64,000 nucleotides of DNA from the sequence record PZ386967.1; one strand, written 5' to 3'. The translations under genes were made by a program, and so were the position numbers. Below the pieces are notes generated by a model. The model searched no databases. It worked only from the letters and a program-made list of their open reading frames with translations, and had not been told where the DNA came from. How positions within the stretch are numbered: the first letter of the stretch is position 1; each line of letters begins with the position of its first letter. The stretch is from a phage. Below, one piece after another: positions 1-64,000 of this stretch.

Positions 1-174
1 ATCACCGAAGTCCGTGCCCTGAACAAGACACTGTCTAAAGTGGTGTATGGTATCGTTGCTGGCCACGGCTGGTTCACCGACCTCGACCTGGAAGAGTCCA
101 CCATGGAAGTTGAAGTGGATGGCGTGAAGTACAAGGTCACTGCCGAACTGACAGAGAAAGAAATCAAAATCTAA
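1..174 (+). CDS. 3-prime fragment of a CDS running in from upstream (hypothetical protein)
   Basis: Open frame from position 1 to TAA at 172-174; followed by a GC hairpin plus T-run. Confidence 0.4.
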   Translation: MTEVRALNKTLSKVVYGIVAGHGWFTDLDLEESTMEVEVDGVKYKVTAELTEKEIKI

Positions 175-182
175 TCCAACGG

Positions 183-206
183 GCGGGGCAACCCGCCTTT
201 CTTTGG
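183..206 (+). terminator. Putative rho-independent terminator
   Basis: GGGCGGGG-caa-CCCGCC stem-loop followed by TTTCTTT immediately after the upstream stop; coordinates approximate. Confidence 0.4.
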
Positions 207-216
207 GAGAAGTAGC

Positions 217-540
217 ATGAGCAGTAAACCAACATATGTTGAAGTCATGCGTCATCTGGCTCAGTACGCCACTGACAATCTGAACTTGGATCTGTGGCGT
301 GACGATGACAAGCGCAAATTGCTGGACGACGTGGCATCTCAGAACGAGGACGCCCTAGACAAGCTGGCTGGCCTCCGCACCAAGAAAGACCTCGGCGGTG
401 ATGAACTGGACGCTATCGAAATTGTAATGGACCTCGAAGAAGAGTTTCAGGTCGAAATCGACGATGGTTGGCTGGGCAGTAAAGGTGATGACCCGACCAT
501 GGGTGAACTCGCTGAACTCGTGGTTGCCCTGCGCAAATAA
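217..540 (+). CDS. Acidic acyl-carrier-protein-like protein; carrier Ser position is Glu
   Basis: Segment DLGGDELDAIEIVMDLEEEFQVEI closely matches the ACP phosphopantetheine-site helix ([20 protein letters not shown]) but has DEL instead of DSL. Confidence 0.5.
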   Translation: MSSKPTYVEVMRHLAQYATDNLNLDLWRDDDKRKLLDDVASQNEDALDKLAGLRTKKDLGGDELDAIEIVMDLEEEFQVEIDDGWLGSKGDDPTMGELAELVVALRK

Positions 541-545
541 CAGAA

Positions 546-611
546 GTCCCCAACAAACGTTGGGGATTTTTACTTTTAGGGGTTTACTTCTATAATGTAA
601 ATGCGTATTAT
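546..611 (+). promoter_or_regulatory. Terminator hairpin fused to early-type promoter (TTTACT-N17-TATTAT), repeat copy 1
   Basis: CCCCAACAAACGTTGGGG hairpin plus T-run, then TTTACT, 17 nt spacer, TATTAT; about 45 bp near-identical to 903-948. Confidence 0.5.
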
Positions 612-660
612 TGAATTCATAGAGCGGGGCGTTCCTGTTCATTGAAAGAAGGTATACATT

Positions 661-885
661 ATGTCTGCTATATCATGTGTTGTTGATCTCACCCCATTTT
701 GCCTGAACAATATTGCTAACCCTAAATTGGTCTTGTTTAAGGATCCCTCTAATTTCTGCTGGCTGGCAAGTTGTGATACCAACAACGGGCGTCGTGCTGT
801 TTGGGAGTTTCCCGCAACTGATGAAGGCAGAATTTCTGCTATAAGAAAATTAGAACTAGAAAATTCAAGCCGAGAAATTAAATAG
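661..885 (+). CDS. Hypothetical small protein
   Basis: ORF downstream of promoter copy 1. Confidence 0.35.
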   Translation: MSAISCVVDLTPFCLNNIANPKLVLFKDPSNFCWLASCDTNNGRRAVWEFPATDEGRISAIRKLELENSSREIK

Positions 886-902
886 GCATAACTTTTATTA
901 AA

Positions 903-968
903 TCCCCAACAAACGTTGGGGATTTTTAACTTTTAGGGGTTTACTTCCTTTAAGGAATGTCCTATTAT
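903..968 (+). promoter_or_regulatory. Terminator hairpin fused to early-type promoter, repeat copy 2
   Basis: Same hairpin and TTTACT-N17-TATTAT as 546-611. Confidence 0.5.
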
Positions 969-1019
969 TCAATAACTGGCGAACGATGGGTTCACCGGGT
1001 TGAAAGGTAAGATTATATC

Positions 1020-1259
1020 ATGAAGAACAAAATGGTCGAAACTTCAGTAGAGATTGATCGCAATTGGGGATTGCTCCGCGCTAAAGGGTTCCGTCGTGTG
1101 TATGCGACCAAAGAAGTCTACGCACAGCGCCGTGACGTTATCATCAGCAAGAAAGGCAAAGAGTGGGTTGCTGAAGAAGTTGATGTCGAGACAGGCATCG
1201 TAGGAAAGGTAAAGGCCAAGGCCGTGATCCTCTTCGCTCTTCTGAAGCACATCAGTTAA
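1020..1259 (+). CDS. Hypothetical protein
   Basis: ORF with ATG preceded by purine-rich stretch; downstream of promoter copy 2. Confidence 0.4.
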   Translation: MKNKMVETSVEIDRNWGLLRAKGFRRVYATKEVYAQRRDVIISKKGKEWVAEEVDVETGIVGKVKAKAVILFALLKHIS

Positions 1260-1318
1260 TTCTATAACTTTGGGCGGGGTATGATTACCCCGTCTATTTG
1301 AAATGCAGGAACTATACC

Positions 1319-1825
1319 ATGACCGATCAACAAATTCAAGATTTATTTTACCTCGTCCATGATAAGTCCCACATCATGCGCCCCGGTACTGTTTCCCCTG
1401 CCGTCCGTGATCTGGTGCAAGAATTGCGCGAACCACAGACGACCACACTTTATCGCGGGTTGCCTAAAGAGGACGTTGCGCGTTTAGAGATGATGTTTGA
1501 ACGAGGCGACATGTTCCAGACATGGGATTCTTGCCTTAGCTTCAGTGAACTGAAGCATGTGGCCAAAAAATTTTCTAAATCGTACGGAACCCAAGCTGTT
1601 GCCCGCATTTGTTACAAACATCGAAACAGACTCCCGGAGGGGCTTAATGTCTATGGTTCTCTAGAAAAATTTGTGAACAAAGGCGATGAATCAGAAATGG
1701 ATATGCTGGACTTGGCGTCCATGGAGAAAGAATGGATATTCTGCCAGCCTCGCGTCATACCAGTTTCAAGAAAAATGGCAACAGACGGCACGATGGTTTT
1801 TACCGTATCACTTGTTACCCTATAA
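1319..1825 (+). CDS. Hypothetical protein; possible ADP-ribosyltransferase-like (R, S-x-S, E-x-E motif order)
   Basis: Start trimmed to Met after AGGAACTATACC leader; motifs LYRG, WDSCLSFS, EKEW in the order of R-S-E class ARTs such as T4 ModA/ModB; weak. Confidence 0.45.
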   Translation: MTDQQIQDLFYLVHDKSHIMRPGTVSPAVRDLVQELREPQTTTLYRGLPKEDVARLEMMFERGDMFQTWDSCLSFSELKHVAKKFSKSYGTQAVARICYKHRNRLPEGLNVYGSLEKFVNKGDESEMDMLDLASMEKEWIFCQPRVIPVSRKMATDGTMVFTVSLVTL

Positions 1826-1877
1826 ACCCACGGCGGGGTATGATTACCCCGTCTATTTGAAACCAAGAGACTATATC

Positions 1878-2255
1878 ATGAAAAAGTTAATCCTCGCTGT
1901 TGCCCTGCTGGGCGCTTCCTTTGCTGCTGTTTCCGCCCCTCCTGTCATCACCGGAGTGTCTACCAACGGTGTTTATGCTTTCAAGGCGTATGGCCAAGAC
2001 CTCGTTCTGTATAAGAACGGGAAGATGATTGAGCGCTGCGTATCAGACGACGTGAATCGTGGGATCGACAATCAGGGTAGCCCATACGTCCTGGACATCT
2101 ATTCCTGCTCCAACGGGACGAAGTCCTTTGGCGTCAAGACCTTTGGCAACGTCGCCGACGGTGGCTGGGGCTTCATGTTCGAAACCCGCAACCACCACCC
2201 GGTCAAGACCATGCAAGAAGAGTTCTTGATCTCTGTCGGGGGTGGAACATTATGA
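1878..2255 (+). CDS. Secreted protein with N-terminal signal peptide
   Basis: Start trimmed to MKKLILAVALLGASFAAVSA after AGAGACTATATC leader. Confidence 0.5.
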   Translation: MKKLILAVALLGASFAAVSAPPVITGVSTNGVYAFKAYGQDLVLYKNGKMIERCVSDDVNRGIDNQGSPYVLDIYSCSNGTKSFGVKTFGNVADGGWGFMFETRNHHPVKTMQEEFLISVGGGTL

Positions 2256-2539
2256 CGCCTGAACAACGCCGTTCCGTGAAAGTCATGGTGAAAGGTAAGA
2301 CTCAGCTGAGTTATGTCCAGTCTGCCAATGTTGTCCGCCTGATGGAAGTCAAGAACGACATCGACAACTCCCGATTCCAATCGGCACTCTACGGGCTTCT
2401 CGAGTTCGTTCTTCGCCAGGCTGATCTTGGTCCTGTCTATACTCTTGATGATCTGACCAAGCTGTTGAACACGGGCGGGGAAGGTTTCGACACTGCTCGT
2501 ATCCTGATTGACGGTGGACCTAAAGAAGACGAGGTATAA
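2252..2539 (+). CDS. Hypothetical protein
   Basis: ORF with stop/start overlap to upstream gene. Confidence 0.4.
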   Translation: MTPEQRRSVKVMVKGKTQLSYVQSANVVRLMEVKNDIDNSRFQSALYGLLEFVLRQADLGPVYTLDDLTKLLNTGGEGFDTARILIDGGPKEDEV

Positions 2540-2699
2540 TTTGGATAAAGAATTGGTTTGGGAAATTGTGAAGGGTGTCCTAGTAATAATCGCGGTGGTT
2601 TTCATCTTGGGTGGAAACTTCTTCTATTGGTTATTCCGATCCGACCAGAAACGTCGCGAACGCAAGGAGAAAGAGAGAAAGGATCGATGGATGCGCTAA
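2508..2699 (+). CDS. Small membrane protein, start uncertain
   Basis: Hydrophobic segment VKGVLVIIAVVFILGG followed by a basic tail. Confidence 0.3.
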   Translation: MTVDLKKTRYNLDKELVWEIVKGVLVIIAVVFILGGNFFYWLFRSDQKRRERKEKERKDRWMR

Positions 2700-2731
2700 C
2701 TAAGGGATAACCCTATATCCCGAGGTGTGTC

Positions 2732-3181
2732 ATGTTCCTTACATCCTTTATTGACTGGTTGAACATCATTAACGGCCTGAGGATCCCTGTTGGGAACCTC
2801 GGGCTTTCTCGTTCTTCTATGCCGCAAATCGATGCCGACAAACAAGAAGATTTTCACAAATATCTTGAAGACAACGGCGTGTCCATAGATGCTGTGCAAG
2901 TGCCCATCAAAATGCTTCGTCTCACCCAGAACGAAATCAACAAGATGAAGGTCTGGAAGATCATGAAGCAGATCAGAAATAAGAAACCTATGGGTCGAGT
3001 TTGGGTGTCTTCTGACAATTACGTTGTTGACGGTTCTCACCGATTTGTCGCTGCGTTGAACATGGACGGCAAACAGCGCATGAAGGTCTACAAAGTTGAT
3101 TTGCCAGCGATGGAATTTGTTAAACTCGCTAAACAGTTTCAGGGTGTGCGATACAGAACGGTCAGCGATACCCGTTTCTGA
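2732..3181 (+). CDS. ParB/Srx-like nuclease domain protein
   Basis: Motif VVDGSHRFVAA resembles the ParB N-terminal DGxHR signature. Confidence 0.4.
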   Translation: MFLTSFIDWLNIINGLRIPVGNLGLSRSSMPQIDADKQEDFHKYLEDNGVSIDAVQVPIKMLRLTQNEINKMKVWKIMKQIRNKKPMGRVWVSSDNYVVDGSHRFVAALNMDGKQRMKVYKVDLPAMEFVKLAKQFQGVRYRTVSDTRF

Positions 3182-3260
3182 ATACGATAGTTTATTGAAA
3201 CCCTTTACTCATCATGGTGAGCCGCCTATCATTTCATCCAATGAAATAAGGAGAATCACC

Positions 3261-3947
3261 ATGAAACGTTTAATCCTCGGGGTCGTGCTGTCTGGTCTGG
3301 CATTACCCGCCGCTGCTAAGCTGAACCCCACAGGTGATAAACTGTGGTCCGACCTTTCCTATTGTGCTGGGTTCTCCCAGGCGGTTGCCATCGACAAGTC
3401 TGGTTCCATAGAGAACTTCGCTGAACTCTGGAACACAGGCAACGTCTCCACTGCTGTCGTCAATGCCGGAATTGAGTTCAACCGTTACAAACAGGGAGCC
3501 TATAACCTCAAGGGCTACCTCAATGACGACGAATTTAACCGTGGAGGCATGGAGGCTGGCGATTTGATCATGACTGGGCGTATGGGCACCCAAGGCCGAA
3601 TGACCGTAAGACAGTGCCGTTCGCTCCCTTCTCCGGCATTACAGAAGGGTGTGCAGGTTGGTCGCCGCCACCTGAACCTCATCAACGATGGCAACCAGTG
3701 CGTCAAAGTATTCGAATACAGCGCTACGCAGACCTCTGATCGCGTCCTGAAGAAGGAATGGCGCACCCGCGCTCTTGGTCTCAGAGCCTGGCTGGTTGAG
3801 AACGATTATTACTTTGAAGACAGGGTTCAGAACGGTCTGAAAGACCTGGCCACGAATCTGAGCGTGAACCTTGATGATCCTCGCATGTCGCGCGAACTCC
3901 AGCAGACTCGTGTTGACTGCGACAATATGATGAAGGAGAACGAGTGA
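3261..3947 (+). CDS. Secreted protein with signal peptide
   Basis: Start trimmed to MKRLILGVVLSGLALPAAA after AGGAGAATCACC. Confidence 0.5.
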   Translation: MKRLILGVVLSGLALPAAAKLNPTGDKLWSDLSYCAGFSQAVAIDKSGSIENFAELWNTGNVSTAVVNAGIEFNRYKQGAYNLKGYLNDDEFNRGGMEAGDLIMTGRMGTQGRMTVRQCRSLPSPALQKGVQVGRRHLNLINDGNQCVKVFEYSATQTSDRVLKKEWRTRALGLRAWLVENDYYFEDRVQNGLKDLATNLSVNLDDPRMSRELQQTRVDCDNMMKENE

Positions 3948-4273
3948 TGAAATGTAAAATCTTGCTCTTGTTGGTACTGATAGCCGGATGTGTAAACGCC
4001 GCGCCACCGTCCAAACTGAACACATGTGTGGCATGGATGGAGACGTATCAGCAGTTCCACCCAGATGACAAAGACACATCTATCCTCCTGTCTGACTTTG
4101 AGGGAGAGCTGAAGCGCCTTGATCTGTTCAGTGTTGATCAGATAGAGAATGCGCTGGATCTTCCCATGATGCTGACTGCGGCTGATAACAGTCCACAAAC
4201 GAAGAAAGACCTGATGTATTGTCGGGGGATTGCCCAGGACTTTGTCGGATTTCAAAATAAAGTTTCGGGTTAA
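3944..4273 (+). CDS. Putative lipoprotein
   Basis: N-terminus MMKCKILLLLVLIAGC has a lipobox-like LIAGC. Confidence 0.5.
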   Translation: MMKCKILLLLVLIAGCVNAAPPSKLNTCVAWMETYQQFHPDDKDTSILLSDFEGELKRLDLFSVDQIENALDLPMMLTAADNSPQTKKDLMYCRGIAQDFVGFQNKVSG

Positions 4274-4309
4274 AATTTAGCCCTACATTGTGAACTGAAG
4301 GAATACACT

Positions 4310-5179
4310 GTGATGCTCCTGACCAAAACAATCGCTGCGGCGATTATCGAAAAGAATAAGGCTTTTGCCCCCAACGTAGCCAAAGTTATGTTGGTACACG
4401 AAGACGCTCGCGTGATCTTCGCCGAGAAGTTCGAGATGGGCGCGAAGTTCTGGTATGCCGACAACTTACGTGAGAGCAAACTTCAGGGTATCATCCACAA
4501 ACTGACTCTGGTCGCCAAGCGTAATGACCAGGGTGACTGGGTCGGCGTTTCTGACTTCAGTACGAAGATCACCCCAAAGGCTCCGCTTTCTCGTCAAGAG
4601 CGCATTCTGGAAGCCCAGGAAAAGCTGCGTGCGGCTCGGAGTACCACAAAGGCGAAGCCAGATGCAAGCCCTGTCATCAAGCCAGCGGTTGTTCCTAAGT
4701 CCAAATACCTCCCGCCCGTGAGTCAAAAGTCTGTGGAGCAATTGGTTGAGAAGCGCAAGGGTGACGTTGTGATGAAGTCTGACTCTTCAGTGGAGTCGTT
4801 CAAGCCGGATCCAGCAGAAGTACAGGCGCTGGCAGAAAAGGTAAAGAATTCACAATTCATTTCCCTGCGCGAACTTGAACCGCCTACTCGCCGTCGTATC
4901 GCCAACGAGCTGTTTGTGTCGTTCAGGTCGGATGGCAAGATCGTCCTGTGCAAAGCCCTGCGCGATGCAATCCCTTGGACAACTCTGAACATGATGGTCA
5001 CTCGCGACTTCAAGCGTTTTGGTATCATGCAAGGCAAGGACTACAACGTCAACCAGAGCGGGACTTATGTTAATCGCGCCATGTGTGACAAACTGACCTT
5101 CCCAGAAGACACCGGAACGATCCGTGTCGTTCTGAATTGGGATGACAAGCTGAACATGTATGTTGGCGATTTCCAATAA
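4310..5179 (+). CDS. Hypothetical protein
   Basis: 289 aa ORF. Confidence 0.5.
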   Translation: MMLLTKTIAAAIIEKNKAFAPNVAKVMLVHEDARVIFAEKFEMGAKFWYADNLRESKLQGIIHKLTLVAKRNDQGDWVGVSDFSTKITPKAPLSRQERILEAQEKLRAARSTTKAKPDASPVIKPAVVPKSKYLPPVSQKSVEQLVEKRKGDVVMKSDSSVESFKPDPAEVQALAEKVKNSQFISLRELEPPTRRRIANELFVSFRSDGKIVLCKALRDAIPWTTLNMMVTRDFKRFGIMQGKDYNVNQSGTYVNRAMCDKLTFPEDTGTIRVVLNWDDKLNMYVGDFQ

Positions 5180-5235
5180 TCAATAACCTCGGGCGGCTTA
5201 TCATAAAGCTGCCCTTTCATTTGAGAGACTATATC

Positions 5236-5898
5236 ATGGAAAAACTTTATTCTATTATCGTCGGTCCTGATCCTGACGGATTATTCTTCGCCTCGTTGTC
5301 TTATATTGCCCACGCCCGTATCGGTAGCTATTACGCATATTGCACACGTGGCCACGACGGTTCCAATATCCTCCATTATAGCCGCCTGAACGATTTCCTG
5401 GCACTTCAACCAGAAGATGTTGTGCTGGCGCGTCGCGTGTTCATCGACTTCAACGCGATGCACAACAACGAAATCGACGCTCGCTACCATGCCATGCGTT
5501 CTATGGACGGGGGAGATTGCATTTATCGTATCGACCATTTTAGTGAGTTTACCGAATGTATTGATTGGTTTATCTCTGATAAAGTGATGGGTGAAAGAAT
5601 CGTCACAACTCCGTGGGCACATGCGGAACAACTTCGTGTGTCTACCGATGCGTACAAAGAAGTCGACAATCTGTGCAACAAGTTCCGCATCTCGGTGACC
5701 TGTAATCAAGACCTGGGCGAAGAGATACAATGGACAGCTGAGTCTCCTCATTTCAGTGGCCTGGTGATGACGGCCGAAACCCGTTCCCGTGCTGTTGTCC
5801 AGTTAGTACTCTGGGCGTTCTACCAGCGCACCCCGTTCTCGTACATGGGGCAGAAAGAGATTGATGAACTCCTGAAGTCTCACGCGGTGGAGGTGTAA
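5236..5898 (+). CDS. Hypothetical protein
   Basis: Start trimmed to MEKLY after GAGAGACTATATC leader; hairpin terminator upstream. Confidence 0.5.
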   Translation: MEKLYSIIVGPDPDGLFFASLSYIAHARIGSYYAYCTRGHDGSNILHYSRLNDFLALQPEDVVLARRVFIDFNAMHNNEIDARYHAMRSMDGGDCIYRIDHFSEFTECIDWFISDKVMGERIVTTPWAHAEQLRVSTDAYKEVDNLCNKFRISVTCNQDLGEEIQWTAESPHFSGLVMTAETRSRAVVQLVLWAFYQRTPFSYMGQKEIDELLKSHAVEV

Positions 5899-5899
5899 T

Positions 5900-6178
5900 A
5901 TGGCTGGCGTATGGTGTGATGTCTTGCTGGTTCGTTACAGCGTAAATGGGTGTGTCCAAGTGCGTTCCGCCTTCTATCCAGTACCGTTCTCTTCCGGTGG
6001 CCTGACGGTTCAGCGAGTTCTCGATATTGAGGCAGAACTGAACAAAAAGTCTTTTGGTGTACAAGTCCTGGGGTACGATCTTCTGAATGAAATGATGGTT
6101 GAAGAAGACAAAGTTGAGACTGTCATTGGTCGTCAGGAGATGGAATCGTTAATCTCCAAATCGGAGGTCAAATCATGA
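5900..6178 (+). CDS. Hypothetical protein
   Basis: ORF tightly packed after upstream gene. Confidence 0.4.
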   Translation: MAGVWCDVLLVRYSVNGCVQVRSAFYPVPFSSGGLTVQRVLDIEAELNKKSFGVQVLGYDLLNEMMVEEDKVETVIGRQEMESLISKSEVKS

Positions 6179-6426
6179 GTCCCAACATGGCAATAATCTG
6201 GGTTGGTGAATCGTCAATGCGTTGTCCTCACAAGACGATCACCTTCTTGGACGATGAGCGCCTGGCCGAACAACGGGTTGAAGTCCGCGAAATGCAGGTT
6301 TCTTCAAAGGTGGTGAACGTTCCTGTGACTAATATTCAGACTTTTAAGCCTTGCGTCAGAGTGATTTGTGAACGCTGTGGATGTTATGGCACGATGACGA
6401 CTGAAGACGTGGCGAAAGGCTATTAA
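6175..6426 (+). CDS. Hypothetical Cys-containing small protein
   Basis: ORF with overlapping stop/start. Confidence 0.4.
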   Translation: MSPNMAIIWVGESSMRCPHKTITFLDDERLAEQRVEVREMQVSSKVVNVPVTNIQTFKPCVRVICERCGCYGTMTTEDVAKGY

Positions 6427-6516
6427 TTCCGCTTTATTCAATAAAATTTGTTAGTTAAACTGTAGTCCTCTTGTAGTGAACATGAAAGTAAACATTAACC
6501 CAACGGAGAAATCCAG

Positions 6517-6795
6517 ATGAATCGTACTGAATTTGTTGCCCACATTGCTTCGACCCAGAACATCACCAAAGGCGAAGCGGAGAAAGTAGTGGCATCCTTT
6601 ATCAACGGTGTTAAGACTGCAGTTGCTGCAGGCGCATCTGTACAGCTGGTCGGCTTCGGTGCGTTCGAAGTGAAACACCAAGAAGCGCGTGAAGGCCGCA
6701 ACCCTCTGGACGGCCAGACCATTCAGATCGCGGCGAAAAACGTTGTGAAATTCAAAGTGGGCGAAGGTCTGAAGAACGCTGCCAACGGCAAGTAA
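6517..6795 (+). CDS. HU/IHF-family histone-like DNA-binding protein
   Basis: 92 aa; MNRTEFVAHIA, GFGAFEV, REGRNP, KFKVGEGLK are typical HU signatures. Confidence 0.85.
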   Translation: MNRTEFVAHIASTQNITKGEAEKVVASFINGVKTAVAAGASVQLVGFGAFEVKHQEAREGRNPLDGQTIQIAAKNVVKFKVGEGLKNAANGK

Positions 6796-6842
6796 TTCTA
6801 TCTGACGCGCGGCCAGGCTCTGCAATACAGGGCATGGCAAAG

Positions 6843-6876
6843 AGAAAGCCGGAGCATTGTACTCCGGCTTTTTCGT
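6843..6876 (+). terminator. Rho-independent terminator after HU gene
   Basis: AAGCCGGAG-cattgtact-CCGGCTTTTT; coordinates approximate. Confidence 0.5.
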
Positions 6877-6923
6877 TCTTGGGGATCGGGTAAACTATAG
6901 GCGAATCCCATAGGAGGAAGAAA

Positions 6924-8642
6924 GTGACAGCATTCAACCAATATACCAAGGCGCTTGACGGCGTCGGACCAGTCAGCATAGACCGCATCAAGTCTCTTGC
7001 CACTGAGTTCTTCCCGTATGACACCGCCAACCCCGGCCAGATGGAATGCATCGTTGAAGCCATTGATGCCCTTGTGAATAAGAAATTCAAACACGTGATC
7101 ATCGAGGCTCCGACTGGTGTAGGTAAATCCCTCATCGGCACTACCATCCATAATGTGCTTCGCCATTTGGTTCTTGAGCACAACCCGTATGGTCAGTTCC
7201 GCACGTCTATCACGACGCCGACCAAAGGTTTACAGGATCAGTATGCAGCAGAGAAAGCCGTGGCGATAGACATCCTGAAGGGCAAGAAGAACTACCGTTG
7301 CCACATCAGTCCCGACCTATACTACAACGCCATTCAGTGCCGTATGGCATGCCGTGATGGCCACTGTAGTAAGAATCGTTGCCCATATGTTCAGGCGCGT
7401 CGACAGTGGACCGACGTCTCCTCCCTGCGCTGCACCAACGCCGCCATGATGGTGGAGATGTGTACGACGATTTGTATGAAGCCGGAAAACCGTGCCGATA
7501 TGCTGATCCTTGACGAGTGTCATAAGATGCCCTCTACGCTCCTAGAGCATACTATCATGGAATACAACATAAAGGCTGTGGAAGGGTTGCTTACGATCCC
7601 CGAGGGAGTGCCTATCGTGGAGACCATCAAGGATATCATCATCCGCACAGAGAACTATGAATTGGGCAAGCTGTATTCCCTGTCTGGTGAGATGCATGCG
7701 ATATTTGATGAACTACACGGCAAGGTTGAAGCCCTGTTGGAAACTCTTGAAGAACTGGTAGAGGATGAGCGCCTGACTGAAGCCCAGGTGATGAAGCTGT
7801 CTGATATTATTGATAATCTTCACAACCTCAGTGACTACTGCGGTATCATGGGGCAGACCAACGCCAGCACTTTCATCGTACAGGAGAAGGACAAGGGTAT
7901 GATTCAGTTCAAGCCTGTCATCGCCTCTGATGTATCCCAGTTCGGTCTGTTCCGCAAGGGTGACTACCACGTTCACATGTCGGCGACCATCTGCGGGATT
8001 GACTCGTACGCCCGGTCACTGGGTATCCGCGAGGGTGAGTACCACAAGATACAGATCGGCAACCCTATCCCGATTGAGAACCGGAAAGTCAACTACATGC
8101 CCATCATGAAGATGACAGCGAACATGGGTGACTACGAGATGAAGAAGCTGGCTGAATACGTGGATGAAATTATCGCGTTCCACCCTGGGCAGTCTGGCAT
8201 CATTCACACAGTCAGTTATGACCGCGCCCTGGCTCTACAAAAGTTCAGTAAGTACCGGAATATGATTCACGTTCCTCGTACTCGTAAGGCTCTGATGGAC
8301 ATCATGGAAAACGCGTTCAGGACGAAGACGCCTTGTGTCATCGCCAGTCCGGCCATGGAAGAGGGGTATGACTTCAAAGGCGATTATAGTCGATTTCAGA
8401 TCTTGATCAAGGTGCCATACGATTACCTTGGTGATCCTCTGGTGGCCCACGTCAACAGTGTGGACCCATCGGCGTACTTCAGGATGGCGGTACTGCGTAT
8501 CGTTCAGATGTGTGGGCGTTCGGTCAGGGGTGTGAATGACTGGGCTGCGACGTACATCCTTGATTCTTCTTTTGAATCACTGATGATGCGCAACCCAGAG
8601 TTCTTCCCCGCTTGGTTCACTGATGCCGTGTTTGAGGTTTAG
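6924..8642 (+). CDS. SF2 DNA helicase, XPD/DinG (Rad3)-like with Cys cluster between Walker A and DECH box
   Basis: GTG start after AGGAGG; APTGVGKS Walker A, Cys-rich CHISPD..CRMACRDGHC..CPY insert, LILDECH box. Confidence 0.65.
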   Translation: MTAFNQYTKALDGVGPVSIDRIKSLATEFFPYDTANPGQMECIVEAIDALVNKKFKHVIIEAPTGVGKSLIGTTIHNVLRHLVLEHNPYGQFRTSITTPTKGLQDQYAAEKAVAIDILKGKKNYRCHISPDLYYNAIQCRMACRDGHCSKNRCPYVQARRQWTDVSSLRCTNAAMMVEMCTTICMKPENRADMLILDECHKMPSTLLEHTIMEYNIKAVEGLLTIPEGVPIVETIKDIIIRTENYELGKLYSLSGEMHAIFDELHGKVEALLETLEELVEDERLTEAQVMKLSDIIDNLHNLSDYCGIMGQTNASTFIVQEKDKGMIQFKPVIASDVSQFGLFRKGDYHVHMSATICGIDSYARSLGIREGEYHKIQIGNPIPIENRKVNYMPIMKMTANMGDYEMKKLAEYVDEIIAFHPGQSGIIHTVSYDRALALQKFSKYRNMIHVPRTRKALMDIMENAFRTKTPCVIASPAMEEGYDFKGDYSRFQILIKVPYDYLGDPLVAHVNSVDPSAYFRMAVLRIVQMCGRSVRGVNDWAATYILDSSFESLMMRNPEFFPAWFTDAVFEV

Positions 8643-9406
8643 TAACCCGCAACGAAGGACAGATGGCACTTGACATTCGGTTCCAACGACGTCACAGAAA
8701 CCGTCATATTGTCCGTATCTTGGCTGAAGTCAATGGTGGCGAGAGGTTTGGTCTGAATATGGTTGTAAACACTGTAGATCAGATCCTCGCCACGATACCC
8801 TACCTTCCCGTCGGTGTCTTGCCAATGACCCAGTGTCTCATCGTAGACATGCACTCTGAACTCGATCATATGGAAGAGTGCCTTGGGGATGTCCTTGAGT
8901 ACGCTGGTGCCAACCACGGGAATCTCTATGCTGGAATCATTGGAGTTCCCTTCATATACCGAAGCCCATGCAAAGGTGGGATCTCCCCCAGCAACAGGGG
9001 TTCGCTTCCAGTATTGGAATTCTGGGTTGCCTGAAGCGTTCTTCTGAAGTAGAATGACCTCACCACCTTTGAAGTTCGAAGTATCGATGTCGCCTCGCTG
9101 AAGTTCATCTGCTGGAGATCCAATAAATTTCCAGCCTTCGCGATCCAGTAAAGACTTATAATAGTCGGTGAACACGTTGCTGTCTTCTGCATCGTTGATG
9201 GCATCTTTGAGACCTTGGCCTGTCACCATCTCGTTGAGCTTCAACCACATGTTCTTGACAGCAGACGCTGCTGCGACTTGTCCAGCAGTCCCACCTGCAG
9301 CATAATCATAGATGATATCTTCTGACTTGATAGCATCATAGATAGAGAGGAGCAATTGCTCAATCTGCGGGGCGGTGAGACTGAAACGATATGCGCGGGG
9401 TGTCAT
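8639..9406 (-). CDS. Hypothetical late protein, possibly virion-associated
   Basis: Start trimmed to MTPRAY with GGAG-type RBS; TATAAATA late-promoter octamer on the minus strand about 35 nt upstream. Confidence 0.5.
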   Translation of the reverse strand: MTPRAYRFSLTAPQIEQLLLSIYDAIKSEDIIYDYAAGGTAGQVAAASAVKNMWLKLNEMVTGQGLKDAINDAEDSNVFTDYYKSLLDREGWKFIGSPADELQRGDIDTSNFKGGEVILLQKNASGNPEFQYWKRTPVAGGDPTFAWASVYEGNSNDSSIEIPVVGTSVLKDIPKALFHMIEFRVHVYDETLGHWQDTDGKVGYRGEDLIYSVYNHIQTKPLATIDFSQDTDNMTVSVTSLEPNVKCHLSFVAGY

Positions 9407-9441
9407 AGTTTCATTCCTCTTTCTATAAAACCAGTTTGGGA

Positions 9442-9449
9442 TATTTATA
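9442..9449 (-). promoter_or_regulatory. T4-type late promoter TATAAATA
   Basis: Exact octamer on the minus strand in the 45 bp gap between divergent genes; coordinates approximate. Confidence 0.45.
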
Positions 9450-9451
9450 TC

Positions 9452-9979
9452 ATGATAGAAATTTATTCTGACGGGGGTTCTAACCCGAAGACCAACCAGG
9501 CCGCAGGCTGGGCATTTGTCATCAGGCCAATAACGGGTATGCAATGGAAGGTGTTCTTCGGCCATCTACCTCCCCCGTCCACTAACAATATCGCCGAGTT
9601 GTTGGGTGTGACCAACGCATTGAAGCTACTGTGGGCATTCTCAGGAAAGGGTGAGCGCAGAATACCAAAGGCAACAATTTGGTCTGACAGCCAATATGCC
9701 ATCAAGAGTGTCACCGAATGGCGAGCGAAGTGGGAGTATCAGGGTTTCCCAGAAAAGAACGTTGAACTCATCAAAGATCTGTTCAGAATCTATGATCTCG
9801 TTTGTTCAATTTGTGATGTTGAACTAAAATGGGTTAAGGGTCATGCGGGGCACGAAGGCAACGAACTTGCCGATGACTGGGCCACAGCAGCCAAAAACGA
9901 CAGCAACTTCCTGATTGAGAATGACAAGATCTCAGTGAAGAAGGTTGTTGGATCTTTTGATGAATTTATCGGTATCTGA
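9452..9979 (+). CDS. rnhA: Ribonuclease HI (bacterial type)
   Basis: IYSDGGS, TNNIAELLG, IWSDSQYAI, WVKGHAGHEGNELADDWA match RNase H1 catalytic motifs. Confidence 0.85.
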   Translation: MIEIYSDGGSNPKTNQAAGWAFVIRPITGMQWKVFFGHLPPPSTNNIAELLGVTNALKLLWAFSGKGERRIPKATIWSDSQYAIKSVTEWRAKWEYQGFPEKNVELIKDLFRIYDLVCSICDVELKWVKGHAGHEGNELADDWATAAKNDSNFLIENDKISVKKVVGSFDEFIGI

Positions 9980-9990
9980 GGGCTTTCATA

Positions 9991-10782
9991 ATGGGAATGA
10001 ACTTCGTGGACAGAGGGGAGAATGTCGTCAAATATTTCACGGACGAAGACAACGAGCGTGTCATTAGTATCCTTCGTGATTGGATCCCCGCCCGCAAGAA
10101 AGCACTTGCTGAGGGCACCAGGCTTCCAAAGATCCCCAACTATGTTGCTCTGCAGGTCCAGCGCATCATCACCAAGATGAGTACCCGCTACAACTATCGC
10201 GACTATCCCTTCCGTGAAGACATGGTCTCTGAAGCAATAGTCAACATCCTGCGCTACCTCCACACCTTTGACGTCGAACACATTGGAAAGAAAGGGAAGA
10301 TCAACTTCTTCTCTTGGGTGACCATGTGCGCTGATCGATCATTCGCTCGTAAACTGAATATCGAAGAAGAACACACGTACATCAAATTGCGCTCATTTGA
10401 AGAGGCGGGTGGGTTCGCAGGCCTGGCAGACGATCCCGACTTCCAACAAGAGATCTTTGTTGACGCGACAGGGATTGGTATGGACTTCCGTGAGCGTATC
10501 GGTAACTTTGAGAACAAAAAGGACGCTCAAAGGCAGAAGGAGCGAGAGAAGGTGGAGGCGGCTCGTCTCGCAGAATCGAATAAAAAGATTGCGAAAGGCA
10601 TACTTCAATACATGGCGCAGGCTAAGAATACGGTAACAGCGCAGGCCGAAGACAATTCAGATCAGGACTTTGGCAAAACCCAATTCAATCTGGAAGATGA
10701 TATCTGTGCGATGGAACCAGATTGGGAAGCCCTCAAACAAAGATTAGAAGAACGGGAGAAAAAGAATAATGGCGATTGCTAA
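9991..10782 (+). CDS. 55: Late-transcription sigma factor, gp55-like
   Basis: Central region resembles T4 gp55 from memory; lies immediately upstream of gp47/gp46. Confidence 0.5.
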   Translation: MGMNFVDRGENVVKYFTDEDNERVISILRDWIPARKKALAEGTRLPKIPNYVALQVQRIITKMSTRYNYRDYPFREDMVSEAIVNILRYLHTFDVEHIGKKGKINFFSWVTMCADRSFARKLNIEEEHTYIKLRSFEEAGGFAGLADDPDFQQEIFVDATGIGMDFRERIGNFENKKDAQRQKEREKVEAARLAESNKKIAKGILQYMAQAKNTVTAQAEDNSDQDFGKTQFNLEDDICAMEPDWEALKQRLEEREKKNNGDC

Positions 10783-11884
10783 AATCGGCGATCTGCATAT
10801 CGGGAGCCGTAATGGTTCCCGATACGTTCGCGACTTCATCAAGAACTACCTCATCAATTATTTCATCCCTGAACTTGTCGCCTCCGACATCCATGAGGTC
10901 TGGCAGTTTGGTGACACATTTGACGTCCGCAAATTCATGTACGGGCGTGACAAGGACTGGTTGAAAGATGAGCTGACTCCGGCGCTGAAAGCTGCTGGGA
11001 TCAAGTGGAATGGTATTGTTGGCAACCACGACATCACCCTGGAAGAGTCTAACCGCATCAACTGGCCATCCTACCTGAACGAACTCGACCCAGATGTATA
11101 CTGCTATTATAGCGAACCGACCGAAGTGATGATCGAGGGTGTCAAGACTCTGCTCCTACCGTGGATCAACAAGGAGAACTATGATGCGTCTATTAAGGCG
11201 TTACAAGATACAGACGCCGAGTACTGTTTTGCGCATCTGGAGTTGGCAGGGTTCAAAATGTACCAGTCCTCTACTTGTGATCACGGTCAGATCGACGTTG
11301 CGTTGCTTTCCAAGTTTACCAGGGTCGACACGGGGCATTTCCATACCCGTTCGATGGAAGGTAACATTCAGTATCTTGGGACTCCGTATCACCTGAACTG
11401 GGAAGACTACAAAGATGGCACCAACCGTGGCTTCTATGTGGACGACATGCGCGGCGGTGAGGTATTCATTCCCAACAGCGAGCACCAGACGTTGTTCCGC
11501 TATGTGGAATATGATTACACCAAGTTGTCCTCAGACGATGAGGGTAACTGGATCGACCCGGAATGGTTGAACACAGGCTTGGGTATTGAAGGGCAAATCG
11601 TTAAGGTTATTGTACAGAATCGCGACAATGCTAAGCATTATGAAAAGTTCTGTGATGCAATGAAGCGATGCAAGTGTATTGACTACAACTTCATCGACCG
11701 GACTATTACCGTAGCGGCTGAGAAGGTTGAGGTCACCGAAGAGATGGTGGCAACCGACGCAGTGGAAGTCCTAAAGAAGGATATCCGCGCCGGGAACAAC
11801 ATCCAGCGCCCTGAAAACGTCTGCAAGCTAGCAGAGCACTTCTACAACGCTGCCCAACAACGCCTGAATACACTGGATGCATAA
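10769..11884 (+). CDS. 47: Mre11/SbcD-like recombination nuclease subunit (gp47)
   Basis: N-terminal GDLHIG and GNHD metallophosphoesterase motifs; adjacent to Rad50-like gene. Confidence 0.85.
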   Translation: MAIAKIGDLHIGSRNGSRYVRDFIKNYLINYFIPELVASDIHEVWQFGDTFDVRKFMYGRDKDWLKDELTPALKAAGIKWNGIVGNHDITLEESNRINWPSYLNELDPDVYCYYSEPTEVMIEGVKTLLLPWINKENYDASIKALQDTDAEYCFAHLELAGFKMYQSSTCDHGQIDVALLSKFTRVDTGHFHTRSMEGNIQYLGTPYHLNWEDYKDGTNRGFYVDDMRGGEVFIPNSEHQTLFRYVEYDYTKLSSDDEGNWIDPEWLNTGLGIEGQIVKVIVQNRDNAKHYEKFCDAMKRCKCIDYNFIDRTITVAAEKVEVTEEMVATDAVEVLKKDIRAGNNIQRPENVCKLAEHFYNAAQQRLNTLDA

Positions 11885-14222
11885 CATGACTCAAAGTACA
11901 GATATCCTGGCCAAATTTGGCAATCTTTTGAAGGAAGCTGACACCCCGGTAGAGGTGGAAGTCCCATTTGAAGTGCGTGATAACGTTACGCACAAACTGA
12001 CTTTCCGCAAAGGTCGCGCCAAGAACTTCCGCTCCATCGGCAATCAGTTCATGGAGATTGATTATCAGCGCAACCCAGCCACCCTTGTCACGTCTGATGA
12101 CAACGGCGCGGGTAAATCCACGATGTTGGTATGGCTGCTGTTCTTCGTACTGTACAACACCACGTACAGTAAGAAGGAGAAGAAGGCAGGCCTGGTTAAC
12201 TCACAAAGCCGCAAGGAATGTGTGGGTGAGGTAGAGTTTGCCTGTCGTGGTAGTGAATGGAAAGTTCGCCGGGGTATCAAGCCCGACTTTGTTGAAGTCT
12301 ACCAGATGGTGGACGGTAAGTGGTTGCAGATCGATAACGAAGCAGCCAAGGCCGACATGAACAAGTACATCGTGAACCTCATCGGTGTAGACCAGAAGAT
12401 GTTTGAGAACTCTCTGGTGCTGGGTAAAGAGAAGTTCATTCCGTTTACGGAGATGTACACTGCCGACCGTCGCGCCATGGTGGAGACAATTTGGGACTTG
12501 GGCTTCTTCAGCCTGATGAACGAAGATGTCAAGGCCGCCATCAAAAAGGCAAATACAACTCTGGACTCCATATCTAACGAATGCGCACTGAAGGTTATTG
12601 ACCACACCAACAAGAAGACGCAGCTTCAGCAGATCGAGCAATCCAACGCTCTGATCCAACAGCAGTCGGCCGATATCCTTGTACAGCAACAGGAAGCCCT
12701 GAATTCCCTGGATGCTGACATCGCTTCCCAGAACGAAGAGCGCAGCCGCCTCACTGCGGTTGAGTTCGAAGCCACCCAGGAAATGAAGACGGTAGAAAAT
12801 CGCCTGAATGATGAATCCATGGTGGAGATCGAGGCTATCAAGAAAGACTTTGATGCCAAGATCCAGGCGGTGAAGGATGCCGCTCAGGAAAAGGCCGATG
12901 ATTATGAGCGCATCGAAGTGTCTACTGCGGAGCATGAACTTCAGGTCTTGCGTGACCGTGCCTTTACAGTGGCCGAAAGCAAGAACACCCTGCTCACCGA
13001 GCGCAACACAAACCTGGACGCCCTGAACGCTGCTATTCAGCGCCGCCAGCAGGGTGAGAACTTCCGCATCAAGTTCCAGACCGAAATGGACGGACATCAG
13101 TCGGCCATCAAGCGCTTCCACGACATGGGGACTTGCCCTACCTGTACCCAACTGGTGTCTGATGACACCAAGGCGCGGATTGAGAGTGAGTACAATCCTC
13201 AGATCCAGGAACTACAGTCGAAGTTAGATCAACTAGACAAAGTTACCGCCGATATCAATGTCCTGATCGATGATCACAAGGCTCAGGATGATAAGTTGGT
13301 TGCTGACATTGCTGTGTTGGACACTGAACTGGATGCAATGCGCAAGCAGGCTGACGAAATCGTTGACAACATCAAGCAGCTGCGCCGTGATATTCAAGGT
13401 TTTCATGATGCTGCCACGATTGAGTGTAATTCACTGAACCGTGAATGTCAACAGAAGATCCTTGACATCCGTAAGGCACTGAACGTTCGTTTTGAAGACA
13501 TCACTGCGTCACTACAACAAACTCGAGAGAATGCCGTCAGCGGGATTAAAGCCGTCGATGATAAGATCGCCGAGCTGAAAGCCCGTCGTGCTCCTCTCGT
13601 GGCGTCTATTGCCGATCTGGAGCGTAAACTGGCTGTACAGCCAACACCTACCACCGACCTGGAGAACTCTATCGCTGCGTTGGAAGGTGAACTGGAGTCT
13701 CTGTATGAACTCCGTGAAGATGCAGATGAGGAACTCCAGGACTTACAGCACCTGCTGTTCTTCTTGAAAGATGACCAGACCAAGGCGCGTATCATCGCCC
13801 TGTATCTGCCATTCCTCAATAGCAAGATCAACGAGTATCTTGAAGCCCTCAACATGTTCTTGGATATCGTTGTTGACGATACCTTTGAGATCACCATGAG
13901 CGCAGCAGGCCGCAAGGGGCAGAGTATCTTCTCCCTGTCTACTGGCCAACGCAGTCGTCTGAACCTGGCTGTGACATTAGCTCTGCGCGATGTGGCTAAC
14001 CTCAAGGCATCGGTGCAATGTAACCTGTTTGTCCTGGATGAAATCCTTGAGAACATGAGCGAGCGCGGGGTGCAGGAATCGGTTGAGATGTTGAAGCATA
14101 AGTTCGGCGGGAACAACCTGTTTGTTATTAGCCAGCGCGAACAGGAGTTCCAAGAATACTTCCAACACAACATTCGCTACGGCCTGCGAAACGGCCTGAC
14201 TGAAGTTATCAAGAAGGATTGA
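11877..14222 (+). CDS. 46: Rad50/SbcC-like recombination ATPase subunit (gp46)
   Basis: Walker A GAGKST, long coiled-coil, zinc hook CPTC, C-terminal ABC signature region. Confidence 0.85.
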   Translation: MHNMTQSTDILAKFGNLLKEADTPVEVEVPFEVRDNVTHKLTFRKGRAKNFRSIGNQFMEIDYQRNPATLVTSDDNGAGKSTMLVWLLFFVLYNTTYSKKEKKAGLVNSQSRKECVGEVEFACRGSEWKVRRGIKPDFVEVYQMVDGKWLQIDNEAAKADMNKYIVNLIGVDQKMFENSLVLGKEKFIPFTEMYTADRRAMVETIWDLGFFSLMNEDVKAAIKKANTTLDSISNECALKVIDHTNKKTQLQQIEQSNALIQQQSADILVQQQEALNSLDADIASQNEERSRLTAVEFEATQEMKTVENRLNDESMVEIEAIKKDFDAKIQAVKDAAQEKADDYERIEVSTAEHELQVLRDRAFTVAESKNTLLTERNTNLDALNAAIQRRQQGENFRIKFQTEMDGHQSAIKRFHDMGTCPTCTQLVSDDTKARIESEYNPQIQELQSKLDQLDKVTADINVLIDDHKAQDDKLVADIAVLDTELDAMRKQADEIVDNIKQLRRDIQGFHDAATIECNSLNRECQQKILDIRKALNVRFEDITASLQQTRENAVSGIKAVDDKIAELKARRAPLVASIADLERKLAVQPTPTTDLENSIAALEGELESLYELREDADEELQDLQHLLFFLKDDQTKARIIALYLPFLNSKINEYLEALNMFLDIVVDDTFEITMSAAGRKGQSIFSLSTGQRSRLNLAVTLALRDVANLKASVQCNLFVLDEILENMSERGVQESVEMLKHKFGGNNLFVISQREQEFQEYFQHNIRYGLRNGLTEVIKKD

Positions 14223-14225
14223 TCA

Positions 14226-14387
14226 TGAACTACGAACAAATTAAACTCGCAATACTGATCTTTGCATGCATCATTGACATCGTTGCGTTTTCTCGTGAAG
14301 TCGAAAGGAAAAACTACCTGAAATCACTGGGGTATCTCGGGTTCTCTGTCTGGTTCTGTTATCTACTTGCAGGTCAAATCCTGAAAT
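14226..14387 (+). CDS. Putative 53-aa membrane peptide
   Basis: Short ORF below the track cutoff with hydrophobic core; ATGA overlap with next gene; coordinates by hand. Confidence 0.25.
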
Positions 14388-14715
14388 GAAAGTCGTCCAC
14401 TTCAAGAAGGAGCCATATGACGTCTACATTGGTCGGCCTGGTAAATGGGGGAACCCGTTTGAGGTCAAAGACCATGGACGAGGCGTCTGTATCGAGCTGT
14501 TTGAGGACGACCTGTATGTGCGCCTGGTTGAAGGGGATATCACTGAGGATGAACTCCTTGAGCTTGACGGGAAGGTATTGGGGTGCTGGTGTAAGCCACG
14601 CCCCTGCCACGGGGATGTTTACGTCAAAGTCATTGGTCGTATTAAACTATTCCGCAAGCTGGGTAAATCCTTTACTGAACACCTGAGACAAACATATGTC
14701 AGAATCAAAAGATGA
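14386..14715 (+). CDS. DUF4326-like protein
   Basis: Motifs GNPF and CWCKPRPCHGDV. Confidence 0.45.
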   Translation: MKVVHFKKEPYDVYIGRPGKWGNPFEVKDHGRGVCIELFEDDLYVRLVEGDITEDELLELDGKVLGCWCKPRPCHGDVYVKVIGRIKLFRKLGKSFTEHLRQTYVRIKR

Positions 14716-14980
14716 AATCCAAGACTCCTGTGACATTGCAGTTGAAACCTGGAACCGTCGGAACCCGCATTACCAGGTGACTGTCACTCCGAATCGTTAT
14801 CTTGAGCAGGGCGGCCTGATTGTGGTTGATGCTGTACTCGCTTTCAACAAGTACCAAGATATGCAGATCCTGGACGGCAACTTTACCGTCGCGACCAAGA
14901 CGGCATGGGATGACCCTCTACAGTTCGTCTACGGCTGGCTGGAGTGTATCGAGGAATCCTACCACCTCATCTACGAATGA
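14696..14980 (+). CDS. Hypothetical protein
   Basis: ORF overlapping end of upstream gene. Confidence 0.4.
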   Translation: MSESKDEIQDSCDIAVETWNRRNPHYQVTVTPNRYLEQGGLIVVDAVLAFNKYQDMQILDGNFTVATKTAWDDPLQFVYGWLECIEESYHLIYE

Positions 14981-15077
14981 GGCTGAAGGGCACTAAATAT
15001 CACGTGCCCTTTATCTTTTAACCCCTGTCAGGAGGCTCAAGCGAGCTGCAAGTCGACAAAACATAAGGAACGCCATC

Positions 15078-15692
15078 ATGACGATGACAACGTTGAAGGC
15101 CATGGCCTTGTCCGTGACCTTTACCATTGCCAGCGGGAATGTGCACGCTTCCCAAAGTACCACCCAATGTGATTATAATTTCTCCGAGCAACAACTCAAT
15201 ACACTGGCAACTGCCTACCATGTAGGCAAGACACAAGACCTTGGTTACACCCTGGCTGCAATATCCTGGCGAGAGAGCCGCGCTGGTGAAGATGTAGTGT
15301 CAATGCGATACGGCCTCAAGGCGGCCAACATGGGAGCCTTTCAGAACAAGGTGAAGACAGTTGGTGATCGCGAAGGTTGTAAGAATCGCAAGTGCTATGC
15401 CAATGTCGCCATAAAGTTGCTGACCGACCAAGAATATGCCGCGCAAGCCGCCCTCGATGAGATGCAGTTCTGGCTGACCTATCACAATCAGAATATCCGC
15501 AAATCCCTCTCCTCTTACAATGCTGGCTTCGCCCGTAATCCTGCATCGAACGCTTATGCTGCCGACGTCGTGAAGAAAGCTAAATATCTTCAGAAATGTG
15601 TGTCTTTCGAAGGCCGGACCATCTCCGAGGTAGATCCTCGGGTGATCGCCATGAACAAGCACACAATAGAGAAACTGAAGAGGACAAGATAA
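15078..15692 (+). CDS. Secreted lytic-transglycosylase-like (SLT domain) protein
   Basis: Signal peptide; AISWRESRAG (E-S catalytic motif) and YNAG motif typical of family 1 lytic transglycosylases. Confidence 0.5.
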   Translation: MTMTTLKAMALSVTFTIASGNVHASQSTTQCDYNFSEQQLNTLATAYHVGKTQDLGYTLAAISWRESRAGEDVVSMRYGLKAANMGAFQNKVKTVGDREGCKNRKCYANVAIKLLTDQEYAAQAALDEMQFWLTYHNQNIRKSLSSYNAGFARNPASNAYAADVVKKAKYLQKCVSFEGRTISEVDPRVIAMNKHTIEKLKRTR

Positions 15693-16330
15693 TGAACATC
15701 ACTCCATCTCAGGCCGGATATGAACATATCTTGGTCTTCATTGCTCTACAGGGTGCGAAGGAAGGCATCATCGTATCCGAGTACTCAGGCACGGTTCGCC
15801 TTGCCGATTATGTCGCACCAGAGGCATTTATCAAGAAGTGTATTGACGCATGGTGTCTCTATGCCCTCAGCACATACCCTGCTCCTCCTGAGGGTGAGCT
15901 GTTGTTTACTGTACCGACTCCGGCTGTTGGGGATACGGATGCCATCTTTGCCGATATGCTGGCGAAGGGGTATCTGGTGTATGACATCACCCACGATGTC
16001 TACTCTTTTACTTCGCTGAACACCGTGTTTGGATTCACCATCACATCTGAAGCCAACATCCCTGACTGGGGTATCTTGGCATGGGGTGTTGACGGCCTGG
16101 GTGCAACCTACGCATCGTCTGACGTCGGTGCAGTTCTGATTGATGAGGGTGTCACCATGGAGCAGTACCTTGCCCAGTTCCCTCAGCACAATATCACAGG
16201 CAGCGACATCATTTTGGTCCAGCCTGGCGCTATCGCTCTCCCCCGTTTGGTGGATGGATGGAATCCTCGGCTGAAGGGCATCATCGCAGGTATTCGATCC
16301 CACATTCCGATTGTGAATCCGACGCCGTAA
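15692..16330 (+). CDS. Hypothetical protein
   Basis: Start trimmed to MNITPSQ; ATGA overlap with upstream gene. Confidence 0.5.
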   Translation: MNITPSQAGYEHILVFIALQGAKEGIIVSEYSGTVRLADYVAPEAFIKKCIDAWCLYALSTYPAPPEGELLFTVPTPAVGDTDAIFADMLAKGYLVYDITHDVYSFTSLNTVFGFTITSEANIPDWGILAWGVDGLGATYASSDVGAVLIDEGVTMEQYLAQFPQHNITGSDIILVQPGAIALPRLVDGWNPRLKGIIAGIRSHIPIVNPTP

Positions 16331-16343
16331 AATAATTCAATAA

Positions 16344-16388
16344 AAGGGGCTTTTGCCCCTTTACTTCTTCAATATCCTTCCCTATACT
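16344..16388 (+). promoter_or_regulatory. Terminator hairpin plus early-type promoter TTTACT-N17-TATACT
   Basis: AGGGGC-tttt-GCCCCT hairpin then TTTACT, 17 nt, TATACT; coordinates approximate. Confidence 0.45.
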
Positions 16389-16436
16389 TCATTCCATAAG
16401 CAACACAACACCAACTTGAAAAGCAGGAACTACACC

Positions 16437-16712
16437 ATGAAAATTATCCTCGACGCATATATCCGCCACGGTCAGAAATACCTGATGGCCAAGGTTTACG
16501 ACGGCGAAGAATTGATCCACGCCCAGACCGCCCCAGCTGCCCAGCTGCGAGAAATCATGTCACGCGACTTCCCTGGTGTTGAAATGGTAGAGCCTACCAA
16601 CCAGGCCGAAGTAGACAAAGAGTGGGAGCGCGAATGGAGTCCAGCGGCTATCGCTCGGGCTGAAAAGAATTGGTCTAACCGCGAAAACGCAAACCGCCCT
16701 TTCCGCCGTTAA
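16437..16712 (+). CDS. Hypothetical protein
   Basis: Start trimmed to MKIILD after CAGGAACTACACC leader. Confidence 0.5.
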   Translation: MKIILDAYIRHGQKYLMAKVYDGEELIHAQTAPAAQLREIMSRDFPGVEMVEPTNQAEVDKEWEREWSPAAIARAEKNWSNRENANRPFRR

Positions 16713-16734
16713 TTTGAACCGAAGGAACTATATC

Positions 16735-17070
16735 ATGACACAACTCAAGAACTTCACCGCCGATGACATGTTTGCCTTCCAGGGTGCTGAGCACTTTGCT
16801 GACGGCTCCGTACCTCGCATCTACTACTTCTCCGACGAAGAAATGGAAGATTTCTTCGCCCTGATGGAAAAGGACTACGAACCAGACGACTTCGTTTATA
16901 TCATCCATCACGCCGAAGGACTGACATTGGGCTGGACGGCCAACAATGAACCAGAAGAAGTAAACTTCCCTGAAGGTATCATGTCAGAGCGCGTCGAATA
17001 TCTACTGGAAGCCCTGGACCCCCACACCCTCCCGCTCTGGGCGATGTCTGTAGCCCAAGTTCAAAAATAA
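16735..17070 (+). CDS. Hypothetical acidic protein
   Basis: Start trimmed to MTQLK after AAGGAACTATATC leader. Confidence 0.5.
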   Translation: MTQLKNFTADDMFAFQGAEHFADGSVPRIYYFSDEEMEDFFALMEKDYEPDDFVYIIHHAEGLTLGWTANNEPEEVNFPEGIMSERVEYLLEALDPHTLPLWAMSVAQVQK

Positions 17071-17145
17071 GATAAGGGGGCTGACGCTCCCTTTTGGTTT
17101 CGCTAATTAGAAGAAACCGCCGTTAATTCAATCAGGAGATATAAA

Positions 17146-20130
17146 ATGTCAAAGCCAAGTTTCCTCCAGTTCATGCAGGAAAGAGATCAGTTGGACGAAG
17201 CGTTCAACTCCGCTCCGTATGAGCTGACCATGGGTAAGAAGAACGCAGGCGATGTGTTCTTCACCTTCGTCGACGAAGATGATAAGGAATACCGCATTCA
17301 GTTCTATACTCCTCAGGGACTGGGCAAGAGCGTTCGTCAGGTTTTCATCGGCCAGAAGCGCGGCTCCGTCTATCCTGACGCCATCGCTCGCTTCAAGAAC
17401 CCAATGCGCGTTATTGCTTCCATGATCGAAGCGACCAAACAATTCATGGCGACTCCTCTGGGCAAAACTATCGATGGCTATGCTGTCAACTTCTCGAAGA
17501 AAGCGCTGGATCGCGGTATGACCCTGATTCCTAAGATCATCCGCCAGTCCGGTCTGAAGCAGAAACTGAATGTCATGGACCTGACCTACGCGCCTGTCCC
17601 TGACCGTGGTTATGTGTGGCTAGTTCGTAAGGGCAAAGATCCGGCTCAGGTATTCGACGGTCCGAAGATGCAGGGTATCACCTGGGATGATCCAGACAAG
17701 GTCGGTGACGTTCCGGTTCAGAACAATACTCCGGATGTGGGTGTGTCATCTTCTGTTGATAATTCCAACGGATGGAAATTAACTTCAAACGGGGATCAGC
17801 CCATGTTGATATGGGCTGGTAAGGAGAGAGGCCGCACGAATACGGCAAATATCGCTCCCCACTACAATGAGCCGGGCGTGTATGTTGGCGCATACATGAA
17901 TGAGAAACCTGTGCGTGGGCAAAGTGCTGATTTCATTGCTCGTCAGTTGAAATTACCACAAGTCCCTATCAGTATCCTGAATGATTTCACCACGGCGTCC
18001 ACAAAATTTTGGAAAGGTTCTCAACAGAAATCTGCGCCTGTTGTGCCGGCAGGTTCGGACAGAAATAACCCAGCCAACATTATCGGTTCTGGAACTGCTG
18101 TTATTGATGCCAAACGGCTTGGTGCTCAGGAAGTAAACGTGGAACGATTCAAAAACGGCGTTCGCATGCGTTCTCGAAACGGTGACGTCGACATCAGTAT
18201 TTCTGACCCAGACTTTTCAAATGCAGCAAGTGCGGCTGATGCTGCCACAGCCTCTGTTGTGGTCAAGAACGGGCGTTACGAAGGTGCCATCAATTCAAAG
18301 CGCAAGATTGCCCGCACCTCGAACGAGCAGGGTACTGAATGGGATATCATCGGTGTCAACGGGGAAACCCTTGTCTCTATCAAGTTGAACAAAGTGTCTA
18401 AATCCACATCAGATTCGACCGAGGGTGCAACCAGTGTTGATCAATTACGTGACAGCGGTTTCATCGCTCGTGTTCTGGGTATCATTGATACCAACGTTGG
18501 GCTGGACACTTCTATTCTTCCTGGTGAAAACATCCGTCGCGTGGGCGCTGGTCGTTACACGACGGCAGGCGGGTTGGTTATCGTTGTCAACTTCACAAAC
18601 GTCCTCGCTGGTTTCGTTCAATACTCAGTTTTCAGCGAAATTGCTGAAGAGGAGAACGTGGCCAAAGGTAGCGCCCGTGACGTCGCCAAGGCGGTAATTG
18701 CGTCCATCTTTGAGGTTGCTAAGACCCAGTACACTGGCAAATGGGAAATTAGCGCAGTGCCAACAAGCGCTCCATATCCTATCAAAGCCATTCGCCGTTC
18801 TCGGGGCTGGGGTTATGTGGAAACCGCAAACTGGACTCTGACAGTGTCCGACGCTGTCCTGAATCGTGTGAAGCCAGGGAACACTGCTCTACTGGAACTC
18901 ATCAAAGAACCTCCGCGTGGCAAGCACCCGCTGGAAATCATCCCAGAGAAGGGCGACAAGACCCTGATGCTGAAAGATCGTATCACCGGGGCCATCTATG
19001 GTTCTATCGACCTGAATGCCCAAGGCGCTGATCTGGTCAACTCTGGAACCCTGAAGATACCAAGCAACGCCATGGTGTTTGGTGAGACTGTCAACGGTAT
19101 GTCCATTCGGTGGGATGTCAATTTCCCCGAAACGGGAAAATACGCCGGTACTTCTATGATAACCAACGTGACCTATTACTACGACAAAGGTAAAGTTGCA
19201 TTCACCCCAATTGTCTCTCAGAAAGGGCGTACCCTGAACAATCCGAAGACATATGAACTTCCTTTAAACAAAGATATGGTCCAGAGTGTGATTGATGAGA
19301 TTTCATCAAAAATGGTATATCTTTCCAGAAACCTCCAACAGTTGAAAAGTCAGTCATACAACCCAAACCAGGTGTTCTTGAACGATATAACCATCACGGA
19401 TAAAGGTGAAGTGATTTGGAATGATTACAACTTGTCTGACGGCAAAGTTACACAAATTATGCTGTCCATGATAAGCGCAGAAAATAAACGCCTGGAGAAA
19501 GTAGCAAACACGCCGGATATCAATATCACATTGCCCAAGAAACAAGCTGAAGTGGTAGAATTTATAAACCGGATGATCGATGTCGATCTCACCCCTTATG
19601 TGAGAACCCCCAAAAAACGTGATGTGGTATTATTTGACTCTTCTGAATTGTCGATAAACCAACTCAACAACATAGAACGCCTGGGAAGAGAAACAGGAAA
19701 ATGGTCTCTTCAGCCAAACGGTGGTATGGGTCATGCACTACTTCTGAAAAGCACGTCGCACAATCCGAAGGACGACCTTGCGGCATACGCCGACTCCATT
19801 CGCGACAACGCACCAAAAGGTCGCGACCTGGATTGGCAGATCTATGCAAGCCGTGATGGTCAGACTCTGAACGTGGACTGGGATATCACCTTCCGCCGCA
19901 ACACAACTGAAGGGGCATATCGCGAGTTCAAAGCTCAGATTGACCGCGCCAACCAGTACCTGCAGACACTGTACCGGGATGCGAAGTCCAAGGGTTACAA
20001 CCCGACTGAACCAAACCTGATGACTCTGGATAGCGCCCAGCAGTCTGACCAGTGGGCACGAGACTACGGGGAAGGCGCATACAGCGAGTACGAGCAGTCC
20101 CTGGGTGGCAACATGCAGATTAAGATCTGA
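17146..20130 (+). CDS. Large hypothetical protein (994 aa)
   Basis: Long uninterrupted ORF; no recognisable catalytic motif. Confidence 0.6.
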   Translation: MSKPSFLQFMQERDQLDEAFNSAPYELTMGKKNAGDVFFTFVDEDDKEYRIQFYTPQGLGKSVRQVFIGQKRGSVYPDAIARFKNPMRVIASMIEATKQFMATPLGKTIDGYAVNFSKKALDRGMTLIPKIIRQSGLKQKLNVMDLTYAPVPDRGYVWLVRKGKDPAQVFDGPKMQGITWDDPDKVGDVPVQNNTPDVGVSSSVDNSNGWKLTSNGDQPMLIWAGKERGRTNTANIAPHYNEPGVYVGAYMNEKPVRGQSADFIARQLKLPQVPISILNDFTTASTKFWKGSQQKSAPVVPAGSDRNNPANIIGSGTAVIDAKRLGAQEVNVERFKNGVRMRSRNGDVDISISDPDFSNAASAADAATASVVVKNGRYEGAINSKRKIARTSNEQGTEWDIIGVNGETLVSIKLNKVSKSTSDSTEGATSVDQLRDSGFIARVLGIIDTNVGLDTSILPGENIRRVGAGRYTTAGGLVIVVNFTNVLAGFVQYSVFSEIAEEENVAKGSARDVAKAVIASIFEVAKTQYTGKWEISAVPTSAPYPIKAIRRSRGWGYVETANWTLTVSDAVLNRVKPGNTALLELIKEPPRGKHPLEIIPEKGDKTLMLKDRITGAIYGSIDLNAQGADLVNSGTLKIPSNAMVFGETVNGMSIRWDVNFPETGKYAGTSMITNVTYYYDKGKVAFTPIVSQKGRTLNNPKTYELPLNKDMVQSVIDEISSKMVYLSRNLQQLKSQSYNPNQVFLNDITITDKGEVIWNDYNLSDGKVTQIMLSMISAENKRLEKVANTPDINITLPKKQAEVVEFINRMIDVDLTPYVRTPKKRDVVLFDSSELSINQLNNIERLGRETGKWSLQPNGGMGHALLLKSTSHNPKDDLAAYADSIRDNAPKGRDLDWQIYASRDGQTLNVDWDITFRRNTTEGAYREFKAQIDRANQYLQTLYRDAKSKGYNPTEPNLMTLDSAQQSDQWARDYGEGAYSEYEQSLGGNMQIKI

Positions 20131-20154
20131 TCATTGAAAGCCCCTTCGGGGGCT

Positions 20155-20162
20155 TATAAATA
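20155..20162 (+). promoter_or_regulatory. T4-type late promoter TATAAATA
   Basis: Exact octamer about 25 nt upstream of ATG at 20188, after a hairpin terminator; coordinates approximate. Confidence 0.45.
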
Positions 20163-20187
20163 ACTGAAATCCCCGAGGAGAGATCCA

Positions 20188-20493
20188 ATGAAACCTTTTA
20201 TCGAATATTTTAAAGAACAAGCCGCTCAACCCCAGACCCATGCTGGTGTCCAGGGTAAGACCGTATCCATCACCAAGCAAGCTGACGGCACCCAGTGGTG
20301 TTCCGGCGCTACCGTGACCCAGATTACCCCTGACAATCAGGCGGATGTATATAACCTGGAGTTAACCAACGGCAACACTATCAAGGTGAAGCTGACCCCA
20401 GACCAGACTCACGGTATCTCCCAAGGTCAGGAAGTCGTTGCTGTTCATGACGGCTTCGAATTCTTCTTTGGCAAGTCTATCGACAAAGACTAA
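20188..20493 (+). CDS. Hypothetical late protein
   Basis: ORF with GAGGAG RBS downstream of the TATAAATA element. Confidence 0.5.
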   Translation: MKPFIEYFKEQAAQPQTHAGVQGKTVSITKQADGTQWCSGATVTQITPDNQADVYNLELTNGNTIKVKLTPDQTHGISQGQEVVAVHDGFEFFFGKSIDKD

Positions 20494-20578
20494 GTGAAAC
20501 CATCAAGATGACTCTTGTCAAGCCATGATCATAATCCCCCTTAAATACAGGGGGATTTCTTTTTCTGAGGACAACATC

Positions 20579-20932
20579 ATGGTCAATGCGAGTATTTTCA
20601 TCAACCGTGGACTGCTTGCTATAGCCCACTCTCATGCCTTGCACTTCGTTACAACATCCTATGCCAAGCACAAGGCACTCGGGGAGTTCTACGGGGAATT
20701 GGAGGGCTTGCTGGACACGTTTACCGAAGCATACATCGGTGCGGGTGGTCAGTATGTTCCATCATTCGAGAATATCAAATTGTACAACCCAGACCCTATC
20801 TCCTATATTAACAGTGTGGTGATAGACGTCGATGGCATCTACAAGCAGTGTGACTCCCACCTTCAGAGCACTCTTGACGATATCAAGACACTGTGCTACC
20901 AGACGATCTACAAACTGAAGCAGCTGTCGTAA
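20579..20932 (+). CDS. Hypothetical protein
   Basis: Start trimmed to MVNASIF. Confidence 0.4.
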   Translation: MVNASIFINRGLLAIAHSHALHFVTTSYAKHKALGEFYGELEGLLDTFTEAYIGAGGQYVPSFENIKLYNPDPISYINSVVIDVDGIYKQCDSHLQSTLDDIKTLCYQTIYKLKQLS

Positions 20933-21175
20933 GTCAATACGAAATAAAGGCATATAATTTTGCTCATTATTCGCCAAAAGGAAAGGACAATGAGCAAAAT
21001 CTTTACCCCGACACATGCGCAGCTACATGAATCTCTTGGACGGCTTCGCCCACTTCGAGCGCAACACGGCTGATAAACAGAATATATTGTATGGGGCTTG
21101 ACGACAACTGTGTATAGCTCAAAGTCGTGATGTAGACTATACTGTGACCGAAGTGTTCCAGAGGCAGAAGATCTA

Positions 21176-22237
21176 ATGAAATTTCTTGATGAACAATTCA
21201 TAAATTACGTTGCTCCTAGACTCGATAAATTCAAGTGGGAACGTGTTGGGTCTGTCGCAAATTTTAGATGCCCAATTTGTGGAGATTCTCTCAAAAGTGC
21301 TAACAAGCGACGCGGTTATTTTTTCTTCGATCGAGATAATGATTGCTTTCGGTTTAAATGTCATAATTGCCATAACATGAGTGGCTGGGCGTTTGAGTTC
21401 TGGTTGAAGAAGTTTGATGAACGCTTGTCCACTGAGTACAACATGGAGAAGTTCCGTCTGCTGGGTGATTCATCTTCCAAGCCGCTCCCGGCGCTGAAGC
21501 CTTTGCCAAAGCTGACACAATCAGCCCGTATCGGTTCAATGGAGGCTAAACGCGACGAGAGCCTCCTCGGCAATATGCTCCGGCTTGATCTGCTACCGCC
21601 TGACCATAAGGCTCGGCAGTACGTACAGGGCAGGGGAATGCCGGAGAGCACGTTGCCCCTCCTGTATTACACCCAACACTTCCGCCAGGATCTACTCCAG
21701 TTCGAAACGAATCCCGAGAAGCAGCTGAAAATCCCCGATGACGAGCGGCTGGTGATTCCGTTCTGGACTCAGGATGGTCGCATGAAGATCGTCCAGGGAC
21801 GTGCATTTGAAGTGCGTGATGGGGTACTGCGTTACTCTACTGTCAAGCCGCGCGATGAAGACACTAAGGTCTATGGTGAAGACCGGGTGAACTTTCACAA
21901 GACCAAGCTGGTTGTGGAAGGTCCGATTGACAGCCTGTTCCTACCCAACTGTCTTGCATCAGCCGACGCCGATCTACTGAGTGTGAAGGGTGACATCTAT
22001 ATCCCCGACAACCAGTACCGAAACCCGCAGGTATGTGATGGCATTCAGAAGATGATAGATAAAGGTGTCAAGGTCGTCCTCTTCCCGCCGAACATTCCGT
22101 GGAAGGACATCAATGATATGGTCATGCCTTCGAAGGGTAACATGGCCATACGAGACCTCCTGAAGCTGATTGCACAGAACGTCTACCAGGGGATGGCCGC
22201 ATCACTGCAATTTGCTGAACTGAGGAAAGTGAGATGA
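21176..22237 (+). CDS. 61: DNA primase, gp61-like (zinc ribbon plus TOPRIM)
   Basis: CPICGD..CHNCHN zinc-binding motif near N-terminus; VVEGPIDSLFL TOPRIM-like motif. Confidence 0.75.
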   Translation: MKFLDEQFINYVAPRLDKFKWERVGSVANFRCPICGDSLKSANKRRGYFFFDRDNDCFRFKCHNCHNMSGWAFEFWLKKFDERLSTEYNMEKFRLLGDSSSKPLPALKPLPKLTQSARIGSMEAKRDESLLGNMLRLDLLPPDHKARQYVQGRGMPESTLPLLYYTQHFRQDLLQFETNPEKQLKIPDDERLVIPFWTQDGRMKIVQGRAFEVRDGVLRYSTVKPRDEDTKVYGEDRVNFHKTKLVVEGPIDSLFLPNCLASADADLLSVKGDIYIPDNQYRNPQVCDGIQKMIDKGVKVVLFPPNIPWKDINDMVMPSKGNMAIRDLLKLIAQNVYQGMAASLQFAELRKVR

Positions 22238-22440
22238 CATTAGAAGAACTGAACAAACTGGACGACGGAGAGATCTTGCGGGGGTACTTGAAATCTCGTG
22301 AGGGATATGTCCTATCTGGGGAAGAGTCTCCGAGTTTCATCCACGGCTGGAAGAATGGTCAGGTGGACTTCCATGGGGTTCCCATCAGTGCTGAGCAAGC
22401 CGAATTGGCTCGCGAGTTTGTAAGATTTCGCCCGAACTAA
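22234..22440 (+). CDS. Hypothetical small protein
   Basis: ATGA overlap with primase gene. Confidence 0.4.
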   Translation: MTLEELNKLDDGEILRGYLKSREGYVLSGEESPSFIHGWKNGQVDFHGVPISAEQAELAREFVRFRPN

Positions 22441-22467
22441 AACTTTTTACTTCACATTACTTCCATC

Positions 22468-22563
22468 CAGGCCTCATTCGACGAGGCCTTTTAAAATACT
22501 TCAAAAATAATTTTAAAAAATTATTGAAAAAGACTTTACTCTTCAATAATGATGCACTATTAT
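22468..22563 (+). promoter_or_regulatory. Terminator hairpin plus early-type promoter TTTACT-N17-TATTAT
   Basis: AGGCCTC-attcgac-GAGGCCT hairpin with T-run, AT-rich tract, then promoter; coordinates approximate. Confidence 0.45.
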
Positions 22564-22636
22564 AGTTCACATAGGGCGGTAACACACCGCCGAATGAAAA
22601 GTGAAATGAACCAACTACATTATGAGGAATTACATC

Positions 22637-23125
22637 ATGGCTACCACCAAAACTCTGATCACCAACGGCACCATCTCTTTCGAACTGAACACCGAAGTTG
22701 CTAAAGTTGAAATGTTCCGCATCGCTCAGGCAGCTGGCTTCACTGGTGGCAAAACTTCCTTCATGAACCTGCTGAACGGTAAAGTGAAAGCGACTAACGG
22801 CTTCACCCTGGTAGAGCAGGTTGTGGTTGATAAAGCTGTGGTTGCTAAGACTGCCGACAAAGTTGGTATGCTGAAAAACCTGGGTCACGACATCCACATT
22901 GTCGAAGCAAGCACCGAAACTTACGGCACCATCGTAGTCGGTAAAGGTCGCATCCAGCTGAACCCGCTGAACAACGGTTCCTTCTCTGTGATGGTCTTCC
23001 CTAAGAAGGGGTACGACAACACCGACATCGTGAAAGCTGTTGGCGGCGAAGCAAAAGCTCAGTACGTCAAAATGGGTAAACTGAGCGCCGACGCAGTTGA
23101 AGCTCTGGTGAACAAACTGGCTTAA
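22637..23125 (+). CDS. Hypothetical protein, likely highly expressed
   Basis: Start trimmed to MATTKT after GAGGAATTACATC leader; codon usage biased to CTG/AAA/GGT/GAA. Confidence 0.55.
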   Translation: MATTKTLITNGTISFELNTEVAKVEMFRIAQAAGFTGGKTSFMNLLNGKVKATNGFTLVEQVVVDKAVVAKTADKVGMLKNLGHDIHIVEASTETYGTIVVGKGRIQLNPLNNGSFSVMVFPKKGYDNTDIVKAVGGEAKAQYVKMGKLSADAVEALVNKLA

Positions 23126-23307
23126 TCCAGACGTGTAACATAGGGGAGGCAACTCCCCCTATCAGGTCTTTGGAGGAGATCGCAGTCATTCAATCCTCTT
23201 TGGTGCTCTCTGGGTTGCTGACACATCCAGAACAAAGTCTCCCCCAGCTCCTCGAGTAGTTCACTTTCACTTTAAATACCTCTGCATTCATTGTGGAGGT
23301 ATTTCTT

Positions 23308-24102
23308 ATGGCCATTCTAAAACTTGGCAACCGTGGCACTGAAGTGAAGGCACTTCAGAATAGCCTCAACAAAATCGGCTTCACCCTCGTCGCTGATGGT
23401 ATCTTTGGCAAGGCAACAGAGAACGCCGTCAAGACTGTTCAGGCGGGTGCGGGGCTTGTCATTGATGGTATCGTGGGTCCAAAGACCTCCTATGCTATTC
23501 GCAACGCCGGAGACGCCCATCAGGATCATCTAACTGAGTCAGACCTGATTGATGCTGCTAACGATCTGGGTGTTGACCTCGCCTCTGTCAAGGCGGTGAA
23601 TCAGGTTGAGTCGCGCGGCACGGGCTTCACCAAGTCAGGTAAGATCAAGACATTATTTGAGCGCCACATCATGTATAAGAAGCTGATGGCGAAGTTCGGA
23701 CAGGCTCGAGCGAATGCCATGGGACATATGTACCCGACGTTGGTCAGTCCTTCCGCAGGCGGGTACACGGGAGGCGACGCGGAGTTGGATCGACTTCATG
23801 CGGCCATCAACATCGATGAGGATTGTGCGTACGAGAGCGCCTCTTACGGTCTCTTCCAGATCATGGGATTCAACTGCCAGATCTGTGGATATGCCAACGC
23901 CAAGGAGATGTTCAACGACTTCCTGACAGGAGAACGTGCTCATTTGATGGCATTCGTGAAGTTCATCAAGGCTGACGCCAAGCTCTGGCAGGCTCTGAAG
24001 GACAAGAACTGGTCTGAATTTGCACGGCGCTATAATGGTCCGGCGTATGCCAAGAACCAGTACGACAAGAAGCTCGCAGCAGCATACAAGAGTTTCAGTT
24101 AA
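23308..24102 (+). CDS. Endolysin: peptidoglycan-binding domain plus muramidase-like domain
   Basis: N-terminal PG_binding_1-like LKLGNRGTEVKALQNSL..GIFGKATENAV; C-terminal NWSEFARRYNGPAYAKNQYDKKL typical of phage muramidase (DUF3380-type) endolysins. Confidence 0.75.
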   Translation: MAILKLGNRGTEVKALQNSLNKIGFTLVADGIFGKATENAVKTVQAGAGLVIDGIVGPKTSYAIRNAGDAHQDHLTESDLIDAANDLGVDLASVKAVNQVESRGTGFTKSGKIKTLFERHIMYKKLMAKFGQARANAMGHMYPTLVSPSAGGYTGGDAELDRLHAAINIDEDCAYESASYGLFQIMGFNCQICGYANAKEMFNDFLTGERAHLMAFVKFIKADAKLWQALKDKNWSEFARRYNGPAYAKNQYDKKLAAAYKSFS

Positions 24103-24204
24103 CTCAAAGGCCGGAAACGGCCTTTTCTTTATCCAATCCTCAGGTATGCTGGGGTTGTCACCTTAATTAGAGGTGATGACACCCTGAGATATAGGAAGGT
24201 TCCC

Positions 24205-25047
24205 ATGCAATCTGCCACCAAAGTTGTAAGTAAGAAGCCAGCGGGTAAGACCAAGTCAGCACGTAAGAAAGAGACAATTCAGAAAGAAGATGACTGGATG
24301 AAGTTCTCTAAAGGTGACTTCAGAATCGCTCCATTCAATGGCCTCTCAGAAAATCAGAACCTCGCGTATCAATCTGCTCTTGAAGAAAACCTCACCATCG
24401 CAATCGGTCCGGCAGGCACAGGTAAATCGTATTGTGGTGCCTCAGCCGCCGCCAAGCTCCTGATCGATAAAGTGGTCAGCAAGATCGTCATCACGCGCTC
24501 TCCGCTGCCAACAGGCCAGACTGCAGGCTTCCGCCCTGGCGACACATACGAAAAACTGATGCCATATCTGATGCCCCTGATTCAGACGCTGAAGAAGGTG
24601 CTGAAGACTGACACAGGTAGCGACGGTTTCTTCAACTATCTGTGGGAGAAGCGGATCATTGAGATCCAGGATCTGGAGACCATCAAGGGGATGACCTTCG
24701 ACGACACCTTCCTGATCATTGAAGAAGCGCAGGAATGTGATATGGAGCAGCTGAAGAACCTACTGACCCGCGCATCCGACTCGACTTATATCTTTGTCAA
24801 CGGTGACATCAAACAGTCCAACAAGCGCCTGCGCGACAGCGCCCTTGAAAAGTACGTCAGTTCCTTCCGCGACTTCAACGCCAAGCTGGAGGCCGGAACC
24901 CTGAAGATCGATGGTATTGACGTCGGTGATGAGTACCCTGAATGGGTTCAGCCGTTCAGTATCATCGAGTTCGACAAGTCTGACCGCAACGGGCGCGGCG
25001 ACTTCACCCGCCTGATGCTGGAAGTCAACGATCTGTACGACATTTAA
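24205..25047 (+). CDS. phoH: PhoH-like ATPase
   Basis: Walker A GPAGTGKS and overall PhoH-family layout. Confidence 0.8.
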   Translation: MQSATKVVSKKPAGKTKSARKKETIQKEDDWMKFSKGDFRIAPFNGLSENQNLAYQSALEENLTIAIGPAGTGKSYCGASAAAKLLIDKVVSKIVITRSPLPTGQTAGFRPGDTYEKLMPYLMPLIQTLKKVLKTDTGSDGFFNYLWEKRIIEIQDLETIKGMTFDDTFLIIEEAQECDMEQLKNLLTRASDSTYIFVNGDIKQSNKRLRDSALEKYVSSFRDFNAKLEAGTLKIDGIDVGDEYPEWVQPFSIIEFDKSDRNGRGDFTRLMLEVNDLYDI

Positions 25048-25130
25048 GTAACTCGCCAACCCTCCCCGCCGCCTTCAATCTACGAGGGCGGCGTATAATA
25101 AAACCTGCGTAAACAAACCCGAGGAACACC

Positions 25131-27413
25131 ATGATTAACGTTATAAAACGTGACGGATCTTCTGTCCCATTTGATATTGAGAAACTACACGCAGTCGTAG
25201 ACCGCGCATGTGATGGCCTGTCTGGTGTGTCAATGTCAGAGGTGATCGCTGCATCGAAGATTCAGTTCACCGACAACATGAGAACAGATCGCATTCAGGA
25301 TATCCTCATCCAGGCTGCGGCTTCACTGATCTCTGTAGAGAAACCCAACTACCAGTATGTGGCCGCTCGCCTGAAGTCATATGATCTGCGCAAGGCTGTC
25401 TATGGCCAGTACAAGCCGCCTCACCTGCTGGACATCTTCGTCAAGAACATCAAACAGCGCGTGTATGATCGTGAGTTCCTTGATCTCTACACGACCGAAG
25501 AGTTCAACGAGCTGAACGATGTTATTAACCACAAACGTGACAAGAACTTCACGTGGGCGGCCATGGGCCAGCTGACAGAGAAGTATCTGCTGCGCGACCG
25601 TTCCAAGAAAGACAGCAAGATCTTCTATGAAACTCCACAGGTCATGTACATGGGCATCGCCATGGCGTTGTTCTCCAACTGGGACAAAGCCAGCCGCCTG
25701 GAGATGGTGAAAAAGTTCTATGAATATGCCAGCACAGGCAAGTTCAGTCTTCCCACCCCGATTATGGCAGGTGTTCGTACTCCTACCCGTCAGTTCAGTT
25801 CCTGTGTGTTAATCAAGACGGATGACACCCTGAACTCTATCAACGCAACAGCCAAGACCATCGTTGACTATGTGTCCAAACGTGCGGGTATCGGCTTCGA
25901 TGTCGGGGCAATCCGTGGGATTGGTAGTCCTATTCGCGGCGGAGAGATGGTTCACACAGGCCTGATCCCGTTCATCAAGTATCTCACTGGGGCACTCAAA
26001 TCGTGCTCTCAGGGCGGCATTCGTGGTGGTGCAGCAACAGCGTACATCCCTCTGTGGCATTACCAGTTCGATGACGTCGTTGTTCTGAAGAACAACCGTG
26101 GTACTGAAGAAAACCGCGAACGCCGTATCGACTATGGCATTCAGATCAACCGCGTGATGTTTGAGCGCCTGGTTGCCAAGCAGCCTCTGTATCTGTTCGA
26201 CCCGAAAGACAACCGCGAAATGTATGAAGCATACTTCGCTGACGTTGACAAGTTCCGTACTCTGTATGAGAACATGATCAAGGCCGCTGATGCTGGTTTG
26301 GTTCGTGCTAAAAAGTTGCAGGCAGAAGAGGTGTTCCAGATGCTGTTAGACCAGCGTTCAGACACAGGCCGCATCTACATCGCATTTGTCGATCACATGA
26401 ATGAATACAGTCCATTCAACCTAGACACGATTTATTCTTCAAATCTTTGTTTAGAAATCGCCCTGCCGACCCGTGAGTTTGAGCAGTACAACGATGAAAA
26501 CGGGCGCGTGGCTCTGTGCACCCTGGCTTCCTTCAACCTGACAGCGTTCGAAGATCCTACGGAAATGGAAGACGTGGCGTTCGTGTTGGTGTCTGCGCTG
26601 GACATGCTGTTGGAATATCAGGACTATCCAGCGATTCAGGCTCGCAAGGCTGTTGAAGACTATCGTCCTCTGGGTGTTGGTATCGTGAACGTGGCTCACT
26701 TCCTGGCCAAGAACTTCACGGGCTATGGCTCACCAGCTGGTCTTGAAATGCTGGATGCGTGGATGGCACACCTGCACTTCTATCTGGTCAAGGCGTCCAA
26801 CCGTCTGGCCATGAAGTTCGGGGCGTGTAAACGCAGAACCATCCACAATAATGGGCAGGTCACCGCCGACCTTCAGCCGCTTCCACTTGATATCCTACCA
26901 AATGGCAAGAAGCCAGAAGGGATGGCATACGGGCTGGATTGGGATGAGTTGAAGGATAATCTGAAGACCTATGGTATCCGCAACGCCACTCTGCTGGCAG
27001 TAGCCCCTACCGAAAGCTCCTCACAGGTCCTCAACGCAACGAACGGCATTGAGCCACCGAAGGGCTTGGTGAGCATCAAGGGTAGCAAGGACGGCACTTA
27101 TAAGCAGGTCGTCCCGGACGTTGAGACCCTTGGACCGATGTATGACCTCAAGTGGGACCTGGACTGTATTGAGTACCTGAAGACCGCTGCTGTCATCCAG
27201 CGCTGGGTTGACCAGTCCATCAGTACCAACACGTGGTATGACCCAGAGAAGTACCCTGACAGCAAGATCCCTCGCGCCAAGATGATGCAGGATATCCTGT
27301 CGTTCTATATGTGGGGTGGCAAGACTCTGTATTACAACACAAACAAGGACGCCAAGGAAGACGAAGAGCTGAAGCAGGCTGAGGAAACTCAGTGCGATAG
27401 CTGTGTTGTATAA
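25131..27413 (+). CDS. nrdA: Ribonucleoside-diphosphate reductase alpha subunit (class Ia) with ATP-cone
   Basis: N-terminal VIKRDGS ATP-cone; 760 aa; C-terminal Cys pair CDSCVV. Confidence 0.9.
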   Translation: MINVIKRDGSSVPFDIEKLHAVVDRACDGLSGVSMSEVIAASKIQFTDNMRTDRIQDILIQAAASLISVEKPNYQYVAARLKSYDLRKAVYGQYKPPHLLDIFVKNIKQRVYDREFLDLYTTEEFNELNDVINHKRDKNFTWAAMGQLTEKYLLRDRSKKDSKIFYETPQVMYMGIAMALFSNWDKASRLEMVKKFYEYASTGKFSLPTPIMAGVRTPTRQFSSCVLIKTDDTLNSINATAKTIVDYVSKRAGIGFDVGAIRGIGSPIRGGEMVHTGLIPFIKYLTGALKSCSQGGIRGGAATAYIPLWHYQFDDVVVLKNNRGTEENRERRIDYGIQINRVMFERLVAKQPLYLFDPKDNREMYEAYFADVDKFRTLYENMIKAADAGLVRAKKLQAEEVFQMLLDQRSDTGRIYIAFVDHMNEYSPFNLDTIYSSNLCLEIALPTREFEQYNDENGRVALCTLASFNLTAFEDPTEMEDVAFVLVSALDMLLEYQDYPAIQARKAVEDYRPLGVGIVNVAHFLAKNFTGYGSPAGLEMLDAWMAHLHFYLVKASNRLAMKFGACKRRTIHNNGQVTADLQPLPLDILPNGKKPEGMAYGLDWDELKDNLKTYGIRNATLLAVAPTESSSQVLNATNGIEPPKGLVSIKGSKDGTYKQVVPDVETLGPMYDLKWDLDCIEYLKTAAVIQRWVDQSISTNTWYDPEKYPDSKIPRAKMMQDILSFYMWGGKTLYYNTNKDAKEDEELKQAEETQCDSCVV

Positions 27414-27482
27414 ATTGGTCTAAACCTACTACCGTTATATCATCAGGGGTGAGAGATCACCCCTATTCATCAGGAGTTCTAT

Positions 27483-27776
27483 ATGTTCCAAACGTTATTG
27501 TTAGTCCCTGGCCAACCAGGTATCTTGCTCGAACACAACAGCAAAATGGAAGCGGAGAATGTTCTGCGCAACGTGAAGGTGGCCACTGCTTGGCACAACG
27601 GCGGCGAAGTCACGGCTATCCCGTTGAACTACACGGATCCAATGGATACTGTGAACCGTACTCACATCCTTCTAGACCTCAGCAAATTACCTGCAGACAA
27701 ACGCCGGGATTTTGTTGTTAACATCAAGAATTACATTACCACCGAACAGATCAAACTCCACGAAGGCAAGGCATAA
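27483..27776 (+). CDS. Hypothetical small protein between nrdA and nrdB
   Basis: 97 aa ORF, partly overlapped by the nrdB N-terminal extension frame. Confidence 0.35.
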   Translation: MFQTLLLVPGQPGILLEHNSKMEAENVLRNVKVATAWHNGGEVTAIPLNYTDPMDTVNRTHILLDLSKLPADKRRDFVVNIKNYITTEQIKLHEGKA

Positions 27777-27777
27777 C

Positions 27778-28881
27778 ATGAGCGAACAGAAACAATTCTC
27801 CGTATTCGACCCAAGCTCCGATAACACTGGTCTGCCGTTCTTCGGTGACCCAGTGAGCATTCAGCGTTACGATGTCGTGGCCTGGCCATTCGTACAGAAG
27901 TGGTATGAGAAAGGTCTCAGTCAATTCTGGCGTCCTGAAGAGGTGGACATCACCAAGGACAAGGCAGACTTCGCTACTCTGAACGAAGCAGAGAAACATG
28001 TCTACTTCAGCAACCTGAAGCGCCAGACCATGCTGGACTCTATCCAGGGTGCGGCTCCGTTCGAGGCGTTTGGTCCATGGGCGTCTACCCCTGAAATGCA
28101 GTTTGCTGTCCTTGAATGGACGCGCCAGGAAGCCATTCACTCTTTATCTTACACCCACATTTTGCGCAATACTGTGAACGATCCAGGTATTGTGTTTGAC
28201 CACGTACTGGATGTTGTGGAGATCGTGGACTGTGCTCACCAGATCAGTGTGTACTACGATGACATGGTACAGTACAGTGGCATGCGTATGGCCGGACGCA
28301 TCTTCACCCGAGAAGATCTGATGAATGCCAAACGCGCATTCTGGCGTGCTCTGTTTGCTGCCAACACACTGGAAGGCATCCGCTTCTACGTGTCCTTTGC
28401 ATGCTCTTGGGCATTCACACAGTTCCAGAAGAAGATGGAAGGCAATGCCAAAATCATTCGACAGATCGCCCGTGATGAGCAGGATCACCTGATCCTGACC
28501 CAGACGCTGCTAAACCGCCTGCCTGGTATGGACCCTGACTTTGCAATCATCCGTGAGGAACTGCGTGGTGAGATGACCCAGATGTTCCTGGACGTGGTTC
28601 ATCAAGAGAAGGAGTGGGCGAACTACCTATTCAAAGACGGTTCCATCCTGGGGCTGAACGCCAAGATCCTTCATCAGATGGTAGACTGGCTGGCAACCCA
28701 CCGAATGGGCGCTATCGGGCATCCATATCCCGGTGAACCTCGCAAGGAGAACCCAGTCCCATGGATTAATGACTGGCTAGATAATAAGGCAATGCAGTAC
28801 GCGTTGCAGGAAGCGGAAGCTCCTGATTATCTGATGGGTGTACTGACTGGTTCGGTATCCGATGGCCTCAAATTCGCTTAA
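27778..28881 (+). CDS. nrdB: Ribonucleoside-diphosphate reductase beta subunit
   Basis: Start trimmed to MSEQKQFSVF; ferritin-like di-iron motifs (EAIHS, EGIRFY). Confidence 0.9.
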   Translation: MSEQKQFSVFDPSSDNTGLPFFGDPVSIQRYDVVAWPFVQKWYEKGLSQFWRPEEVDITKDKADFATLNEAEKHVYFSNLKRQTMLDSIQGAAPFEAFGPWASTPEMQFAVLEWTRQEAIHSLSYTHILRNTVNDPGIVFDHVLDVVEIVDCAHQISVYYDDMVQYSGMRMAGRIFTREDLMNAKRAFWRALFAANTLEGIRFYVSFACSWAFTQFQKKMEGNAKIIRQIARDEQDHLILTQTLLNRLPGMDPDFAIIREELRGEMTQMFLDVVHQEKEWANYLFKDGSILGLNAKILHQMVDWLATHRMGAIGHPYPGEPRKENPVPWINDWLDNKAMQYALQEAEAPDYLMGVLTGSVSDGLKFA

Positions 28882-28890
28882 AGGTGAGAA

Positions 28891-29115
28891 ATGATTACTA
28901 TCTATTCCAAACAAGGTTGCGCTCAGTGTGTAACAGCCGAAAATCTGTGCAAAATGAAAGGGCTGGAACACAAGATCCTCAAGCTGGACAAAGATTACCG
29001 GCTGGAAGAACTTCAGCAGTTGACGGGTAAGCCGCGCGTGTCGATGCCTGTAATCGTCCTCGCTGACCAGACCGTGACCGACGTTAATGGACTCGCCGCC
29101 AGCCTTAAACGCTGA
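28891..29115 (+). CDS. Glutaredoxin-like redoxin (NrdH/NrdC-type)
   Basis: 74 aa with CAQC active-site motif immediately after nrdB. Confidence 0.7.
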   Translation: MITIYSKQGCAQCVTAENLCKMKGLEHKILKLDKDYRLEELQQLTGKPRVSMPVIVLADQTVTDVNGLAASLKR

Positions 29116-29122
29116 CAAGCCA

Positions 29123-29170
29123 AAGCCCCTCAATGAGGGGCTTTACTTCTATAATCCCTGCGCTTATACT
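29123..29170 (+). promoter_or_regulatory. Terminator hairpin plus early-type promoter TTTACT-N17-TATACT
   Basis: AGCCCCTC-aat-GAGGGGCT hairpin then promoter; coordinates approximate. Confidence 0.45.
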
Positions 29171-29221
29171 TCCCAGTAATTCATTGGCATTCGCCACAAA
29201 TTGAACAGCAGGAACTATATC

Positions 29222-29461
29222 ATGACCGACTCTGAAGTCTACGACACCTCAATGAAATACCACGCCATGACAGCCAAACGCGGCTGTGCTGCTAACAAGG
29301 CATATTGGATAGGTGAACTCAGAACCCTCCGCGCCGTGGTCAACCACGAAATCATTATGAATCACGACAACAACGGTCAAGGTAAAGACCGAGAAGAATT
29401 GAAGGTTGCTCGTGAACGTCTTCGCTTTGGTCTGACCAAAGCCCTTGAATATGTGAAATAA
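29222..29461 (+). CDS. Hypothetical protein
   Basis: Start trimmed to MTDSEV after CAGGAACTATATC leader. Confidence 0.5.
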   Translation: MTDSEVYDTSMKYHAMTAKRGCAANKAYWIGELRTLRAVVNHEIIMNHDNNGQGKDREELKVARERLRFGLTKALEYVK

Positions 29462-29472
29462 GGAACTATATC

Positions 29473-29934
29473 ATGACAAACAAAGTACTCACCAACCCAC
29501 TGCACAACTTCGGTTACATTCAACTCCCTCTGGTGATCGACACCCTGTACGCCGACGACAAAGAAGAGATCTGCTGGTCACCCACCGCACTGATTGAACG
29601 CGAAATCTTCAAGTCTGTTGTTGATGTCATGTTCCGTATCGGTCGCAATGGACCTCTGGTCTACCTCGGCAAGGTGACTGAGTTGAAGACAAGCCACAAC
29701 GAACGCTTCCTTCGTATCGATACAACGGGGTGCTCTCATCAGGACTTCAACACATTGCGCAATTATGTTCTGGTCAACCGCCCGGTCAGTCAACACCGCC
29801 CGTATCTGACGTCAATGCACATCGACAATTTCATCACCGACGTACACCTCCGCGCCGAAACCCTCCATGAAGAGGAAACAGGCCGAGCTATCGACACAGT
29901 CTTAAATATGGTTGTGATCACCCTGGCGGAGTAG
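29473..29934 (+). CDS. Hypothetical protein
   Basis: ATG preceded by AAGGAACTATATC leader. Confidence 0.5.
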   Translation: MTNKVLTNPLHNFGYIQLPLVIDTLYADDKEEICWSPTALIEREIFKSVVDVMFRIGRNGPLVYLGKVTELKTSHNERFLRIDTTGCSHQDFNTLRNYVLVNRPVSQHRPYLTSMHIDNFITDVHLRAETLHEEETGRAIDTVLNMVVITLAE

Positions 29935-29939
29935 TCCTC

Positions 29940-30290
29940 ATGCAAGATTACAAAGAGTTGAGAATGCAGCTGGCAGTCCCCATACCAGACAAAGGTTTAT
30001 ACCAGAACCTGCATCATCTGATGTCTGAAGGGCATATGCTGCCCTTGCGGTCTGAGGATGGATCTCAGATCGGTTATGCCACCAGTTGCGTGGTCTACGA
30101 CAAACCAGGAGACGAAGAGCGCGGAAAGGTCAGTGTGGGTTCCAGATTTGTGTTGAACAAGAAGCTGGAGGGATCAGTGGTTGACGTCAGGCCGATGATT
30201 ATCCTCTACCAATTCAACGGCAAAGAAATGTTCAGGTTATTGAGCCACTTCATGTTAGTCGTGGCTCCGGCATTCAGGACGAAATTCTAA
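29940..30290 (+). CDS. Hypothetical protein
   Basis: ORF close-packed after upstream gene. Confidence 0.4.
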   Translation: MQDYKELRMQLAVPIPDKGLYQNLHHLMSEGHMLPLRSEDGSQIGYATSCVVYDKPGDEERGKVSVGSRFVLNKKLEGSVVDVRPMIILYQFNGKEMFRLLSHFMLVVAPAFRTKF

Positions 30291-30667
30291 TTCGTCCTTT
30301 TCAACCACACGGTGTCTGTTATTGGATCTGGATTGTTGACCACATAGAATGTGATGGTCACGCCCAGAGAGTGGTAATCCTCTGACAGACTCACCGTGAC
30401 TTCTTCTACCTCTGCTCTGGGTTCATACAGGGCGATGGCGTCCTCTACTTTGTTCTTCACATCTACCTGGATAGTCGGTGTCGTGTTTTCACCCAGCAGC
30501 CCATAAAGTCCCGCGCCGATCCCAGGATAAGTGGGCCAGTCCCCGACTGAAGACATGACGATATTCCGCACGGATTGTAAGACAGCATACACACCTGATT
30601 TCATGGTGACATCTTTGGTCACCGGATGCATGCCGAACTTCAGATCGACATCTTTATACTCTTTCAT
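30287..30667 (-). CDS. 25: Baseplate wedge protein gp25-like
   Basis: YEPRAEVEEV and VNNPDPI match T4 gp25 YEPRI and IDNPDDI regions from memory. Confidence 0.7.
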   Translation of the reverse strand: MKEYKDVDLKFGMHPVTKDVTMKSGVYAVLQSVRNIVMSSVGDWPTYPGIGAGLYGLLGENTTPTIQVDVKNKVEDAIALYEPRAEVEEVTVSLSEDYHSLGVTITFYVVNNPDPITDTVWLKRTN

Positions 30668-30740
30668 TTCGCGATCCTCTCAGGATGCCTATAAGGAGCA
30701 GAGAGACGTGCTGTCCCTCTGCCACTAAACTTATACCAAC

Positions 30741-32351
30741 TTACTCTTTGGTGCCGAAATTACCACCATTGTCTTTTAATTCTGCCTTGATGTCAATCTC
30801 ACCCGGACCCGTAGGGGATGCAGGGGTTGCACCTGACAGAGAAGAAGCGCGACCAGCACCTTCGGCATATATGATGTTACCATTGATCGTCTGAGCGACA
30901 GTCAGTTTGTCAGCGATTATCTCAGTCGTTAGAATCTTAGGAACCTTCAATGTCCCACCGACCTCCAGAGTCTCGCAGATAATGCGCAGAATATTCTGCG
31001 CTTGCATTTCCGCTAGGTCACTGAATTTCATCAGCGCTGTGCCCGCAACCACGTTGGAGTAATTGTTGGAATGCAAATGATAGACCTCACCTGTCTTGCG
31101 CTGAACTTCAGTTCCTTTGACCGTCAGGTTGTGGTCCCCGCCGACATAATAACGCTTGTTGAACATCGTCAGGTCATAGTGGTCTTTGACGGACTTGTTG
31201 ACCACATCACCATCCGGCAACATTTGCTTGTAAGACCCAGACTTATGCATCCAGTGAAGACGTTCACCACCAGGGGTGTCGTCCACTTCCATAATATGCC
31301 CAGCTCGGGACACCATGACGTTATTGTACGGGTATTTAGATCCACCCGCAGCCGGAACCATGGTTTCTCCAGTGTTGTCAATATCCTGTACTCGCCCAGT
31401 AGGAGCCGGAGTCGGTTGTTCCTTTGGGGTACGATCTGGGATAGGTTCTGACCATTTACCATTCTGCTGCGCAGGCGCGGCTGTGGCTGTGTTAGCAGGA
31501 CCAGGCCAACGATATCCCAAGACCGAAGAACGTCTGAAACGACTGACCTTCACTGAATCGGATTGGTTGCCACCAATACACCAGACATAGTTTGCATCGA
31601 ACTTCTGCACAAACGCTACGTGTCCAAATGTGGGGTTGTTACCACGCCGGAAGACTACGATAGCGCCATATTGTGGTGCTGACAGTGCAGTACCCCATGT
31701 AAGGTAAGATCGGGCAAGAGCGGAGCGTGTAGACGTGTATCCAGCCTGTATCATAACCCAACCCACGAACGCCGCACACCACGACACTTCATCTTCAGAA
31801 GCACCAAGGGAGGTTGTCTTGTGATATTCTATAATGCGCGGGTTGTTGTTGAACTTTCCGGCATACTCCTTGATACCTAATTCGCCACGAGCGATTGTCA
31901 TCCACTTCTCTGGATCATACCCACCAACAGGTGGTTGTGGATCTGGTTGTGGTTCGTCTTCTTGTTTCACAGGAACGTCAGTGACAGCGTTGTACGCCTG
32001 ACGTTCTACAGATTGAACGACCTGCCCGAGAGCCAGTGGGTTTGTGTCGGCGCCATCAGTAGGACTTGAACCAGTCCAAGTCCAGGTGATGCGTAAATTC
32101 TGGTATGCTTCGTCAAGGGCGAACCCCATAACCTCAGTACCAGGAATGATACCCGTTGGAGACCAACCTAAACCAGCAGAGGAGGCGTTAGAAGCAGGCA
32201 TCAGTACCTTCGCCCACGGGAGTTTGTCTGTAGGCAGGAGGACGGGATCGTCGGTGTGTACGCCATAGATGCGGACGGCGACGCGCCCGTTTTGGTCTGG
32301 ATCGTTGACATCTTCAACGGTGCCGTAAAACCATCTCATATTGTCTAACAT
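30741..32351 (-). CDS. 5: Baseplate central spike gp5-like with CHAP peptidase domain
   Basis: N-terminal OB-fold spike motif (VEDVNDPDQNGRVAVRIYG); central CHAP-like Cys/His pair (SWCAAFVGWV and GHVAFV). Confidence 0.7.
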   Translation of the reverse strand: MLDNMRWFYGTVEDVNDPDQNGRVAVRIYGVHTDDPVLLPTDKLPWAKVLMPASNASSAGLGWSPTGIIPGTEVMGFALDEAYQNLRITWTWTGSSPTDGADTNPLALGQVVQSVERQAYNAVTDVPVKQEDEPQPDPQPPVGGYDPEKWMTIARGELGIKEYAGKFNNNPRIIEYHKTTSLGASEDEVSWCAAFVGWVMIQAGYTSTRSALARSYLTWGTALSAPQYGAIVVFRRGNNPTFGHVAFVQKFDANYVWCIGGNQSDSVKVSRFRRSSVLGYRWPGPANTATAAPAQQNGKWSEPIPDRTPKEQPTPAPTGRVQDIDNTGETMVPAAGGSKYPYNNVMVSRAGHIMEVDDTPGGERLHWMHKSGSYKQMLPDGDVVNKSVKDHYDLTMFNKRYYVGGDHNLTVKGTEVQRKTGEVYHLHSNNYSNVVAGTALMKFSDLAEMQAQNILRIICETLEVGGTLKVPKILTTEIIADKLTVAQTINGNIIYAEGAGRASSLSGATPASPTGPGEIDIKAELKDNGGNFGTKE

Positions 32352-32685
32352 ATTGAGTTCCGGTTGTCAAACAAGGATTTGAAGGTATTTATGCGCAGCT
32401 GATTTTGCCTTATATACTATAGGAAGCTCTGCTTCCGTTCATTTTATTTGTTTTATTCGATCCTATTCGCTTCGCTCATCAAACCGCCCTATGCGGGCAG
32501 CACCATTCCAATGCCATGGAGGCATAAGGGCGAGGCAATAACTGTACACCCCAGAACACTCCTTGAAAAATGGTATTTTACTGACAATCTGATTCAAAAC
32601 AGACAAACACCAACAAATGACTCGGGAACAAGCCCATTATAGCAATTTCAGGTAAAAAGAGCGCGTGTTAACCGATTTTACAGTT

Positions 32686-32716
32686 AAGCCAATAAAAATC
32701 CCGCCGAAGCGGGATT
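32686..32716 (-). terminator. Rho-independent terminator for the minus-strand gene ending at 32864
   Basis: AATCCCGC-ttcg-GCGGGATT followed by TTTTTATT on the minus strand; coordinates approximate. Confidence 0.5.
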
Positions 32717-32863
32717 ACTGTTTCTTAGACAACCTGACCTTGAGGGCTTCGGTTAACAAGTCAAGATGCCATGGCATCGACTCGTTGATTTCAAATATGC
32801 TATAGCCGTGTAACTTCAATTCATCACACATCACGAAGTAGGATAATAAATCAGTTTCAAACA

Positions 32864-33670
32864 TTAAATGAAAATTTCATTAATACTATTGAATTCGATT
32901 TTGTGCTCCTTACCACATTTCGGACACTTGATCGAACTCTTGTAGTGGATGCGCGGTATTTTATGGAAGAAGTTCTTCGTAATGCTGTCAATAACATCTG
33001 ATTCGATGTTATCCTTCACCCACTCAACAAACGCTTCTTTCACACGGCGGCGCTCAGTAGCCTCTTCCGGAGTGATTCCGATTTCTTCAGGATTCTCAAC
33101 CTTCCACACCTGACCGTCATCATCGTACAGACAGTCGATAAAGGTGGCCAGCATCATCTCAACGCTTGCAGCATCAGACAGTGCCGTAGCGTCCGAGAAG
33201 GAAGGTTGGCGCATCTTGAGGTGATATCCACCTGGCAGGTCAAACGTCTCCCGGAAGCCGTCCTGAGCAATGCATTTGACGTTGTTCAACGGGATAGGTA
33301 GAGTCAGTTCCTGCTCACAGGGAACCATCTGGTGCTTTTCTTGACCATCTCCCAGATCGATCGTTTCTTCAATCTGATTATTGCACTTATAACGAATCTT
33401 CATCAATTCACCGATGGAGATCATGCGCATGCGGATGAACACTTCCTCAACAACGCCGATTGGCAGTTTACTGAAAGGTGCGCCTGCATTTACACACTCG
33501 CTAAAGAGACTCTCCATCATGGCCGCGCGTTCTTCAATCGGCGTTTGCGGATCTGACACCTGAAGTAATAAAGTTTGTTGCCCCGCAGTAAAGGCGCGAT
33601 ATTTGATCACAGTAGGCCAAAAGTCGCTTTTATATGTCTTTTCTGTTCTGGGCAATGATGGTAAATTCAT
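32864..33670 (-). CDS. Hypothetical protein with C-terminal CxxC motif; possible baseplate-associated by position
   Basis: Start trimmed to MNLPSLPRT with GGAG RBS; C-terminal KCPKCGKEHK. Confidence 0.5.
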   Translation of the reverse strand: MNLPSLPRTEKTYKSDFWPTVIKYRAFTAGQQTLLLQVSDPQTPIEERAAMMESLFSECVNAGAPFSKLPIGVVEEVFIRMRMISIGELMKIRYKCNNQIEETIDLGDGQEKHQMVPCEQELTLPIPLNNVKCIAQDGFRETFDLPGGYHLKMRQPSFSDATALSDAASVEMMLATFIDCLYDDDGQVWKVENPEEIGITPEEATERRRVKEAFVEWVKDNIESDVIDSITKNFFHKIPRIHYKSSIKCPKCGKEHKIEFNSINEIFI

Positions 33671-33713
33671 AATGTATCTCCACGGTATATTGTAAGAGTA
33701 ATTATAACGAGGA

Positions 33714-34244
33714 ATGAAAATGCGCGGATTTTGTTTTAGTGAAATAGGCAAAGAACTGTCTATACAATATCCCGATCCCAACACAGACTTCTTTATCTTC
33801 CTGACTGATTATGCCAAGAAAGAGAATATCCTCCATGTGGCAATGAAACACGAAGATTATAAGTTCTGTCGGCTGGGTGTCAAAGACCTGCTGCGTTATG
33901 GTCTACAAGTGGTCATTGTAGACCCATACTACAGCCCTATCGACGATGAAGAAGTTCTACCCGTATATGTTCACCGCAACATCAATACATTGGAAAAGCA
34001 TTATCCAGATTGTATTGTCATCGGCGAACTCATCTCGTATTATCATCGTGTGCGAAAGCTGGAACAGATTAAAAGTTATTTTCAAGAGGGTGTTGGTCAA
34101 TATAAGATGAATGCCCTTAGTAGTGGATGGATGGTGCTGTCTTCAGCAGGCAGTGCTGACTATATTAAGATGCGTGTCTACCAATACGTTGTGGAGCGCG
34201 ATTATGAACTGGAGAAAAGTAATGCAAAACGAAAAACCCGTTGA
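33714..34244 (+). CDS. Hypothetical protein
   Basis: Divergent from the minus-strand gene across a 43 bp gap. Confidence 0.45.
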   Translation: MKMRGFCFSEIGKELSIQYPDPNTDFFIFLTDYAKKENILHVAMKHEDYKFCRLGVKDLLRYGLQVVIVDPYYSPIDDEEVLPVYVHRNINTLEKHYPDCIVIGELISYYHRVRKLEQIKSYFQEGVGQYKMNALSSGWMVLSSAGSADYIKMRVYQYVVERDYELEKSNAKRKTR

Positions 34245-34713
34245 ACGTGCTCCGATTGAGGAAGTACAACAACACGTCCTGGACCTTATGAAACACACAG
34301 TTTCTGATGCCGAAGGTAAAGTGCCGGATGAGTTCATCGGTGCGTTCGATCAGGTGGCTTTCGATACAGAGGGAGTTCCTTTGATCCAGACGATCGCTGG
34401 TATGGTTTTGTTTGAACCAAAAGCAGTAGAAAATGGCGTAATCGTCTACTCAGCCAACATCGGTGTGGACGGTGAGTCCCTGTCTCTCGAAGTTAGCAAC
34501 ATTGCTAAGTACCTGATCAAGTGTGGTTATGATCTGCAGGTTGTGACAGCCCACTACATCGATCCTCAGGGACAGATCTCCTACGGTGATGAAGCGCGCA
34601 AAGTGAAACGCCACATCGACACTACCGTGATCCTGCAGAGTATCCAACAGATGCAGAAGAACCTGGACCACCCTGGTCTGATCCTACCTGATAGCAAAAT
34701 CATCACCCGTTAA
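34222..34713 (+). CDS. Hypothetical protein
   Basis: Start trimmed to MQNEKP with GGAGAAAAG RBS. Confidence 0.45.
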   Translation: MQNEKPVERAPIEEVQQHVLDLMKHTVSDAEGKVPDEFIGAFDQVAFDTEGVPLIQTIAGMVLFEPKAVENGVIVYSANIGVDGESLSLEVSNIAKYLIKCGYDLQVVTAHYIDPQGQISYGDEARKVKRHIDTTVILQSIQQMQKNLDHPGLILPDSKIITR

Positions 34714-34764
34714 CCCGGCGTAAATAGCCCATACACCAATGAAACTTCGTTATGGGCTATTTAC

Positions 34765-35355
34765 ATGAAATATTGCGGAATCGACTACTCCTATGGCTGT
34801 CCATCCCTGTGCTTCTGGGATGACAAAGACCCTCTTGATTTTGATCATCTGCGCTTCTACGCATATTATACTGTGGAGAAGTACTGCACTCAGATTCGTC
34901 AGAATATCCTTATCATGAAGCAACCGAAGTGGGAGACCCCAGAAGAACGCTTCTATAACATCTGTAAATGGGCTGAGGCTGTCCTGTTGACTGAGAAGCC
35001 GGATGTGATCACTCTTGAAGGGTATGCTATGGGCAACTCTAAGAACTCCAACAACATATGCCAGACCGCAGAGAATACCTCACTGTTGAAGCAAGCCCTG
35101 CGCCGTAACAATTTCGACTTCCAGATCGTGACGCCATCCCATGTGAAGAAGATGTTCACCGACAAGGGCAACGCGGATAAACACGCCATGATCGCTCACT
35201 TCGAGTCGCTGTTCAATGTTAATATGCGCGGTATAATGGATATGTTGGAAGTTAAGGATCCTAAGCCAATCGATGACCTCGTGGATTCGTTTGCGATAAT
35301 GGCTTGTGGCTCTTACTTCATTGAGAATAATCCAGACTTCAACAGAGGTATATGA
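34765..35355 (+). CDS. Putative RuvC-like Holliday junction resolvase
   Basis: N-terminal GIDYS, mid TLEGYAMG and C-terminal DSFAIMA follow the RuvC D/E/D acidic-residue layout. Confidence 0.4.
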   Translation: MKYCGIDYSYGCPSLCFWDDKDPLDFDHLRFYAYYTVEKYCTQIRQNILIMKQPKWETPEERFYNICKWAEAVLLTEKPDVITLEGYAMGNSKNSNNICQTAENTSLLKQALRRNNFDFQIVTPSHVKKMFTDKGNADKHAMIAHFESLFNVNMRGIMDMLEVKDPKPIDDLVDSFAIMACGSYFIENNPDFNRGI

Positions 35356-35666
35356 TGGTCGATTATTGGTTGTTGGCGAACTTCCTGACGTTCGCTTTGT
35401 TGTTAGTGGTTGTCTTGGTCTGGGTGAAGTCGTTCTTCACTCTGGTTCATGCGTATGTGTACCAGATCAACTTCTACACGCTGTCCCCACATCGTGACAC
35501 GAACGTTCGTGCCGATCAACAGGCCGAGGCTATCCTCTCATATCAGTTCATCCACATGCGCGATAAAATGATCAAGCGTGTAGTGTTTTCTACAGTGATG
35601 TTGCTGGTTATCATTATGGTGCGTTTCGTACTGACAACCGTGGGGGTGTTCCATGCCGCTGTATGA
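35352..35666 (+). CDS. Membrane protein (two predicted TM segments)
   Basis: Hydrophobic stretches LLANFLTFALLLVVVLVWV and VVFSTVMLLVIIMV. Confidence 0.45.
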   Translation: MMVDYWLLANFLTFALLLVVVLVWVKSFFTLVHAYVYQINFYTLSPHRDTNVRADQQAEAILSYQFIHMRDKMIKRVVFSTVMLLVIIMVRFVLTTVGVFHAAV

Positions 35667-35898
35667 TTATCAATGCAAGGGCTGTGGTAACGCGATGACA
35701 CTGCGTAAATCTATTGCAGATCGCCATGAGCCTGAATCCAACCCTTGCACTGAGTGCGGAGGGGAGATTAAAATGATCGTGGGTGCTCCCAAGATTGTCT
35801 CTGGGGTGAAGGGACCACAATCAGCTCCAGACGGCTTCAAGGACGTCTTGCGTACGATAAAGAAGGGTTCGGGTAAGGGGAACACAATCGATGTCTGA
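35653..35898 (+). CDS. FmdB-family zinc-ribbon protein
   Basis: MPLYDYQCKGCG ... CTECGG matches the FmdB regulatory zinc-ribbon signature. Confidence 0.5.
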   Translation: MPLYDYQCKGCGNAMTLRKSIADRHEPESNPCTECGGEIKMIVGAPKIVSGVKGPQSAPDGFKDVLRTIKKGSGKGNTIDV

Positions 35899-36136
35899 CG
35901 AAAAACAGCCAGCGCTTGTGATGACACCAGAATTATTTTCTGAAATCGTCCTACTACGCGCCGCCCAAACCAAGGATAGTATCCTTGAGACTCTGGCAGC
36001 TGTCTGTGAAGAGAACGACATAGACGAGACCAAAGTCAAAAAGATGATTACAGCACCATTGTTGTCACGACTGACAGCTGAGTGCTCCGATGCGCGCCTG
36101 ATCAAAGACGCGCTAAAGTCTAAGAAATTAGTGTAG
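35891..36136 (+). CDS. Hypothetical protein
   Basis: ORF overlapping upstream stop. Confidence 0.4.
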   Translation: MSDEKQPALVMTPELFSEIVLLRAAQTKDSILETLAAVCEENDIDETKVKKMITAPLLSRLTAECSDARLIKDALKSKKLV

Positions 36137-36143
36137 GTCTATT

Positions 36144-36383
36144 ATGAGCAAAGAATCAATTTACAGCGCAATGAAAGCCTCCGAATTCCTTCCTGGCTCT
36201 ATGCGCTGGCGTGTGGGTAGCCTGAACGAGCATGCCGACCAGACGGATCGTATTCGTTACGTTACCCCTGATGGTCGCTCATATGTCGTTGAGTATCACA
36301 CGCACGACGAAGGCAAGAAGACGTTTTCGGACGTGTTCGACATTATTGAAATTGACCCAGCAAATCAAGTGCTTAAAGGTTAA
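36144..36383 (+). CDS. Hypothetical protein
   Basis: 79 aa ORF. Confidence 0.4.
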   Translation: MSKESIYSAMKASEFLPGSMRWRVGSLNEHADQTDRIRYVTPDGRSYVVEYHTHDEGKKTFSDVFDIIEIDPANQVLKG

Positions 36384-36481
36384 TTCAATGTAAGATCGGG
36401 GTATAATTACCCCGCTTTGTAGCAAACTGAAATACATGTAACAGAATAGCCCTGAGGGGCGGAAACAGAGGAAATTAAGAA

Positions 36482-37492
36482 ATGGGTAATTTATTCGATC
36501 GTCTGAAAGCATCTCGTGGCCAGCAAACTGAAGCAATGCAGGCGCGTCTTGCACAGCAAGGCCAGAAGTCCGGTTTCCAGAAGGATCCTCGCATCTGGAA
36601 ATGGACTTGGAACAAAGATGGTATCTCCGAGAATATCATCCGCTTCCTGCCAGTCCCGCTGGTAGACCTCAAGGCACAGGAAGAAGGGACGATCGATAAA
36701 GATCAGATCCTCACCCCTTGTGCCATGATCATGAAGCATCAGTTCCAAGGACCTGGTGGTTGGTACATTGAGAACTCACCTCAGACGTTCGGCAACGACG
36801 ATCCGGTGCGCGACCATGACCGTCCGCTGTGGGCGCAGCAGAAAGAAACGAACGACGAAAAGCTGAAGGACATCCTGAAGAAACGTCTACCCAACACCGA
36901 TTACTACGCTAACATTCTGGTGATCAAAGATGTCAACGTACCGGAAAACAACGGCAAGGTCTTCCTGTTGAAATTTGGTAACGCCATCAAGAAAATCCTG
37001 GATCAGGCGCAGAATCCTAAGTTCCCAACCGACCCTAAATTCGATCCGTTCGATCTGTGGGAAGGTGCCAACCTGAACCTGAAGCTCTTTGGCGAGCAGA
37101 AGAAGTTTGGGAACTGGGAAGGTCTGGTGGCAAACTTCAGTAAGGTGGTGTGGGAGAACCCTGCCCCGCTGAGTGATGACGAAGCGTATATGGAAGACGT
37201 CTGGTCTCGTGAGCATAGCCTGTTTGAATTCTTCAATCCGGCTAACTTCAAAGACTACGACACCCTGGAAAAGCGCCTGCGCAAAGTTCTGGCAATTCCT
37301 GATGACCAGCCTCTGGTTGAAGGTGGTGCAGCCACGATGGCTCATGCTCCTAGCACCCAGACTACACATCAGCCAACTGCTCAAGACAGCCTGAAACAGC
37401 AACAGGCCGCGCCGTCGCAGGCTCAGACTCAACCGGATGCCAGAAACACGGCTACCATTGATGAATTCGAGCAGTATCTCAAGTCTAACTGA
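36482..37492 (+). CDS. 32: Single-stranded DNA-binding protein gp32
   Basis: IRFLP, YYANILVIKDVNVPENNGKVF and WEGANLNLK match T4 gp32 (IRFLP, [30 protein letters not shown]); acidic Q/A/P-rich C-terminal tail. Confidence 0.85.
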   Translation: MGNLFDRLKASRGQQTEAMQARLAQQGQKSGFQKDPRIWKWTWNKDGISENIIRFLPVPLVDLKAQEEGTIDKDQILTPCAMIMKHQFQGPGGWYIENSPQTFGNDDPVRDHDRPLWAQQKETNDEKLKDILKKRLPNTDYYANILVIKDVNVPENNGKVFLLKFGNAIKKILDQAQNPKFPTDPKFDPFDLWEGANLNLKLFGEQKKFGNWEGLVANFSKVVWENPAPLSDDEAYMEDVWSREHSLFEFFNPANFKDYDTLEKRLRKVLAIPDDQPLVEGGAATMAHAPSTQTTHQPTAQDSLKQQQAAPSQAQTQPDARNTATIDEFEQYLKSN

Positions 37493-37519
37493 TCAAACAA
37501 GCCATCTTCGGATGGCTTT

Positions 37520-38464
37520 TTATTTTCCCATCACGTCTTTCAATATCCCCAACAGGCTTGTCTTCTCCGCCGCCGTCAGGTTATCGTTGCCCATGATGTC
37601 ACGAGAGATACCTACCGAGATGCGCTCGAAGTCCTGTATGCTTATCCCAGCCAGGTTGTTTACAAGTTGGTCAAGCTGTTTGTAAGCCAGGAGAGCCTCT
37701 CCTGTGAAGTTCCCTTCTTTCACCTTGCGATAAAGCTGTCCGGCTTTTGAGGCCGCAGTTTCCCAGTCACCACTGGTAAGAGCGTCAGCAATACCGAGAG
37801 GAAGAAAATCGCTGGAAAGGCTGCGTGTTTCATATTCTGTCTCCGAAAGCACTTTGTTGTAAGAGAAAGAAATGTTGTACTGGTTGAACTGGTCTGTGGC
37901 ACCTTTATCCAGCTCAATAGAACTGAAATTTATTGGGTGAGCCTCGACGATGTAGACGCGGTGGACCACTTGATCTTCGGTGTCAAGCTGTTCAATGCAT
38001 ATGTCAGTCACGAAGTCTTCGTAATATCCCATTTTGGTGGTGTGTGGATCAAAGATCAGACTCTTCCACTTGTCCATCACAGACTTCTCATAATAGTCAT
38101 TGGCTAATAAGAATGACAAGTCGAGGTCGACGTTGGACTTGTTGTTCGGCATCTTGATGTGATTACCGTTGCTTGTCATTGGAGTGGTGTCGATACCAAC
38201 CCCTGGCAATGAGGCAACCATACACATCATCTGAAGGGAACGGGACGTCTGGTTTGTCCCTCCAAAGAAAGCGTTTACAATACGGGCTGACTGCTTAAAC
38301 AAGTCACCGAAAGATGAATTGGTTCTGTACGCCTTTCCGTCATTAGCCAGAGTGGCATTGGAGTCAAAGATCCCTGGTGGTAGAGGGATGGTCACTCTGA
38401 AGCGGTTCTTGCGCGACAAGCCCCGCTGTAATATCTGTGTGATAAAATTGCGATAGTCTTCCAC
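37520..38464 (-). CDS. Late structural protein, possibly baseplate/tail-tube associated (gp48/gp54-like); assignment uncertain
   Basis: TATAAATA octamer on the minus strand about 35 nt upstream. Confidence 0.45.
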   Translation of the reverse strand: MEDYRNFITQILQRGLSRKNRFRVTIPLPPGIFDSNATLANDGKAYRTNSSFGDLFKQSARIVNAFFGGTNQTSRSLQMMCMVASLPGVGIDTTPMTSNGNHIKMPNNKSNVDLDLSFLLANDYYEKSVMDKWKSLIFDPHTTKMGYYEDFVTDICIEQLDTEDQVVHRVYIVEAHPINFSSIELDKGATDQFNQYNISFSYNKVLSETEYETRSLSSDFLPLGIADALTSGDWETAASKAGQLYRKVKEGNFTGEALLAYKQLDQLVNNLAGISIQDFERISVGISRDIMGNDNLTAAEKTSLLGILKDVMGK

Positions 38465-38498
38465 GGTGAGGACTCCACTTAAATAAAATAACTGTTAT

Positions 38499-38506
38499 TA
38501 TTTATA
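38499..38506 (-). promoter_or_regulatory. T4-type late promoter TATAAATA
   Basis: Plus strand reads TATTTATA upstream of minus gene start at 38464; coordinates approximate. Confidence 0.45.
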
Positions 38507-38517
38507 GGAGTTGACAA

Positions 38518-39222
38518 ATGGCAAAGAATGCAGCTGGCGAAGAAGATCCGTTGCTGTTTCCGGCCGAGATGGACGCCCCCGAGCTGGTCAAGCGTTACAT
38601 CCGCAAGTACCGTCAACACTTCGGTCCAGAGGCGAAGCGTAACATCCGCCGTTCGCATGTGTGGTTCATGGAGCGTGTGTCTAAGGACGCCAACCTGAAT
38701 CCCAACCATATGAAACAGGCGTTTGCTGATCACAAACGTCCGGTACAAGGTGTGCGGTATATAGTCGGGCGTATGTTCTATTTCAAATATGATGCTCTGA
38801 CGAAGAATGAACTACCCTACTGGGATATGTACCCTCTGGTGTTCTTCTTCAACTTTGTCAAGGGTGATGGTATCACCTTTGGAGAGAAGGGTGTGACATA
38901 CCTCTGGGGACTCAACATGCACTACCTGCCACCGAAGCTCAGGCTGTTGGTGTTTGAGGATCTGATTAAGTTGCGTAACGAACGGGCATACCGCTCAAAG
39001 ACGCGTCTGAAGCTCACCTGGGAAGCCCTGAAGCGCTTCGCCAACCATCCGCTGTACAATCACTGTGTGAAGCTGTACCGCGCCGATCAGTTCCGTTCAC
39101 AGCTTTACGAGATTGAACCACAGTACTGGGAGATCGTTCTCTTCATGCGCACGGCTCGCTTCCAGAAACAGAGCCAGATGTCTGTGTGGAAAGATGCACG
39201 TCGTATGCATAAGAAGAAATAG
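38518..39222 (+). CDS. Hypothetical protein
   Basis: 234 aa ORF with GGAG RBS. Confidence 0.5.
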   Translation: MAKNAAGEEDPLLFPAEMDAPELVKRYIRKYRQHFGPEAKRNIRRSHVWFMERVSKDANLNPNHMKQAFADHKRPVQGVRYIVGRMFYFKYDALTKNELPYWDMYPLVFFFNFVKGDGITFGEKGVTYLWGLNMHYLPPKLRLLVFEDLIKLRNERAYRSKTRLKLTWEALKRFANHPLYNHCVKLYRADQFRSQLYEIEPQYWEIVLFMRTARFQKQSQMSVWKDARRMHKKK

Positions 39223-39285
39223 TTCTATAACCTGTTCCGAGGGATAATTCGTGAACGGGTAATCCTTCAACAATGAGGCTATAAC

Positions 39286-40035
39286 ATGTCACAAATGTAT
39301 CGTTTGTTCGGTCTGGAGTTTACGCCAGCCCGTCTTGAAATGAAACTCCCAAACTTTGAAAAGAGCGGGTTCGAAGTCGGTTGCGTCCTGGGGTTCGATC
39401 GCAATGGCAGATCTGTCCGTGAACACAATATCTTCGACGCGCTGGGTCTGAAAGAAGACAGCGAAACCGCAATTCAGTTCAGCGAAGACATTCGTTTTGG
39501 TCATGCCGACCTGTACGATTATGTCCGTGATGTGATCGCTGGATATGAACATGCCAAAGCGCATATGAAGATGGCGACAGAGGCTTGCCTGAAGCTGGCG
39601 CATTGTCTATACTTCTTTGGTCGCAAGCGTCAGAATCTCGATATGGTATTCCCATCGGAACTGCTTGAACGCTTCTCTGAAACCGAATTCCTGCTGAAGC
39701 AAGCTGACGGAGTTGCTGTCAAATCTAGTGAAGTATTCAAACACCCGATAAATCTGGTGTCTGGGCATCTGCTGGTAGGGCGTGATCAGGTCGACCTGGC
39801 GATTCATCCGGATATGGAGTATGATCAGAACTCCTGTCGTGCCATCCACAACTACGTAGGTGCCATTCTAGAAAACTTGTACTCAGCCATGGAAGAAGTG
39901 ATGGCAGCAGAACAACAGGAAGAAGTGATTCGTCGTATCCGCGAAGATATCGAAGGGAAGGTGAAACAGGATGTTCTGGTGGGATATCTACCAGAGCATT
40001 TCCCTGAAGTTCCAAACTTCTACCTGTCCAAATAA
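39286..40035 (+). CDS. Hypothetical protein
   Basis: 249 aa ORF. Confidence 0.5.
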   Translation: MSQMYRLFGLEFTPARLEMKLPNFEKSGFEVGCVLGFDRNGRSVREHNIFDALGLKEDSETAIQFSEDIRFGHADLYDYVRDVIAGYEHAKAHMKMATEACLKLAHCLYFFGRKRQNLDMVFPSELLERFSETEFLLKQADGVAVKSSEVFKHPINLVSGHLLVGRDQVDLAIHPDMEYDQNSCRAIHNYVGAILENLYSAMEEVMAAEQQEEVIRRIREDIEGKVKQDVLVGYLPEHFPEVPNFYLSK

Positions 40036-40049
40036 CTCCACTGTGAGAG

Positions 40050-40331
40050 GTGTGTATGAAACGTTATCTGAAGCTGACGACTGTCCTTGAGTCGATCATA
40101 GAGTATTTCATCATGCAACACCTCCGCGCCGACAACATGCATTTAGACGGTTGCCTGACGTATGACCACAAGATCATTGTCCATTCTGTTGAAGTGGTGG
40201 ATGATGATCTGATGATTGCAAATGTAGAACACTGTCTGTTTGATGAGTCGGTTGATGCGTACTGCCAACCACGGTTCGCAAAAGTCGAGCTAACAAATTG
40301 TTGGCCGCCGGAAATGGTTTTTCTATATTGA
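40050..40331 (+). CDS. Hypothetical protein
   Basis: 93 aa ORF. Confidence 0.4.
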   Translation: MCMKRYLKLTTVLESIIEYFIMQHLRADNMHLDGCLTYDHKIIVHSVEVVDDDLMIANVEHCLFDESVDAYCQPRFAKVELTNCWPPEMVFLY

Positions 40332-40423
40332 CGTAGAAAGTTAATATTCACGCAAGTTCGCGCTCCACTTGGTCGCGCACCTTATAACACTAAGGTGTTA
40401 ACTTTCTTTTCAATAAAAAGTAG

Positions 40424-40452
40424 TTTACATCTATGAAAATGCAGTATATTAT
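40424..40452 (+). promoter_or_regulatory. Early-type promoter TTTACA-N17-TATTAT
   Basis: Near-consensus sigma70-like hexamers with 17 nt spacing upstream of 40521; coordinates approximate. Confidence 0.5.
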
Positions 40453-40520
40453 GTTCTCACTACACAGTCAGAACAACAATATGCCGCGGATACGGTCTTA
40501 ATAACGAAAGGGTTTTTATT

Positions 40521-41360
40521 ATGTCATATATTCTTCATGTGGATTCTGGAACCAAAATTGAAATTGAAGGCAAAGACGTTGCTGCTATTCAGGCTGAAAT
40601 CAAAGAAGCAGGTCTGATCATCGGAAACGTTACCCTGCGCCGTATGGTTGAAGGTGTTCTTCAGGCTGCCAACGGCTTCGAACTGATTGAAGGTCTGAGC
40701 GCCGAAGAGAAGGAAGAAACTCAGCAGGCTCTGGCGCAAGCCCAAGAGCAAGCCCAAGCTGAAGTATCCCTGAAAGTCGCTGAAACCGTTGATGCTGAAG
40801 CACCGATCTCTGCCGATGCATGTGAAGCCCCAGTGTCCGACGCCCCGGTAGACGCGGTTGAAGATGCAGTCAACGCGGCGCTGGAAGAAGGCAATCAGCC
40901 GTCCGACGCGAAAATCGGTTCCTTAGCGTCTTCTATGCTGAAAGAAGCATCGAAGGGTAAGACCCTGACCCCGCAGGCAGCGCTGGTAGAGCGTAAACGC
41001 CGTCACACCAAACGTGAGGAAATGGTTGACTTGGCTCGCGCTTCTAATCACGGTCCGGTCTTGGCGGCGATTGAAGCTGGTGTTGTCCCCGGCGTGTTCC
41101 TGAGCTACGTGAACCCAGACATGCGTTGGTTCCAGTTCCCGGTCACCGAACTGGCTAACCCTGAAAACCTTCACGCCCGCACCAATACGTATGTCGACGT
41201 TGCGCCTATCGTTTCCGGTGGCTGGGGCTTCAGTCTGTACGTGAACGGCAAGTCCTTCACCAAACGTCAGAAGATCAAAGAGTCTGATGCTGAGTCTCTG
41301 GTTAAGGCGATCAATGAATGGCTTCCACAGGCTCTGGCTGAAGCGAAAGCTGCTGCGTAA
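40521..41360 (+). CDS. Hypothetical protein with acidic Q/A/E-rich linker
   Basis: 279 aa ORF after strong promoter. Confidence 0.5.
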   Translation: MSYILHVDSGTKIEIEGKDVAAIQAEIKEAGLIIGNVTLRRMVEGVLQAANGFELIEGLSAEEKEETQQALAQAQEQAQAEVSLKVAETVDAEAPISADACEAPVSDAPVDAVEDAVNAALEEGNQPSDAKIGSLASSMLKEASKGKTLTPQAALVERKRRHTKREEMVDLARASNHGPVLAAIEAGVVPGVFLSYVNPDMRWFQFPVTELANPENLHARTNTYVDVAPIVSGGWGFSLYVNGKSFTKRQKIKESDAESLVKAINEWLPQALAEAKAAA

Positions 41361-41434
41361 TTTAAGTTCAGAAACTGTTCAAAAGATGAAGGGGCTGCTA
41401 TAATAGCAGCTCCTTTTGTTTATTGGAGCAGTTT

Positions 41435-42094
41435 ATGTCCTACTCCCTGAAGGGGTTGATGAAGCGCCCCGTCCACACATTCTTTAAACCACCCGTCGTA
41501 AAGGGGATCTACCCAGCACGAGGGCAAATCTACTACGTCAAAGGCTCCAATGGTAGCGGTAAATCCACTGTGCCGTCTCAGCTGGCGGAGAGGGATCCTC
41601 AGGCGTATGTCGTGACCCATAATGGCAAGGTCATGCTGACTGTCTGTCCTTCGTTCAACGTGGTCTGTATCGGTAAATATGACAAGTCGAAGTCCAAGGG
41701 GGTTGATTCCCTGAAGGACACTGAGCAGATGTTGTTCGCGTTGTCTATTGCTGACCAACCAGAATACTTGAAATATGATGTGATTTTCGAAGGTATCATT
41801 CCATCCACATTATTGAGTTCTTGGATCCCCCGTCTGACACGCCCACCACGTGAATTGGTTGTGCTCTTTATGGACACTCCTCTTGAAACGTGTATCACCC
41901 GCGTTAAATCACGTAACGGCGGTGTGGACTTCAATGAAAGTCTGGTGGTCGAGAAGTGGGAGAGAGTTCATGACCATCGTCAACGACATAAAGACTTGTT
42001 CCCTACGGTAGCTGCGGGTATGATGAAGTCTCACGGCCTAACGGTAGACCAGGCTGTGATGGCATTCCTCTGTCGTGATTTTGGGAGTATCTGA
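41435..42094 (+). CDS. P-loop kinase of unknown substrate (candidate nucleotide or DNA-base kinase)
   Basis: Start trimmed to MSYSL; Walker A GSNGSGKST; first gene of a translationally coupled nucleotide-metabolism operon. Confidence 0.5.
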   Translation: MSYSLKGLMKRPVHTFFKPPVVKGIYPARGQIYYVKGSNGSGKSTVPSQLAERDPQAYVVTHNGKVMLTVCPSFNVVCIGKYDKSKSKGVDSLKDTEQMLFALSIADQPEYLKYDVIFEGIIPSTLLSSWIPRLTRPPRELVVLFMDTPLETCITRVKSRNGGVDFNESLVVEKWERVHDHRQRHKDLFPTVAAGMMKSHGLTVDQAVMAFLCRDFGSI

Positions 42095-43140
42095 TGGAAA
42101 TCAAAGCAATTAACAACAATGACATGCTGAAGCAGGCTGTCTTGGCTATCCGTGAATTCGGGATCGAATCTGATCCTGGTAATGCTGAAATCAATACTGA
42201 TAGCACCCGCTTCCTTGATGGTGTGACTATCACTGTTTCCGATATTCGTGACCGCTGGCTCTCCGTTGAAGGTCGCAACTCATCGGCTATCGCTGCCATC
42301 GGCGAGACCTTCTGGGTGTTGTCAGGTCGCAACGACATAAAGTTCCTGTCACGCGTATTGCCTCGCGCTGCTAACTTTTCGGATGATGGGGTAACATGGC
42401 GAGCTGCTTATGGTCCGCGTCTGTACGCCCATGGCCAGCTGGATAGCGTTATCAACCGCCTGCGCAAGAACCCAAACACTCGTCAGGCGTACCTCACCAT
42501 CTATGACCCGGCTCTAGATTCGGATGCTGGTCTGGCGAAGTTCAGCGAGAGCGGCGAAGCAAAGACTAAAGACATGGTGTGTAACCTGGCTCTGTTGTTC
42601 GCCATCGTTGAAGGTCGTCTGAACCTGACGGTCATCAATCGCTCACAGGATGTTCTGTGGGGGATGAGTTCAATCAACTTCATTGAGTTCTCTATTCTTC
42701 AGGAAGTGATTGCTCGGGTGTTAGATGTTGATGTCGGTCAGTACAAGCTCTTCTCCAACAATCTTCATTACTACAACAATGAAGTCAGCCAGAAGCAGCT
42801 GGGAAAGATCACGAAGGACACCAAAGTAGAAGCTGGGTTCATCAACACCATGATTCACTTCACGAACGTGACCAACCAGAACCATATCCGCAATCTGTTC
42901 ACTGGTGTGCTTCATCACTGTGATATCGGTAGCCCGTGGGAAACTGTGGTTGCTCACCTGAAGGAATACGATGCGGATCGCGGCCTGATTGTACAGATGG
43001 CGTACTGTCTGCACTGCAAACTGAACGAAAAGCTCATTAACCTGGACCTGATTCAGGATCATGGCTTGAACACCGCGCTCACCCATTCTCCGGTTGACCG
43101 CAAGATCGTTGATCCTAAGTTCCTGGAAGGTGTAGTATGA
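42094..43140 (+). CDS. Thymidylate-synthase-family pyrimidine hydroxymethylase-like enzyme (dUMP or dCMP hydroxymethylase candidate)
   Basis: Catalytic-Cys region DMVCNLALLF and NRSQDVLWG align to T4 gp42 (FMCTNT, MRSNDVVFG) and TS (PCH, QRSCDVFLG); lacks canonical TS WNP and PCH motifs; about 100 aa C-terminal extension. Confidence 0.6.
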   Translation: MEIKAINNNDMLKQAVLAIREFGIESDPGNAEINTDSTRFLDGVTITVSDIRDRWLSVEGRNSSAIAAIGETFWVLSGRNDIKFLSRVLPRAANFSDDGVTWRAAYGPRLYAHGQLDSVINRLRKNPNTRQAYLTIYDPALDSDAGLAKFSESGEAKTKDMVCNLALLFAIVEGRLNLTVINRSQDVLWGMSSINFIEFSILQEVIARVLDVDVGQYKLFSNNLHYYNNEVSQKQLGKITKDTKVEAGFINTMIHFTNVTNQNHIRNLFTGVLHHCDIGSPWETVVAHLKEYDADRGLIVQMAYCLHCKLNEKLINLDLIQDHGLNTALTHSPVDRKIVDPKFLEGVV

Positions 43141-43706
43141 TGTACCCAAATCTTGAATTCTTTACGGGGCGCAAACGCTCCGGTAAGGACTTCTGTTTGG
43201 AGTCCCTCATCAGCTATCACCAACTACAGGGTGATATGGACATCCAGCGCCTTTCGTTCTCAGATGAACTGCGCCGTGTGGCCAACTACATCTACCCATG
43301 GCTGCCAGCGGAGGTAGAGGATGCCGTGAAGGACGTTCCTTACGTGCACCCTGATAACCCCAAGGGCTTAACTCCACGGCAGATCTGGCTTCATCTGGGC
43401 AGCGATACGGGCTTGCGTTACGTACAGCCTGATCTGTTCCTGGCATTCTTCAAGCGCTTCCAGCTTCCTCTGGTAGAGCAGAACCCCCACGTCCATTATA
43501 TCGTGAGTGATCTGCGTACCCCTCAGGAATATGAATGGGCGCTGAGTACGAAATGTCCTATCACCCGTATTTCAAAGGCCGACCGTGCTGGTATCATAGA
43601 GGACGATATAGAGGCTTTCATTGACCAAATGAAAGTGGACTACGAATTCCTCAATCCATTTGATGGTTGGGAACCGTTCGTTAAATTCTACGGAGAACGT
43701 AAATGA
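43137..43706 (+). CDS. 1: Deoxynucleoside monophosphate kinase, gp1-like
   Basis: FTGRKRSGKDF matches T4 gp1 LSGVKRSGKDT; VSDLRTPQEYE resembles gp1 VPDTRQDHEMD. Confidence 0.65.
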   Translation: MMYPNLEFFTGRKRSGKDFCLESLISYHQLQGDMDIQRLSFSDELRRVANYIYPWLPAEVEDAVKDVPYVHPDNPKGLTPRQIWLHLGSDTGLRYVQPDLFLAFFKRFQLPLVEQNPHVHYIVSDLRTPQEYEWALSTKCPITRISKADRAGIIEDDIEAFIDQMKVDYEFLNPFDGWEPFVKFYGERK

Positions 43707-44257
43707 TCACAGCAGGACATATCAAAAGCCTGCTCGAACTCCAAAAGGCCACCAACGTGGCCTATTTTGGGGAAGAGTGGAAGAATGTATGGAGTCAGAA
43801 CGCAGTCATCAACTCTATCTATCGTGAGTGGGCAGAGTTCCTTGATGAAACCACCCGTGACTGGAAGGTCTATGGCAACGACATCAGGTTTGACCATACG
43901 AACGCAGTTTATGAACTGGTGGACGTGGTACACTTCATGTTGTGCTTCATCCTTGTGGACCGCACCAAAGGTGAGATCGAAGAAGAATTTGAAGTCCTTA
44001 GCAATCGCGAATTCACCCCATCTGCTTTGGGTGTTGTAGGGCATCGCAATGTTACGTACCGCCTTGGGCAATTCATGAACGATCCTTGCGTTGAGACTCT
44101 CATGTTCTTCCTGTCGTCTGCGTGTTCTTATATGGAGATCGACATTGAGACTTACATGCTGGCACACAAACGCAAGAACGATCGCAATCGTCTGCGTGCT
44201 TCTGGTGGTGTGGATTACGACAAGTCCGCAGAAACCCCTCTGACCCTGGAGTTCTAA
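43703..44257 (+). CDS. 56: All-alpha NTP pyrophosphatase, gp56 dCTPase/dUTPase-like
   Basis: YELVDVVHFMLCF matches T4 gp56 FELVDIFHFVLNMF. Confidence 0.6.
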   Translation: MITAGHIKSLLELQKATNVAYFGEEWKNVWSQNAVINSIYREWAEFLDETTRDWKVYGNDIRFDHTNAVYELVDVVHFMLCFILVDRTKGEIEEEFEVLSNREFTPSALGVVGHRNVTYRLGQFMNDPCVETLMFFLSSACSYMEIDIETYMLAHKRKNDRNRLRASGGVDYDKSAETPLTLEF

Positions 44258-44799
44258 TGTTTACAGTCGTCGTTTCATACCATGCGGAGAACGCTGCTCA
44301 GGCATCCTCCAAATTCGCCGAGCACATCATCGGCGGCGGCCATAATGTATTCCTTACCGAATACAACAGGCCTGTTAAACCGGGCGACGGTCTTTCGGCG
44401 ACTGTTACGCATAAGATCGCCAGCGAGCAACCAGAGTCTCTGTTCAGAATGATCGAAGAGTATGCCAGTGGTGGCATCAAGATACCAGATGAACTGGTAG
44501 ACGTCTATTTCGAAGGCTCGATCTATTACATCCACGCTATGCCAAAGGATATAACCATTGAACAGATGATGTATATCCTGAATATAGCACTGAACACTGC
44601 GTGCATCAACCGCACGAACTACAACAATCTGCGCAATATGTACCTAACCGACCGGCATAATGACGCATCGTCACTTGTTGAGACAATGTCCCTGAAGAGC
44701 ATCCAAGAGGCGGTTAACATTTTGTCCCAGAAGGTTATGGGTGTAGACTTACTAACGACGATTAACAACAAAGAGGAAGTGAAATGGCCAGTTCATTAA
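44257..44799 (+). CDS. Hypothetical protein within the nucleotide-metabolism operon
   Basis: 180 aa ORF, start overlaps upstream stop. Confidence 0.5.
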   Translation: MFTVVVSYHAENAAQASSKFAEHIIGGGHNVFLTEYNRPVKPGDGLSATVTHKIASEQPESLFRMIEEYASGGIKIPDELVDVYFEGSIYYIHAMPKDITIEQMMYILNIALNTACINRTNYNNLRNMYLTDRHNDASSLVETMSLKSIQEAVNILSQKVMGVDLLTTINNKEEVKWPVH

Positions 44800-45869
44800 T
44801 GGACCGCATGCTGAAGGTTGCTAAGAAACACGATGACCAGGCTTCAGTGCTGTCCCAATCAGACGCTCTGGAACCGTCTATCATCTGTTCTACTGGTATT
44901 CCCCTGATCGACATCGCATGGTCTGGGCGTATTGACGGCGGTCTGATCTCCGGTATCAAGATGATGGTGGGTGATTCCCGTACCTTCAAAACGATGTTCG
45001 GCCTGGTCGATGTCAAGGCGTACATGGACAAGTTCCCTGATGCTATCTGCGTCTTTGCGGACTCAGAAAAGGGTGCCAACGCAGATTACTGGACCTCTAT
45101 GGATATTGACATGGACCGCGTCCTGTACGTACCGATCGACAACGTTGAACAGACCAAGATCCGCTTGCTACAGATCCTACAGGAAGTCAAGAAAGGCGAC
45201 CATGTTATTGTCTTCATCGACTCTATCAGCCAACTTCCCTCCACCAAGGAAGTTGAAGATGCGATCAAAGGGAACGACACTCAAGACATGACCCGCGCCC
45301 GTGCCCTCAACAGCTTCTGGCGTGTCATGACTCCTGAAATCAACAGCAAAAATCTCGTGTGTGTTTGGATCAACTCCTATTACGATGAGATCGGCAACCA
45401 GTATGCCGAGCCCAACATCAAAGGCGGCAAGCAGGGCTTCTTATCCTCCAACTTGATCTGGTTTATCACCCGTTCTCAGGTGAAGGAAGACAAAGATCTG
45501 CTGGGCTGGAACTTCAACATAAGCATCATGAAAGGTCGCCATGTCAAAGAGAAAGCCAAGCTCCCTGTGACGGTACTGTACAACGGTGGTATTGATCGCT
45601 GGAGCGGCCTGCTTGAGATCGCTCGTGCTCTGGGTTATGTTGATATGCCGTCTTCCGGCTGGTATGTGCGTACAGCCAAGGGTGGTTTCGATCCTGAGAA
45701 GGAAAAGAAATATCAGAAGCGTCAGATGGGTGATGATTTCTGGTATCCGCTGCTGGAGAATGTCAACTTCGCCGATGACGTGAAGAAAATGTTCGGTGTT
45801 TCTAACGGTACTGTTATGCCTGCTAACATGCTGGAGCAAATGGACCATGTTATTAACACAAGCGAATAA
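44784..45869 (+). CDS. uvsX: UvsX RecA-like recombinase
   Basis: Extensive similarity to T4 UvsX from memory (DAVCLFYDSE versus DAICVFADSE; VVFIDSL; DMTRAK; GGIDPYSGLL). Confidence 0.85.
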   Translation: MASSLMDRMLKVAKKHDDQASVLSQSDALEPSIICSTGIPLIDIAWSGRIDGGLISGIKMMVGDSRTFKTMFGLVDVKAYMDKFPDAICVFADSEKGANADYWTSMDIDMDRVLYVPIDNVEQTKIRLLQILQEVKKGDHVIVFIDSISQLPSTKEVEDAIKGNDTQDMTRARALNSFWRVMTPEINSKNLVCVWINSYYDEIGNQYAEPNIKGGKQGFLSSNLIWFITRSQVKEDKDLLGWNFNISIMKGRHVKEKAKLPVTVLYNGGIDRWSGLLEIARALGYVDMPSSGWYVRTAKGGFDPEKEKKYQKRQMGDDFWYPLLENVNFADDVKKMFGVSNGTVMPANMLEQMDHVINTSE

Positions 45870-46176
45870 TAGTGGAGGGGGAGGAGACTCCCCCAATAAC
45901 TACACAATCATCGACCCTGGTGCTGATCAGCTGGCGATCATCAAGATCACTTCTGGCAAATTCCGTGGTGTTCAATTCCGGTTCGGCAAGGTGGCTATTA
46001 ACGAAGTGGACGGCGAACCCCGCCTGTCTTTCGTGACTGATATATTGAAGAAACCATTGCGTCTGATGTTTGTGAATTTGAAAGAAAATGACTTGTTCAC
46101 TGAGGTATCAGGGGATATCCTTGTAGACCTCATGCAGCGTAATGCTCAGGAATATAATAAATTTTTGGTGGGGTAG
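45847..46176 (+). CDS. Hypothetical protein between uvsX and gene 41
   Basis: Start trimmed to MLLTQ; overlaps end of uvsX. Confidence 0.4.
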   Translation: MLLTQANNSGGGGDSPNNYTIIDPGADQLAIIKITSGKFRGVQFRFGKVAINEVDGEPRLSFVTDILKKPLRLMFVNLKENDLFTEVSGDILVDLMQRNAQEYNKFLVG

Positions 46177-46182
46177 TGGCCA

Positions 46183-47607
46183 ATGTTACTCGAATCTGTC
46201 GTGCTTTCACAGTTGATTTACAATGAAGATTACCAAAGAAAGATCCTGCCGTACCTGAAAGCCGATTATTTTGACAACGAAGGCGAAAAGGTCATCTTTG
46301 GCCTGATTGACAGTTATACCTCAGAGTACAATGCCCGCCCGTCTGTCGAAGCACTATCTATCATTCTTGAACGGACAAAGTTGAACGAATATGTGTTTGA
46401 CCAGGCAGTGACTGCCCTGGAGAACATCAACGACAACACCTTCAATGAAGAGTGGCTGGCGAAGGAAACCGAGGCTTGGGCGCGGCAAAAAGCCGTACAC
46501 AACGCAATCAAGACCGCCGTCAACATCTACGGTGACGAGAAGCGCAAGGACGAGATGAACAACATCCCGACCATGTTGCAGGAAGCCCTGGCTATCCGGT
46601 TTGATTCATACCTCGGTCACATCTATTGGGAGATGGCGGCAGAGCAGTATGACCACATGAACTCCAACGAGGCCAAGATCCCGTTCGCAGTTGAGATCTT
46701 CAATAAGGCGACACGTGGTGGCGTTGGTAAGAAGACACTGAACATCGTAACAGGTGCGATCAACGCAGGTAAGACCACAACGCTGATTGACCTGACCGCA
46801 GGGTACTCGGAGCAGGGGCTGAACGTCTTTGTCTTCACCCTTGAAGTGGCCGAGAACGTCTGGCGACACCGTCTTGATGCCCGTATCATGCGTCGCGACT
46901 TTGAGTCTTTAGAGAAACTCACAAGGCACGAGTATATTGCAACGATAGAGAAGCTCCGCAGTCGCCAAGATGGTGCGCCCAAGGGTGATATCGTCATCAA
47001 GGAATATCCTTCTGGTACTGGACACACGGGTTTATTCCGCCGCGATATCCTTGAGTACATCCAGGCAACAGGTCGTGCTCCTGATGTTATCGTTATTGAC
47101 TATCTTGGCGAAGCTGCTTCCTCGCGCCTGCCTTCCCACCTGATGCAGAACACGAACGTCTATTACACGTCTGTGGCTCGTGAGTTTCGTGCGCTGGGAT
47201 TTGAGTTTGATGTCCCTGTATGGACTGGTATGCAGTTCAATCGTGAGAATCAGAATAGCACTGATGGTGGAATCAGTGATCTGGCAGATGCTATCGGTAT
47301 TCCGAAGGTGGCCGACTTCATCATGGCATTCTATGCTCCTGACGAACTGGCGGCGGTCAAGAAAGCCCGAGCCTCAATACTCAAGAACCGTTATGCCAAC
47401 AAGCAGAAGCTGAAGTCATTCCTGTTTGGTATGGACCAAGACAAACAGATCCTGTTTGACCTGGACTGGAACGAAGTTAAGAAGGATCTGACTGAGGCTG
47501 AGGCCAAATATGTCGAAAACGTACACATCAAACATGACCTCAACAAGTCCGGGGCTGCTGCCAGCGATGAGCAGAAAGCCCAAACAGTCAATAATTGGAA
47601 ATTCTAG
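46183..47607 (+). CDS. 41: Replicative DnaB-like helicase gp41
   Basis: Walker A GAINAGKTT; strong collinearity with T4 gp41 including C-terminal NWKF/ELKF ending. Confidence 0.85.
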   Translation: MLLESVVLSQLIYNEDYQRKILPYLKADYFDNEGEKVIFGLIDSYTSEYNARPSVEALSIILERTKLNEYVFDQAVTALENINDNTFNEEWLAKETEAWARQKAVHNAIKTAVNIYGDEKRKDEMNNIPTMLQEALAIRFDSYLGHIYWEMAAEQYDHMNSNEAKIPFAVEIFNKATRGGVGKKTLNIVTGAINAGKTTTLIDLTAGYSEQGLNVFVFTLEVAENVWRHRLDARIMRRDFESLEKLTRHEYIATIEKLRSRQDGAPKGDIVIKEYPSGTGHTGLFRRDILEYIQATGRAPDVIVIDYLGEAASSRLPSHLMQNTNVYYTSVAREFRALGFEFDVPVWTGMQFNRENQNSTDGGISDLADAIGIPKVADFIMAFYAPDELAAVKKARASILKNRYANKQKLKSFLFGMDQDKQILFDLDWNEVKKDLTEAEAKYVENVHIKHDLNKSGAAASDEQKAQTVNNWKF

Positions 47608-47671
47608 GCAATTCAATAAAGCGGGTCATAGGGTATAATTCTATGATCTGAATGTAAACCAGGAGCACATC

Positions 47672-48007
47672 ATGTCACACAATGATTTTATGGCTGGCCT
47701 GGTGCAGGCCGCCAAACAGGTGTGCCACACCAAACAAGCGATTGAGCTGAGTCCGGAGCAGACTCTGGAGTTCTTCAACAATCGTAAAATCTGGGAGGAA
47801 TATGGAATTGGTATGATATGCCAAGAGGGTGAACTCGTACAGCTGGATCTGCCGTCATTCCCCCTTCCAGTGCGCACTAACACAGTGGAATGGTATACGA
47901 CGGAAGATGGTGTAGAGATCATCCCGAAGTTCCAGTATCACTCCATCGTAAACTTCTTTTTACGCCGTTGCGGGACTAATCTGATCCCACAAGGTATGAG
48001 ATCCTAA
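47672..48007 (+). CDS. Hypothetical protein
   Basis: 111 aa ORF. Confidence 0.4.
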   Translation: MSHNDFMAGLVQAAKQVCHTKQAIELSPEQTLEFFNNRKIWEEYGIGMICQEGELVQLDLPSFPLPVRTNTVEWYTTEDGVEIIPKFQYHSIVNFFLRRCGTNLIPQGMRS

Positions 48008-48022
48008 CAAGAGGAACACCAA

Positions 48023-48337
48023 ATGTCTGTAGAACAAATCGGTTTTTATGTACTACCTTCTGATCCTGAATCCCGTCGCAAGCTGATAGGTGCGATTGAA
48101 AACTGTCGTGCCGCCCAGGTCCGCATCAAGTCGGAACAGACTTTCATTACTGAGACTCTGGCCGAGCTGGCGAAAGAGACGGGCATCAAGGCCAGCGACC
48201 TGCGCAAGGTTGTATCCGACCGCGCCAATGGAACTTACCATAAGACGATCGAAACGAGCGAGAAATATCAAGACTTGTACGAGTCTCTATTCCCGAACGC
48301 CAAGCCCGATCGAGATCCGAATGCCAGTGGCGAATAA
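48023..48337 (+). CDS. Hypothetical protein
   Basis: 104 aa ORF. Confidence 0.4.
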   Translation: MSVEQIGFYVLPSDPESRRKLIGAIENCRAAQVRIKSEQTFITETLAELAKETGIKASDLRKVVSDRANGTYHKTIETSEKYQDLYESLFPNAKPDRDPNASGE

Positions 48338-48344
48338 GTCAATA

Positions 48345-48420
48345 GAACACCAAGAAGCCCAGTCAAGTACTGGGCTTTTTAACTTCAATAACTTTACTTT
48401 CAAGAAATAATCGCCTAATA
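48345..48420 (+). promoter_or_regulatory. Terminator hairpin plus early-type promoter TTTACT-N17-TAATAT
   Basis: GCCCAGT-caagt-ACTGGGC hairpin with T-run then promoter; coordinates approximate. Confidence 0.45.
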
Positions 48421-48452
48421 TTTAATCTGTATTGAAGAGTTACAACTACATC

Positions 48453-49658
48453 ATGAGGCTGGAAATGAACGTCAAAACATTCAATATTCCGATCGACAAT
48501 GAAGGGTTGGTAGTTGAGCGACTGAAGAAGCTCGAGCGCACTGCCGAAAGGTTGGGTGTTCCGTTTCCGACTGTGACTTATGGTGAACCCTTCAAAACCC
48601 ACACCCGCGACTTCACTGGTGAGATCCTTACTCACTGGTGGAAACCTGTTACTCTCGAAGGCGAAGGCATTGACCGCCCCGTCTCTTATGGTGGCTGGAA
48701 GATCATCGGTCAGTTCAATCACGAATATCCAAAGGTTATTCTTAACCGCCTGTCCGACAACATCAATCCTGACTTCATCCGTCACTTCGAGACAGAGAAC
48801 GTCTCTTGGTGTCAGCATTGCAATCTAGTCATCCGTCGCAAGAACACGTATGTGATTGAAAATGAGGAAACGCATACCCAGATGCTGATTGGTAGCACCT
48901 GTATGCATCATTATGTGCCTCATCAGAAGTCCCTTGACGCGATTATGTCTTACTATCTGGAAATCCAAGAGTTCTTCATGCCAGACGAGGACGACCCAGA
49001 GGGTATATATCGCGTCCAAAATGAGCGCTTCGTCGACACCCACAGTTTCCTGCGCGCATGCTTCCAGGTGATGCTAGCAGGCGTGGATATCAAGTCTGAA
49101 CTGTTTGACAAAGTACTGGGCTATGTCCGGTCTCATCAGAAACCAAAAGCAGGTTCCGATGAAGAGTATTTCGTAAACAAGGCACACGAATACCGTGAAG
49201 ATGCCGAGTCGGAAATGTACCATATGAAGCTTTTCATCAGTGCGCTGTCCGAATCTAATGAGTTCAATGTTCGCCTGAAACGCATGTGTGAACCCGGCTA
49301 TCACCTCATCAAGGATAACAACACAGTCCGCTGGGGTGCCAAGAAGTATTACGATTACATCCATCGTCCTCGTACTGACCGCAAGGCGGAGAACAAATGG
49401 GTGGGTGAAGTCGGTGAAATGCTGGAAGTGCAAGTCAGGTTCGACAAGCGCACCTTCCTCTTCTCCAATGAATATGGTGATAGCTACCTGTTTACTTTCA
49501 AAACAGCAGAAGGCAATACAATTACCTGGAAGACCTCTTATATGGATACAGAGTTCTTGCAGGGTGATATGATCATCCGTGGTCGTGTTAAAGAACTGAC
49601 TGAGTACAACGGCGTTAAACAAACTCAGGTCACCAGAGCTAAATTGAGGAAGTTATGA
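48453..49658 (+). CDS. Hypothetical protein (402 aa) with Cys/His cluster
   Basis: Start trimmed to MRLEMNVK; CQHCN ... CMHH region suggests metal binding. Confidence 0.5.
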   Translation: MRLEMNVKTFNIPIDNEGLVVERLKKLERTAERLGVPFPTVTYGEPFKTHTRDFTGEILTHWWKPVTLEGEGIDRPVSYGGWKIIGQFNHEYPKVILNRLSDNINPDFIRHFETENVSWCQHCNLVIRRKNTYVIENEETHTQMLIGSTCMHHYVPHQKSLDAIMSYYLEIQEFFMPDEDDPEGIYRVQNERFVDTHSFLRACFQVMLAGVDIKSELFDKVLGYVRSHQKPKAGSDEEYFVNKAHEYREDAESEMYHMKLFISALSESNEFNVRLKRMCEPGYHLIKDNNTVRWGAKKYYDYIHRPRTDRKAENKWVGEVGEMLEVQVRFDKRTFLFSNEYGDSYLFTFKTAEGNTITWKTSYMDTEFLQGDMIIRGRVKELTEYNGVKQTQVTRAKLRKL

Positions 49659-49770
49659 ATTTGATTGAGTTTGTTCTGAAGTCGTTCGCCTTCGGTCTGA
49701 TAGCATGTGGGATGATTACAGCTATGCTTCTCATCATAGCCCTGGTCATCCCCTTTAAGAGGAAACGTTG

Positions 49771-49983
49771 ATGGAATGTTCATGCGGAGGGCAGGGCACA
49801 AGTGCTTACCTGCCATTCACCACTGTGAAGGAAGCCGAAGCCGCTGGATTTGCCGTGGACAAGGCTCCCTGTGTAATCGCCACGAAGGATTGCCCGTGCT
49901 GTAAGAGGCACTCTCAGGACGTCTTCTACGCTCCTGATGCGCGTCCGGCTACGGTCAACCTACTCTCATTGATGAGGAAGTGA
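49771..49983 (+). CDS. Cys-rich small protein
   Basis: MECSCGG ... CPCC, 8 Cys in 70 aa. Confidence 0.4.
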   Translation: MECSCGGQGTSAYLPFTTVKEAEAAGFAVDKAPCVIATKDCPCCKRHSQDVFYAPDARPATVNLLSLMRK

Positions 49984-50213
49984 CATGCGCAAGTATTTCA
50001 ACTGGCTGTTGGCAAGCCCCTGAGCACCGAAATCCGTTGTCTGATAGATGCGATCGATGTTGAAATGGAATGGCGAGCGCCGGATTAATCGCACAAAGGC
50101 TCAGGCCGAAATTAAAATCGTGAAGAAGTCCACAAGGCTCTGGGTTTCATAACAAATAATTCAATAAACTATTCACCCATATAATACATGGGAACTTACA
50201 GAAGGAACAGACC

Positions 50214-50555
50214 ATGACTACACTCGTAGAAACATTATTCCCAGGCTGCGTGCTTGGGCGCGGTGGATCCGAAGCCAACGGGCTACCGATTGACGTCGAA
50301 CCTCAGAACTGTGTTATTGTTGACAAGTTTCACGACAACCACTATGCCCTGAACAATCGTCGTGACCACTATCTTGTTTCCGTAGGAGATTCTTTGGTCA
50401 GTCTGCGCATCTGCAAGGCTATGCCAGGATCCGGCTATGGAGCATTCGCCTATATTCACAGCGTGTCAAATGACAAGCTGGGTAAAGAAGCCCTGGTTGA
50501 AAAATTCAAGAGTTGGAAGGATTCTTTCACCTCAATTGAACCCCCGAAGAAATAA
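50214..50555 (+). CDS. Hypothetical protein
   Basis: 113 aa ORF. Confidence 0.45.
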   Translation: MTTLVETLFPGCVLGRGGSEANGLPIDVEPQNCVIVDKFHDNHYALNNRRDHYLVSVGDSLVSLRICKAMPGSGYGAFAYIHSVSNDKLGKEALVEKFKSWKDSFTSIEPPKK

Positions 50556-50572
50556 CTGAGGACTACACACTG

Positions 50573-51181
50573 ATGTCACTGAAAAACTTACTGAAACGCA
50601 TCTTCACCACTGTTGAAGCTAACGTCACCGCAGGTCTGGATAAACTGACCGACACCGAAAAGCGCCTGAACCTGGCTGCTCGCAAGCTGTCTGACGAAAT
50701 CCGTCGCCTGGAGGAAGCCCGTGTCACCAACGTCCGCAACGGCGTCAAGCTGAAGAAGACCGCAGAACAGAACCTAAGTGAAGCCGCCAAGCGCGAAGAA
50801 GTTCTGAAGGACGCCATCGCTCGTGGTGTCACACCAACCCGCGCCGACGCCCTGATTATTCTGCATCGCCGCCGTATCGGTGAAGCCCTGTTGGCTCAGG
50901 TGAAGGACATCGAAGCAAGCAGCGACAAACTGAACGGTGCGATCATCCAGCTGGGTGACAAACTGGACGAAGTCAAGTCCAATCTCGAGCTGGTTCGTGT
51001 TCAGAAAGAGACGAACGACCTGGGTCTGGTGCTCCCTGAAGATATCGATTATGCCGCTGGTATGACCACCATCGATATCGATGCCATCCTGCGCGAAACC
51101 GAAATCGCTGATTCGAGCTACTCCGCCAACAGCCCGTCGTCTATCGAAGCCGACAACTACCTCGCCAGCCTGAGCAAATAA
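50573..51181 (+). CDS. PspA/IM30 (phage shock protein A)-like coiled-coil protein
   Basis: N-terminus LKRIFTTVEANVTAGLDKLTDTEK parallels PspA [24 protein letters not shown]; all-helical coiled-coil composition. Confidence 0.5.
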   Translation: MSLKNLLKRIFTTVEANVTAGLDKLTDTEKRLNLAARKLSDEIRRLEEARVTNVRNGVKLKKTAEQNLSEAAKREEVLKDAIARGVTPTRADALIILHRRRIGEALLAQVKDIEASSDKLNGAIIQLGDKLDEVKSNLELVRVQKETNDLGLVLPEDIDYAAGMTTIDIDAILRETEIADSSYSANSPSSIEADNYLASLSK

Positions 51182-51195
51182 CATCAGAGGGGCTT

Positions 51196-51756
51196 ATGCC
51201 CCTCTATCACTTCGGGGATCTTATGAACATTATTGATTCTTTCAACATACTCACTGGTGCTACTGCTTTCGTTCTTTTGTGTATTGGCAGTGCCTGGCTG
51301 AGAGGTCGACTGAAGAAACGGGAAGTCTTGAAGCGAGACCGTATTGACATCCACAAAATAATGCTGGATAGAACTTGCAAACATGGCCCCAGCGGTGACT
51401 TCCGTTTGTATTATTTGTCGGATGAAGTCACCCCTTCGGAATTCTTCAATTATGCGATGGCTGGGTTGCGATGGCCGGAGATAAACGGCGTTGTTCAGAA
51501 AACTGATTACGTGTACGTGAATATGGCTTCCCTGAACAAGCACGGGGAACGCGACGATCTGCGGATGTGGTTCTTTGGAGGAGAGGAACAAGAAGAGTTT
51601 GTAAAAGAACTTGCTCTCTTGCTTAACACGTACGAAAAGGCTGGTTGCCCACCACTCGAGGTGGAAGAATCAGTAGAATCTATCGTGGCTCGCGCTCGTG
51701 GTGAAACCGTGGATCTACTGAACAAATACGGCTTTGTCTGGGCGGAGGGTTCATGA
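51196..51756 (+). CDS. Membrane-anchored protein (N-terminal TM), holin-like topology
   Basis: Single N-terminal hydrophobic segment then soluble domain; hairpin terminator between it and the PspA-like gene. Confidence 0.45.
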   Translation: MPLYHFGDLMNIIDSFNILTGATAFVLLCIGSAWLRGRLKKREVLKRDRIDIHKIMLDRTCKHGPSGDFRLYYLSDEVTPSEFFNYAMAGLRWPEINGVVQKTDYVYVNMASLNKHGERDDLRMWFFGGEEQEEFVKELALLLNTYEKAGCPPLEVEESVESIVARARGETVDLLNKYGFVWAEGS

Positions 51757-51811
51757 TGGATACAGAAGTCATTATCAGCCAAGCAAGATCCCACACCCGC
51801 CAATAATCTAT

Positions 51812-51844
51812 TGAAGTCCCCAGGGTTATAATAGCAGCACATAT
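51812..51844 (+). promoter_or_regulatory. Perfect 11-bp inverted repeat containing TATAAT upstream of ligase gene
   Basis: CCAGGGTTATA-atagcagcaca-TATAACCCTGG; coordinates approximate. Confidence 0.4.
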
Positions 51845-51861
51845 AACCCTGGAGACACCGC

Positions 51862-53292
51862 ATGATCCCTATCCTTGAAACAGTCCGCCGACTTCGCGAA
51901 ACCAAAGGCAGCAATGCGAAGAAAGCCGTGCTGACCGAAGCATTCAAGAACAACCCAGACTTGGCAGACTTCCTGCAGTATGTCTATGACCCAATGACGT
52001 CGTTCTATCGGACTGAGTTGAAGCTCAGCGCGTACCCTCGCATGCTCGTCCGTGAGAAGACTGATGACATTAGCGAAGTCTATGGCGTCCTCGACCAGAT
52101 GGCGCAGCGCCTTGTCGGTGGCCAAAAGGCTGATGCCCTGTTGGCCTCTGTCGCCCTGAAGATGGATCCCCAATACCACGAACTCATTCAGATGATCCTA
52201 GACCGTGATATCAAGGCGGGTATCGCTGAGAAGGGCATCAATGCAGCGTTCAAAGCAGCGGGTGGCACAGGCCGACTGATCAACATCCTTCCGTATCATC
52301 GTTATGACAACATGACGATTGACCTGCTGAAGAAGATGGACTTCAAGCGTGGTGTCTACAGCCAGCTGAAGTCAGACGGTATGTTCGCCAACATCATATG
52401 TCGGTACAATAAAGAGCCTGAGATTCGCTCTCGATCCGGTTCCCTTATCGCAGGCGGTTCGGTTGACAACCTGTCACTGGTGTTCAAGGACATCATCTAC
52501 GATGCGGGGATTGGTGAGAGTGTGTTCCATGGTGAACTTCTCGTTGTTGACCTCAAGTCGAATACCATCCTGCCTCGTGCTGTCGGTAACGGTAAACTCA
52601 ACAGCGTGATTCAGACAGGAGAACCCCTAGAAGATCGTTATCGGGTGATCTACCGGGTGTGGGATGTTATCCCGTACGACAACTGGTTCAACGCCCAGCG
52701 CGTGGACACCCCGTATGAAACCCGCTTCGACATGATCATGCAAATGTTTTGTGAAGACGACGGTCTGGTTCAGGTTCAAGAAACCCGTGTTGTTCACTCA
52801 TTTGCCGAAGCCGTCGACCACTTCAAAGACGCGCTGGCTCGCAAAGAAGAAGGCACGATATGTAAGGCCGCAGACATGCCGTGGGAAGATGGTACTTCTT
52901 CTGAAGGTCTGAAGCTGAAGATGGAGGTTGAGTGTGACCTTGAAATCGTGGGCTTCAACGAGGCTGACAAGAAGGGTAAACACGCCAAGACTTTTGGCTC
53001 ACTGATTTGTAAAACTTCCGATGGCCTGCTTGTTGTTGGCGTATCAGGGATCTCAGATGAGCTGAGACGCCATATGTGGGAGAACCAGGGCGATTACATT
53101 GGCAAGATCGCCGCAGTGCTCTCCAATGGCGTACAGGACAAGACAGACGATGCGATGAAGTCTTTGTTCCTACCTCGCCTTGTAGAAGTCCGCATTGACA
53201 AGAAAGTGGCCAACACACTGGATGAAGTCTATGCGATACAGAAAGCGTACATCGAAAACATCGCATTCCTGTTGGAGAAGGGTAATGGGTGA
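51862..53292 (+). CDS. 30: ATP-dependent DNA ligase
   Basis: Adenylation motif KSDGM (KxDG); size and layout of phage ATP-dependent ligase. Confidence 0.75.
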   Translation: MIPILETVRRLRETKGSNAKKAVLTEAFKNNPDLADFLQYVYDPMTSFYRTELKLSAYPRMLVREKTDDISEVYGVLDQMAQRLVGGQKADALLASVALKMDPQYHELIQMILDRDIKAGIAEKGINAAFKAAGGTGRLINILPYHRYDNMTIDLLKKMDFKRGVYSQLKSDGMFANIICRYNKEPEIRSRSGSLIAGGSVDNLSLVFKDIIYDAGIGESVFHGELLVVDLKSNTILPRAVGNGKLNSVIQTGEPLEDRYRVIYRVWDVIPYDNWFNAQRVDTPYETRFDMIMQMFCEDDGLVQVQETRVVHSFAEAVDHFKDALARKEEGTICKAADMPWEDGTSSEGLKLKMEVECDLEIVGFNEADKKGKHAKTFGSLICKTSDGLLVVGVSGISDELRRHMWENQGDYIGKIAAVLSNGVQDKTDDAMKSLFLPRLVEVRIDKKVANTLDEVYAIQKAYIENIAFLLEKGNG

Positions 53293-53518
53293 GTATATGA
53301 GTTTCTGGTGGGCGAAGTTCTTGGTTGAACTTCAGATATCCGGCATCGTCTTCTTGATCGCCTTGATCCCAGTTGCCCGTTCGGCGTTCAAGCAATGGCG
53401 CTGCAAACACAGCACCTATCGTGAGAACCATGCTTGCCATGCTATCTGCACCCATTGTGGGAAGGATCTTGGGTTTGTGGGCACTGTCCGCAAGATGAAG
53501 AATCACAAAGAGGTGTGA
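53285..53518 (+). CDS. Small membrane protein with Cys/His cluster
   Basis: Start trimmed; TM segment then CKH..C..C..HC. Confidence 0.35.
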   Translation: MGEYMSFWWAKFLVELQISGIVFLIALIPVARSAFKQWRCKHSTYRENHACHAICTHCGKDLGFVGTVRKMKNHKEV

Positions 53519-53522
53519 TCTG

Positions 53523-53780
53523 ATGGACGAGCTATTCGCATTGGTGATTGCATTAACGTTCTTACTGTCCTTGATTATCAGCTCGCTTGTGTTGTTGCTG
53601 GTGTGGATAGCTATTCCCGAGATCAATAACCACAAGGCGCTCGTTGTCGTGATTATCCTAGGTCTGAGTGCTTCCCTTACTCTTCACTATTCCAAACAGG
53701 AGTATAATCCTAACAAATATTACAAGACATTAGCGGACAAGTATCATGAGTTTAAGAATGAAAGAGCTTCCGGTAAATGA
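53523..53780 (+). CDS. Small membrane protein (two TM segments)
   Basis: Two hydrophobic helices. Confidence 0.4.
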   Translation: MDELFALVIALTFLLSLIISSLVLLLVWIAIPEINNHKALVVVIILGLSASLTLHYSKQEYNPNKYYKTLADKYHEFKNERASGK

Positions 53781-54000
53781 CAAGAAGTACATGTACAAGG
53801 TTCTGCTGAGCCTCGGGGTGTCACAATCTGGGCTGGCTCGTTTATTGGATTGTTCTAATGTTGTGAACTACTGGGCGAAGGGATATCGTGTTGTCCCCCG
53901 CTCCTTCCGTCGCTTCATCCTGGTGTTACAGTTCATCAAGAAGAAAGGGCTGATGGAAGAGTTATTGCAATTTATTAAAGAAGAGGAACGCAAATGCTAA
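53746..54000 (+). CDS. Helix-turn-helix DNA-binding protein
   Basis: VLLSLGVSQSGLARLLDCSNVVNYW resembles an XRE-type HTH. Confidence 0.45.
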   Translation: MSLRMKELPVNDKKYMYKVLLSLGVSQSGLARLLDCSNVVNYWAKGYRVVPRSFRRFILVLQFIKKKGLMEELLQFIKEEERKC

Positions 54001-54653
54001 CAGAGTGGCAGAAGATGGAGTTCGAGCGGGCGTTCAACGTTTACTGTGTCTTCATGGCGATCAAGCTGCACTTCACCACTAAGGACTTCGATTACAGCTT
54101 GTATGGGCCGATGAATTACAAGTTCGAGACGTTCTTGGCGAAGGAGGCCGTGTGCAAACAGTTTGCTCGCCTTGCCCGTCGGTTCGAGTCATCACAGGGT
54201 GAAGTGGTAGAGAACTACATCATTGCCAACTTCATCAAATCACCCAAGACCTGGGTGACGACATTGCTTACACGCCAGGCTCAGGCCAATTATGATGAAT
54301 ACCGTAAGCTGTACGAGAACTTCACATATAACTTCCTTGAGGAGTTCGAGCGGGAGATGATCCCTGCCATAAGGGAGCGCAACTGCACCTTCATTGAGTA
54401 CATCAAGGGGACGGGTACAGGCCATCCACCGTTGCTGACAGACATCATCATCAAGAAGTTCCCGATTTGGTTCCTTGTCGGTCTGAACAAGATCGTTGGT
54501 TTCATTCATCTATACGATACGATTCTGCGTGATGACATCTATTGGAACTCGGAGGCGTTCTTGCTCAGGAAGACGAATGCTGTGGTTCCGGATGAGGATA
54601 CCACATATTCAAAACAGAGACTCCGTGAGCTAATACAAGCCCACGGAATTTGA
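53994..54653 (+). CDS. Hypothetical protein; weak resemblance to gp59 helicase loader
   Basis: 219 aa, size and basic/aromatic composition comparable to T4 gp59; similarity not firm. Confidence 0.35.
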   Translation: MLTEWQKMEFERAFNVYCVFMAIKLHFTTKDFDYSLYGPMNYKFETFLAKEAVCKQFARLARRFESSQGEVVENYIIANFIKSPKTWVTTLLTRQAQANYDEYRKLYENFTYNFLEEFEREMIPAIRERNCTFIEYIKGTGTGHPPLLTDIIIKKFPIWFLVGLNKIVGFIHLYDTILRDDIYWNSEAFLLRKTNAVVPDEDTTYSKQRLRELIQAHGI

Positions 54654-56600
54654 TTACCATTCCCACAGGATGCGGGAATTATCTGTTTTGTTCTCAGGCT
54701 CAAGATATGAGCTGTTGAAGTTATTGGTCGTGTTGATCCTCTTAGAAGCATCCACATTCTGCTGTACTGGCATCACGACGCTGGCTGGAGGCGGTGAATA
54801 GCCGCCTTGTACTTGCTCAATATTAGACAGCGCCCTCCCTTGTGTTGGCATGGCCCCGCCCAGAGTACCACCCCCGATAGAACCATACGCAGCTTTCAGC
54901 TGAGAGGTGCGGTCATTAGTCATATTCTTGTCATCCGAAGACGCACCAGAAGGTATTGGAGTCAGCGTTTGTGGATCGATGTTCGGTTGTGCTGGCTTCT
55001 GTGGCTGCTGGGTCTCTGTCACATTAGGAGACGGATTCTCATCAGTGTCAATCAGCATAGACTGGCGAGCCTCATCCATCTTCTGCTTCGCAGCCTGTCC
55101 ACCCAGAGCGTCAGGGATGATGCTGACGAACTTGTCAACGATATCGAACATCGCATTGGTGATTGTGTTCAGCATGTTGAAGAAAGGTTTCTTCACATTT
55201 TCGGCAAATCCCTTCTTGATATCGTCAATGACCTTGTTGGCCACACCCATGCCCTCGTCGATCACACTACTGATACCCCCTGTGATCCAGTCTACCAGCT
55301 TTATCAACTCGGACTGTAGGTTGTCTGCTAACTTGCCAGGGATATCCGTAAGAGACGTGTCTCTCCCGATCCCTGCAAACAAGTCGTTGCTAATCCAGTC
55401 GATAATACCATTCAGCCAACGAGCGGGAGCCTCAGTGATCATGAGGGTGTATTTGCGCAGGGTTTCACCCGCCTCGGTATCAAAGCCAAAGATCTTGGAC
55501 ACCCAGTCAAATAGATCACCAAATCCACCAACCAGTTCTGATATCCCCGCCCGTACTCGGTCAACTATCGTGACAGCACCTTTACCCAGGATCTCCTTCG
55601 CATCAATGAAGCCTTTACCGAAGTCCCAGATCATAGACAGGAGAGCCAGTGGGCCGACTTTCAGGAACTTAAACACCTTCCCAAATGGACCCAGAAGTTT
55701 GGTGATACCTTCTCCCAGCTTGGAGAACATGCCGAGGAAAGTCCCGACAACACCACCGATGATCTTGAACGGCTTGAGCAAGAAGCCCTTCAGTGCATTC
55801 AGGCCAAGCATGGCCGCCACCGCCGCCCCGATACCGGAGGAATCGTCTTTCTGGTCATCGTCTTTGGGTATAACAGAACCCGCCTGAGGATGACCACCCG
55901 TTTCTTTGTCGGTTTCCCCACGGCGCATCTCGTCCTTCTCACGCCACTTCTGGTCTTCATCAAAGATGCGTGTCAACACTCCAACGATATGACCACCCGT
56001 GCGCCCAATCTTGTTTTCAATGCTAGACAAGCGAGTAAGGGTGTCATCGGAGTTCTTTTTCAGTTCAGCAACATCGTCACGAACCTCGATCATCACTCCG
56101 TCGATCATGTTCAAGAATGATCCCACGCGGACCAGAGACACACTCTGCTCGTCCATGCGCTTGAGGGTGTCATCATTGGCAGACTTCAGCTGGTCTGAGA
56201 TCAGGTTAAGATACTCCAGGGACGTGTCATCTGTTGGCATGCGGGTGATCTCACCGAGGCGGTCAATCTTGCCTGCGATATTCTCCAGTTCCCGATTGCC
56301 TTCGTTACCCACATCGACAGTATCCTTCATCCATACGCTGAAGTCGCGGGTGAAGATCGGAGACATGCGAGCGAATCCCATGACGATCTCATTGACTGTC
56401 GGGATACGGATTTCAAATGGCTTGGACTCGGCCTTGGTGCCCTGTTTAGTGGCAGATTCCAGCTTGGCCAGATTCTTGTTCATCCGGTCAAGCTGTCTGT
56501 TGGTTTCATTCTGAGCGCGGAGTTGTTTGCGCTGCATCATCTCCGCCTTGATCTTGTCTAGAACTTTGACAACATCATTGTTCGTTGCTTCCTGTGCCAT
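54654..56600 (-). CDS. 29: Tail tape-measure / baseplate hub protein gp29-like
   Basis: 648 aa with central Gly-rich hydrophobic repeats and N-terminal coiled coil; downstream of hub gene on same strand. Confidence 0.6.
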   Translation of the reverse strand: MAQEATNNDVVKVLDKIKAEMMQRKQLRAQNETNRQLDRMNKNLAKLESATKQGTKAESKPFEIRIPTVNEIVMGFARMSPIFTRDFSVWMKDTVDVGNEGNRELENIAGKIDRLGEITRMPTDDTSLEYLNLISDQLKSANDDTLKRMDEQSVSLVRVGSFLNMIDGVMIEVRDDVAELKKNSDDTLTRLSSIENKIGRTGGHIVGVLTRIFDEDQKWREKDEMRRGETDKETGGHPQAGSVIPKDDDQKDDSSGIGAAVAAMLGLNALKGFLLKPFKIIGGVVGTFLGMFSKLGEGITKLLGPFGKVFKFLKVGPLALLSMIWDFGKGFIDAKEILGKGAVTIVDRVRAGISELVGGFGDLFDWVSKIFGFDTEAGETLRKYTLMITEAPARWLNGIIDWISNDLFAGIGRDTSLTDIPGKLADNLQSELIKLVDWITGGISSVIDEGMGVANKVIDDIKKGFAENVKKPFFNMLNTITNAMFDIVDKFVSIIPDALGGQAAKQKMDEARQSMLIDTDENPSPNVTETQQPQKPAQPNIDPQTLTPIPSGASSDDKNMTNDRTSQLKAAYGSIGGGTLGGAMPTQGRALSNIEQVQGGYSPPPASVVMPVQQNVDASKRINTTNNFNSSYLEPENKTDNSRILWEW

Positions 56601-56611
56601 GGGTCACCTCG

Positions 56612-58000
56612 TTAAACCTTCTGTGCTTGGCCTTTCTCAATCGCCTGAGGAGTAGTGGTGGAAGCAGTTGTCTGATTGGTCTGAGGTGGAAGCACCTGCT
56701 CCAGCAAACTGTCCTTGGCAATCTCAGCGATGCACTGATAATCTTTGGTCAGGCGGGAAATTTTGTGACGCACTTTGGTCACGATATAGTGGCCTGTCGA
56801 TAGCTTACTTAACTCTGCCAGGTTTTCGTTCTTCTTAGGACGGTTGGACTGGTCTTCGACGTAGAACACCTGACCGACGTTCAGGCGGTTATCACCAACG
56901 AGCAACACGCGCATCACAGTGCTGGCAAGACTGAAGTTGATAACACGACGAGCATAATCAATCTGCTCCGCTCCATCCGGCTGGGCTTCAATGTAACGGA
57001 CGTTCTGACGATTGAATTCATCTGAGAACATCGGGAACGGATCAAGGTGAGCCGTCTCTGCAAACCACTCAGTATAGATGCGCTGTGTTGGGGTGACTGT
57101 CTTGGTCTCAAAGTCGTAGACGCGCTCGTTCACCGCCAGGACATCGCGGTAGTTTGCCATAAATTGGTCACGCGTCAGCTTCTTCTCTGCCTTGATGATC
57201 GTGCGCATAAAGCGCTCAGAGTTGAAGTTGTTATCCTGCATGAGCGGTGCGTCCTGAGGATCACGGAATAACTTGTTCTGCTGAGCCAGTTCCTGCTTCT
57301 CTTCTGCCGTCAATGACTGGCTGCCCTGGTTGAACAACGTCGTCAGGCTCTTGAAGTGATAGCCATTGAAGTCTTCATAGAAAACGAATGGCATGAACAA
57401 TTCGTCATAAGAACGGCTCGCCATATAATCAATAGATCGCAGCACAGGCCAGAGCGGGGTGGCGAACCGCTCTTGAATTCCATACGACGGGTCGATGTCT
57501 TCGAACTTGGTGCGCGACTCCAACTGATTGAAGATTGCCTTCGCCATGTCAGAATACGAACCGTCGAGACCGAGGGAGCATCGGATCATGCTGTCCTTAT
57601 AGGCATCGGTGGTCACCATGTGCAACCAGAATGCTTTCTTGGACGAGCTGTTGGACTCATCAGCTACGCGCCCAACACGCGCTACGCGCAGGGAGAGAGT
57701 GGTGTATTCCGAGGCCGCCGGACTCTTGAATGACACCACAACTTCTTCACCACCCAAGATAGGCATTGTGTCAAGAATGTCCCACCCTTCTTTTATCAAG
57801 ACATTGGCTGTAAGTGATGGAGATGACTTCCCTTCAAGACCCAGATCCTGGAATACGTTGAACTCCTCAAACAACGCCGTCAGGTCATATGGCGTTGGTG
57901 ATCCGCCCTGGGGTGTATGAGGGAGTATCGCCATATACTTCAGGTCAAATGTTGTTGACGGTGTTACAATACCGTCTTGGGTCTCTCTGTTTTCGATCAT
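56612..58000 (-). CDS. 27: Baseplate hub subunit gp27-like
   Basis: Position immediately upstream of the tape-measure gene; assignment by context. Confidence 0.45.
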   Translation of the reverse strand: MIENRETQDGIVTPSTTFDLKYMAILPHTPQGGSPTPYDLTALFEEFNVFQDLGLEGKSSPSLTANVLIKEGWDILDTMPILGGEEVVVSFKSPAASEYTTLSLRVARVGRVADESNSSSKKAFWLHMVTTDAYKDSMIRCSLGLDGSYSDMAKAIFNQLESRTKFEDIDPSYGIQERFATPLWPVLRSIDYMASRSYDELFMPFVFYEDFNGYHFKSLTTLFNQGSQSLTAEEKQELAQQNKLFRDPQDAPLMQDNNFNSERFMRTIIKAEKKLTRDQFMANYRDVLAVNERVYDFETKTVTPTQRIYTEWFAETAHLDPFPMFSDEFNRQNVRYIEAQPDGAEQIDYARRVINFSLASTVMRVLLVGDNRLNVGQVFYVEDQSNRPKKNENLAELSKLSTGHYIVTKVRHKISRLTKDYQCIAEIAKDSLLEQVLPPQTNQTTASTTTPQAIEKGQAQKV

Positions 58001-58551
58001 TTCGCCAACTCCTGCTCCAGCTGATTGACAAACGAAGACACATAATCTGGGTCGAGTACTTGGATGTTCCGTTTGGCTTCATTCTTACTGATTGCATCAT
58101 CATGGTATGAAACTGCCGTCAGACCATAGTTAGCAATTATGGACGGCTCATCTAGGTCTAGGTTATATGCAAATTTGATAGCACGGGCGTCGGTCACATT
58201 GTTGAACTGGTCGACATAATAGGCTGTATCCCACATACCATCGATGCCGTAATCTGCAGTCAGTTCTTCAACAATACGGCGTTCCGGTTTCGGCCAGTCC
58301 TTATTGATGTCCATGATGCCGTTTATCAGACAAGGTATCCAAAACAACTCGAAGGATCCGTAAACGCGTTCTGCGAAAGACCTTGGGGTTTCCCCATCTT
58401 GGATCGTATACGGCAGGAGAAGTCCTTCGATGTCCTTAATTTTCTGTAAGATCATCACCCGGCGCGTTAAGTTCTGTAACAGCACCTGATCATTCTCTTG
58501 GACATCTTGCAATTGATGCCAAACAAGTGGAAACTTCTCAAAATATTTCAT
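57997..58551 (-). CDS. Baseplate hub-associated protein (gp51/gp28-like by position)
   Basis: Overlapping start/stop with flanking hub genes. Confidence 0.4.
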   Translation of the reverse strand: MKYFEKFPLVWHQLQDVQENDQVLLQNLTRRVMILQKIKDIEGLLLPYTIQDGETPRSFAERVYGSFELFWIPCLINGIMDINKDWPKPERRIVEELTADYGIDGMWDTAYYVDQFNNVTDARAIKFAYNLDLDEPSIIANYGLTAVSYHDDAISKNEAKRNIQVLDPDYVSSFVNQLEQELAK

Positions 58552-58562
58552 GGCATCCTCTC

Positions 58563-59531
58563 TTAGAAGCTATCGCCTTCGGTTTCAAAGCGCCCTTTGT
58601 GTAGAGGCTCCAGTTCGATGAAGGTCATGTCAACCTGCGTGGACACGATACCATCATCTTTGTGAACCGCGTATGAACTGTCCGGCGTCTCGTTGACGAA
58701 CATGTTGGAAAGTACACAAGTGGAGATGCGGTGCAGCCACTGGTTACGCTCCCCATTGACCATGAACGTAATGTCGAATGTTGAAGGATGCAAGTAAAAC
58801 GCGCTGGAATTCTTGTTGTACTTGTACTCTGGGTACATATGCATCTTGAACATGCGGATGATCTCACGGACCATCTTGGCTTCCTTCTGAGATCGCGGCG
58901 TGAATTTGAATGTAAATGGAATCTCACGGTTGCGAACACCCTGGAAGATCATCTCCACATATGGGTTGGTCATGGTGCCTGTGAACAACTCAAGGGTGTC
59001 ATGAGCGTTAATGCTCGGCAGGAATGGAATAGCCTCCGACGCAGATTGGATAGCCTTGGTGGCAGCGAATCGCCCCATCTCCTTCCCGACGTTGAGCGCA
59101 TCACCCAGTTTAAACTGAGTCATGTCTTGGGCGGCGCGGGAAAGGAACTGTGCCCCCATACCAGCCAGCCCCAGCTCGCTACCGTTCCAGCCAACACCAT
59201 AGTTGGTTGTAATGGACTCCGGCATACACAGAACAATAGATTCGTTCGAACGAACGTGACGCGCCCATGCATATTTGGTGATGGAACCAGACTTGGACCC
59301 ATAGACCACAGGAGTATTCCCCAGAGGGTTCTGTATTGGGTTCTCGATAGTCTGAGTAGCCGTGTTGCCATAAGATGAACCGGAGATGCGGTTGATGTTG
59401 AATAGGACATAGTGTCCCAAGGTCTTACCCCCAGTAACGTCTAGGGGATAAGACAATTGCTTCTGAGCCTGGGACAATCCCTTCGTGTTCAGAACCTTGA
59501 TCTTATCGATTGTCTTCTTGAAGTCGGCCAT
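58563..59531 (-). CDS. Late structural protein, baseplate/tail-tube junction candidate (gp48/gp54-like)
   Basis: First gene of the minus-strand late operon after divergent promoter region. Confidence 0.45.
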   Translation of the reverse strand: MADFKKTIDKIKVLNTKGLSQAQKQLSYPLDVTGGKTLGHYVLFNINRISGSSYGNTATQTIENPIQNPLGNTPVVYGSKSGSITKYAWARHVRSNESIVLCMPESITTNYGVGWNGSELGLAGMGAQFLSRAAQDMTQFKLGDALNVGKEMGRFAATKAIQSASEAIPFLPSINAHDTLELFTGTMTNPYVEMIFQGVRNREIPFTFKFTPRSQKEAKMVREIIRMFKMHMYPEYKYNKNSSAFYLHPSTFDITFMVNGERNQWLHRISTCVLSNMFVNETPDSSYAVHKDDGIVSTQVDMTFIELEPLHKGRFETEGDSF

Positions 59532-59581
59532 GGTCTCAGCCCTTAAATAGATAGAGTGTTATGGCTATTTAGGACTAGATT
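59532..59581. promoter_or_regulatory. Divergent late promoter region with TAAATAG inverted repeat
   Basis: 50 bp gap containing TAAATAG ... CTATTTA, close to the TATAAATA late-promoter octamer on each strand. Confidence 0.4.
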
Positions 59582-60196
59582 ATGAGCAACTATCTTCAGG
59601 GGAAGTACACCCCGGTTAATCCCAAGAAGTATCAGGGGAATGTGAATAACATCATCTTCCGCTCTTCGCTGGAGTTGGTGGCTTTCAAGTTCTGTGATAT
59701 GAACTCCGCGATAGTGAAGTGGTCTAGTGAGGAGACCGTAATCCCTTACATTTCCCCAGTCGACGGGCGCACCCATCGTTACTTCATGGACCTCAAGGTC
59801 TGGACGCGCCGTGAAGGGCAAGAGGAACTACAGGTCACCCTCATTGAGATCAAGCCCAAAGACCAGATCAAGCAGCCGAAGAAGACTCCGAACATGAAGG
59901 AGTCGACATTCAACAATGCGATGCGAACCTGGTTGGTCAATTCTGCCAAGTGGGAGGCCACCCGCGAACTGTGTGCCAAGAAGAACTGGAAGTTCATTAT
60001 CTGGACCGAAGAGCATCTTGTTCCAGGTGAAGATCCGGATGTTCGTAAACAGTTTGAGCTGAAGTCGAAAAAGAAACGGGATATGGAGATGCAAGATCGC
60101 CGACATGCCGAACGTGTCAGGGTGCTGAAGGAACAGATGCGGAAGGAGATTAAACCCGCCCCAACGGAGCGGGATGATGGACTTCTATTACCTTAA
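59582..60196 (+). CDS. Hypothetical late protein with PD-(D/E)XK-like motif; possible head-completion nuclease-like
   Basis: FMDLKVW ... LIEIKPK resembles D ... ExK nuclease core; basic C-terminal tail. Confidence 0.4.
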   Translation: MSNYLQGKYTPVNPKKYQGNVNNIIFRSSLELVAFKFCDMNSAIVKWSSEETVIPYISPVDGRTHRYFMDLKVWTRREGQEELQVTLIEIKPKDQIKQPKKTPNMKESTFNNAMRTWLVNSAKWEATRELCAKKNWKFIIWTEEHLVPGEDPDVRKQFELKSKKKRDMEMQDRRHAERVRVLKEQMRKEIKPAPTERDDGLLLP

Positions 60197-60201
60197 CTAC
60201 C

Positions 60202-60414
60202 TTAACTTCTTTTGTGGCCAGGGGCGTAGCAGGTATGCCTGTCGCGCCCGATTTGCCAGCCGTCTGCTCGCGCCTGTTTGACACAATCACCCCAAGTCTC
60301 ACCAGTGTATTGTTTGAACCCGCACTTGGGGTGATGCTCTTCCCAAGCCCAACTGCATGCCTTGCAATCTGAGCATTCACAATAAAGATCGATGGTGTAA
60401 CCTGAAATGATCAT
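60202..60414 (-). CDS. Cys-rich small protein
   Basis: 8 Cys in 70 aa. Confidence 0.4.
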   Translation of the reverse strand: MIISGYTIDLYCECSDCKACSWAWEEHHPKCGFKQYTGETWGDCVKQARADGWQIGRDRHTCYAPGHKRS

Positions 60415-60416
60415 AA

Positions 60417-60824
60417 TCAGTCTTCTAGGTGATCGTAGATCTTCTGACGGAACGCATTACCACCAGCACAACCCTTGGCCAGCAGGTGGGTGCCGCCCGT
60501 ACCGATCACGCTGATTGTTGAGAAGCCCAAGATACGGCCTGTGATGGACTGATCAACCTTCACTGTCTCCACCTTACCGATGCGCAACTCATCAGCATCA
60601 CGACGGATGAAACCACGTTTGACGATGACACGCTTATTAGTCACAGCGAATTCAGTTGTCAATACATTTAAAATTGTTGGTATCAGAAATAACAAGCTGA
60701 ATCCAAATGTTGGGATAAACGTTAAAATAACCAGAACGTAAATCCAAAAACCGCTCCACCAGGTCGGGCGGGTGAAGGCAATAACGTGCTCGTCTTTGCC
60801 GAGCATACGATCTACATAACGCAT
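60417..60824 (-). CDS. Bacterial PH-domain (YdbT/DUF304-like) membrane protein
   Basis: N-terminal TM hairpin followed by FAVTNKRVIVKRGFIRRD, characteristic of bPH_2 proteins. Confidence 0.5.
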   Translation of the reverse strand: MRYVDRMLGKDEHVIAFTRPTWWSGFWIYVLVILTFIPTFGFSLLFLIPTILNVLTTEFAVTNKRVIVKRGFIRRDADELRIGKVETVKVDQSITGRILGFSTISVIGTGGTHLLAKGCAGGNAFRQKIYDHLED

Positions 60825-60834
60825 GATAAATTCC

Positions 60835-61344
60835 TTATTTGTCAGGGTTCACTAAAACAGGGGTGGATACCAGTTCGCCGTTCTTCACAGAATGCTGGAC
60901 TACAACAAACTGATCGACCATGCGATATACTTCAATTCCAGCAGCCAGCATGTCAATAATGCCGTCTATGATACGATATGGTCGGTCATAGAACACTTTA
61001 GCGATCTTGCCACTGTCGATAATACGACGGGTGCACTCTGGGCATGGACTATGAGTGACAAACATCACTAGGCCACAACAGTCTTCAGTGTGCTGGGGGA
61101 GTTTGCTCAGAGCATTCTCCTCGGCGTGGATAACACCCACCGATACCAGTTGACCGTCTACTTCCTTCTCACAGACATTAGGAGCGCCAGGAGCAGTCCC
61201 GTTCCAACCGATAGACAGGGGCTGGTCAACACGCGGGTCAACGATAACACAGCCGACCTTCAGGCGCTGGGCATAGCTGGACAGGGCGTATGCATGAGCC
61301 GAGCGCATATGCGCAAATAACATACGGGGTTTGATAGCCATCAC
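60835..61344 (-). CDS. cd: dCMP deaminase
   Basis: Zinc-binding HAEENAL and SPCPEC motifs. Confidence 0.8.
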   Translation of the reverse strand: MMAIKPRMLFAHMRSAHAYALSSYAQRLKVGCVIVDPRVDQPLSIGWNGTAPGAPNVCEKEVDGQLVSVGVIHAEENALSKLPQHTEDCCGLVMFVTHSPCPECTRRIIDSGKIAKVFYDRPYRIIDGIIDMLAAGIEVYRMVDQFVVVQHSVKNGELVSTPVLVNPDK

Positions 61345-61655
61345 ATCACCAGTTTCTTTTCAAGGAGGAAGATCATGTCGTCTTGGTCTGCACGACCAAA
61401 GATCTGACCCATGGCGACCATCTGGTGGACTTCCCTGACAATGATTTCTTTACCAGGAGTAACTTCATCCAGGTCCATGATAGTGCTGACGCGGTCTACC
61501 ATGCGCGGCGGGTGATTAATGTAGCGCTGCAGGTACTTCTCGCGAGTGGCAATCAGGTTGTTCAGCTCGGAGATTTCAGACTCTTCTTCTGAGAAGCGCT
61601 TTTCCTTCGCCTGCAGTTCAGCCAGGCGCTCATACATTTCTTTTAATGGGGTCAT
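61341..61655 (-). CDS. Hypothetical protein
   Basis: Stop/start overlap with dCMP deaminase gene. Confidence 0.45.
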   Translation of the reverse strand: MTPLKEMYERLAELQAKEKRFSEEESEISELNNLIATREKYLQRYINHPPRMVDRVSTIMDLDEVTPGKEIIVREVHQMVAMGQIFGRADQDDMIFLLEKKLVM

Positions 61656-61724
61656 TTCCGGTTCCTCTTAATAAACGAAGGGAAGTATATACTCCCCCTT
61701 CTTCAATAACCGCTGAATCTTTAT

Positions 61725-62054
61725 TCAGAGATAAGATTTACCGAGTTCGGTCAGGCGATAGAACGTCACCTCAGTGTTCGGCCAGTTCACGTAAGAACCG
61801 TCATGAACCATTGAGCCAGCTGGTTCGATCAACCCCTTGGCGAGCAGGGAAGCCCCAGTGCGGGGGTTGCCTTTGACGGAGGTGAAACCACCAGCGTTCG
61901 GGCATACCTGGAACGTCCAGACGGTGTTGCCCTTGTCATTGGTCCAGGATTTGGGATGAAAGTACCATTCACCATAACGGTAATGACCTTTCTCAAAGTT
62001 CAACATTCCTAAAAGGACGCAGAGTTGATGTCCTGTGATGCGCGGCTTTTTCAT
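61725..62054 (-). CDS. Hypothetical protein
   Basis: Start trimmed to MKKPRITGH. Confidence 0.45.
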   Translation of the reverse strand: MKKPRITGHQLCVLLGMLNFEKGHYRYGEWYFHPKSWTNDKGNTVWTFQVCPNAGGFTSVKGNPRTGASLLAKGLIEPAGSMVHDGSYVNWPNTEVTFYRLTELGKSYL

Positions 62055-62368
62055 GACAATACTCCTTTCAGAGCTAAAACGGAAAGCACACCAATAATCA
62101 ACCATGTCGGGATAATTGGCTTGCAGTTCATGTGGGTTTCTCCACCTTCGATGTTCGGGCTTCCTTGTATAAGAACGTGTTCACAGGAAGCTCTGAACGT
62201 CATTACACAGCCCATCAACACAATTGGCCTGATATAATAACCCGTTTTAGTTTGCTTCACGATACATGGAGAGGAGAAGCGCAGATATGGATCCCCTTTC
62301 CGGTAGCCTGTGATTGTGACCTTCTGCACTTCAGAAGGCACTTTTTGGCCAGGAAAATAAATTTTCAT
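62051..62368 (-). CDS. Hypothetical protein with C-terminal TM anchor
   Basis: C-terminal hydrophobic tail [15 protein letters not shown]. Confidence 0.45.
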
Positions 62369-62925
62369 ATTTCAATCCCCAGATTGGTGTATAACAACTC
62401 AGACAGGGTTACAGGACGCTTGAATTGTTCCCAGCTGCAGTTCAGGTATTCGCGCTCTTCACGCATTTCACCGTGAAGATGGCCATGGATATTATACGCC
62501 CAGCGGTCTAATTGATAAGGAACGTGAGTGGTCAGCACACGACCAACCGGAGTATCACGCTCATACATCGCACCAAAGGAGCTAATCCATCCCTCTTGAT
62601 ACAGCTGCATCAACATCTTGAATTTGTCATGGTTGCCTTGCGCCACCCTGATGATAAAGTTCGGTCGCCAGTCATCAGGGACGGGGCGGCGCTTGAACTC
62701 ATCAATATTCCGCTTGGCACCCTCGCGCATCAGGCGAATGAACCCCTCAGCCCCGATGAAGCAGATGTCCCCAGCCAGTTCAAGGACGTCTCGGGACTTC
62801 AGCCCCTGAAAGATACTGTCGATAACTGCAGCATCATGTGCCTCTTGGGTATCGAACCCACGGGGCTTGAAGATCTTCTTGTGTCCGAGGTGAGTGTCGC
62901 CCAGATACTTTACAATTCCTGCCAT
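62365..62925 (-). CDS. Calcineurin-like metallophosphoesterase
   Basis: GDTHLGH, GNHD and HGHLH motifs; start trimmed to [10 protein letters not shown]. Confidence 0.7.
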
Positions 62926-63353
62926 TATGGTCTCCTCAACCATTCTAAAATCGGTACGTTCACAAACCCTTTATGCCAGCGATGGGGTTTATGGCCTCTG
63001 TTGTGTTCGAGCAAACACGTATCCGGTGGGACACTGAAGTGGATGCCTTCGATGTCGTAGTAATGCCCATCAATCAGAGTATACACATGACCTTCGGTCT
63101 GACTGTAATGGATCTCTGCTTGGGGATACACGTGCTTCAGAAGTAGAGCAACCTGGTAACACTTCCCGTTCTTCCCCACGTACTCGACATCCACCTGTTG
63201 TGGAAACACATCTTTGATAAGGTTTATCAATCTCGTGATGTCATTTACGACAACCGAACGTTTCATATCACCTCTCCCGAGGATTCGTTGGTGAACCAAT
63301 GATACTCTATCCCGGATATAGAAAAGCCCCTCACGGGGCTTGATCGTCTTCAT
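62925..63353 (-). CDS. Hypothetical protein
   Basis: 142 aa ORF; start uncertain. Confidence 0.4.
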
Positions 63354-63633
63354 CAGGGAATATACGCCATCGACCTATTCCATACCACTCACCGATAGAG
63401 TTCCATGTCCTTTCCCCAGGCCAGCCGCCGACCGAGTAGTAATGCGTCACCAGCCGCCAGTAAGGAAGAGAGGCCGTGTTCACGCCGCCGTCGGCCTTTA
63501 GGCAGGCCAAGTACCAATTCGTGAGACTGAACGCCTGAAATAACGGATGAAGGAACATGAAGTACAGGTAGCCCAATATGGCTGTGAATACCCCAGCTGT
63601 TACGATCACACCGATGACAGTGAATACAATCAT
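63331..63633 (-). CDS. Membrane protein
   Basis: N-terminal hydrophobic segments. Confidence 0.4.
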   Translation of the reverse strand: MIVFTVIGVIVTAGVFTAILGYLYFMFLHPLFQAFSLTNWYLACLKADGGVNTASLPYWRLVTHYYSVGGWPGERTWNSIGEWYGIGRWRIFPDEDDQAP

Positions 63634-63962
63634 CCCACAACCTCCAGACCCATCAGATCTTCCATGGTCTTCTGAATACGCAGCCAGTCAAGCGCAGCGT
63701 CATAACGAGGGTCATGATAGACCATACCTTCCAGTTCCCACGCCTTGATACCAGCATACCGATCCTGCTGTCCAACACCCTTCAGCCAACTCACGATGTC
63801 GAAGGTGTGGTGGTAGTCCCAAGGCTCGTTGGAGTCCTGCTTACATGTCACCTCAATGATGTGCTGAGCCTTGCGCAGATCAAACAGGTTGCGATCACAC
63901 CAGTCGACCGAGCGCGGGTCTACCCCAAGACGATGACAACCCTTGCGGATTTCATCGGCCAA
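63630..63962 (-). CDS. Hypothetical protein
   Basis: 110 aa ORF with overlapping stop/start to downstream gene. Confidence 0.4.
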   Translation of the reverse strand: MADEIRKGCHRLGVDPRSVDWCDRNLFDLRKAQHIIEVTCKQDSNEPWDYHHTFDIVSWLKGVGQQDRYAGIKAWELEGMVYHDPRYDAALDWLRIQKTMEDLMGLEVVG

Positions 63963-64000
63963 TTGGAAGATAGAGATGTCATCTTCCTTGGGGTACAGAC

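What the first reader, a model, noticed from the sequence alone, without database searches (positions are those of the whole stretch)
217..540. ACP-like protein with the phosphopantetheine serine replaced by glutamate
DLGGDELDAIEIVMDLEEEF is a near-perfect match to the acyl carrier protein helix II signature [20 protein letters not shown], except that the invariant carrier Ser is Glu (residue 63 of this ORF). The protein is also strongly acidic. This looks like a non-acylatable ACP mimic that could titrate ACP partners such as AcpS, FabH or LpxA, or act as a DNA mimic.
Basis: seen in the sequence. Interest (0 to 1): 0.6.

Follow-up and report, generated by a model that had tools for sequence, protein, structure and literature searches.

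The report
Phage ACP look-alike lacking carrier serine
A small, very acidic phage protein has the fold and docking helix of the bacterial acyl carrier protein but always carries Glu or Asp where the cofactor-bearing serine should be, so it cannot carry fatty acids and most likely works by binding other proteins, probably as a decoy for host enzymes.

Summary

This is a fixed family trait, not a one-off mutation:
- All orthologues examined have Glu or Asp there (Asp in Cba120), including relatives below 50% identity.
- No serine is invariant anywhere in the protein.
- dN/dS is 0.05-0.24.
- No phosphopantetheinyl transferase or fatty-acid enzyme is annotated in a related genome.
- Fifteen other viral ACPs keep the serine.
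- Serine-less relatives also occur in at least four unrelated phage contexts.

GenBank labels the gene "acyl carrier protein"; I found no paper noting the missing serine.

Function is inferred, not shown. My best reading (about 0.4) is a non-acylatable decoy that docks through its conserved acidic helix II onto host ACP-binding enzymes; AcpS and PlsB are the likeliest targets. The main rival is that it binds the metal site of the von Willebrand A (vWA) protein encoded just upstream. The two genes occur apart in other phages, which weakens that rival. A DNA-mimic role has no specific support.

This is a new variant of a known kind, of moderate to high interest.

The parts
217..540 (+). CDS of the 107-aa ACP-like protein (the stop codon is included)
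403..405 (+). Codon 63, GAA (Glu), at the position of the phosphopantetheine-bearing serine of ACPs
   Evidence: HMM alignments to ACPs. The codon is GAA in 13 orthologues and GAT (Asp) in Cba120. Both need at least two base changes to reach any Ser codon (read directly from the genetic code).
388..447 (+). Residues 58-77, DLGGDELDAIEIVMDLEEEF: the end of loop I plus helix II, which is the acidic 'recognition helix' of ACPs
   Evidence: 17/27 identities to E. coli AcpP over residues 57-83. L59 G60 G61 D62 L64 D65 I67 E68 E74 E76 are invariant in the family. The core region has dN/dS 0.03-0.14.
463..498 (+). Residues 83-94, DGWLGSKGDDPT: a remodelled helix III loop that is specific to this family, running into the Thr cap of helix IV
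   Evidence: D83 W85 G87 D91 D92 P93 T94 are invariant. The G87 plus DD signature occurs in 11 of 29 Glu/Asp-type domains against 1 of 68 Ser-type domains among the best library hits.
286..366 (+). Residues 24-50: a fast-evolving insert in loop I that gives two extra predicted helices and makes the protein about 26 residues longer than AcpP
   Evidence: The model has helices at 30-40 and 44-51. Regional dN/dS is 0.3-0.6 or saturated, against 0.0-0.14 for the flanking regions. The alignment shows the segment replaced between genera.
235..279 (+). Residues 7-21: the N-terminal helix, equivalent to ACP helix I, with invariant Y7 V10 L14 A18 N21
   Evidence: Model secondary structure. Invariant columns. 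Between close relatives dN is 0.
205..210 (+). Ribosome-binding site GGGAGA, 6 nt upstream of the ATG
   Evidence: Read directly from the sequence.
181..198 (+). G+C-rich hairpin with a weak T-tract between the vWA gene and the ACP-like gene. There is no promoter-like site between it and the ATG, so the gene is probably transcribed by read-through from the vWA gene.
   Evidence: Terminator-like scan. The same hairpin is present in the relative L001 at 6181-6198.
547..571 (+). Strong terminator-like hairpin (TCCCCAACAAACGTTGGGGA followed by TTTTT) that closes the transcription unit
   Evidence: Sequence. The scan reports the same stem on the opposite strand.
569..596 (+). Sigma-70-like promoter (TTTACT-16-TATAAT) that starts the next unit of small genes
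   Evidence: Promoter scan, 10 of 12 consensus matches. This is a consensus match only.
1..174 (+). 3' end of the upstream gene for a 713-746 aa vWA-MIDAS protein, cut by the window edge. It is the conserved upstream neighbour of the ACP-like gene.
   Evidence: The window end matches the C-terminus of L001:4033-6174. Pfam VWA scores 29.4 bits. The MIDAS residues D24-x-S26-x-S28, T97, D127 are conserved. Synteny is seen.

Best explanation
The gene encodes a 'dead' acyl carrier protein. It has a four-helix ACP fold and keeps the acidic helix II surface that ACPs use to dock onto partner enzymes, but it cannot receive 4'-phosphopantetheine because the attachment serine is permanently Glu or Asp. 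It therefore acts purely by protein-protein binding.

The most likely mode is a competitive decoy. Made during infection, it occupies the basic ACP-docking sites of one or more host enzymes and so blocks or redirects host ACP-dependent metabolism (fatty-acid, phospholipid and lipid A synthesis). [quoted passage not shown] The carboxylate at position 63 may imitate the negative charge of the serine-phosphate linkage of holo-ACP, or may engage the metal or basic residues of the target's active site.

What is shown: the fold, the loss of the serine, conservation of the docking residues, purifying selection, the lack of a cognate pathway, and recurrence in other phages. What is inferred: binding to host enzymes, the identity of the targets, and the benefit to the phage.
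For: 2. The serine position is Glu or Asp in every family member examined, and no serine is invariant anywhere.
3. The residues equivalent to AcpP D35, D38, E41, E47, E49 are invariant, and those equivalent to M44 and E48 nearly so. The core has dN/dS 0.03-0.14. D35 and D38 are the residues shown to make salt bridges to a partner, IscS (PMC13343975).
4. The gene is an orphan. No phosphopantetheinyl transferase, FAS, PKS or NRPS gene is annotated in the 152-kb genome of a close relative.
5. The serine loss is specific. 15 other viral ACPs from IMG/VR all keep DS[LM].
6. Serine-less relatives lie among small early or replication-type genes in unrelated phage contigs with no vWA gene nearby: L034, L038, L050, L029/L030, plus a Ser-to-Asn version in Vibrio phage 277E43-1. 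This argues for a self-sufficient, host-directed function.
7. It is not a virion component. The Vi01-like phage Sajous1 yielded only 1 peptide for it (PMC10892097).
8. Published precedent: apo-ACP inhibits glycerol-3-phosphate acyltransferase more strongly than holo-ACP and stops growth (review PMC3896788).
Against: - There is no experimental or modelling evidence for any host target.
- Helix II is the most conserved part of all ACPs, so keeping it could serve binding to a phage partner equally well.
- The sequence is no closer to enterobacterial AcpP than to other ACPs. The best PDB sequence hit is B. subtilis ACP at 1.6e-5, against 2.3e-4 for E. coli. So there is no host-specific mimicry signal.
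- The family has invariant residues of its own (Y7, N21, L22, R54, K56, W85, G87, DDPT) and a remodelled helix III. These could reflect a different, dedicated partner.
- In Ackermannviridae-like genomes the gene is always the immediate downstream neighbour of a vWA-MIDAS gene, apparently in the same transcript.
- Some ACP partners need the modified serine (SpoT, IscS) and would not be engaged.
Confidence: 0.4

Rival explanations
1. The protein is a dedicated partner of the upstream phage vWA protein. The invariant Glu/Asp at the tip of helix II completes the metal coordination of the vWA domain's MIDAS site, as acidic ligand residues do for integrin I-domains, Rea1/MDN1-UBL, CbbO-Rubisco and NorD. 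The ACP-like protein would then be a subunit, substrate adaptor or regulator of a phage vWA machine.
For: - The order small ORF, then vWA, then ACP-like, with a gap of only about 40 nt, is kept in Agtrevirus, Kuttervirus and four metagenomic relatives whose ACP-like proteins are below 50% identical.
- No promoter-like site lies between the two genes, and a strong terminator follows only after the ACP-like gene.
- The MIDAS residues D24-x-S26-x-S28, T97, D127 are invariant in the 5-sequence alignment. In the 42-sequence alignment T97 and D127 remain invariant and D24, S26, S28 are at least 90% conserved.
- The vWA model is confident (pLDDT 86.6). It resembles ArnB, ITIH and Sec23/24-type vWA plus beta-sandwich modules, which are protein-binding modules. 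The MDN1-MIDAS/UBL complex is also in the hit list.
- An acidic residue that must be Glu or Asp, and never Ala or Gly, is what a metal ligand would require.
Against: - The two genes are separable in both directions. The vWA protein is in 475 phage records, the ACP-like protein in 272. Slopekvirus (Miro) and the Ackermannviridae member Aeromonas phage phiA8-29 carry the vWA gene with no ACP-like gene within 3 kb. No Aeromonas phage and only 44 of the 160 Klebsiella vWA records appear among the genome-wide tblastn hits for the ACP-like protein.
- Serine-less ACP-likes occur in phage contigs with no vWA gene nearby.
- The adjacency can be explained by the general colinearity of these genomes.
- No part of the vWA protein resembles an ACP-binding enzyme.
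Confidence: 0.2
2. The protein is a structural or adaptor subunit of some other phage or hijacked host complex. ACP-fold proteins lacking the prosthetic group serve as scaffolds in Plasmodium (mACP with Isd11-Nfs1) and as accessory subunits in protist mitochondrial complexes.
For: - Precedent: Plasmodium mACP lacks the prosthetic group yet binds and stabilises Isd11-Nfs1 (10.1101/2021.04.13.439690).
- The family-specific invariant surface residues and the remodelled helix III fit a dedicated interface.
Against: - No candidate complex has been identified.
- It is not enriched in virions.
- The small-gene neighbourhood is variable, except for the vWA gene.
Confidence: 0.15
3. The protein is a DNA mimic or general polyanion decoy that blocks restriction enzymes or other DNA-binding defences, independently of ACP partners.
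For: Net charge is -14 and pI is 4.24. It lies in a region of small phage genes that could be host-takeover functions.
Against: - Ordinary AcpP is equally acidic at -15, so charge does not discriminate.
- Conservation is concentrated on the ACP docking helix rather than on a periodic array of carboxylates.
- There are no Pfam hits to known DNA-mimic families and no PADLOC hit.
- A compact protein of about 12 kDa offers little DNA-like surface.
Confidence: 0.05
4. It is still a true carrier protein, loaded at a non-canonical residue or by a phage-specific enzyme.
For: T94 and K56 are invariant. Many phage genes in the genome have no known function.
Against: - No Ser or Cys is invariant.
- T94 aligns with the common Thr cap of ACP helix IV (reading of the alignments).
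- No transferase or acyl-processing enzyme is annotated in the genome.
- Known PPTases act on the serine of the DS[LM] motif (established knowledge).
Confidence: 0.03

Closest known systems
Bacterial type II FAS acyl carrier protein (E. coli AcpP; Pfam PF00550, TIGR00517)
   Different: The carrier serine is Glu or Asp. TIGR00517 scores 33.7 bits against a cutoff of 70.45. Loop I is about 26 residues longer and has a variable helical insert. Helix III is replaced by the GWLGxxGDDPT loop. No similarity is detectable outside residues 48-84. There is no fab or PPTase gene context.
Other phage-encoded ACPs (for example PHROG 5934; IMG/VR loci L014-L028; the Brevundimonas phage ACP predicted to bind FabZ in the FlashPPI preprint)
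   Same: They are small, acidic, virus-encoded ACP-fold proteins filed as auxiliary or host-takeover genes.
   Different: All 15 that I examined, and the FlashPPI example, keep the DS[LM] serine, so they can in principle be loaded. The family described here cannot.
Plasmodium falciparum mitochondrial ACP lacking the phosphopantetheine group (Falekun et al., 10.1101/2021.04.13.439690)
   Same: It is an ACP fold retained after loss of the carrier function, and it works only by protein binding.
   Different: It is a eukaryotic organellar protein that acts as a stabilising subunit of Isd11-Nfs1 rather than a viral effector. The loss is an independent event, and no homology beyond the ACP superfamily has been tested.
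ACP-like accessory subunits of protist mitochondrial complexes (T. brucei mt-SAF32, Euglena NDUEG11, Tetrahymena ATPTT11)
   Different: They are unrelated lineages sitting inside large stable complexes. Whether each of them lacks the serine was not checked here.
Apo-ACP as a growth inhibitor in E. coli (Keating, Carey and Cronan 1995, recalled from memory; summarised in PMC3896788)
   Same: It is an unmodified ACP that inhibits glycerol-3-phosphate acyltransferase and stops growth. This is the functional model for a decoy.
   Different: That effect is an overexpression artefact of the host's own protein. Here a virus encodes a permanently unmodifiable version with an acidic substitution.
MIDAS-acidic ligand pairs (integrin I-domain ligands, MDN1/Rea1 MIDAS with UBL domains, NorD and CbbO vWA proteins)
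   Same: An invariant Glu/Asp on a small domain, encoded next to a vWA protein with an intact MIDAS site.
   Different: No interaction has been shown, there is no AAA+ partner gene, and the two genes occur apart in other phages.

Membership tests
Canonical acyl carrier protein (PP-binding, PF00550 / TIGR00517 AcpP) | Four-helix-bundle carrier-protein fold | tested here: met
Canonical acyl carrier protein (PP-binding, PF00550 / TIGR00517 AcpP) | Sequence profile match above the curated threshold | tested here: inconclusive
   Pfam PF00550 scores 24.8 bits against 20.8, which passes but covers only profile positions 26-66. PF14573 scores 27.4 against 32, which fails. The NCBIfam TIGR00517 equivalog scores 33.7 against 70.45, and all other AcpP models also fall below their cutoffs.
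Canonical acyl carrier protein (PP-binding, PF00550 / TIGR00517 AcpP) | Conserved serine in the D-S-L motif at the N-terminus of helix II, the 4'-phosphopantetheine attachment site | tested here: not met
   The position is E63 in the window. It is Glu or Asp in all 28 aligned relatives, in Cba120 and in 8 more distant relatives, and no serine is invariant anywhere.
Canonical acyl carrier protein (PP-binding, PF00550 / TIGR00517 AcpP) | Conversion to the holo form by AcpS or Sfp, and carriage of acyl thioesters | not testable with these tools
   This needs mass spectrometry or an in vitro PPTase assay. The sequence predicts a negative result.
Canonical acyl carrier protein (PP-binding, PF00550 / TIGR00517 AcpP) | Genomic association with enzymes that load or use the carrier (PPTase, FAS, PKS, NRPS, acyltransferase) | tested here: not met
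   None is annotated among the 199 features of the closely related phage PQ306799. This is annotation-level evidence only, and many of its genes are hypothetical.
PHROG 4154 (Ackermannviridae protein annotated 'acyl carrier protein') | Full-length profile match and conserved genome position | tested here: met
   E 6.8e-57 over residues 1-107 of a 108-position profile. 272 phage records have an orthologue, essentially all Ackermannviridae. Same position in Cba120 and in the Agtrevirus relative.
Serine-less ACP-fold scaffolds (Plasmodium mACP type) | ACP fold with loss of the prosthetic-group serine, kept under selection | tested here: met
   This is a functional class, not a monophyletic family.
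Serine-less ACP-fold scaffolds (Plasmodium mACP type) | Stable binding to a defined partner (an LYR protein such as Isd11, or a respiratory complex) | not testable with these tools
Phage DNA-mimic proteins (Ocr, ArdA, Arn type) | Profile or fold match to a known DNA-mimic family | tested here: not met
Phage DNA-mimic proteins (Ocr, ArdA, Arn type) | Surface array of carboxylates with B-DNA-like spacing | not tested
Net charge of -14 alone does not discriminate, because AcpP is -15.
MIDAS ligand of a vWA protein | Partner vWA domain with an intact DxSxS...T...D metal site | tested here: met
   D24-I-S26-G-S28, T97 and D127 are invariant in 5 divergent orthologues. In 42 homologues T97 and D127 remain invariant and D24, S26, S28 are at least 90% conserved.
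MIDAS ligand of a vWA protein | Obligate co-occurrence of ligand and vWA protein | tested here: not met
   The vWA gene occurs without an ACP-like gene nearby in Slopekvirus and in Aeromonas phage phiA8-29. The ACP-like gene occurs without a vWA gene in L034, L038 and L050.
MIDAS ligand of a vWA protein | Metal-dependent physical contact through the acidic residue | not testable with these tools
   This needs complex prediction with a metal ion, or biochemistry.

The most novel reading that the evidence does not exclude
Large lytic phages of several lineages encode permanently 'dead' acyl carrier proteins as host-takeover effectors. In these the carrier serine is replaced by Glu, Asp or Asn and helix III is remodelled. 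They jam the host's ACP interaction network, for example AcpS or PlsB, and so stop membrane lipid synthesis. In Ackermannviridae the same acidic residue may additionally, or instead, plug the MIDAS site of a conserved phage vWA protein of unknown function. Either outcome would define a new class of phage effector built from a housekeeping cofactor protein.
Probability: 0.35. Interest if true: 0.75.

Novelty: new variant of a known kind. Interest (0 to 1): 0.58.

Why it matters
ACP is one of the most connected proteins in bacteria. It feeds fatty-acid, phospholipid, lipid A, biotin and lipoate synthesis, and it also contacts AcpS, PlsB, SpoT, MukB and IscS.

A virus-encoded ACP that can dock but can never be loaded would be a simple way to switch off or rewire that hub. 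It would be a ready-made probe or inhibitor scaffold for ACP-dependent enzymes, which are antibiotic targets.

The gene is present in more than 270 sequenced Ackermannviridae genomes. Many of these phages are being developed for biocontrol of Salmonella, E. coli O157, Klebsiella and Dickeya. In those records the gene is labelled either 'acyl carrier protein' or 'hypothetical protein'; the former label wrongly implies an auxiliary lipid-metabolism gene.

The finding also draws attention to a highly conserved phage vWA-MIDAS protein of unknown function (475 phage records). It also gives that protein a testable hypothesis for its ligand.

Tried and rejected
1. Host acpP mutation linked to phage resistance in Klebsiella (10.1101/2022.08.04.502604). 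The phage concerned, mtp5, is a Slopekvirus and not an Ackermannviridae member, so there is no link.
2. FlashPPI preprint predicting a phage ACP-FabZ pair. That ACP is from a Brevundimonas phage and keeps its serine, so it is not this family.
3. Virion or tail role, suggested by the 'tail protein' label on the upstream gene in PQ306799. PHROG 2426 has unknown function, and both proteins gave only 1 peptide in the Sajous1 proteomics. Rejected.
4. Obligate vWA/ACP-like pair. Rejected as a general rule because the two genes occur separately. Kept as a lineage-specific rival.
5. Fold search of the vWA protein for any ACP-related enzyme domain. It found only vWA plus beta-sandwich relatives (ArnB, ITIH, Sec23/24). 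The top-60 list showed only N-terminal vWA-type matches of at most about 300 residues, so the remaining C-terminal part has no evident match. The sequence search of the PDB found nothing.
6. Defence or anti-defence libraries. PADLOC returned nothing.
7. Expression timing.
   - A sigma-70-like match lies upstream of the operon in L001.
   - In other relatives the small ORF abuts upstream genes.
   - A TATAATA string sits one base away from the T4 late consensus.
   - Timing is therefore left open. No Ackermannviridae transcriptome was found.
8. Host-specific mimicry. The phage helix II is no closer to E. coli AcpP than to B. subtilis ACP.
9. Context of a Streptomyces Ser-to-Asp ACP (P0126/P0188). 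tblastn of P0159 against cultured phages found no match.
10. Two 'phage' database hits to ACP-like queries are not informative. One is bacterial chromosome (fabD-fabG-acpP) and the other is an UNVERIFIED_ORG Listeria record with no annotation whose origin was not checked.

Full report
**1. Observation**

Window 217-540 (+) is an ATG-started ORF of 107 codons. It has a GGGAGA ribosome-binding site 6 nt upstream. The string DLGGDELDAIEIVMDLEEEF is residues 58-77, and Glu63 is codon GAA at 403-405. The protein has pI 4.24 and net charge -14; E. coli AcpP has -15.

Against AcpP residues 31-50 the motif is 14 of 20 identical. BLASTP finds 17/27 identities over residues 57-83 and nothing else.
- Pfam PP-binding scores 24.8 bits against a gathering score of 20.8.
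- PHROG 4154 'acyl carrier protein' matches end to end at 6.8e-57.
- phmmer finds 99 PDB ACP sequences at E up to 10, and their alignments put E63 on the serine column.

**2. Fold**

The extra length relative to AcpP comes from a longer loop I with two additional predicted helices at residues 30-51.

**3. Source and distribution**

The window comes from an Agtrevirus-like member of the Ackermannviridae; it is 95.6% identical to Escherichia phage vB_EcoM-ZQ1 over the first 3 kb. tblastn finds an orthologue in 272 phage records, essentially all Ackermannviridae of Salmonella, Klebsiella, Escherichia, Dickeya and related hosts. Many are annotated 'acyl carrier protein'. Genome papers list it the same way without comment (PMC3220722; PMC10892097). 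Seven full-text searches found no paper that mentions the missing serine or a function.

**4. The serine loss is a fixed family character**

- In 28 aligned proteins, down to 57% identity, L59-G60-G61-D62-[E/D]-L64-D65 is invariant and no serine is invariant anywhere.
- The codon is GAA in Agtrevirus, Limestonevirus and Taipeivirus representatives and GAT (Asp) in Kuttervirus Cba120. Both are at least two substitutions from any Ser codon.
- A profile search of 1.84 billion representative proteins found eight more distant relatives aligning over most or all of the profile (P0040-45, P0047, P0060). All have D[E/D]L.
- dN/dS is 0.05-0.24 overall, 0.0-0.14 for the N-terminal helix and the core (residues 51-107), and 0.3-0.6 or saturated for the loop I insert at residues 24-50, which is swapped between genera.
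- By contrast, all 15 other ACP genes recovered from IMG/VR viral contigs keep DS[LM].

The only invariant hydroxyl residue, T94, aligns with the usual Thr cap of ACP helix IV.

**5. What is conserved**

The invariant or near-invariant residues include every helix II position that ACPs use to dock on partner enzymes: D62, D65, E68, M71, E74, E75 and E76, equivalent to AcpP D35, D38, E41, M44, E47, E48 and E49.

The family also has a signature of its own. This comprises Y7, N21-L22, R54, K56, and a remodelled helix III region D83-x-W85-x-G87-x3-D91-D92-P93-T94. Among the best library hits, the G87 plus DD loop occurs in 11 of 29 Glu/Asp-type domains but only 1 of 68 Ser-type domains. That sample is biased by the query profile. 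Even so, it indicates a coherent subfamily rather than scattered point mutants.

**6. No cognate pathway**

A closely related, fully annotated genome (PQ306799, 199 features) has no phosphopantetheinyl transferase and no FAS, PKS, NRPS or acyltransferase gene. NCBIfam AcpP equivalog models all score far below cutoff; TIGR00517 gives 33.7 against 70.45.

**7. Genomic context**

The gene follows, by about 40 nt, a 713-746 aa gene whose 3' end occupies window 1-174. Details of the neighbourhood:
- A G+C-rich hairpin with a poor T-tract (181-198) separates the two genes, and no promoter-like site lies between them.
- A strong hairpin plus T-run (547-571) and a sigma-70-like promoter (569-596) follow the ACP-like gene.
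- The upstream protein has an N-terminal vWA domain (Pfam 29.4 bits) with an intact MIDAS motif. D24-x-S26-x-S28, T97 and D127 are invariant across five divergent orthologues. In 42 homologues T97 and D127 remain invariant and D24, S26, S28 are at least 90% conserved.
- The order small ORF, vWA, ACP-like is kept in Cba120 and in four metagenomic Ackermannviridae-like contigs with very divergent ACP-like proteins.
- Both proteins gave one peptide each in a Vi01-like phage proteome, so neither is a real virion component.

**8. Is the vWA neighbour the partner?**

An invariant Glu/Asp next to an intact MIDAS site is suggestive, because MIDAS sites are completed by an acidic ligand residue (established for integrins, MDN1-UBL, NorD and CbbO). 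However, the genes are separable:
- The vWA protein is in 475 phage records, including Slopekvirus (Straboviridae) and Aeromonas phage phiA8-29 (Ackermannviridae). Neither has an ACP-like gene within 3 kb by a sensitive HMM scan. The genome-wide tblastn lists no Aeromonas phage and only 44 Klebsiella records, against 160 Klebsiella records for vWA.
- Conversely, serine-less relatives sit in unrelated phage contexts with no vWA gene nearby:
  - L034, next to ThyX and HNH genes.
  - L038, a 147-kb contig with RNR, ligase, Gam and ThyA.
  - L050, next to a PD-(D/E)XK nuclease and an AAA_24 gene.
  - L029 and L030, which are short contigs of small phage-like ORFs.
  - Vibrio phage 277E43-1, a cultured phage with a Ser-to-Asn ACP-like N-terminal domain.

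I therefore keep the MIDAS-ligand idea as the main rival (0.2), not the lead.

**9. Mechanism**

I commit to a non-acylatable ACP decoy at about 0.4. The protein keeps the docking helix, cannot be loaded, has no pathway of its own, and recurs among small non-structural genes of several phage lineages.

Published work narrows the likely targets. Apo-ACP inhibits glycerol-3-phosphate acyltransferase more strongly than holo-ACP and arrests growth. SpoT does not bind apo-ACP (PMC3896788). IscS binding needs S36 as well as D35 and D38 (PMC13343975). The proteins most likely to accept a serine-less ACP are therefore AcpS, whose natural substrate is unmodified ACP, and PlsB.

The strict requirement for a carboxylate at position 63 suggests that it does something active. 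It might mimic the phosphoester charge of holo-ACP, or bind a metal or basic residue in the target site. All of this paragraph is inference; nothing here demonstrates binding.

Points that count against the decoy model:
- There is no host-specific mimicry signal, since the best PDB sequence match is B. subtilis ACP.
- The family-specific surface could equally serve a phage partner.

**10. Other rivals**

- The DNA-mimic idea (0.05) rests only on charge, which AcpP shares. There is no profile or fold support.
- A cryptic true carrier (0.03) is contradicted by the absence of any conserved Ser or Cys and of any loading enzyme.
- A decaying relic is excluded by the purifying selection.

**11. Verdict**

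Novelty is 'new variant of a known kind': phage ACPs and serine-less ACP scaffolds are each known, but I found no description of a conserved viral ACP with an obligatory acidic residue in place of the serine. Interest is 0.58. A specialist would be moderately surprised, and the hypothesis can be tested directly with simple biochemistry and one phage knockout.

Noticed in passing
window 1-174 (3' end of the gene); full gene in L001:4033-6174: The upstream gene encodes a 713-746 aa protein of unknown function. Its N-terminal vWA domain and MIDAS site are very highly conserved: 72-90% identity between phages whose ACP-like proteins are far more divergent (below the 50% clustering threshold). It is present in 475 phage records spanning Ackermannviridae and Slopekvirus-type Straboviridae. 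The AlphaFold model is confident (pLDDT 86.6), the N-terminal roughly 290 residues resemble ArnB, ITIH and Sec23/24 modules, and the remaining C-terminal part has no evident structural match in the listed hits. One GenBank record labels it 'tail protein', which proteomics does not support.
   Followed up: partly
window 547-592 and 903-947, flanking the ORF at 661-885: A terminator-plus-promoter cassette of about 45 nt (TCCCCAACAAACGTTGGGGATTTTT..TTTTAGGGGTTTACTTC) occurs twice, with one indel between the copies. The copies bracket a 74-aa ORF (PHROG 22629, unknown function) that is not annotated in the relative PQ306799. It looks like a small gene inserted between duplicated regulatory cassettes.
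   Followed up: partly
window 1319-1825 (+): A 168-aa protein matches the C-terminal part of PHROG 832 'RNA polymerase ADP-ribosylase' (Alt/Mod-like) at 5.8e-15 but has no Pfam hit. Its position two genes after the ACP-like gene is conserved in Cba120 (orf140).
   Followed up: no
window 286-366 (residues 24-50 of the ACP-like protein): The loop I insert is replaced wholesale between closely related phages while the flanking residues stay identical. For example, the window and L007/L008 have a core dN of 0.015 but an insert dN of 0.58-0.80. This suggests recombinational swapping or diversifying selection on that surface.
   Followed up: partly
L036:2987-5502: In one metagenomic Ackermannviridae-like contig, a phosphoribosyltransferase/PRPP-synthetase-like gene and a NAPRTase gene are inserted just upstream of the small-ORF/vWA/ACP-like block. 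This pair looks like a possible NAD+ salvage module.
   Followed up: no
L043:2480-3013 (Vibrio phage 277E43-1): A 177-aa hypothetical protein has an N-terminal ACP-like domain in which the serine is Asn (NLGFDNLDFVELLMALEEEF), fused to an unrelated C-terminal half. This is another cultured phage with a non-loadable ACP-like domain.
   Followed up: no
L040:2844-7346 (metagenomic, bacterial-looking contig): A 138-aa Ser-to-Glu ACP-like protein (AALGADELD) lies two genes downstream of a YfbK-type vWA protein and an ECF sigma factor. This is a second, independent vWA/serine-less-ACP neighbourhood and may or may not be coincidence.
   Followed up: no
L044 (CAKLQH020000007.1) and L045 (OR846852.1): The record filed as 'Acinetobacter phage MD-2021a' contains a bacterial rpmF-fabD-fabG-acpP chromosomal region, so it is host contamination or a misassigned contig. 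The 'Listeria phage LM 4-11-1' record is flagged UNVERIFIED_ORG and has no annotation. Hits to phage ACPs in this collection need checking for such records.
   Followed up: partly
window 2732-3181 (+): This 149-aa ORF is annotated 'cytidyltransferase' in PQ306799, but it has no Pfam hit and matches only an internal part (positions 316-467 of 740) of PHROG 2859, which has unknown function. The annotation looks unsupported.
   Followed up: no

Follow-up and report, generated by a model that had tools for sequence, protein, structure and literature searches.

Repeated terminator-promoter cassettes bracket an optional small gene in an Ackermannviridae phage and carry members of a conserved family of putative early promoters

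Introduction

Two cassettes of about 70 bp, at 542-611 and 900-968 of the 64,000-nucleotide stretch of phage DNA analysed here (the window; sequence record PZ386967.1), each combine a terminator-like hairpin with a putative sigma70-type promoter and together bracket an optional 74-aa gene (ORF74), and it is likely that a crossover within the cassette removes, adds or swaps this gene in a manner resembling the PeSL (promoter-early stem-loop) cassettes of T4-type phages. A terminator-promoter repeat at a site of gene gain or loss has already been described for T4-type phages, and the arrangement is thus not of a new kind. The window phage belongs to the Ackermannviridae, subfamily Aglimvirinae, and is Agtrevirus-like, with vB_EcoM-ZQ1 (ZQ1) as its nearest record; it possesses T4-like core genes (gp32, gp55, gp33 and UvsX), although its family is nonetheless separate from the T4-type phages. 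The Ackermannviridae (ViI/CBA120 group) are widely used in biocontrol and as reporter phages. Their transcription programme was essentially uncharacterised before: the CBA120 paper described early promoters as not identifiable by informatics, the 2024 review of the family nowhere mentions transcription, and a search of mainly open-access literature found no Ackermannviridae transcriptome or RNA-seq study.

Anatomy of the Two Cassettes

Both copies lie on the + strand and follow the same order, namely the hairpin CCCCAACAAACGTTGGGG, a T-run, GTTTACT, a 17-bp spacer and TATTAT. Copy 1 sits just past the stop codon (538-540) of an acyl-carrier-protein-like gene (217-540). Its terminator-like hairpin occupies 542-578, with the core CCCCAAC-AAAC-GTTGGGG at 548-565 and the T-run ATTTTTACTTTTA at 566-578, and is followed by the putative promoter P583 (582-611; -35 GTTTACT at 582-588, N17, -10 TATTAT at 606-611), for which a start is predicted near 618-619; AGAAGG and the ATG of ORF74 at 661 come next. 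Copy 2 has the ORF74 stop codon (883-885) on its 5' side and AAGG with an ATG at 1020 on its 3' side, and consists of a hairpin that is the predicted terminator for ORF74 (900-935, core 904-921, T-run ATTTTTAACTTTTA at 922-935) and the putative promoter P940 (939-968; -35 GTTTACT at 939-945, 17-bp spacer, -10 TATTAT at 963-968), with a predicted start near 974-975. An earlier note on this DNA had described a unit of about 45 bp at about 546-592 and 903-948, and both of its copies are present with hairpin, T-run and TTTACT, as is the TATTAT that it placed 17 nt beyond TTTACT in each.

A repeat search of the window detects the cassette as direct repeats 357 bp apart, the copies being 83.8% identical over 74 nt (544-616 vs 900-973), and the 18-mer hairpin is found in 2 places only in the window with 3 mismatches allowed (0.05 expected). 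The RNA of copy 1 folds at -18.5 kcal/mol (z -6.2) and that of copy 2 at -16.3 kcal/mol (z -5.2), and both copies place a G+C-rich hairpin directly before a U-run, as expected of an intrinsic terminator, so that termination is predicted at each; the distance from terminator to -35 is 16-17 bp at 583 and 940, without overlap. A simple terminator scan flagged the copy 1 hairpin solely on the - strand (566-547). Searched against Rfam at E <= 1, positions 1-3500 had zero matches, and the cassette is therefore not a described RNA element. A second TTTAC lies within the copy 1 T-run, at 569. The promoter that it could form with TATAAT at 591 (TTTACT-N16-TATAAT, 569-596) has the best consensus score in the region, agreeing at 10/12 positions, and was rejected as a functional promoter; its TATAAT is lost in CECAV_050 (TTTATA) and in pertopsoe and CBA120 (TATAAG), while the hexamers at 583 and 606 are retained.

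In the arrangement proposed, copy 1 would stop transcription of the acyl-carrier-protein-like gene and restart it into ORF74, and copy 2 would stop the ORF74 unit and restart transcription into the next early genes, P940 driving a 79-aa gene (1020-1259) and those downstream of it. As copy 1 would restart transcription and copy 2 would end the unit, ORF74 may be viewed as a self-contained promoter-gene-terminator module.

A Family of Putative Promoters in the Window

The hexamers of the cassettes recur elsewhere. TTTACW-N17-TANNNT has 9 matches on both strands of the window against 0.44 expected, or about 20 times the chance expectation, and 8 of these are on the + strand (583, 940, 3204, 16360, 22535, 29142, 40424 and 48393), each with a spacer of exactly 17; the stricter TTTACW-N17-TATWMT has 6 matches against 0.01 expected, all on the + strand. 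Every + strand site is intergenic, with 28-73 nt between the end of the -10 and the + strand start codon that follows, and the sites are co-oriented with the genes and precede small early-type ORFs and DNA-metabolism clusters. P3204 (3204-3232, TTTACT-N17-TATCAT) precedes the gene at 3261-3947 and is kept in four other genomes. Hairpins directly abut the -35 of both P16360 (16360-16388, TTTACT-N17-TATACT; GGGGC-TTTT-GCCCC) and P29142 (29142-29170, TTTACT-N17-TATACT; GCCCCTC-AAT-GAGGGGC). P22535 (22535-22563, TTTACT-N17-TATTAT), whose -35 is flanked by the inverted repeat TTATTGAA...TTCAATAA, is upstream of a gene at 22637 and of a cluster with endolysin, PhoH and nrd genes; P40424 (40424-40452, TTTACA-N17-TATTAT, or TATATT at N15) is upstream of a gene at 40521 and of a thymidylate synthase / dNMP kinase cluster; and P48393 (48393-48421, TTTACT-N17-TAATAT) follows a putative terminator hairpin and precedes a RecT-like gene.

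All seven sites listed by the earlier note were recovered, and the layout is present at each of the five that it gave beyond the cassettes, although the last begins at 48393 rather than 48392 with a -10, TAATAT, outside the claimed TATWMT, and an eighth site, at 3204 (-10 TATCAT), had been overlooked. The motif search that it proposed for the window and the whole genome yields, besides the 8 window sites, 3 more members in the rest of the ZQ1 genome, which share a common cassette of ~100 bp extending to the ATG. Related ~100-bp cassettes are present at four loci genome-wide, and the family has at least 11 members in this closest complete genome.

The -35 is TTTAC(T/A) at 8/8 sites, preceded by G at 3 (583, 940 and 40424) and by C at 5, and agrees with TTGACA at just 4/6 positions; the -10 is TATTAT, TATACT, TATCAT or TAATAT rather than TATAAT. 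No match to TTGACW-N16-18-TANNNT was found on the + strand of the window, an extended -10 TG (-15/-14) is absent from all 8 sites, and upstream A/T tracts are not uniform, being clear at 22535 and 40424 and replaced elsewhere by a G+C hairpin. Such a hairpin is adjacent upstream at 583, 940, 16360, 29142 and 48393; at 22535 it is ~45 nt upstream, and at 3204 and 40424 none was seen. At P16360, where the hairpin abuts the -35, the terminator T-tract would itself be the -35 hexamer, and since the tract is merely TTTACTT at 16360 and 29142 (UUUACUU in the RNA, marginal for an intrinsic terminator), termination at these two sites may be partial.

The abutment of TTTACT on the stem at 16360 and 29142 could also suggest that the repeat is a terminator or RNA-stability hairpin only, in which TTTACT is the tail of a T-tract and TATTAT incidental A/T-rich sequence. 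The further TTTAC in the T-run at 569 would fit this, as would the frequency of chance promoter-like matches, a simple consensus promoter scan of the first 20 kb having returned 24 where 19.4 were expected by chance. However, no G+C-rich hairpin adjoins the -35 motif at 3204 or 40424 and the one at 22535 is ~45 nt upstream of it, the spacing to TANNNT never departs from 17, the -10 hexamer is conserved where the sequence between the hexamers is not, and the pattern, well above chance, is confined to the gene strand in four genera. A hairpin with no promoter is accordingly judged very improbable, and the sites are treated below as candidate promoters.

Conservation across the Ackermannviridae

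Unbiased scans of both strands, over 50 kb each from CBA120, LIMEstone1 and Magnus, recovered orthologous sites on the gene strand (7/7 matches in CBA120, 7/7 in LIMEstone1 and 8/8 in Magnus, two of the last probably being chance) and gave zero matches on the other strand. With the window included, four genera have the same seven or eight sites, and the family, which had been called phage-specific, is instead common to the Ackermannviridae. Between the window and CBA120 or Magnus, identity is 100% for the -35 hexamer (78/78) and 86% for the -10, in which TANNNT is always retained, as compared with 66% for the spacer and 75-81% for the flanks. The hexamers of P583 are kept in CECAV_050, pertopsoe and Det7, in which its spacer has diverged, and both hexamers of P29142 are retained in CBA120 and Magnus, in which its spacer has diverged completely. 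In comparison with relatives, hairpin loops vary while stems are kept, and changes within stems are compensated. Location, recovery across genera and this conservation footprint favour the earlier reading of the sites as promoters with a GTTTAC-like -35, which would probably be early and read by the host sigma70 holoenzyme, and support the view that all eight are sigma70-type promoters with a -35 like that of T4 early promoters. The family would then represent a conserved pre-replicative promoter set of the Ackermannviridae, with TTTAC(T/A) rather than TTGACA as its -35.

Some members have been predicted before, with differing class labels. In LIMEstone1 (HE600015, PMC3296691), the orthologue of P940 carries the label 'putative early promoter', its boxes being given as GTTTAC (-35) and TATTAT (-10), and that of P40424 likewise as early, whereas the orthologues of 22535 and 48393 and the region of 16360 are labelled 'putative middle promoter', the -10 annotated at the P22535 and P48393 orthologues being the family -10. 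Table S2 of phiSboM-AG3 (PMC3121705) has Porf069, Porf100 and Porf138 at orthologous places, Porf069 being P40424. These predictions are pattern matches within single genomes, inconsistent in register and class (early vs middle; TTGAAA...ATAAT at Porf100), in which one conserved family was not recognised and the cassettes were not tied to gene gain or loss. The LIMEstone1 labels would nevertheless be consistent with TTTACT-N17-TATNNT marking delayed or middle promoters whose use depends on, or is modulated by, a phage factor, perhaps one that binds TTCAATAA/TTATTGAA near the -35. TTCAATAA has 14 matches where 2.26 are expected, 9 of the 10 on the + strand being intergenic, and at 22521-22549, as at two promoters of ZQ1, it makes up a conserved inverted repeat that encloses the -35; in addition, the genes downstream are mostly of DNA metabolism. 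However, the hexamers at their 17-bp spacing would already suffice as a sigma70 promoter, both the position and the orientation of TTCAATAA relative to them vary and P29142 lacks it, and the 'middle' labels derive from the T4 MotA-box consensus in a family without MotA or AsiA. A delayed or middle class is considered unlikely, and early use by the sigma70 holoenzyme is the reading retained here.

ORF74 and Recombination at the Repeats

ORF74 (661-885, + strand, 74 aa), between the two cassettes, matches phrog_22629 (2.4e-48), which is of unknown function and is its only match, a Pfam search having returned none. With dN/dS of 0.07-0.10 against CECAV_050 and Magnus, it is under purifying selection (dN/dS about 0.1). 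By tblastn it is present in 32 phage records, exclusively of Ackermannviridae, and is without an annotated feature in at least 8 of them. Two cassettes with ORF74 are found in the window, ZQ1, CECAV_050, pertopsoe and Det7, and one cassette with no ORF74 in AV101, A221, LIMEstone1 and CBA120, the two states differing by exactly one 357-bp period of the repeat. In IMG/VR, a scan for the pattern returned 5 loci, essentially those of isolates already represented, and added no further flanked genes. What the duplication brackets, and its match with a gene presence/absence polymorphism, had escaped the earlier note.

In every genome inspected ORF74 is at a single locus, after the acyl-carrier-protein-like gene, and Taipeivirus Magnus carries it in the same place, 5 nt from the next gene, with no second cassette, so that the gene may be ancestral and the polymorphism mostly loss. 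The constancy of the locus and the state in Magnus are among the observations that would be compatible with the duplication being a passive trace of a tandem duplication or insertion at this place, without a role in gene flux, the ORF74 polymorphism having arisen once; flanking genes are, moreover, about 90% identical across genera, and ordinary homologous exchange of the whole region could thus spread either state. However, single-cassette genomes fall into two or more chimeric types that differ in their crossover points, and in CBA120 the single cassette joins a 'tctataaggcaaa...' spacer to the copy-2 leader. Spacer alleles have been exchanged between the copies ('tctataaggcaaa...' is in copy 1 in the window and pertopsoe and in copy 2 in CECAV_050), the copies of Det7 are homogenised, with identical spacers, and the empty state and both of the two ORF74 alleles are each found in both subfamilies. 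Two more optional genes in the window are likewise bounded by repeats, and a passive origin appears, on balance, quite improbable beside recombination at the cassette.

The first of these genes (1319-1825) is bordered by 50-nt repeats that constitute a second repeated cassette. Copy a, its left border (1273-1322, + strand), comprises a hairpin with TATGAT in the loop and then a translation-initiation region, and copy b, its right border (1832-1881, + strand), is 88% identical to it; A221 and pertopsoe are short by exactly one 559-bp period here and have one hybrid cassette at the locus. This variable ORF, a short distance downstream of the promoter cassettes, is similar to the catalytic part of RNA polymerase ADP-ribosylases (phrog_832, 5.8e-15). 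The other optional gene (29222-29461, + strand, 79 aa, with a PHROG match; region 29211-29477) is absent from CECAV_050 and is bounded by a 16-nt direct repeat of the translation-initiation region, GGAACTATATCATGAC, at 29211-29226 and 29462-29477. No border repeat accompanies the indels relative to CECAV_050 at 27476-27774 and 50574-51768, and an insertion in A221 at window position 3164-3169 is inside a gene; not every indel is therefore cassette-mediated.

Where the cassette is repeated, its homology is available to the recombination system of the phage, which encodes UvsX, a RecT-like protein and homologues of gp46/47. Crossover or gene conversion within the cassette would remove, add or swap the enclosed gene, with the regulation of its neighbours undisturbed. 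A more specialised mechanism could be envisaged, in which a dedicated enzyme, a site-specific recombinase or nuclease, acts on the hairpin and the ORF74 module moves as a mobile element in its own right. In its favour, the loop reads GTTT instead of AAAC in copy 1 of pertopsoe and in the two copies of Det7, the whole palindrome being inverted there, and a stem-loop-binding recombination protein was the subject of speculation by the PeSL authors (PMC2839356). However, the crossovers differ by genome, some falling in the stretch from hairpin to -35 and one at the -10, and the repeats at the other two repeat-bounded indels are unrelated in sequence; in addition, no recombinase gene lies within or beside the module, and the general recombination functions named above are already encoded by the phage. 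There is accordingly very little reason to invoke a dedicated enzyme, and homologous recombination between cassette copies is the favoured cause of the indels.

Discussion

The closest parallel is provided by the PeSL cassettes of the T4-type phages phi1/RB49, T4/PST and KVP40/nt-1 (PMC2839356, PMC4122927). Both are composite intergenic elements in which a G/C-rich stem-loop, with the role of terminator or attenuator, is combined with a sigma70-like early promoter and then a Shine-Dalgarno sequence and an ATG. Both window copies have a putative sigma70-like promoter in intergenic space and, next to it, a predicted stable G/C stem-loop (CCCCAAC/GTTGGGG stems with T-runs), and they run from an upstream stop codon on the 5' side to a Shine-Dalgarno sequence and ATG. 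Like PeSLs, they are repeated through a plastic region full of small ORFs of unknown function, the two copies and the second repeated cassette (1273/1832) lying within 2 kb. Indels between close relatives end inside cassettes in both systems, with exactly one gene module per indel, which here holds at 3 loci, two other indels not fitting; PeSL crossovers fall in the stem-loop, between -10 and Shine-Dalgarno, or between Shine-Dalgarno and ATG, and the three cases here have the same spread. A stem-loop upstream of the -35 is, further, one of five described PeSL subclasses. However, the window phage is not of T4 type, the Ackermannviridae being only distantly related to T4, and as they are a separate virus family the cassette is filed as 'PeSL-like' and not as a PeSL homologue. 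The -35 differs as well, being TTTAC(T/A) where PeSLs of phi1/RB49 are described as identical to the E. coli consensus, and the ORF74 module is found at one locus only. For PeSLs, promoter and terminator activity was shown and circular excision products were detected by inverse PCR in infected cells and virions (PMC2839356), so that activities and excision circles are experimental there, the activities of the window cassettes being predicted. No paper on PeSLs in Ackermannviridae, Kuttervirus, Viunalikevirus or Agtrevirus was found in a search of mainly open-access literature.

T4 early promoters are active at once, without phage protein synthesis, and some are stimulated by Alt ADP-ribosylation of the RNA polymerase alpha subunit. 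They are sigma70-dependent, lie upstream of small host-takeover ORFs and of pre-replicative genes and often follow terminator hairpins, a layout that the putative promoters of the window appear to share. Their -35 is GTTTAC, with T in place of the host G at the third position (PMC1524935), and the -35 region of the window family is of this kind. T4 early promoters are further of the UP/-35/TGn/-10 type (PMC2988021); given a match to TTGACA at 4/6 positions, no TG and an uneven A/T tract, the window sites are not, and they often have the additional conserved element TTCAATAA, which is a difference from T4.

Two other systems invite comparison. Morons were defined for temperate phages, and the prophage is the typical source of their expression. 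The concept, reportedly from work on lambdoid phages by Juhala et al. in 2000, is that of a promoter-gene-terminator unit inserted between two genes, and ORF74 would resemble it as an apparently autonomous unit between two conserved genes that is missing in close relatives. However, the window phage is virulent, and ORF74 is bounded by two copies of one cassette, which points to homologous recombination rather than illegitimate insertion. In the promoter-coupled terminators of bacteria (Fletcher et al. 2026 preprint, 10.64898/2026.08.19.745784), a terminator overlaps the promoter that follows it and the two have DNA in common, as at 16360 and 29142, where the T-tract after the stem is the -35 hexamer; in the construct of the preprint, by contrast, the -10 directly follows the T-tract and the -35 comes from stem-loop DNA, whereas here the -10 is 17 bp beyond the T-tract.

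A second conserved promoter-like family is present, consisting of TTC(A/T)AT(AA), then 12-16 bp (usually 14), and an invariant TATAAT in the loop or foot of a covarying hairpin; it precedes nrdA, gp32 and other replication genes. Its TATAAT is found at, among others, 25094, 36402, 47634 and 50180, downstream of which starts would be predicted. The distance from its box to the -10 is too short for sigma70 region 4, and the geometry is that of the MotA-dependent middle promoters of T4. With such a geometry and no MotA or AsiA, an undiscovered activator or another form of sigma appropriation would be needed. It is possible, if still doubtful, that the phage has a two-tier transcription programme whose second tier has gone unrecognised, together with repeated cassettes that serve as portable recombination modules moving small genes between genera.

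The analysis provides a concrete map of predicted pre-replicative promoters conserved across genera, which may guide the mapping of 5' ends, the choice of insertion sites and of native promoters in phage engineering, and a more complete annotation of small genes that have been missed. The PeSL idea, that repeated cassettes are seams for the gain, loss and exchange of accessory genes, would thereby extend to a second family of large virulent phages, which suggests that such seams are a general design principle rather than a peculiarity of T4.

Genomic setting

In a megablast search with positions 1-6000, 276 phage records were matched, nearly all of them Ackermannviridae, with Escherichia phage vB_EcoM-ZQ1 (ZQ1) as the top match (96.8% identity, 100% coverage), followed by the Agtrevirus-like phages CECAV_050, fGh-Ecl02, AV101, A221, SKML-39 and Ag3. 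The reverse complement of CECAV_050 is collinear with the entire window, and the gene map was transferred from its record. Over its whole length the window is closest to CECAV_050, unlike the interval 1-1260, which is a mosaic nearer to the Kuttervirus pertopsoe: against pertopsoe, the 74-aa gene ORF74 and the second cassette described below are 94% and 97% identical in nucleotides, versus 82-84%, and 82% for ORF74, against CECAV_050. An acyl-carrier-protein-like gene (217-540, + strand) is followed by a run of small ORFs and then, on the same strand, by HU-like, helicase, RNase H, gp55, gp46/47, primase, endolysin, PhoH, nrdAB, gp33, gp32, thymidylate synthase, UvsX, gp41-like helicase, RecT-like and ligase genes, the virion genes forming short - strand blocks. 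The T4-type late promoter motif TATAAATA occurs on the - strand just upstream of a virion structural gene (motif ~9442-9449, gene 9406-8639) and of the tail tube gene (motif ~38499-38506, gene 38464-37520), as would suit a phage with homologues of gp55 and gp33.

The duplicated cassette

The earlier note had claimed a duplicated unit of hairpin, T-run and TTTACT...TATTAT, and the sequence is as it described. In copy 1 (+ strand), the hairpin core CCCCAACAAACGTTGGGG (548-565) is followed by the T-run ATTTTTACTTTTA (566-578), a -35 GTTTACT (582-588) and a -10 TATTAT (606-611), the same elements lying at 904-921, 922-935, 939-945 and 963-968 in copy 2. The copies have a period of 357 bp and are 83.8% identical over 74 nt, and the hairpin 18-mer has no further occurrence in the window at up to three mismatches. 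Hairpin stability is -18.5 kcal/mol for copy 1 and -16.3 kcal/mol for copy 2, both well beyond shuffled controls. In some genomes the palindrome is wholly inverted, such that a GTTT loop replaces AAAC on an unaltered stem (copy 1 of pertopsoe, 1210-1227; both copies of phage Det7, 1507-1524 and ~1863-1880). A G+C hairpin, CATAGGGCGG...CCGCC, is conserved a few nucleotides past the -10, in the predicted 5' leader, at P583 (the copy 1 promoter; 621-640), at P22535 (22570-22595) and in the Magnus orthologue (~1462-1482), and may serve as a 5' stabilising stem-loop. By consensus score the best promoter of this region is TTTACT-N16-TATAAT (10/12 positions), which overlaps the cassette at 569-596; it is confined to the window lineage, relatives reading TATAAG or TTTATA there, and is thus probably fortuitous.

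A conserved family of predicted promoters

The early promoter pattern proposed in the earlier note, TTTAC(T/A)-N17-TAT(A/T)(A/C)T, was matched six times, on the + strand only, against 0.01 expected. Relaxing the -10 to TANNNT raises the + strand count to eight sites, named by their -35 start (P583, P940, P3204, P16360, P22535, P29142, P40424 and P48393) and always with a spacer of 17, and adds one - strand match, against 0.44 expected on the two strands combined. The sites listed previously were all recovered, but that at 3204 had been overlooked, and the one placed at 48392 exists but starts at 48393, with TAATAT as its -10. All eight + strand sites are intergenic, the -10 ending 28-73 nt upstream of a + strand start codon, and promoters of the TTGAC(A/T) type gave zero + strand matches in the whole window. 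The T4 early -35 GTTTAC, to which the sites had been likened, is documented (PMC1524935). However, T4 early promoters are built of UP, -35, TGn and -10 elements (PMC2988021), whereas a TG extension is found at none of the family sites.

Orthologous upstream regions were compared in CECAV_050 (Agtrevirus), LIMEstone1 (Limestonevirus), CBA120 (Kuttervirus) and Magnus (Taipeivirus). In these four genomes the -35 hexamer is unchanged in all orthologues and the -10 reads TANNNT throughout at a spacing of 16-17, while the spacer drifts, that of P29142 being wholly unlike in CBA120 and Magnus. Identity between the window and the latter two phages is 100% at the -35, 86% at the -10, 66% in the spacer and 75-81% in the 15-nt flanks. 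When 50 kb from each of CBA120, LIMEstone1 and Magnus was scanned blindly on both strands, the orthologous sites were recovered, on the gene strand only; two additional matches in Magnus are probably due to chance. Such a footprint is that expected of promoters contacted at the -35 and -10, and the conserved hexamers and drifting spacers support, as far as sequence allows, the promoter interpretation first put forward. From the element geometry, the types of genes downstream and the late factor gp55 as the sole phage sigma found, we infer that these promoters would be read by host sigma70 holoenzyme and fire early. ZQ1 carries three more intergenic members outside the window (16276, 125118 and 135847 in ZQ1, all on the minus strand), which have in common with P16360 a cassette of ~100 bp that begins with TTTACTTCTTCAATAA, includes a conserved leader and ends in AGGAACTATATCATG. 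In CBA120, the P48393 orthologue (reverse strand, upstream of orf061, locus ~1700-1740) has a tandemly duplicated 16-bp unit, TTTACTTCAATAAAAC, which creates two -35-like hexamers, with a -10 at N17 for the second only.

The bracketed optional gene

ORF74 (661-885, + strand) lies between the cassette copies and encodes four cysteines. It matches phrog_22629 (2.4e-48), its reading frame is open in 32 records from three genera, and its dN/dS is 0.07-0.10; judged by its sequence, it is clearly a genuine gene. At least eight of the records listed leave it unannotated, including ZQ1, CECAV_050, SP-9-14, SW16-7, Se_AO1 and several from Klebsiella phages. With a predicted promoter ahead and a predicted terminator after it, ORF74 would constitute an autonomous unit. 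Two cassettes and ORF74 are found in ZQ1, CECAV_050, pertopsoe and Det7, and a single cassette without ORF74 in AV101, A221, LIMEstone1 and CBA120, which differ from the window by exactly one repeat period. Both subfamilies contain the empty state and each of two ORF74 alleles (~82% aa identity). In Magnus, ORF74 is found at this locus too and is preceded by a TTTACT promoter, with the next gene only 5 nt away, which suggests that it may be old at the locus and that the polymorphism may be due in large part to loss, although the direction of individual gain and loss events cannot be told from present genomes.

Probable recombination within cassettes

Across an alignment of twelve cassette copies from eight genomes, the segment from hairpin to -35 is almost invariant and the 17-bp spacers form discrete alleles. 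The allele "tctataaggcaaa..." occupies copy 1 in the window and pertopsoe and copy 2 in CECAV_050, and in the single cassette of CBA120 it is joined to a copy 2 leader, implying a crossover at the -10. AV101, A221 and LIMEstone1 combine the upstream context of copy 1 with the spacer of copy 2, implying a crossover within the hairpin/-35 segment, and the identical spacers of the two Det7 copies indicate homogenisation. That the crossover points vary argues for general homologous recombination and against a site-specific enzyme; UvsX, RecT-like and gp46/47 functions are encoded by the phage.

The gene at 1319-1825 is bounded by the two copies of another cassette (1273-1322 and 1832-1881, 88% identical), made up of a hairpin with TATGAT in the loop and a translation-initiation region; A221 and pertopsoe have one hybrid copy, with exactly one 559-bp period missing. 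The 168-aa product has no Pfam match but is similar to the RNA polymerase ADP-ribosylase PHROG at its catalytic end (phrog_832, 5.8e-15); the window, AV101 and CECAV_050 have the ORF, which A221, pertopsoe and Magnus lack. CBA120 and Det7 have ORFs that equal it in length (507 bp) and position, and in LIMEstone1 the position is taken by denV. The CBA120 paper did not report homologues of T4 early-regulation proteins. A third optional gene (29222-29461), which CECAV_050 lacks, lies directly behind P29142 and is flanked by the 16-nt repeat GGAACTATATCATGAC. Many early genes are preceded by a conserved translation-initiation region, TTGAAA(N)GCAGGAACTATA(T/C)CATG (1298-1321, 1857-1880, 16413-16439, 29199-29224, 29462-29475 and others), and the 16 identical nucleotides at 29211/29462 would be long enough for a recombination substrate. 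Border repeats are absent from two other insertions relative to CECAV_050, 27476-27774 and 50574-51768, and cassette recombination is thus one mechanism among several. The former adds an ORF between nrdA and nrdB that LIMEstone1 likewise carries (ORF067), and the latter is a 1195-bp block ahead of the DNA ligase gene.

Further intergenic motifs

The 8-mer TTCAATAA and its complement TTATTGAA have 14 matches in the window against 2.26 expected, and nine of the ten + strand matches are intergenic, intergenic DNA being 6.8% of the window. Positions include 968, 6437, 16336, 22542, 40409, 47612, 48384, 50160 and 61702 (+ strand) for TTCAATAA, and 608, 3192 and 22521 for TTATTGAA. As an inverted repeat, TTATTGAA-N12/13-TTCAATAA, they bracket the -35 TTTACT of P22535 (22521-22549), an arrangement that LIMEstone1, CBA120 and Magnus retain, and the -35 of two ZQ1 promoters, and may form an operator for a putative regulator.

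A second promoter-like family, TTC(A/T)AT-N12-16-TATAAT, has five matches, on the + strand only, against 0.04 expected (25074-25099, 35212-35237, 36384-36407, 47612-47639 and 50160-50185), with a spacer of mostly 14 and zero matches in the window at control spacings; 1260-1285 and 39223-39248 (+ strand) have a relaxed -10. The sites lie upstream of nrdA, gp32 and other genes, and each is overlapped by a G+C hairpin that holds TATAAT in its loop or has it directly 3' of its stem; between genera the stems covary and TATAAT stays invariant. The short distance from box to -10 is like that of T4 MotA-dependent middle promoters (MotA consensus, PMC1524935), yet Ackermannviridae have neither MotA nor AsiA. 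A middle-promoter-like second class is a possible, though rather unlikely, reading of these window counts.

Relation to earlier annotation and to known systems

The cassette finding is partly anticipated by existing annotation. In the LIMEstone1 record (HE600015), the orthologues of P940 (-35 GTTTAC, -10 TATTAT) and P40424 are each labelled "putative early promoter", and those of P22535 and P48393 "middle", with an identical -10. The AG3 paper gave nine sigma70-like candidates, three at orthologous sites in differing registers (PMC3121705). The prediction of individual promoters is therefore not new. In the CBA120 paper, informatics could not identify early promoters, and a 2024 Ackermannviridae review does not mention promoters or transcription; as far as the surveyed literature shows, the sites seem not to have been recognised before as a single promoter family conserved between genera.

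The closest parallel is the promoter-early stem-loop (PeSL), described first in phi1/RB49 and later in T4/PST and KVP40/nt-1, which pairs a G/C stem-loop, in one of five possible placements relative to the promoter boxes, with an early promoter of sigma70-like type, followed by SD and ATG; PeSLs cluster among ORFans, and indels terminate inside them (PMC2839356, PMC4122927). No paper linking PeSLs to any name of the Ackermannviridae group was found in the literature search. The sites at 16360 and 29142, where the -35 overlaps the T-tract, bear a likeness to bacterial promoter-coupled terminators, which differ in geometry (10.64898/2026.08.19.745784). PeSLs are matched in both anatomy and behaviour, but their definition includes experimental promoter and terminator activity and mini-circles, whereas the present cassettes are known from sequence, and from a different virus family, so that "PeSL-like" is preferred to membership. 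The unit duplicated around the optional small gene ORF74 is quite probably a terminator-promoter cassette of PeSL-like type, whose promoter is one of a T4-early-like family conserved in Ackermannviridae.

Follow-up and report, generated by a model that had tools for sequence, protein, structure and literature searches.

The repeated element upstream of the genes at 1319 and 1878

The DNA analysed here is a 64,000-nt stretch (PZ386967.1), referred to below as the window, from an Agtrevirus-like phage of the Ackermannviridae (ViI-like phages). The gene models around 1319–2255 are those of the fGh-Ecl02 annotation mapped onto the window. Two copies of a short element, C1 and C2, lie directly upstream of the ATG codons at 1319 and 1878, respectively, with C1 situated between ORFs 1020–1259 and 1319–1825. 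The sequence GGCGGGGTAtgatTACCCCGTC occurs at 1273–1294 and 1832–1853 and includes an exact GGGGTATGATTACCCC in each copy (1276–1291 and 1835–1850), in agreement with a sequence-only reading of the window that had reported a hairpin repeat ahead of these two genes. C1 and C2 are identical over 31 nt (GGCGGGGTATGATTACCCCGTCTATTTGAAA), and their likeness runs from a CTATAA upstream of the hairpin to the ATG (1260–1321 compared with 1818–1880). A scan of the window for GGGGTATGATTACCCC with up to three mismatches gave four matches, compared with 0.27 expected, and four were reached in none of 100 shuffles. The fourth match, at 11506, is intragenic and unrelated.

All of the features described below are on the plus strand. 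C1 begins with an upstream box, TTCTATAA (1260–1267), the site of which is occupied by TTCAATAA or ATCAATAA in other genera. The box is followed by a hairpin with a 9-bp stem and a 4-nt loop, GGCGGGGTA-tgat-TACCCCGTC (1273–1294), which carries a −10-like TATGAT at 1280–1285, and then by a weak U-tract, TATTTGAAA, and a conserved translation start region, AGGAACTATACC-ATG (1295–1321). This ATG is the start of an optional ADP-ribosyltransferase-like ORF (1319–1825), for which searches of the PDB and Pfam returned no match. The C2 box, CCCTATAA (1818–1825), is degenerate and overlaps the stop codon of this ORF. The C2 hairpin (1832–1853) has the same sequence as that of C1, with TATGAT at 1839–1844, and is followed by the tail and translation start region TATTTGAAACCAAGAGACTATATC-ATG (1854–1880) of gene 1878–2255. 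In both copies the Shine–Dalgarno sequence lies 12–15 nt past the stem and does not overlap the hairpin.

A host-derived repeat of the REP/ERIC type was considered and rejected: a search of 596 Gb gave 12 scattered exact matches to the hairpin in unrelated bacteria, which does not exceed the chance level of a few tens that we estimate. The 79-residue ORFs that precede C1 and the gene 32 hairpin were also considered as paralogues and show no similarity.

Related cassettes and the structure of their hairpins

Cassettes of related layout stand before several other genes. The gene 32 cassette (36384–36414; gp32 ATG at 36482) consists of the box TTCAATGT (36384–36391) and the hairpin CGGGGTA-taat-TACCCCG (CGGGGTAtaatTACCCCG; 36397–36414) with an apex TATAAT at 36402–36407; it includes, at 36398–36413, the variant GGGGTATAATTACCCC, which differs from GGGGTATGATTACCCC by one mismatch and had been placed at about 36399. 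The cassette of the nucleotide-kinase/thymidylate-synthase operon (41378–41424; ATG at 41435) has the box TTCAAAAG (41378–41385) and a hairpin at 41389–41415, within which the palindrome noted previously at about 41392, GCTGCTATAATAGCAGC, occupies 41394–41410. Its apex, TGCTATAAT, is an extended −10 with TATAAT at 41399–41404, and a T-run follows at 41414–41424; the authors of the Ag3 genome annotated this hairpin as both a promoter (Porf067) and a terminator (Torf069). A palindrome likewise exists before the DNA ligase ATG (51862), but at 51820–51852 and not at about 51812 as had been proposed. The ligase cassette (51806–51854) comprises the box ATCTATTG (51806–51813) and a hairpin CCAGGG...CCCTGG with an 11-bp stem, TATAAT at 51827–51832 and no T-run. 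The ligase Shine–Dalgarno sequence, GGAG (51851–51854), is half within the 3′ arm, only the GG at 51851–51852 being paired.

Two members of the same design were absent from the earlier list. One is a paralogous cassette at 5179–5238 (ATG at 5236), with the box ATCAATAA (5179–5186) and the hairpin GGGCGGCTT-atcata-AAGCTGCCC (5191–5214; apex TATCAT at 5199–5204), which is followed by a T-run and GAGAGACTATATC-ATG. The other follows the gp41 helicase gene (47612–47650; ATG at 47672) and has the box TTCAATAA (47612–47619) and a hairpin at 47622–47650 with an apex TATAAT at 47634–47639 and no T-run. The grouping of the five sites listed previously into a single sequence family does not hold, since the 41389 hairpin has the long T-run of a classic terminator and the 51820 hairpin lacks a T-run and overlaps a Shine–Dalgarno sequence.

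Folded as sense RNA, the C1, C2, 36397, 41389 and 51820 hairpins give −18.8, −16.8, −12.8, −19.7 and −20.4 kcal/mol, respectively (z scores of −3.3 to −5.8); for C1 and C2 the antisense value is −11.6 kcal/mol. The C hairpin was compared over 25 distinct instances from four genera and metagenomes, and 98.7% of the pair cells are paired, compared with 43–64% in slid controls. Compensatory changes from G–C to A–U occur at two stem pairs (in Ag3 and SP-9-14, and in Taipeivirus), and four pairs vary by G·U alone, which keeps the pairing in the sense strand only. These substitutions indicate that the C stem is selected as sense-strand RNA and not as a DNA operator.

The hairpins are of the terminator type, as had been suggested: they sit 3′ of stop codons in the sense orientation, and independent annotators labelled them as terminators in Ag3, LIMEstone1 and KWBSE43-6. 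At C1 and C2 the GC-rich stem and short loop are those of a rho-independent terminator. Their short U-tract, UAUUUGAA, falls below the five T in eight required by our terminator scan, which made no call there (the tail TATTTGAA has four T in eight), whereas in relatives the C hairpin was annotated as a terminator by ARNOLD and by hand. Strong U-tracts are confined to 41389 and 5191, both of which reach this threshold; those of C1, C2 and 36397 are weak, and the hairpins at 47622 and 51820 lack one, so that termination cannot be what all of the stems do.

In a few phages the loop of the C element is inverted (TGAT to ATCA; TAATCATA). Among the flipped loops are those of AR2819 and 3HA11 (the sole copy, upstream of denV) and of copy 2 of ZQ1. 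ZQ1 is the nearest relative of the window phage. Flipped loops are rare (about four of 265 records) and are located at the tips of the tree, and the inversion is found in several unrelated lineages; TATGAT is therefore dispensable at the C element. Template-switch mutation at quasi-palindromes inverts loops, and the C element has a 4-nt loop between perfect arms; as judged from the outcome only, template switching may be the mechanism of the flip.

The apex hexamer and an upstream box

A TATAAT-like apex (at least five of six positions matching) is present in nine of the 28 intergenic hairpins in the window, compared with 2.1 under the null (P < 5e-5). A perfect TATAAT apex is present in four, compared with 0.15 under the null, and in none in the antisense direction. 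The hexamer also persists where the stem changes. Across genera, the site orthologous to 5191 has TATCAT, TATTAT or TATAAT at the apex of differing stems; at the 47622 site three stem pairs covary but TATAAT and TCAATA do not vary; and upstream of gene 32 in Kuttervirus the hairpin is lost (−2 to −3 kcal/mol) and GTATAATTAC is retained. A metagenome scan using the tail/Shine–Dalgarno pattern found 25 loci, just three of which were true relatives, and these yielded one new apex variant, TATTAT (in L037). The suspicion that the embedded −10-like hexamer is meaningful is thus supported by enrichment and conservation beyond coincidence. The hexamer is not incidental and is best read as a putative promoter −10 nested in the hairpin, a reading that is new relative to the earlier proposals.

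The hexamer forms part of a bipartite pattern, TC(A/T)AT-N11–16-TATNAT, of which there are 15 matches in the window, compared with 1.5 expected. As the pattern was derived from six window sites, the independent support comes from the nine other window matches, a second genome region and a 5-mer ranking. Eleven of the 15 window matches are intergenic and in the sense direction, with an ATG 25–80 nt downstream. An independent 50 kb of fGh-Ecl02 contains nine matches (1.6 expected), six of them intergenic and sense, and three or four of these six are apex −10 hairpins. When all 1024 5-mers were ranked at 11–16 nt upstream of TATNAT, TCAAT came first in both data sets. Among the genes preceded by the motif are gp32, ligase, nrdA, those of the nucleotide-kinase operon and several small ones. 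At three sites (50161 and 20934 in the window and 23604 in L158) the box and −10 are paired with no hairpin present.

At the nested cassettes a canonical −35 with 17-nt spacing is missing, and the box lies ∼12–14 nt from the −10. At a distance of ∼14 nt instead of 17 nt, the box would make for a poor stand-alone promoter by σ70 rules. At C1 and C2 themselves the claim is weakest for its promoter half: the −10-like TATGAT is present, a canonical −35 is absent and the box is ∼14 nt away. In the literature searched, no transcript data were found for the Ackermannviridae.

Several other assignments were tried and rejected. A candidate T4 MotA box ahead of gene 32, TGCTTAA at 36370, is 25 nt from the −10 and not 11–13 nt. 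A late (gp55) promoter at the apex was not adopted for the window, with TATGATTA and TATAATTA matching TATAAATA at just 5–7 of eight positions; true TATAAATA sites exist elsewhere in the window (for example at 20155–20162), and at the gp32 hairpin this sequence is found in phiMAM1-like phages only. The CTATAA upstream of the hairpin lacks the final T of a σ70 −10 or late promoter in most phages and is better read as part of the TC(A/T)ATAA box. The IHF consensus WATCAANNNNTTR is unmatched at the box in its TTR part, and a possible second box, ATTGAAG, at the ligase and 61678 cassettes has inconsistent spacing.

Optional genes, proposed PeSL-type cassettes and rival explanations

C1 and C2 flank the optional ORF 1319–1825. 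In Maynard, PC3 and Ag3 this ORF is absent and a single hybrid C copy is found. The C hairpin is followed by denV in LIMEstone1 and KWBSE43-6, and in all the cassette has at least six different genes behind it. Repeated cassettes also bound three further optional ORFs in the window, at each of which fGh-Ecl02 has a hybrid single copy. ORF 661–885 is preceded by cassette A (542–611; terminator hairpin 542–571, −35 TTTACT at 583–588, −10 TATTAT at 606–611, 17-nt spacer), which is repeated as cassette B (900–968; hairpin 900–925, TTTACT at 940–945, TATTAT at 963–968) upstream of gene 1020–1259. ORFs 16437–16712 and 29222–29461 each lie between two translation-start repeats, TTGAA-N-AGGAACTAyAyC-ATG (16416–16439 and 16714–16737 within 16416–16737; 29201–29224 and 29453–29475 within 29201–29475). 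The gene-loss junctions resemble ordinary homologous crossovers anywhere in the cassette, the translation-start repeat included. In these comparisons, the cassette copies mark points of gain and loss of optional genes.

These properties resemble those of the promoter-early stem-loops (PeSLs), known first from the T4-type phages RB49/phi1, T4/PST and KVP40/nt-1 (Arbiol et al., 2010, PMC2839356; Comeau et al., 2014, PMC4122927), which Arbiol et al. (2010) tested as promoters and terminators with reporter fusions, using inverse PCR for the mini-circles that they form, and which include subclasses with the stem-loop between the −35 and −10 or overlapping the −10 (PMC2839356). PeSLs are short and intergenic, combine a G-run/C-run stem-loop with a σ70-type promoter and a Shine–Dalgarno/ATG region, cluster among small non-essential genes and have copies that flank single-gene changes between relatives. 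C1 and C2 share the stable G-run/C-run stem-loop (GGCGGGGTA/TACCCCGTC) and the placement between genes, and, at ORF 1319–1825 as in the three other window cases, copies stand on either side of a gene that close relatives have gained, lost or replaced. The −35/−10 pair at ∼17 nt is found in cassettes A and B (TTTACT-17-TATTAT), so that classical PeSL-like copies coexist in the window with the nested cassettes. The differences are that the phages are Ackermannviridae and not T4-type myoviruses, that the nested cassettes have a TTC(A/T)ATAA box ∼14 nt from the −10 in place of a canonical −35 and that they span ∼60 nt and not ∼100 nt. On sequence grounds, the cassettes match the PeSL type, here in another family and with a non-canonical upstream box.

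We therefore favour, with moderate confidence, a model in which C1 and C2 are ∼60-nt PeSL-type intergenic cassettes with a stem-loop nested in a promoter-like motif. The GC-rich stem-loop forms in the sense RNA just 3′ of the upstream stop codon, ahead of a weak U-tract. Most likely it is an intrinsic terminator or attenuator of a leaky kind that also protects the 3′ end of the upstream message. The hairpin is nested in the bipartite motif, with TTC(A/T)ATAA ∼12–14 nt before the apex TATNAT. The 5′ arm would then be the promoter spacer, and the 3′ arm and U-tract the start-site region, so that a transcript begun inside the cassette would not include the 5′ arm and could not be terminated by its own hairpin. 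The conserved leader, Shine–Dalgarno and start region, ATTTGAA-N-AG(G/A)(A/G)ACTATAyC-ATG, comes next. Since the same cassette precedes many genes, its copies could serve as homology for recombination by which single genes are inserted, deleted or swapped. What the sequences show directly is the repeat, the constraint on RNA structure, the enrichment and conservation of the box and −10 and the junctions of gene gain and loss; termination, transcription initiation and the recombination mechanism are predictions from these.

The hairpins might instead be plain rho-independent terminators or attenuators, with the apex TATNAT arising only because stem tops are A/U-rich and the hairpins share ancestry, and with no promoter function. 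This explanation, which we consider unlikely, fits the sense hairpins after stops, the terminator annotation in Ag3, LIMEstone1 and KWBSE43-6, the RNA-level selection on the stem, the persistence of the C element when its loop flips and the absence of a canonical −35 at 17 nt. The cassettes are like such terminators in their stems (GC-rich, 7–13 bp), loops (3–6 nt), position after a stop codon and T-rich tail, but differ in that the U-tract is strong at just two sites and that the apex and its flanks are conserved far beyond the needs of a terminator. Nor does such an origin account for the approximately fourfold enrichment of TATNAT, for perfect TATAAT in the sense strand only, for its retention where the stem is replaced or lost, for the hairpin-free pairs of box and −10, for the stems at 47622 and 51820 that have no U-tract or for the rarity of flipped loops and their restriction to tree tips.

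A role in RNA stability or processing only, in which the hairpins would block 3′ exonucleases, or cap the 5′ ends left by RNase E in polycistronic early RNA, with neither termination nor a promoter, is very unlikely. It would suit the constrained sense-strand structure and the weak or absent U-tracts at several sites, and the next gene begins 22–25 nt past the stem, so that read-through would be needed unless there is an internal promoter. It leaves the conservation of TATNAT and of the upstream box unexplained, the box being outside the protected RNA; we identified no recognition motif of a known RNase, a search of Rfam 15 at the gathering score gave no family match across the whole window and we found no evidence supporting the specific processing signal suggested previously. 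Least probable are palindromic operators, another earlier suggestion, or recombination sites for a phage protein (HU/TF1-like or a site-specific recombinase). The core is indeed a perfect DNA palindrome, the phage has an HU-family protein gene (6517–6795) and Arbiol et al. raised the idea that proteins might target GGGG...CCCC stems (PMC2839356). Two-fold symmetry is nevertheless not conserved in both half-sites: the G·U changes at four pairs break the DNA symmetry and keep the RNA pairing, the two compensatory changes alter both half-sites, the loop is invertible and orthologous sites in other genera have unrelated stems. A protein-recognized DNA palindrome would not vary in this way, and the gene-loss junctions, as noted above, resemble ordinary homologous crossovers.

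The nested-promoter reading can be compared with two further T4 systems. In T4 e, 49, soc and I-TevI a promoter lies within a hairpin that sequesters the ribosome-binding site (PMC3014915). The ligase cassette (51820–51852) is similar in having a promoter-like −10 in the 5′ half of a conserved hairpin and a 3′ arm that pairs part of the Shine–Dalgarno sequence; read-through transcripts may be poorly translated there and hairpin-internal starts open. It differs in that the internal element is a σ70-type TATAAT and not the late TATAAATA and that only the GG of GGAG is paired, and C1 and C2 leave the Shine–Dalgarno sequence and start codon unpaired. A second case like the ligase cassette is found at L158:18872. 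T4 middle promoters have a MotA box near −30, then ∼12 bp and a σ70 −10 (PMC2988021). The likeness is in layout only: an 8–9-bp box replaces the −35, ends ∼12 bp before a TAnnnT −10 and precedes replication and nucleotide-metabolism genes (gp32, ligase, nrdA and the kinase operon). The box TTCAATAA is unrelated to TGCTTtA, and ViI-like phages reportedly lack MotA and AsiA, as well as Alt and ModA (Kutter et al., 2011).

Kutter et al. (2011) reported that in ViI-like phages neither early nor middle promoters could be located by informatics, and a 2024 review of the family mentions neither promoters nor terminators nor transcriptomes. The hairpin apexes lead to a concrete candidate, a bipartite motif with defined coordinates before gp32, ligase, nrdA and the kinase operon. 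Tentatively, and with considerable doubt, TTC(A/T)ATAA-N∼12-TATNAT could be the missing early/middle promoter class. Its box would be centred near −30, too close for ordinary σ70 −35 contact, and it could thus depend on a phage factor, perhaps a MotA/AsiA-like σ appropriation or an architectural HU/TF1-like gene product. Terminator stems would be threaded through the spacer and start site, making an insulated, self-driven module of ∼60 nt.

ViI-like phages are in therapeutic use. The cassettes would explain the swapping, at fixed junctions, of accessory genes such as those for ADP-ribosyltransferase-like, DenV and lipoprotein-like products, and with them the modular shuffling associated with PeSLs would reach a second large-myovirus family. 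For annotation, many features in these genomes that are labelled just `terminator' probably also carry a promoter.

Hairpin cassettes between the genes of an Agtrevirus-like phage

Over its first 6 kb and between 30 and 54 kb, the window is 97-98% identical to Escherichia phage vB_EcoM-ZQ1 (ZQ1) and Enterobacter phage fGh-Ecl02, and ~92% identical to Shigella phage Ag3 over the same stretches. These identities place the phage among the Ackermannviridae, formerly the ViI-like phages, as an Agtrevirus-like member. The gene list was transferred from the fGh-Ecl02 annotation by mapping; the + strand carries almost every gene between 1 and 54.6 kb. Fragments nearly identical to this locus also occur in OR844942.1 and OR844945.1 ('Enterococcus phage Efm 3-10'), which are probably mixed or contaminated assemblies.

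The repeated hairpin described in the sequence-only reading, and its gene 32 variant, are real: exact copies of GGGGTATGATTACCCC stand at 1276-1291 and 1835-1850 (+ strand) and GGGGTATAATTACCCC, with one mismatch, at 36398-36413 (+). With up to three mismatches allowed, the window holds four matches to GGGGTATGATTACCCC against 0.27 expected. The exact copies lie in two intergenic cassettes, C1 (1260-1321) and C2 (1818-1880), within the full stems GGCGGGGTA-tgat-TACCCCGTC (1273-1294 and 1832-1853, +); 31 nt are identical between C1 and C2, and the resemblance extends from an upstream CTATAA through the start codon. The gene 32 hairpin is CGGGGTA-taat-TACCCCG (36397-36414, +). The palindromes reported near 41392 and 51812 are also present, although the latter, before the ligase gene, sits at 51820-51852. 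Treating all of these as one family groups unlike elements, as the hairpin at 41389-41415 (kinase operon) is a textbook terminator with a long T-run, whereas that at 51820-51852 has an 11-nt loop, lacks a T-run and overlaps the Shine-Dalgarno sequence of the ligase gene (ATG at 51862). Two further hairpins of this design had been overlooked, at 5191-5214 (apex TATCAT) and, after the helicase gene, at 47622-47650 (apex TATAAT). All of the hairpins originally listed are stable when folded as sense RNA, and the observation is more general than was stated.

The possibility that they are terminators describes the ordinary part of the design. The hairpins are of terminator type, and in the Ag3 paper their orthologues are entered as the rho-independent terminators Torf138 (ggcgaggtatgattgcctcgcccattt), Torf075 (cggggtataattaccccgctttgt) and Torf069; the C-type hairpin is likewise labelled a terminator in the LIMEstone1 and KWBSE43-6 annotations. 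The Torf069 sequence is entered in the Ag3 paper a second time, without comment, as the early promoter Porf067 (TTcAat...TGcTATAAT). Rfam gave no family match anywhere in the window, and the frequency of the 18-mer in bacterial genomes (596 Gb) is not above chance.

Conservation of the stem and of the apex hexamer

The symmetry of the hairpins had also been read as a possible mark of operators, that is, of protein-bound DNA palindromes. The substitution pattern argues against this. In 25 distinct C-type instances from Agtrevirus, Limestonevirus, Kuttervirus and Taipeivirus genomes and metagenomes, 98.7% of pair cells are paired, compared with 43-64% in slid controls (partner shifted by 1-3 columns). 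Covariation is present at pair 5, where A-U replaces G-C in Ag3 and SP-9-14, and at pair 2, which is A-U in Taipeivirus; three further compensatory pairs distinguish genera at the 47622 hairpin. Four other pairs of the C-type stem vary only to G.U, a change under which the sense RNA stays paired and the antisense RNA does not, and the sole mismatch in the set is one A.C. The folding energy of the C-type hairpin is -18.8 kcal/mol in the sense orientation versus -11.6 in the antisense. Compensatory and G.U-only changes with sense-strand pairing fit a transcript structure rather than a DNA palindrome bound by protein.

The -10-like hexamer at the apex, to which the sequence-only reading had drawn attention, is not incidental. 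Nine of the 28 intergenic hairpins in the window match TATAAT at five or more of six apex positions (2.1 expected) and four have a perfect TATAAT (0.15 expected, P<5e-5); the antisense strand of these 28 has no perfect TATAAT apex. The hexamer is also conserved between genera. At 5191 the stems differ and the apex is TATCAT in Agtrevirus and Limestonevirus, TATTAT in Kuttervirus and TATAAT in Taipeivirus, the variation being confined to the least constrained -10 box position. At 47622 the stem covaries around an invariant TATAAT, which a very different stem (GTGGTA-taat-TACCAC) encloses in a phiMAM1-like phage. Upstream of gene 32 in Kuttervirus the hairpin is lost (-2 to -3 kcal/mol versus -12 to -16 elsewhere) and GTATAATTAC is kept. 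Four genera share the extended -10 TGCTATAAT at 41389, and the altered stem of the phiMAM1-like counterpart still surrounds CTATAAT. A 12-mer, TATAATAGCAGC (-10 and putative start region), is common to 41399-41410 and 51827-51838; the Kuttervirus ligase site does not retain this identity with the 41389 cassette.

The C element behaves differently. In several lineages its 4-nt loop is inverted (TGAT to ATCA) between perfect arms, giving GGGGTAATCATACCCC in place of GGGGTATGATTACCCC. The inversion is carried by copy 2 of ZQ1, the nearest relative, by copy 2 of two IMG/VR genomes and by the sole pre-denV copy of AR2819 and 3HA11; inverted counterparts of 1835-1850 lie in the records L159 (ZQ1; 705-720), L120 (2504), L008 and L014 (both 3816) and L056. 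Loop orientation differs even between phages that are ~97% identical. The flip leaves the RNA hairpin as it was but removes the sense -10, so the hexamer is dispensable at the C element. Flips are recurrent yet rare (~4 of 265 records, at tree tips), a pattern compatible with recent origin or with mild counter-selection. A loop inversion is the outcome expected from a template switch at a palindrome.

A bipartite promoter-like motif

The conserved hexamer sites described above all share a box, TTC(A/T)ATAA, ~12-14 nt upstream of the hexamer. The pattern TC(A/T)AT-N11-16-TATNAT matches the window 15 times, where block shuffles gave 1.5 (at most 6); nine of the 15 are at sites outside those that defined it. 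Eleven of the 15 are intergenic, and all 11 are in the sense of the next gene, with its ATG 25-80 nt downstream. New matches include 25075 (before nrdA), 20934 and 50161, the last two without a hairpin. As an independent sample, 50 kb of fGh-Ecl02 from outside the window gave nine matches (1.6 expected), of which six are intergenic and sense, and three or four of those six have the hexamer at a hairpin apex. When all 1024 5-mers 11-16 nt upstream of any TATNAT were ranked, TCAAT came first both in the window (9 versus 1.5) and in the independent region (8 versus 1.1). The modal spacing of 14 nt places the box near -30 rather than at the canonical -35 position. The embedded hexamer belongs to a statistically solid, conserved motif that is promoter-like. 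A second, canonical class, TTTAC(T/A)-17-TATNNT, directly follows terminator hairpins whose U-tract provides the TTT of the -35 (542-611, 900-968, 16343 and 29122).

Other arrangements were also observed. At 25067-25099 (before nrdA) and 29122-29155 (before ORF 29222) the TCAAT box lies in a terminator loop and TATAAT directly after the stem, so that hairpin and motif overlap in a different register; the predicted TTTACT-17-TATACT promoter at 29122 overlaps the U-tract as well. At 20138-20162 the terminator hairpin AAGCCCC-ttcg-GGGGCTT runs at once into TATAAATA (20155-20162), a full match to the T4-type late promoter consensus; this makes a third kind of terminator/promoter overlap. On the minus strand, AGGGGGAGT-atat-ACTTCCCTT (61678-61699; apex TATATA/TATACT) lies 22 nt before a gene start and is preceded by ATTGAAG, an extra box also found at the ligase cassette. 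A DNA-binding protein of the HU/IHF family (PF00216, E 6e-29) is encoded at 6517-6795. It is called 'transcription factor' in phage Maynard and is reminiscent of TF1 from SPO1, a phage that contains hmU; for the short-spacer promoters it is a candidate architectural factor.

Gene exchange, proposed function and relation to PeSL

The ORF at 1319-1825 (168 aa), flanked by C1 and C2, matches PHROG 832 'RNA polymerase ADP-ribosylase' (E 6e-15) and has no sequence match in Pfam or PDB. Some Ackermannviridae carry the gene and others do not; according to Kutter et al. (2011), the ViI-like phages lack homologues of Alt and ModA. Maynard, PC3, LHE287, Ag3 and SP-9-14 lack the ORF and have one copy composed of the C1 left flank and the C2 right flank. 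The hairpin is followed by denV in LIMEstone1, KWBSE43-6 and many Kuttervirus genomes, and by a 92-aa ORF or further genes in others; at least six different genes lie downstream of the same cassette. The 52-nt element occurs in 279 phage records at 1-3 copies per record. The 31-nt identity of C1 and C2 in the window, set against the differing copy 2 of ZQ1 and MK-13, suggests recent conversion between copies. Further optional ORFs are bounded by PeSL-like repeats (661-885) or by translation-start repeats, TTGAA-N-AGGAACTATATC-ATG (16437-16712 and 29222-29461); fGh-Ecl02 lacks all three and has hybrid single copies there. Following the embedded hexamer has led to what, on sequence comparison, appears to be PeSL-like gene shuffling in Ackermannviridae, for which we infer a route of recombination between cassette copies.

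We propose that the cassette would halt or attenuate upstream transcription and shield the 3' end of the upstream message, and that transcription would then restart for the next gene, with the hairpin itself serving as promoter spacer, -10 and start region, followed by a conserved leader and ribosome-binding site. Transcripts initiated within the hairpin would lack its 5' arm and would not terminate themselves. In the ligase cassette the 3' arm also pairs with half of the Shine-Dalgarno sequence, so that read-through RNA would be translated worse than hairpin-initiated RNA, a predicted likeness to T4 genes e, 49, soc and I-TevI. What the sequences show directly are the repeats, the constraint on the stems at the RNA level, the statistics and conservation of the motif and the indel junctions; termination, initiation, the effect on translation and the recombination route are inferred.

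In fGh-Ecl02 (L158:18872-18930, minus strand) a 10-bp stem, CTCCTGTAGA...TCTACAGGAG, has the Shine-Dalgarno in its 3' arm and a 20-nt loop with TATGAT preceded by a TCTAT box, a second candidate for a promoter within an RBS-sequestering hairpin. In the 41389 cassette (41410-41431) the 3' arm GCTCC could pair with the Shine-Dalgarno GGAGC if the 5' arm were absent; this alternative stem, of 5 bp with an 11-nt loop, is weak, and both sides change jointly in Taipeivirus (GCCTC/GGGGC). The gp32 leader has a small conserved stem, GCCC-tgag-GGGC (36449-36460), ~20 nt upstream of the Shine-Dalgarno, which covaries among genera (GCCCGAAGGGGC in Kuttervirus, GCCCCCTGGGGC in Taipeivirus) and, like the leader of gene 32 in T4, could act as a translational operator.

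The closest match of the cassettes is PeSL, the promoter-early stem-loops of T4-type phages, for which promoter and terminator activity and mini-circle formation were shown, with subclasses in which the stem-loop lies between -35 and -10 or overlaps the -10 (Arbiol et al., 2010; PMC2839356), and which were later extended to T4/PST and KVP40/nt-1 (Comeau et al., 2014; PMC4122927). The present cassettes share the positional, structural and indel-flanking features of PeSL, but we do not file them as proven members because they have no canonical -35 and belong to a different phage family, the Ackermannviridae. With its box near -30, the layout is like that of T4 middle promoters, a likeness confined to geometry. 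In ViI-like phages MotA and AsiA are absent, and the early and middle promoters could not be identified (Kutter et al., 2011). The cassettes, with their predicted functional roles, provide a testable candidate for this promoter class.
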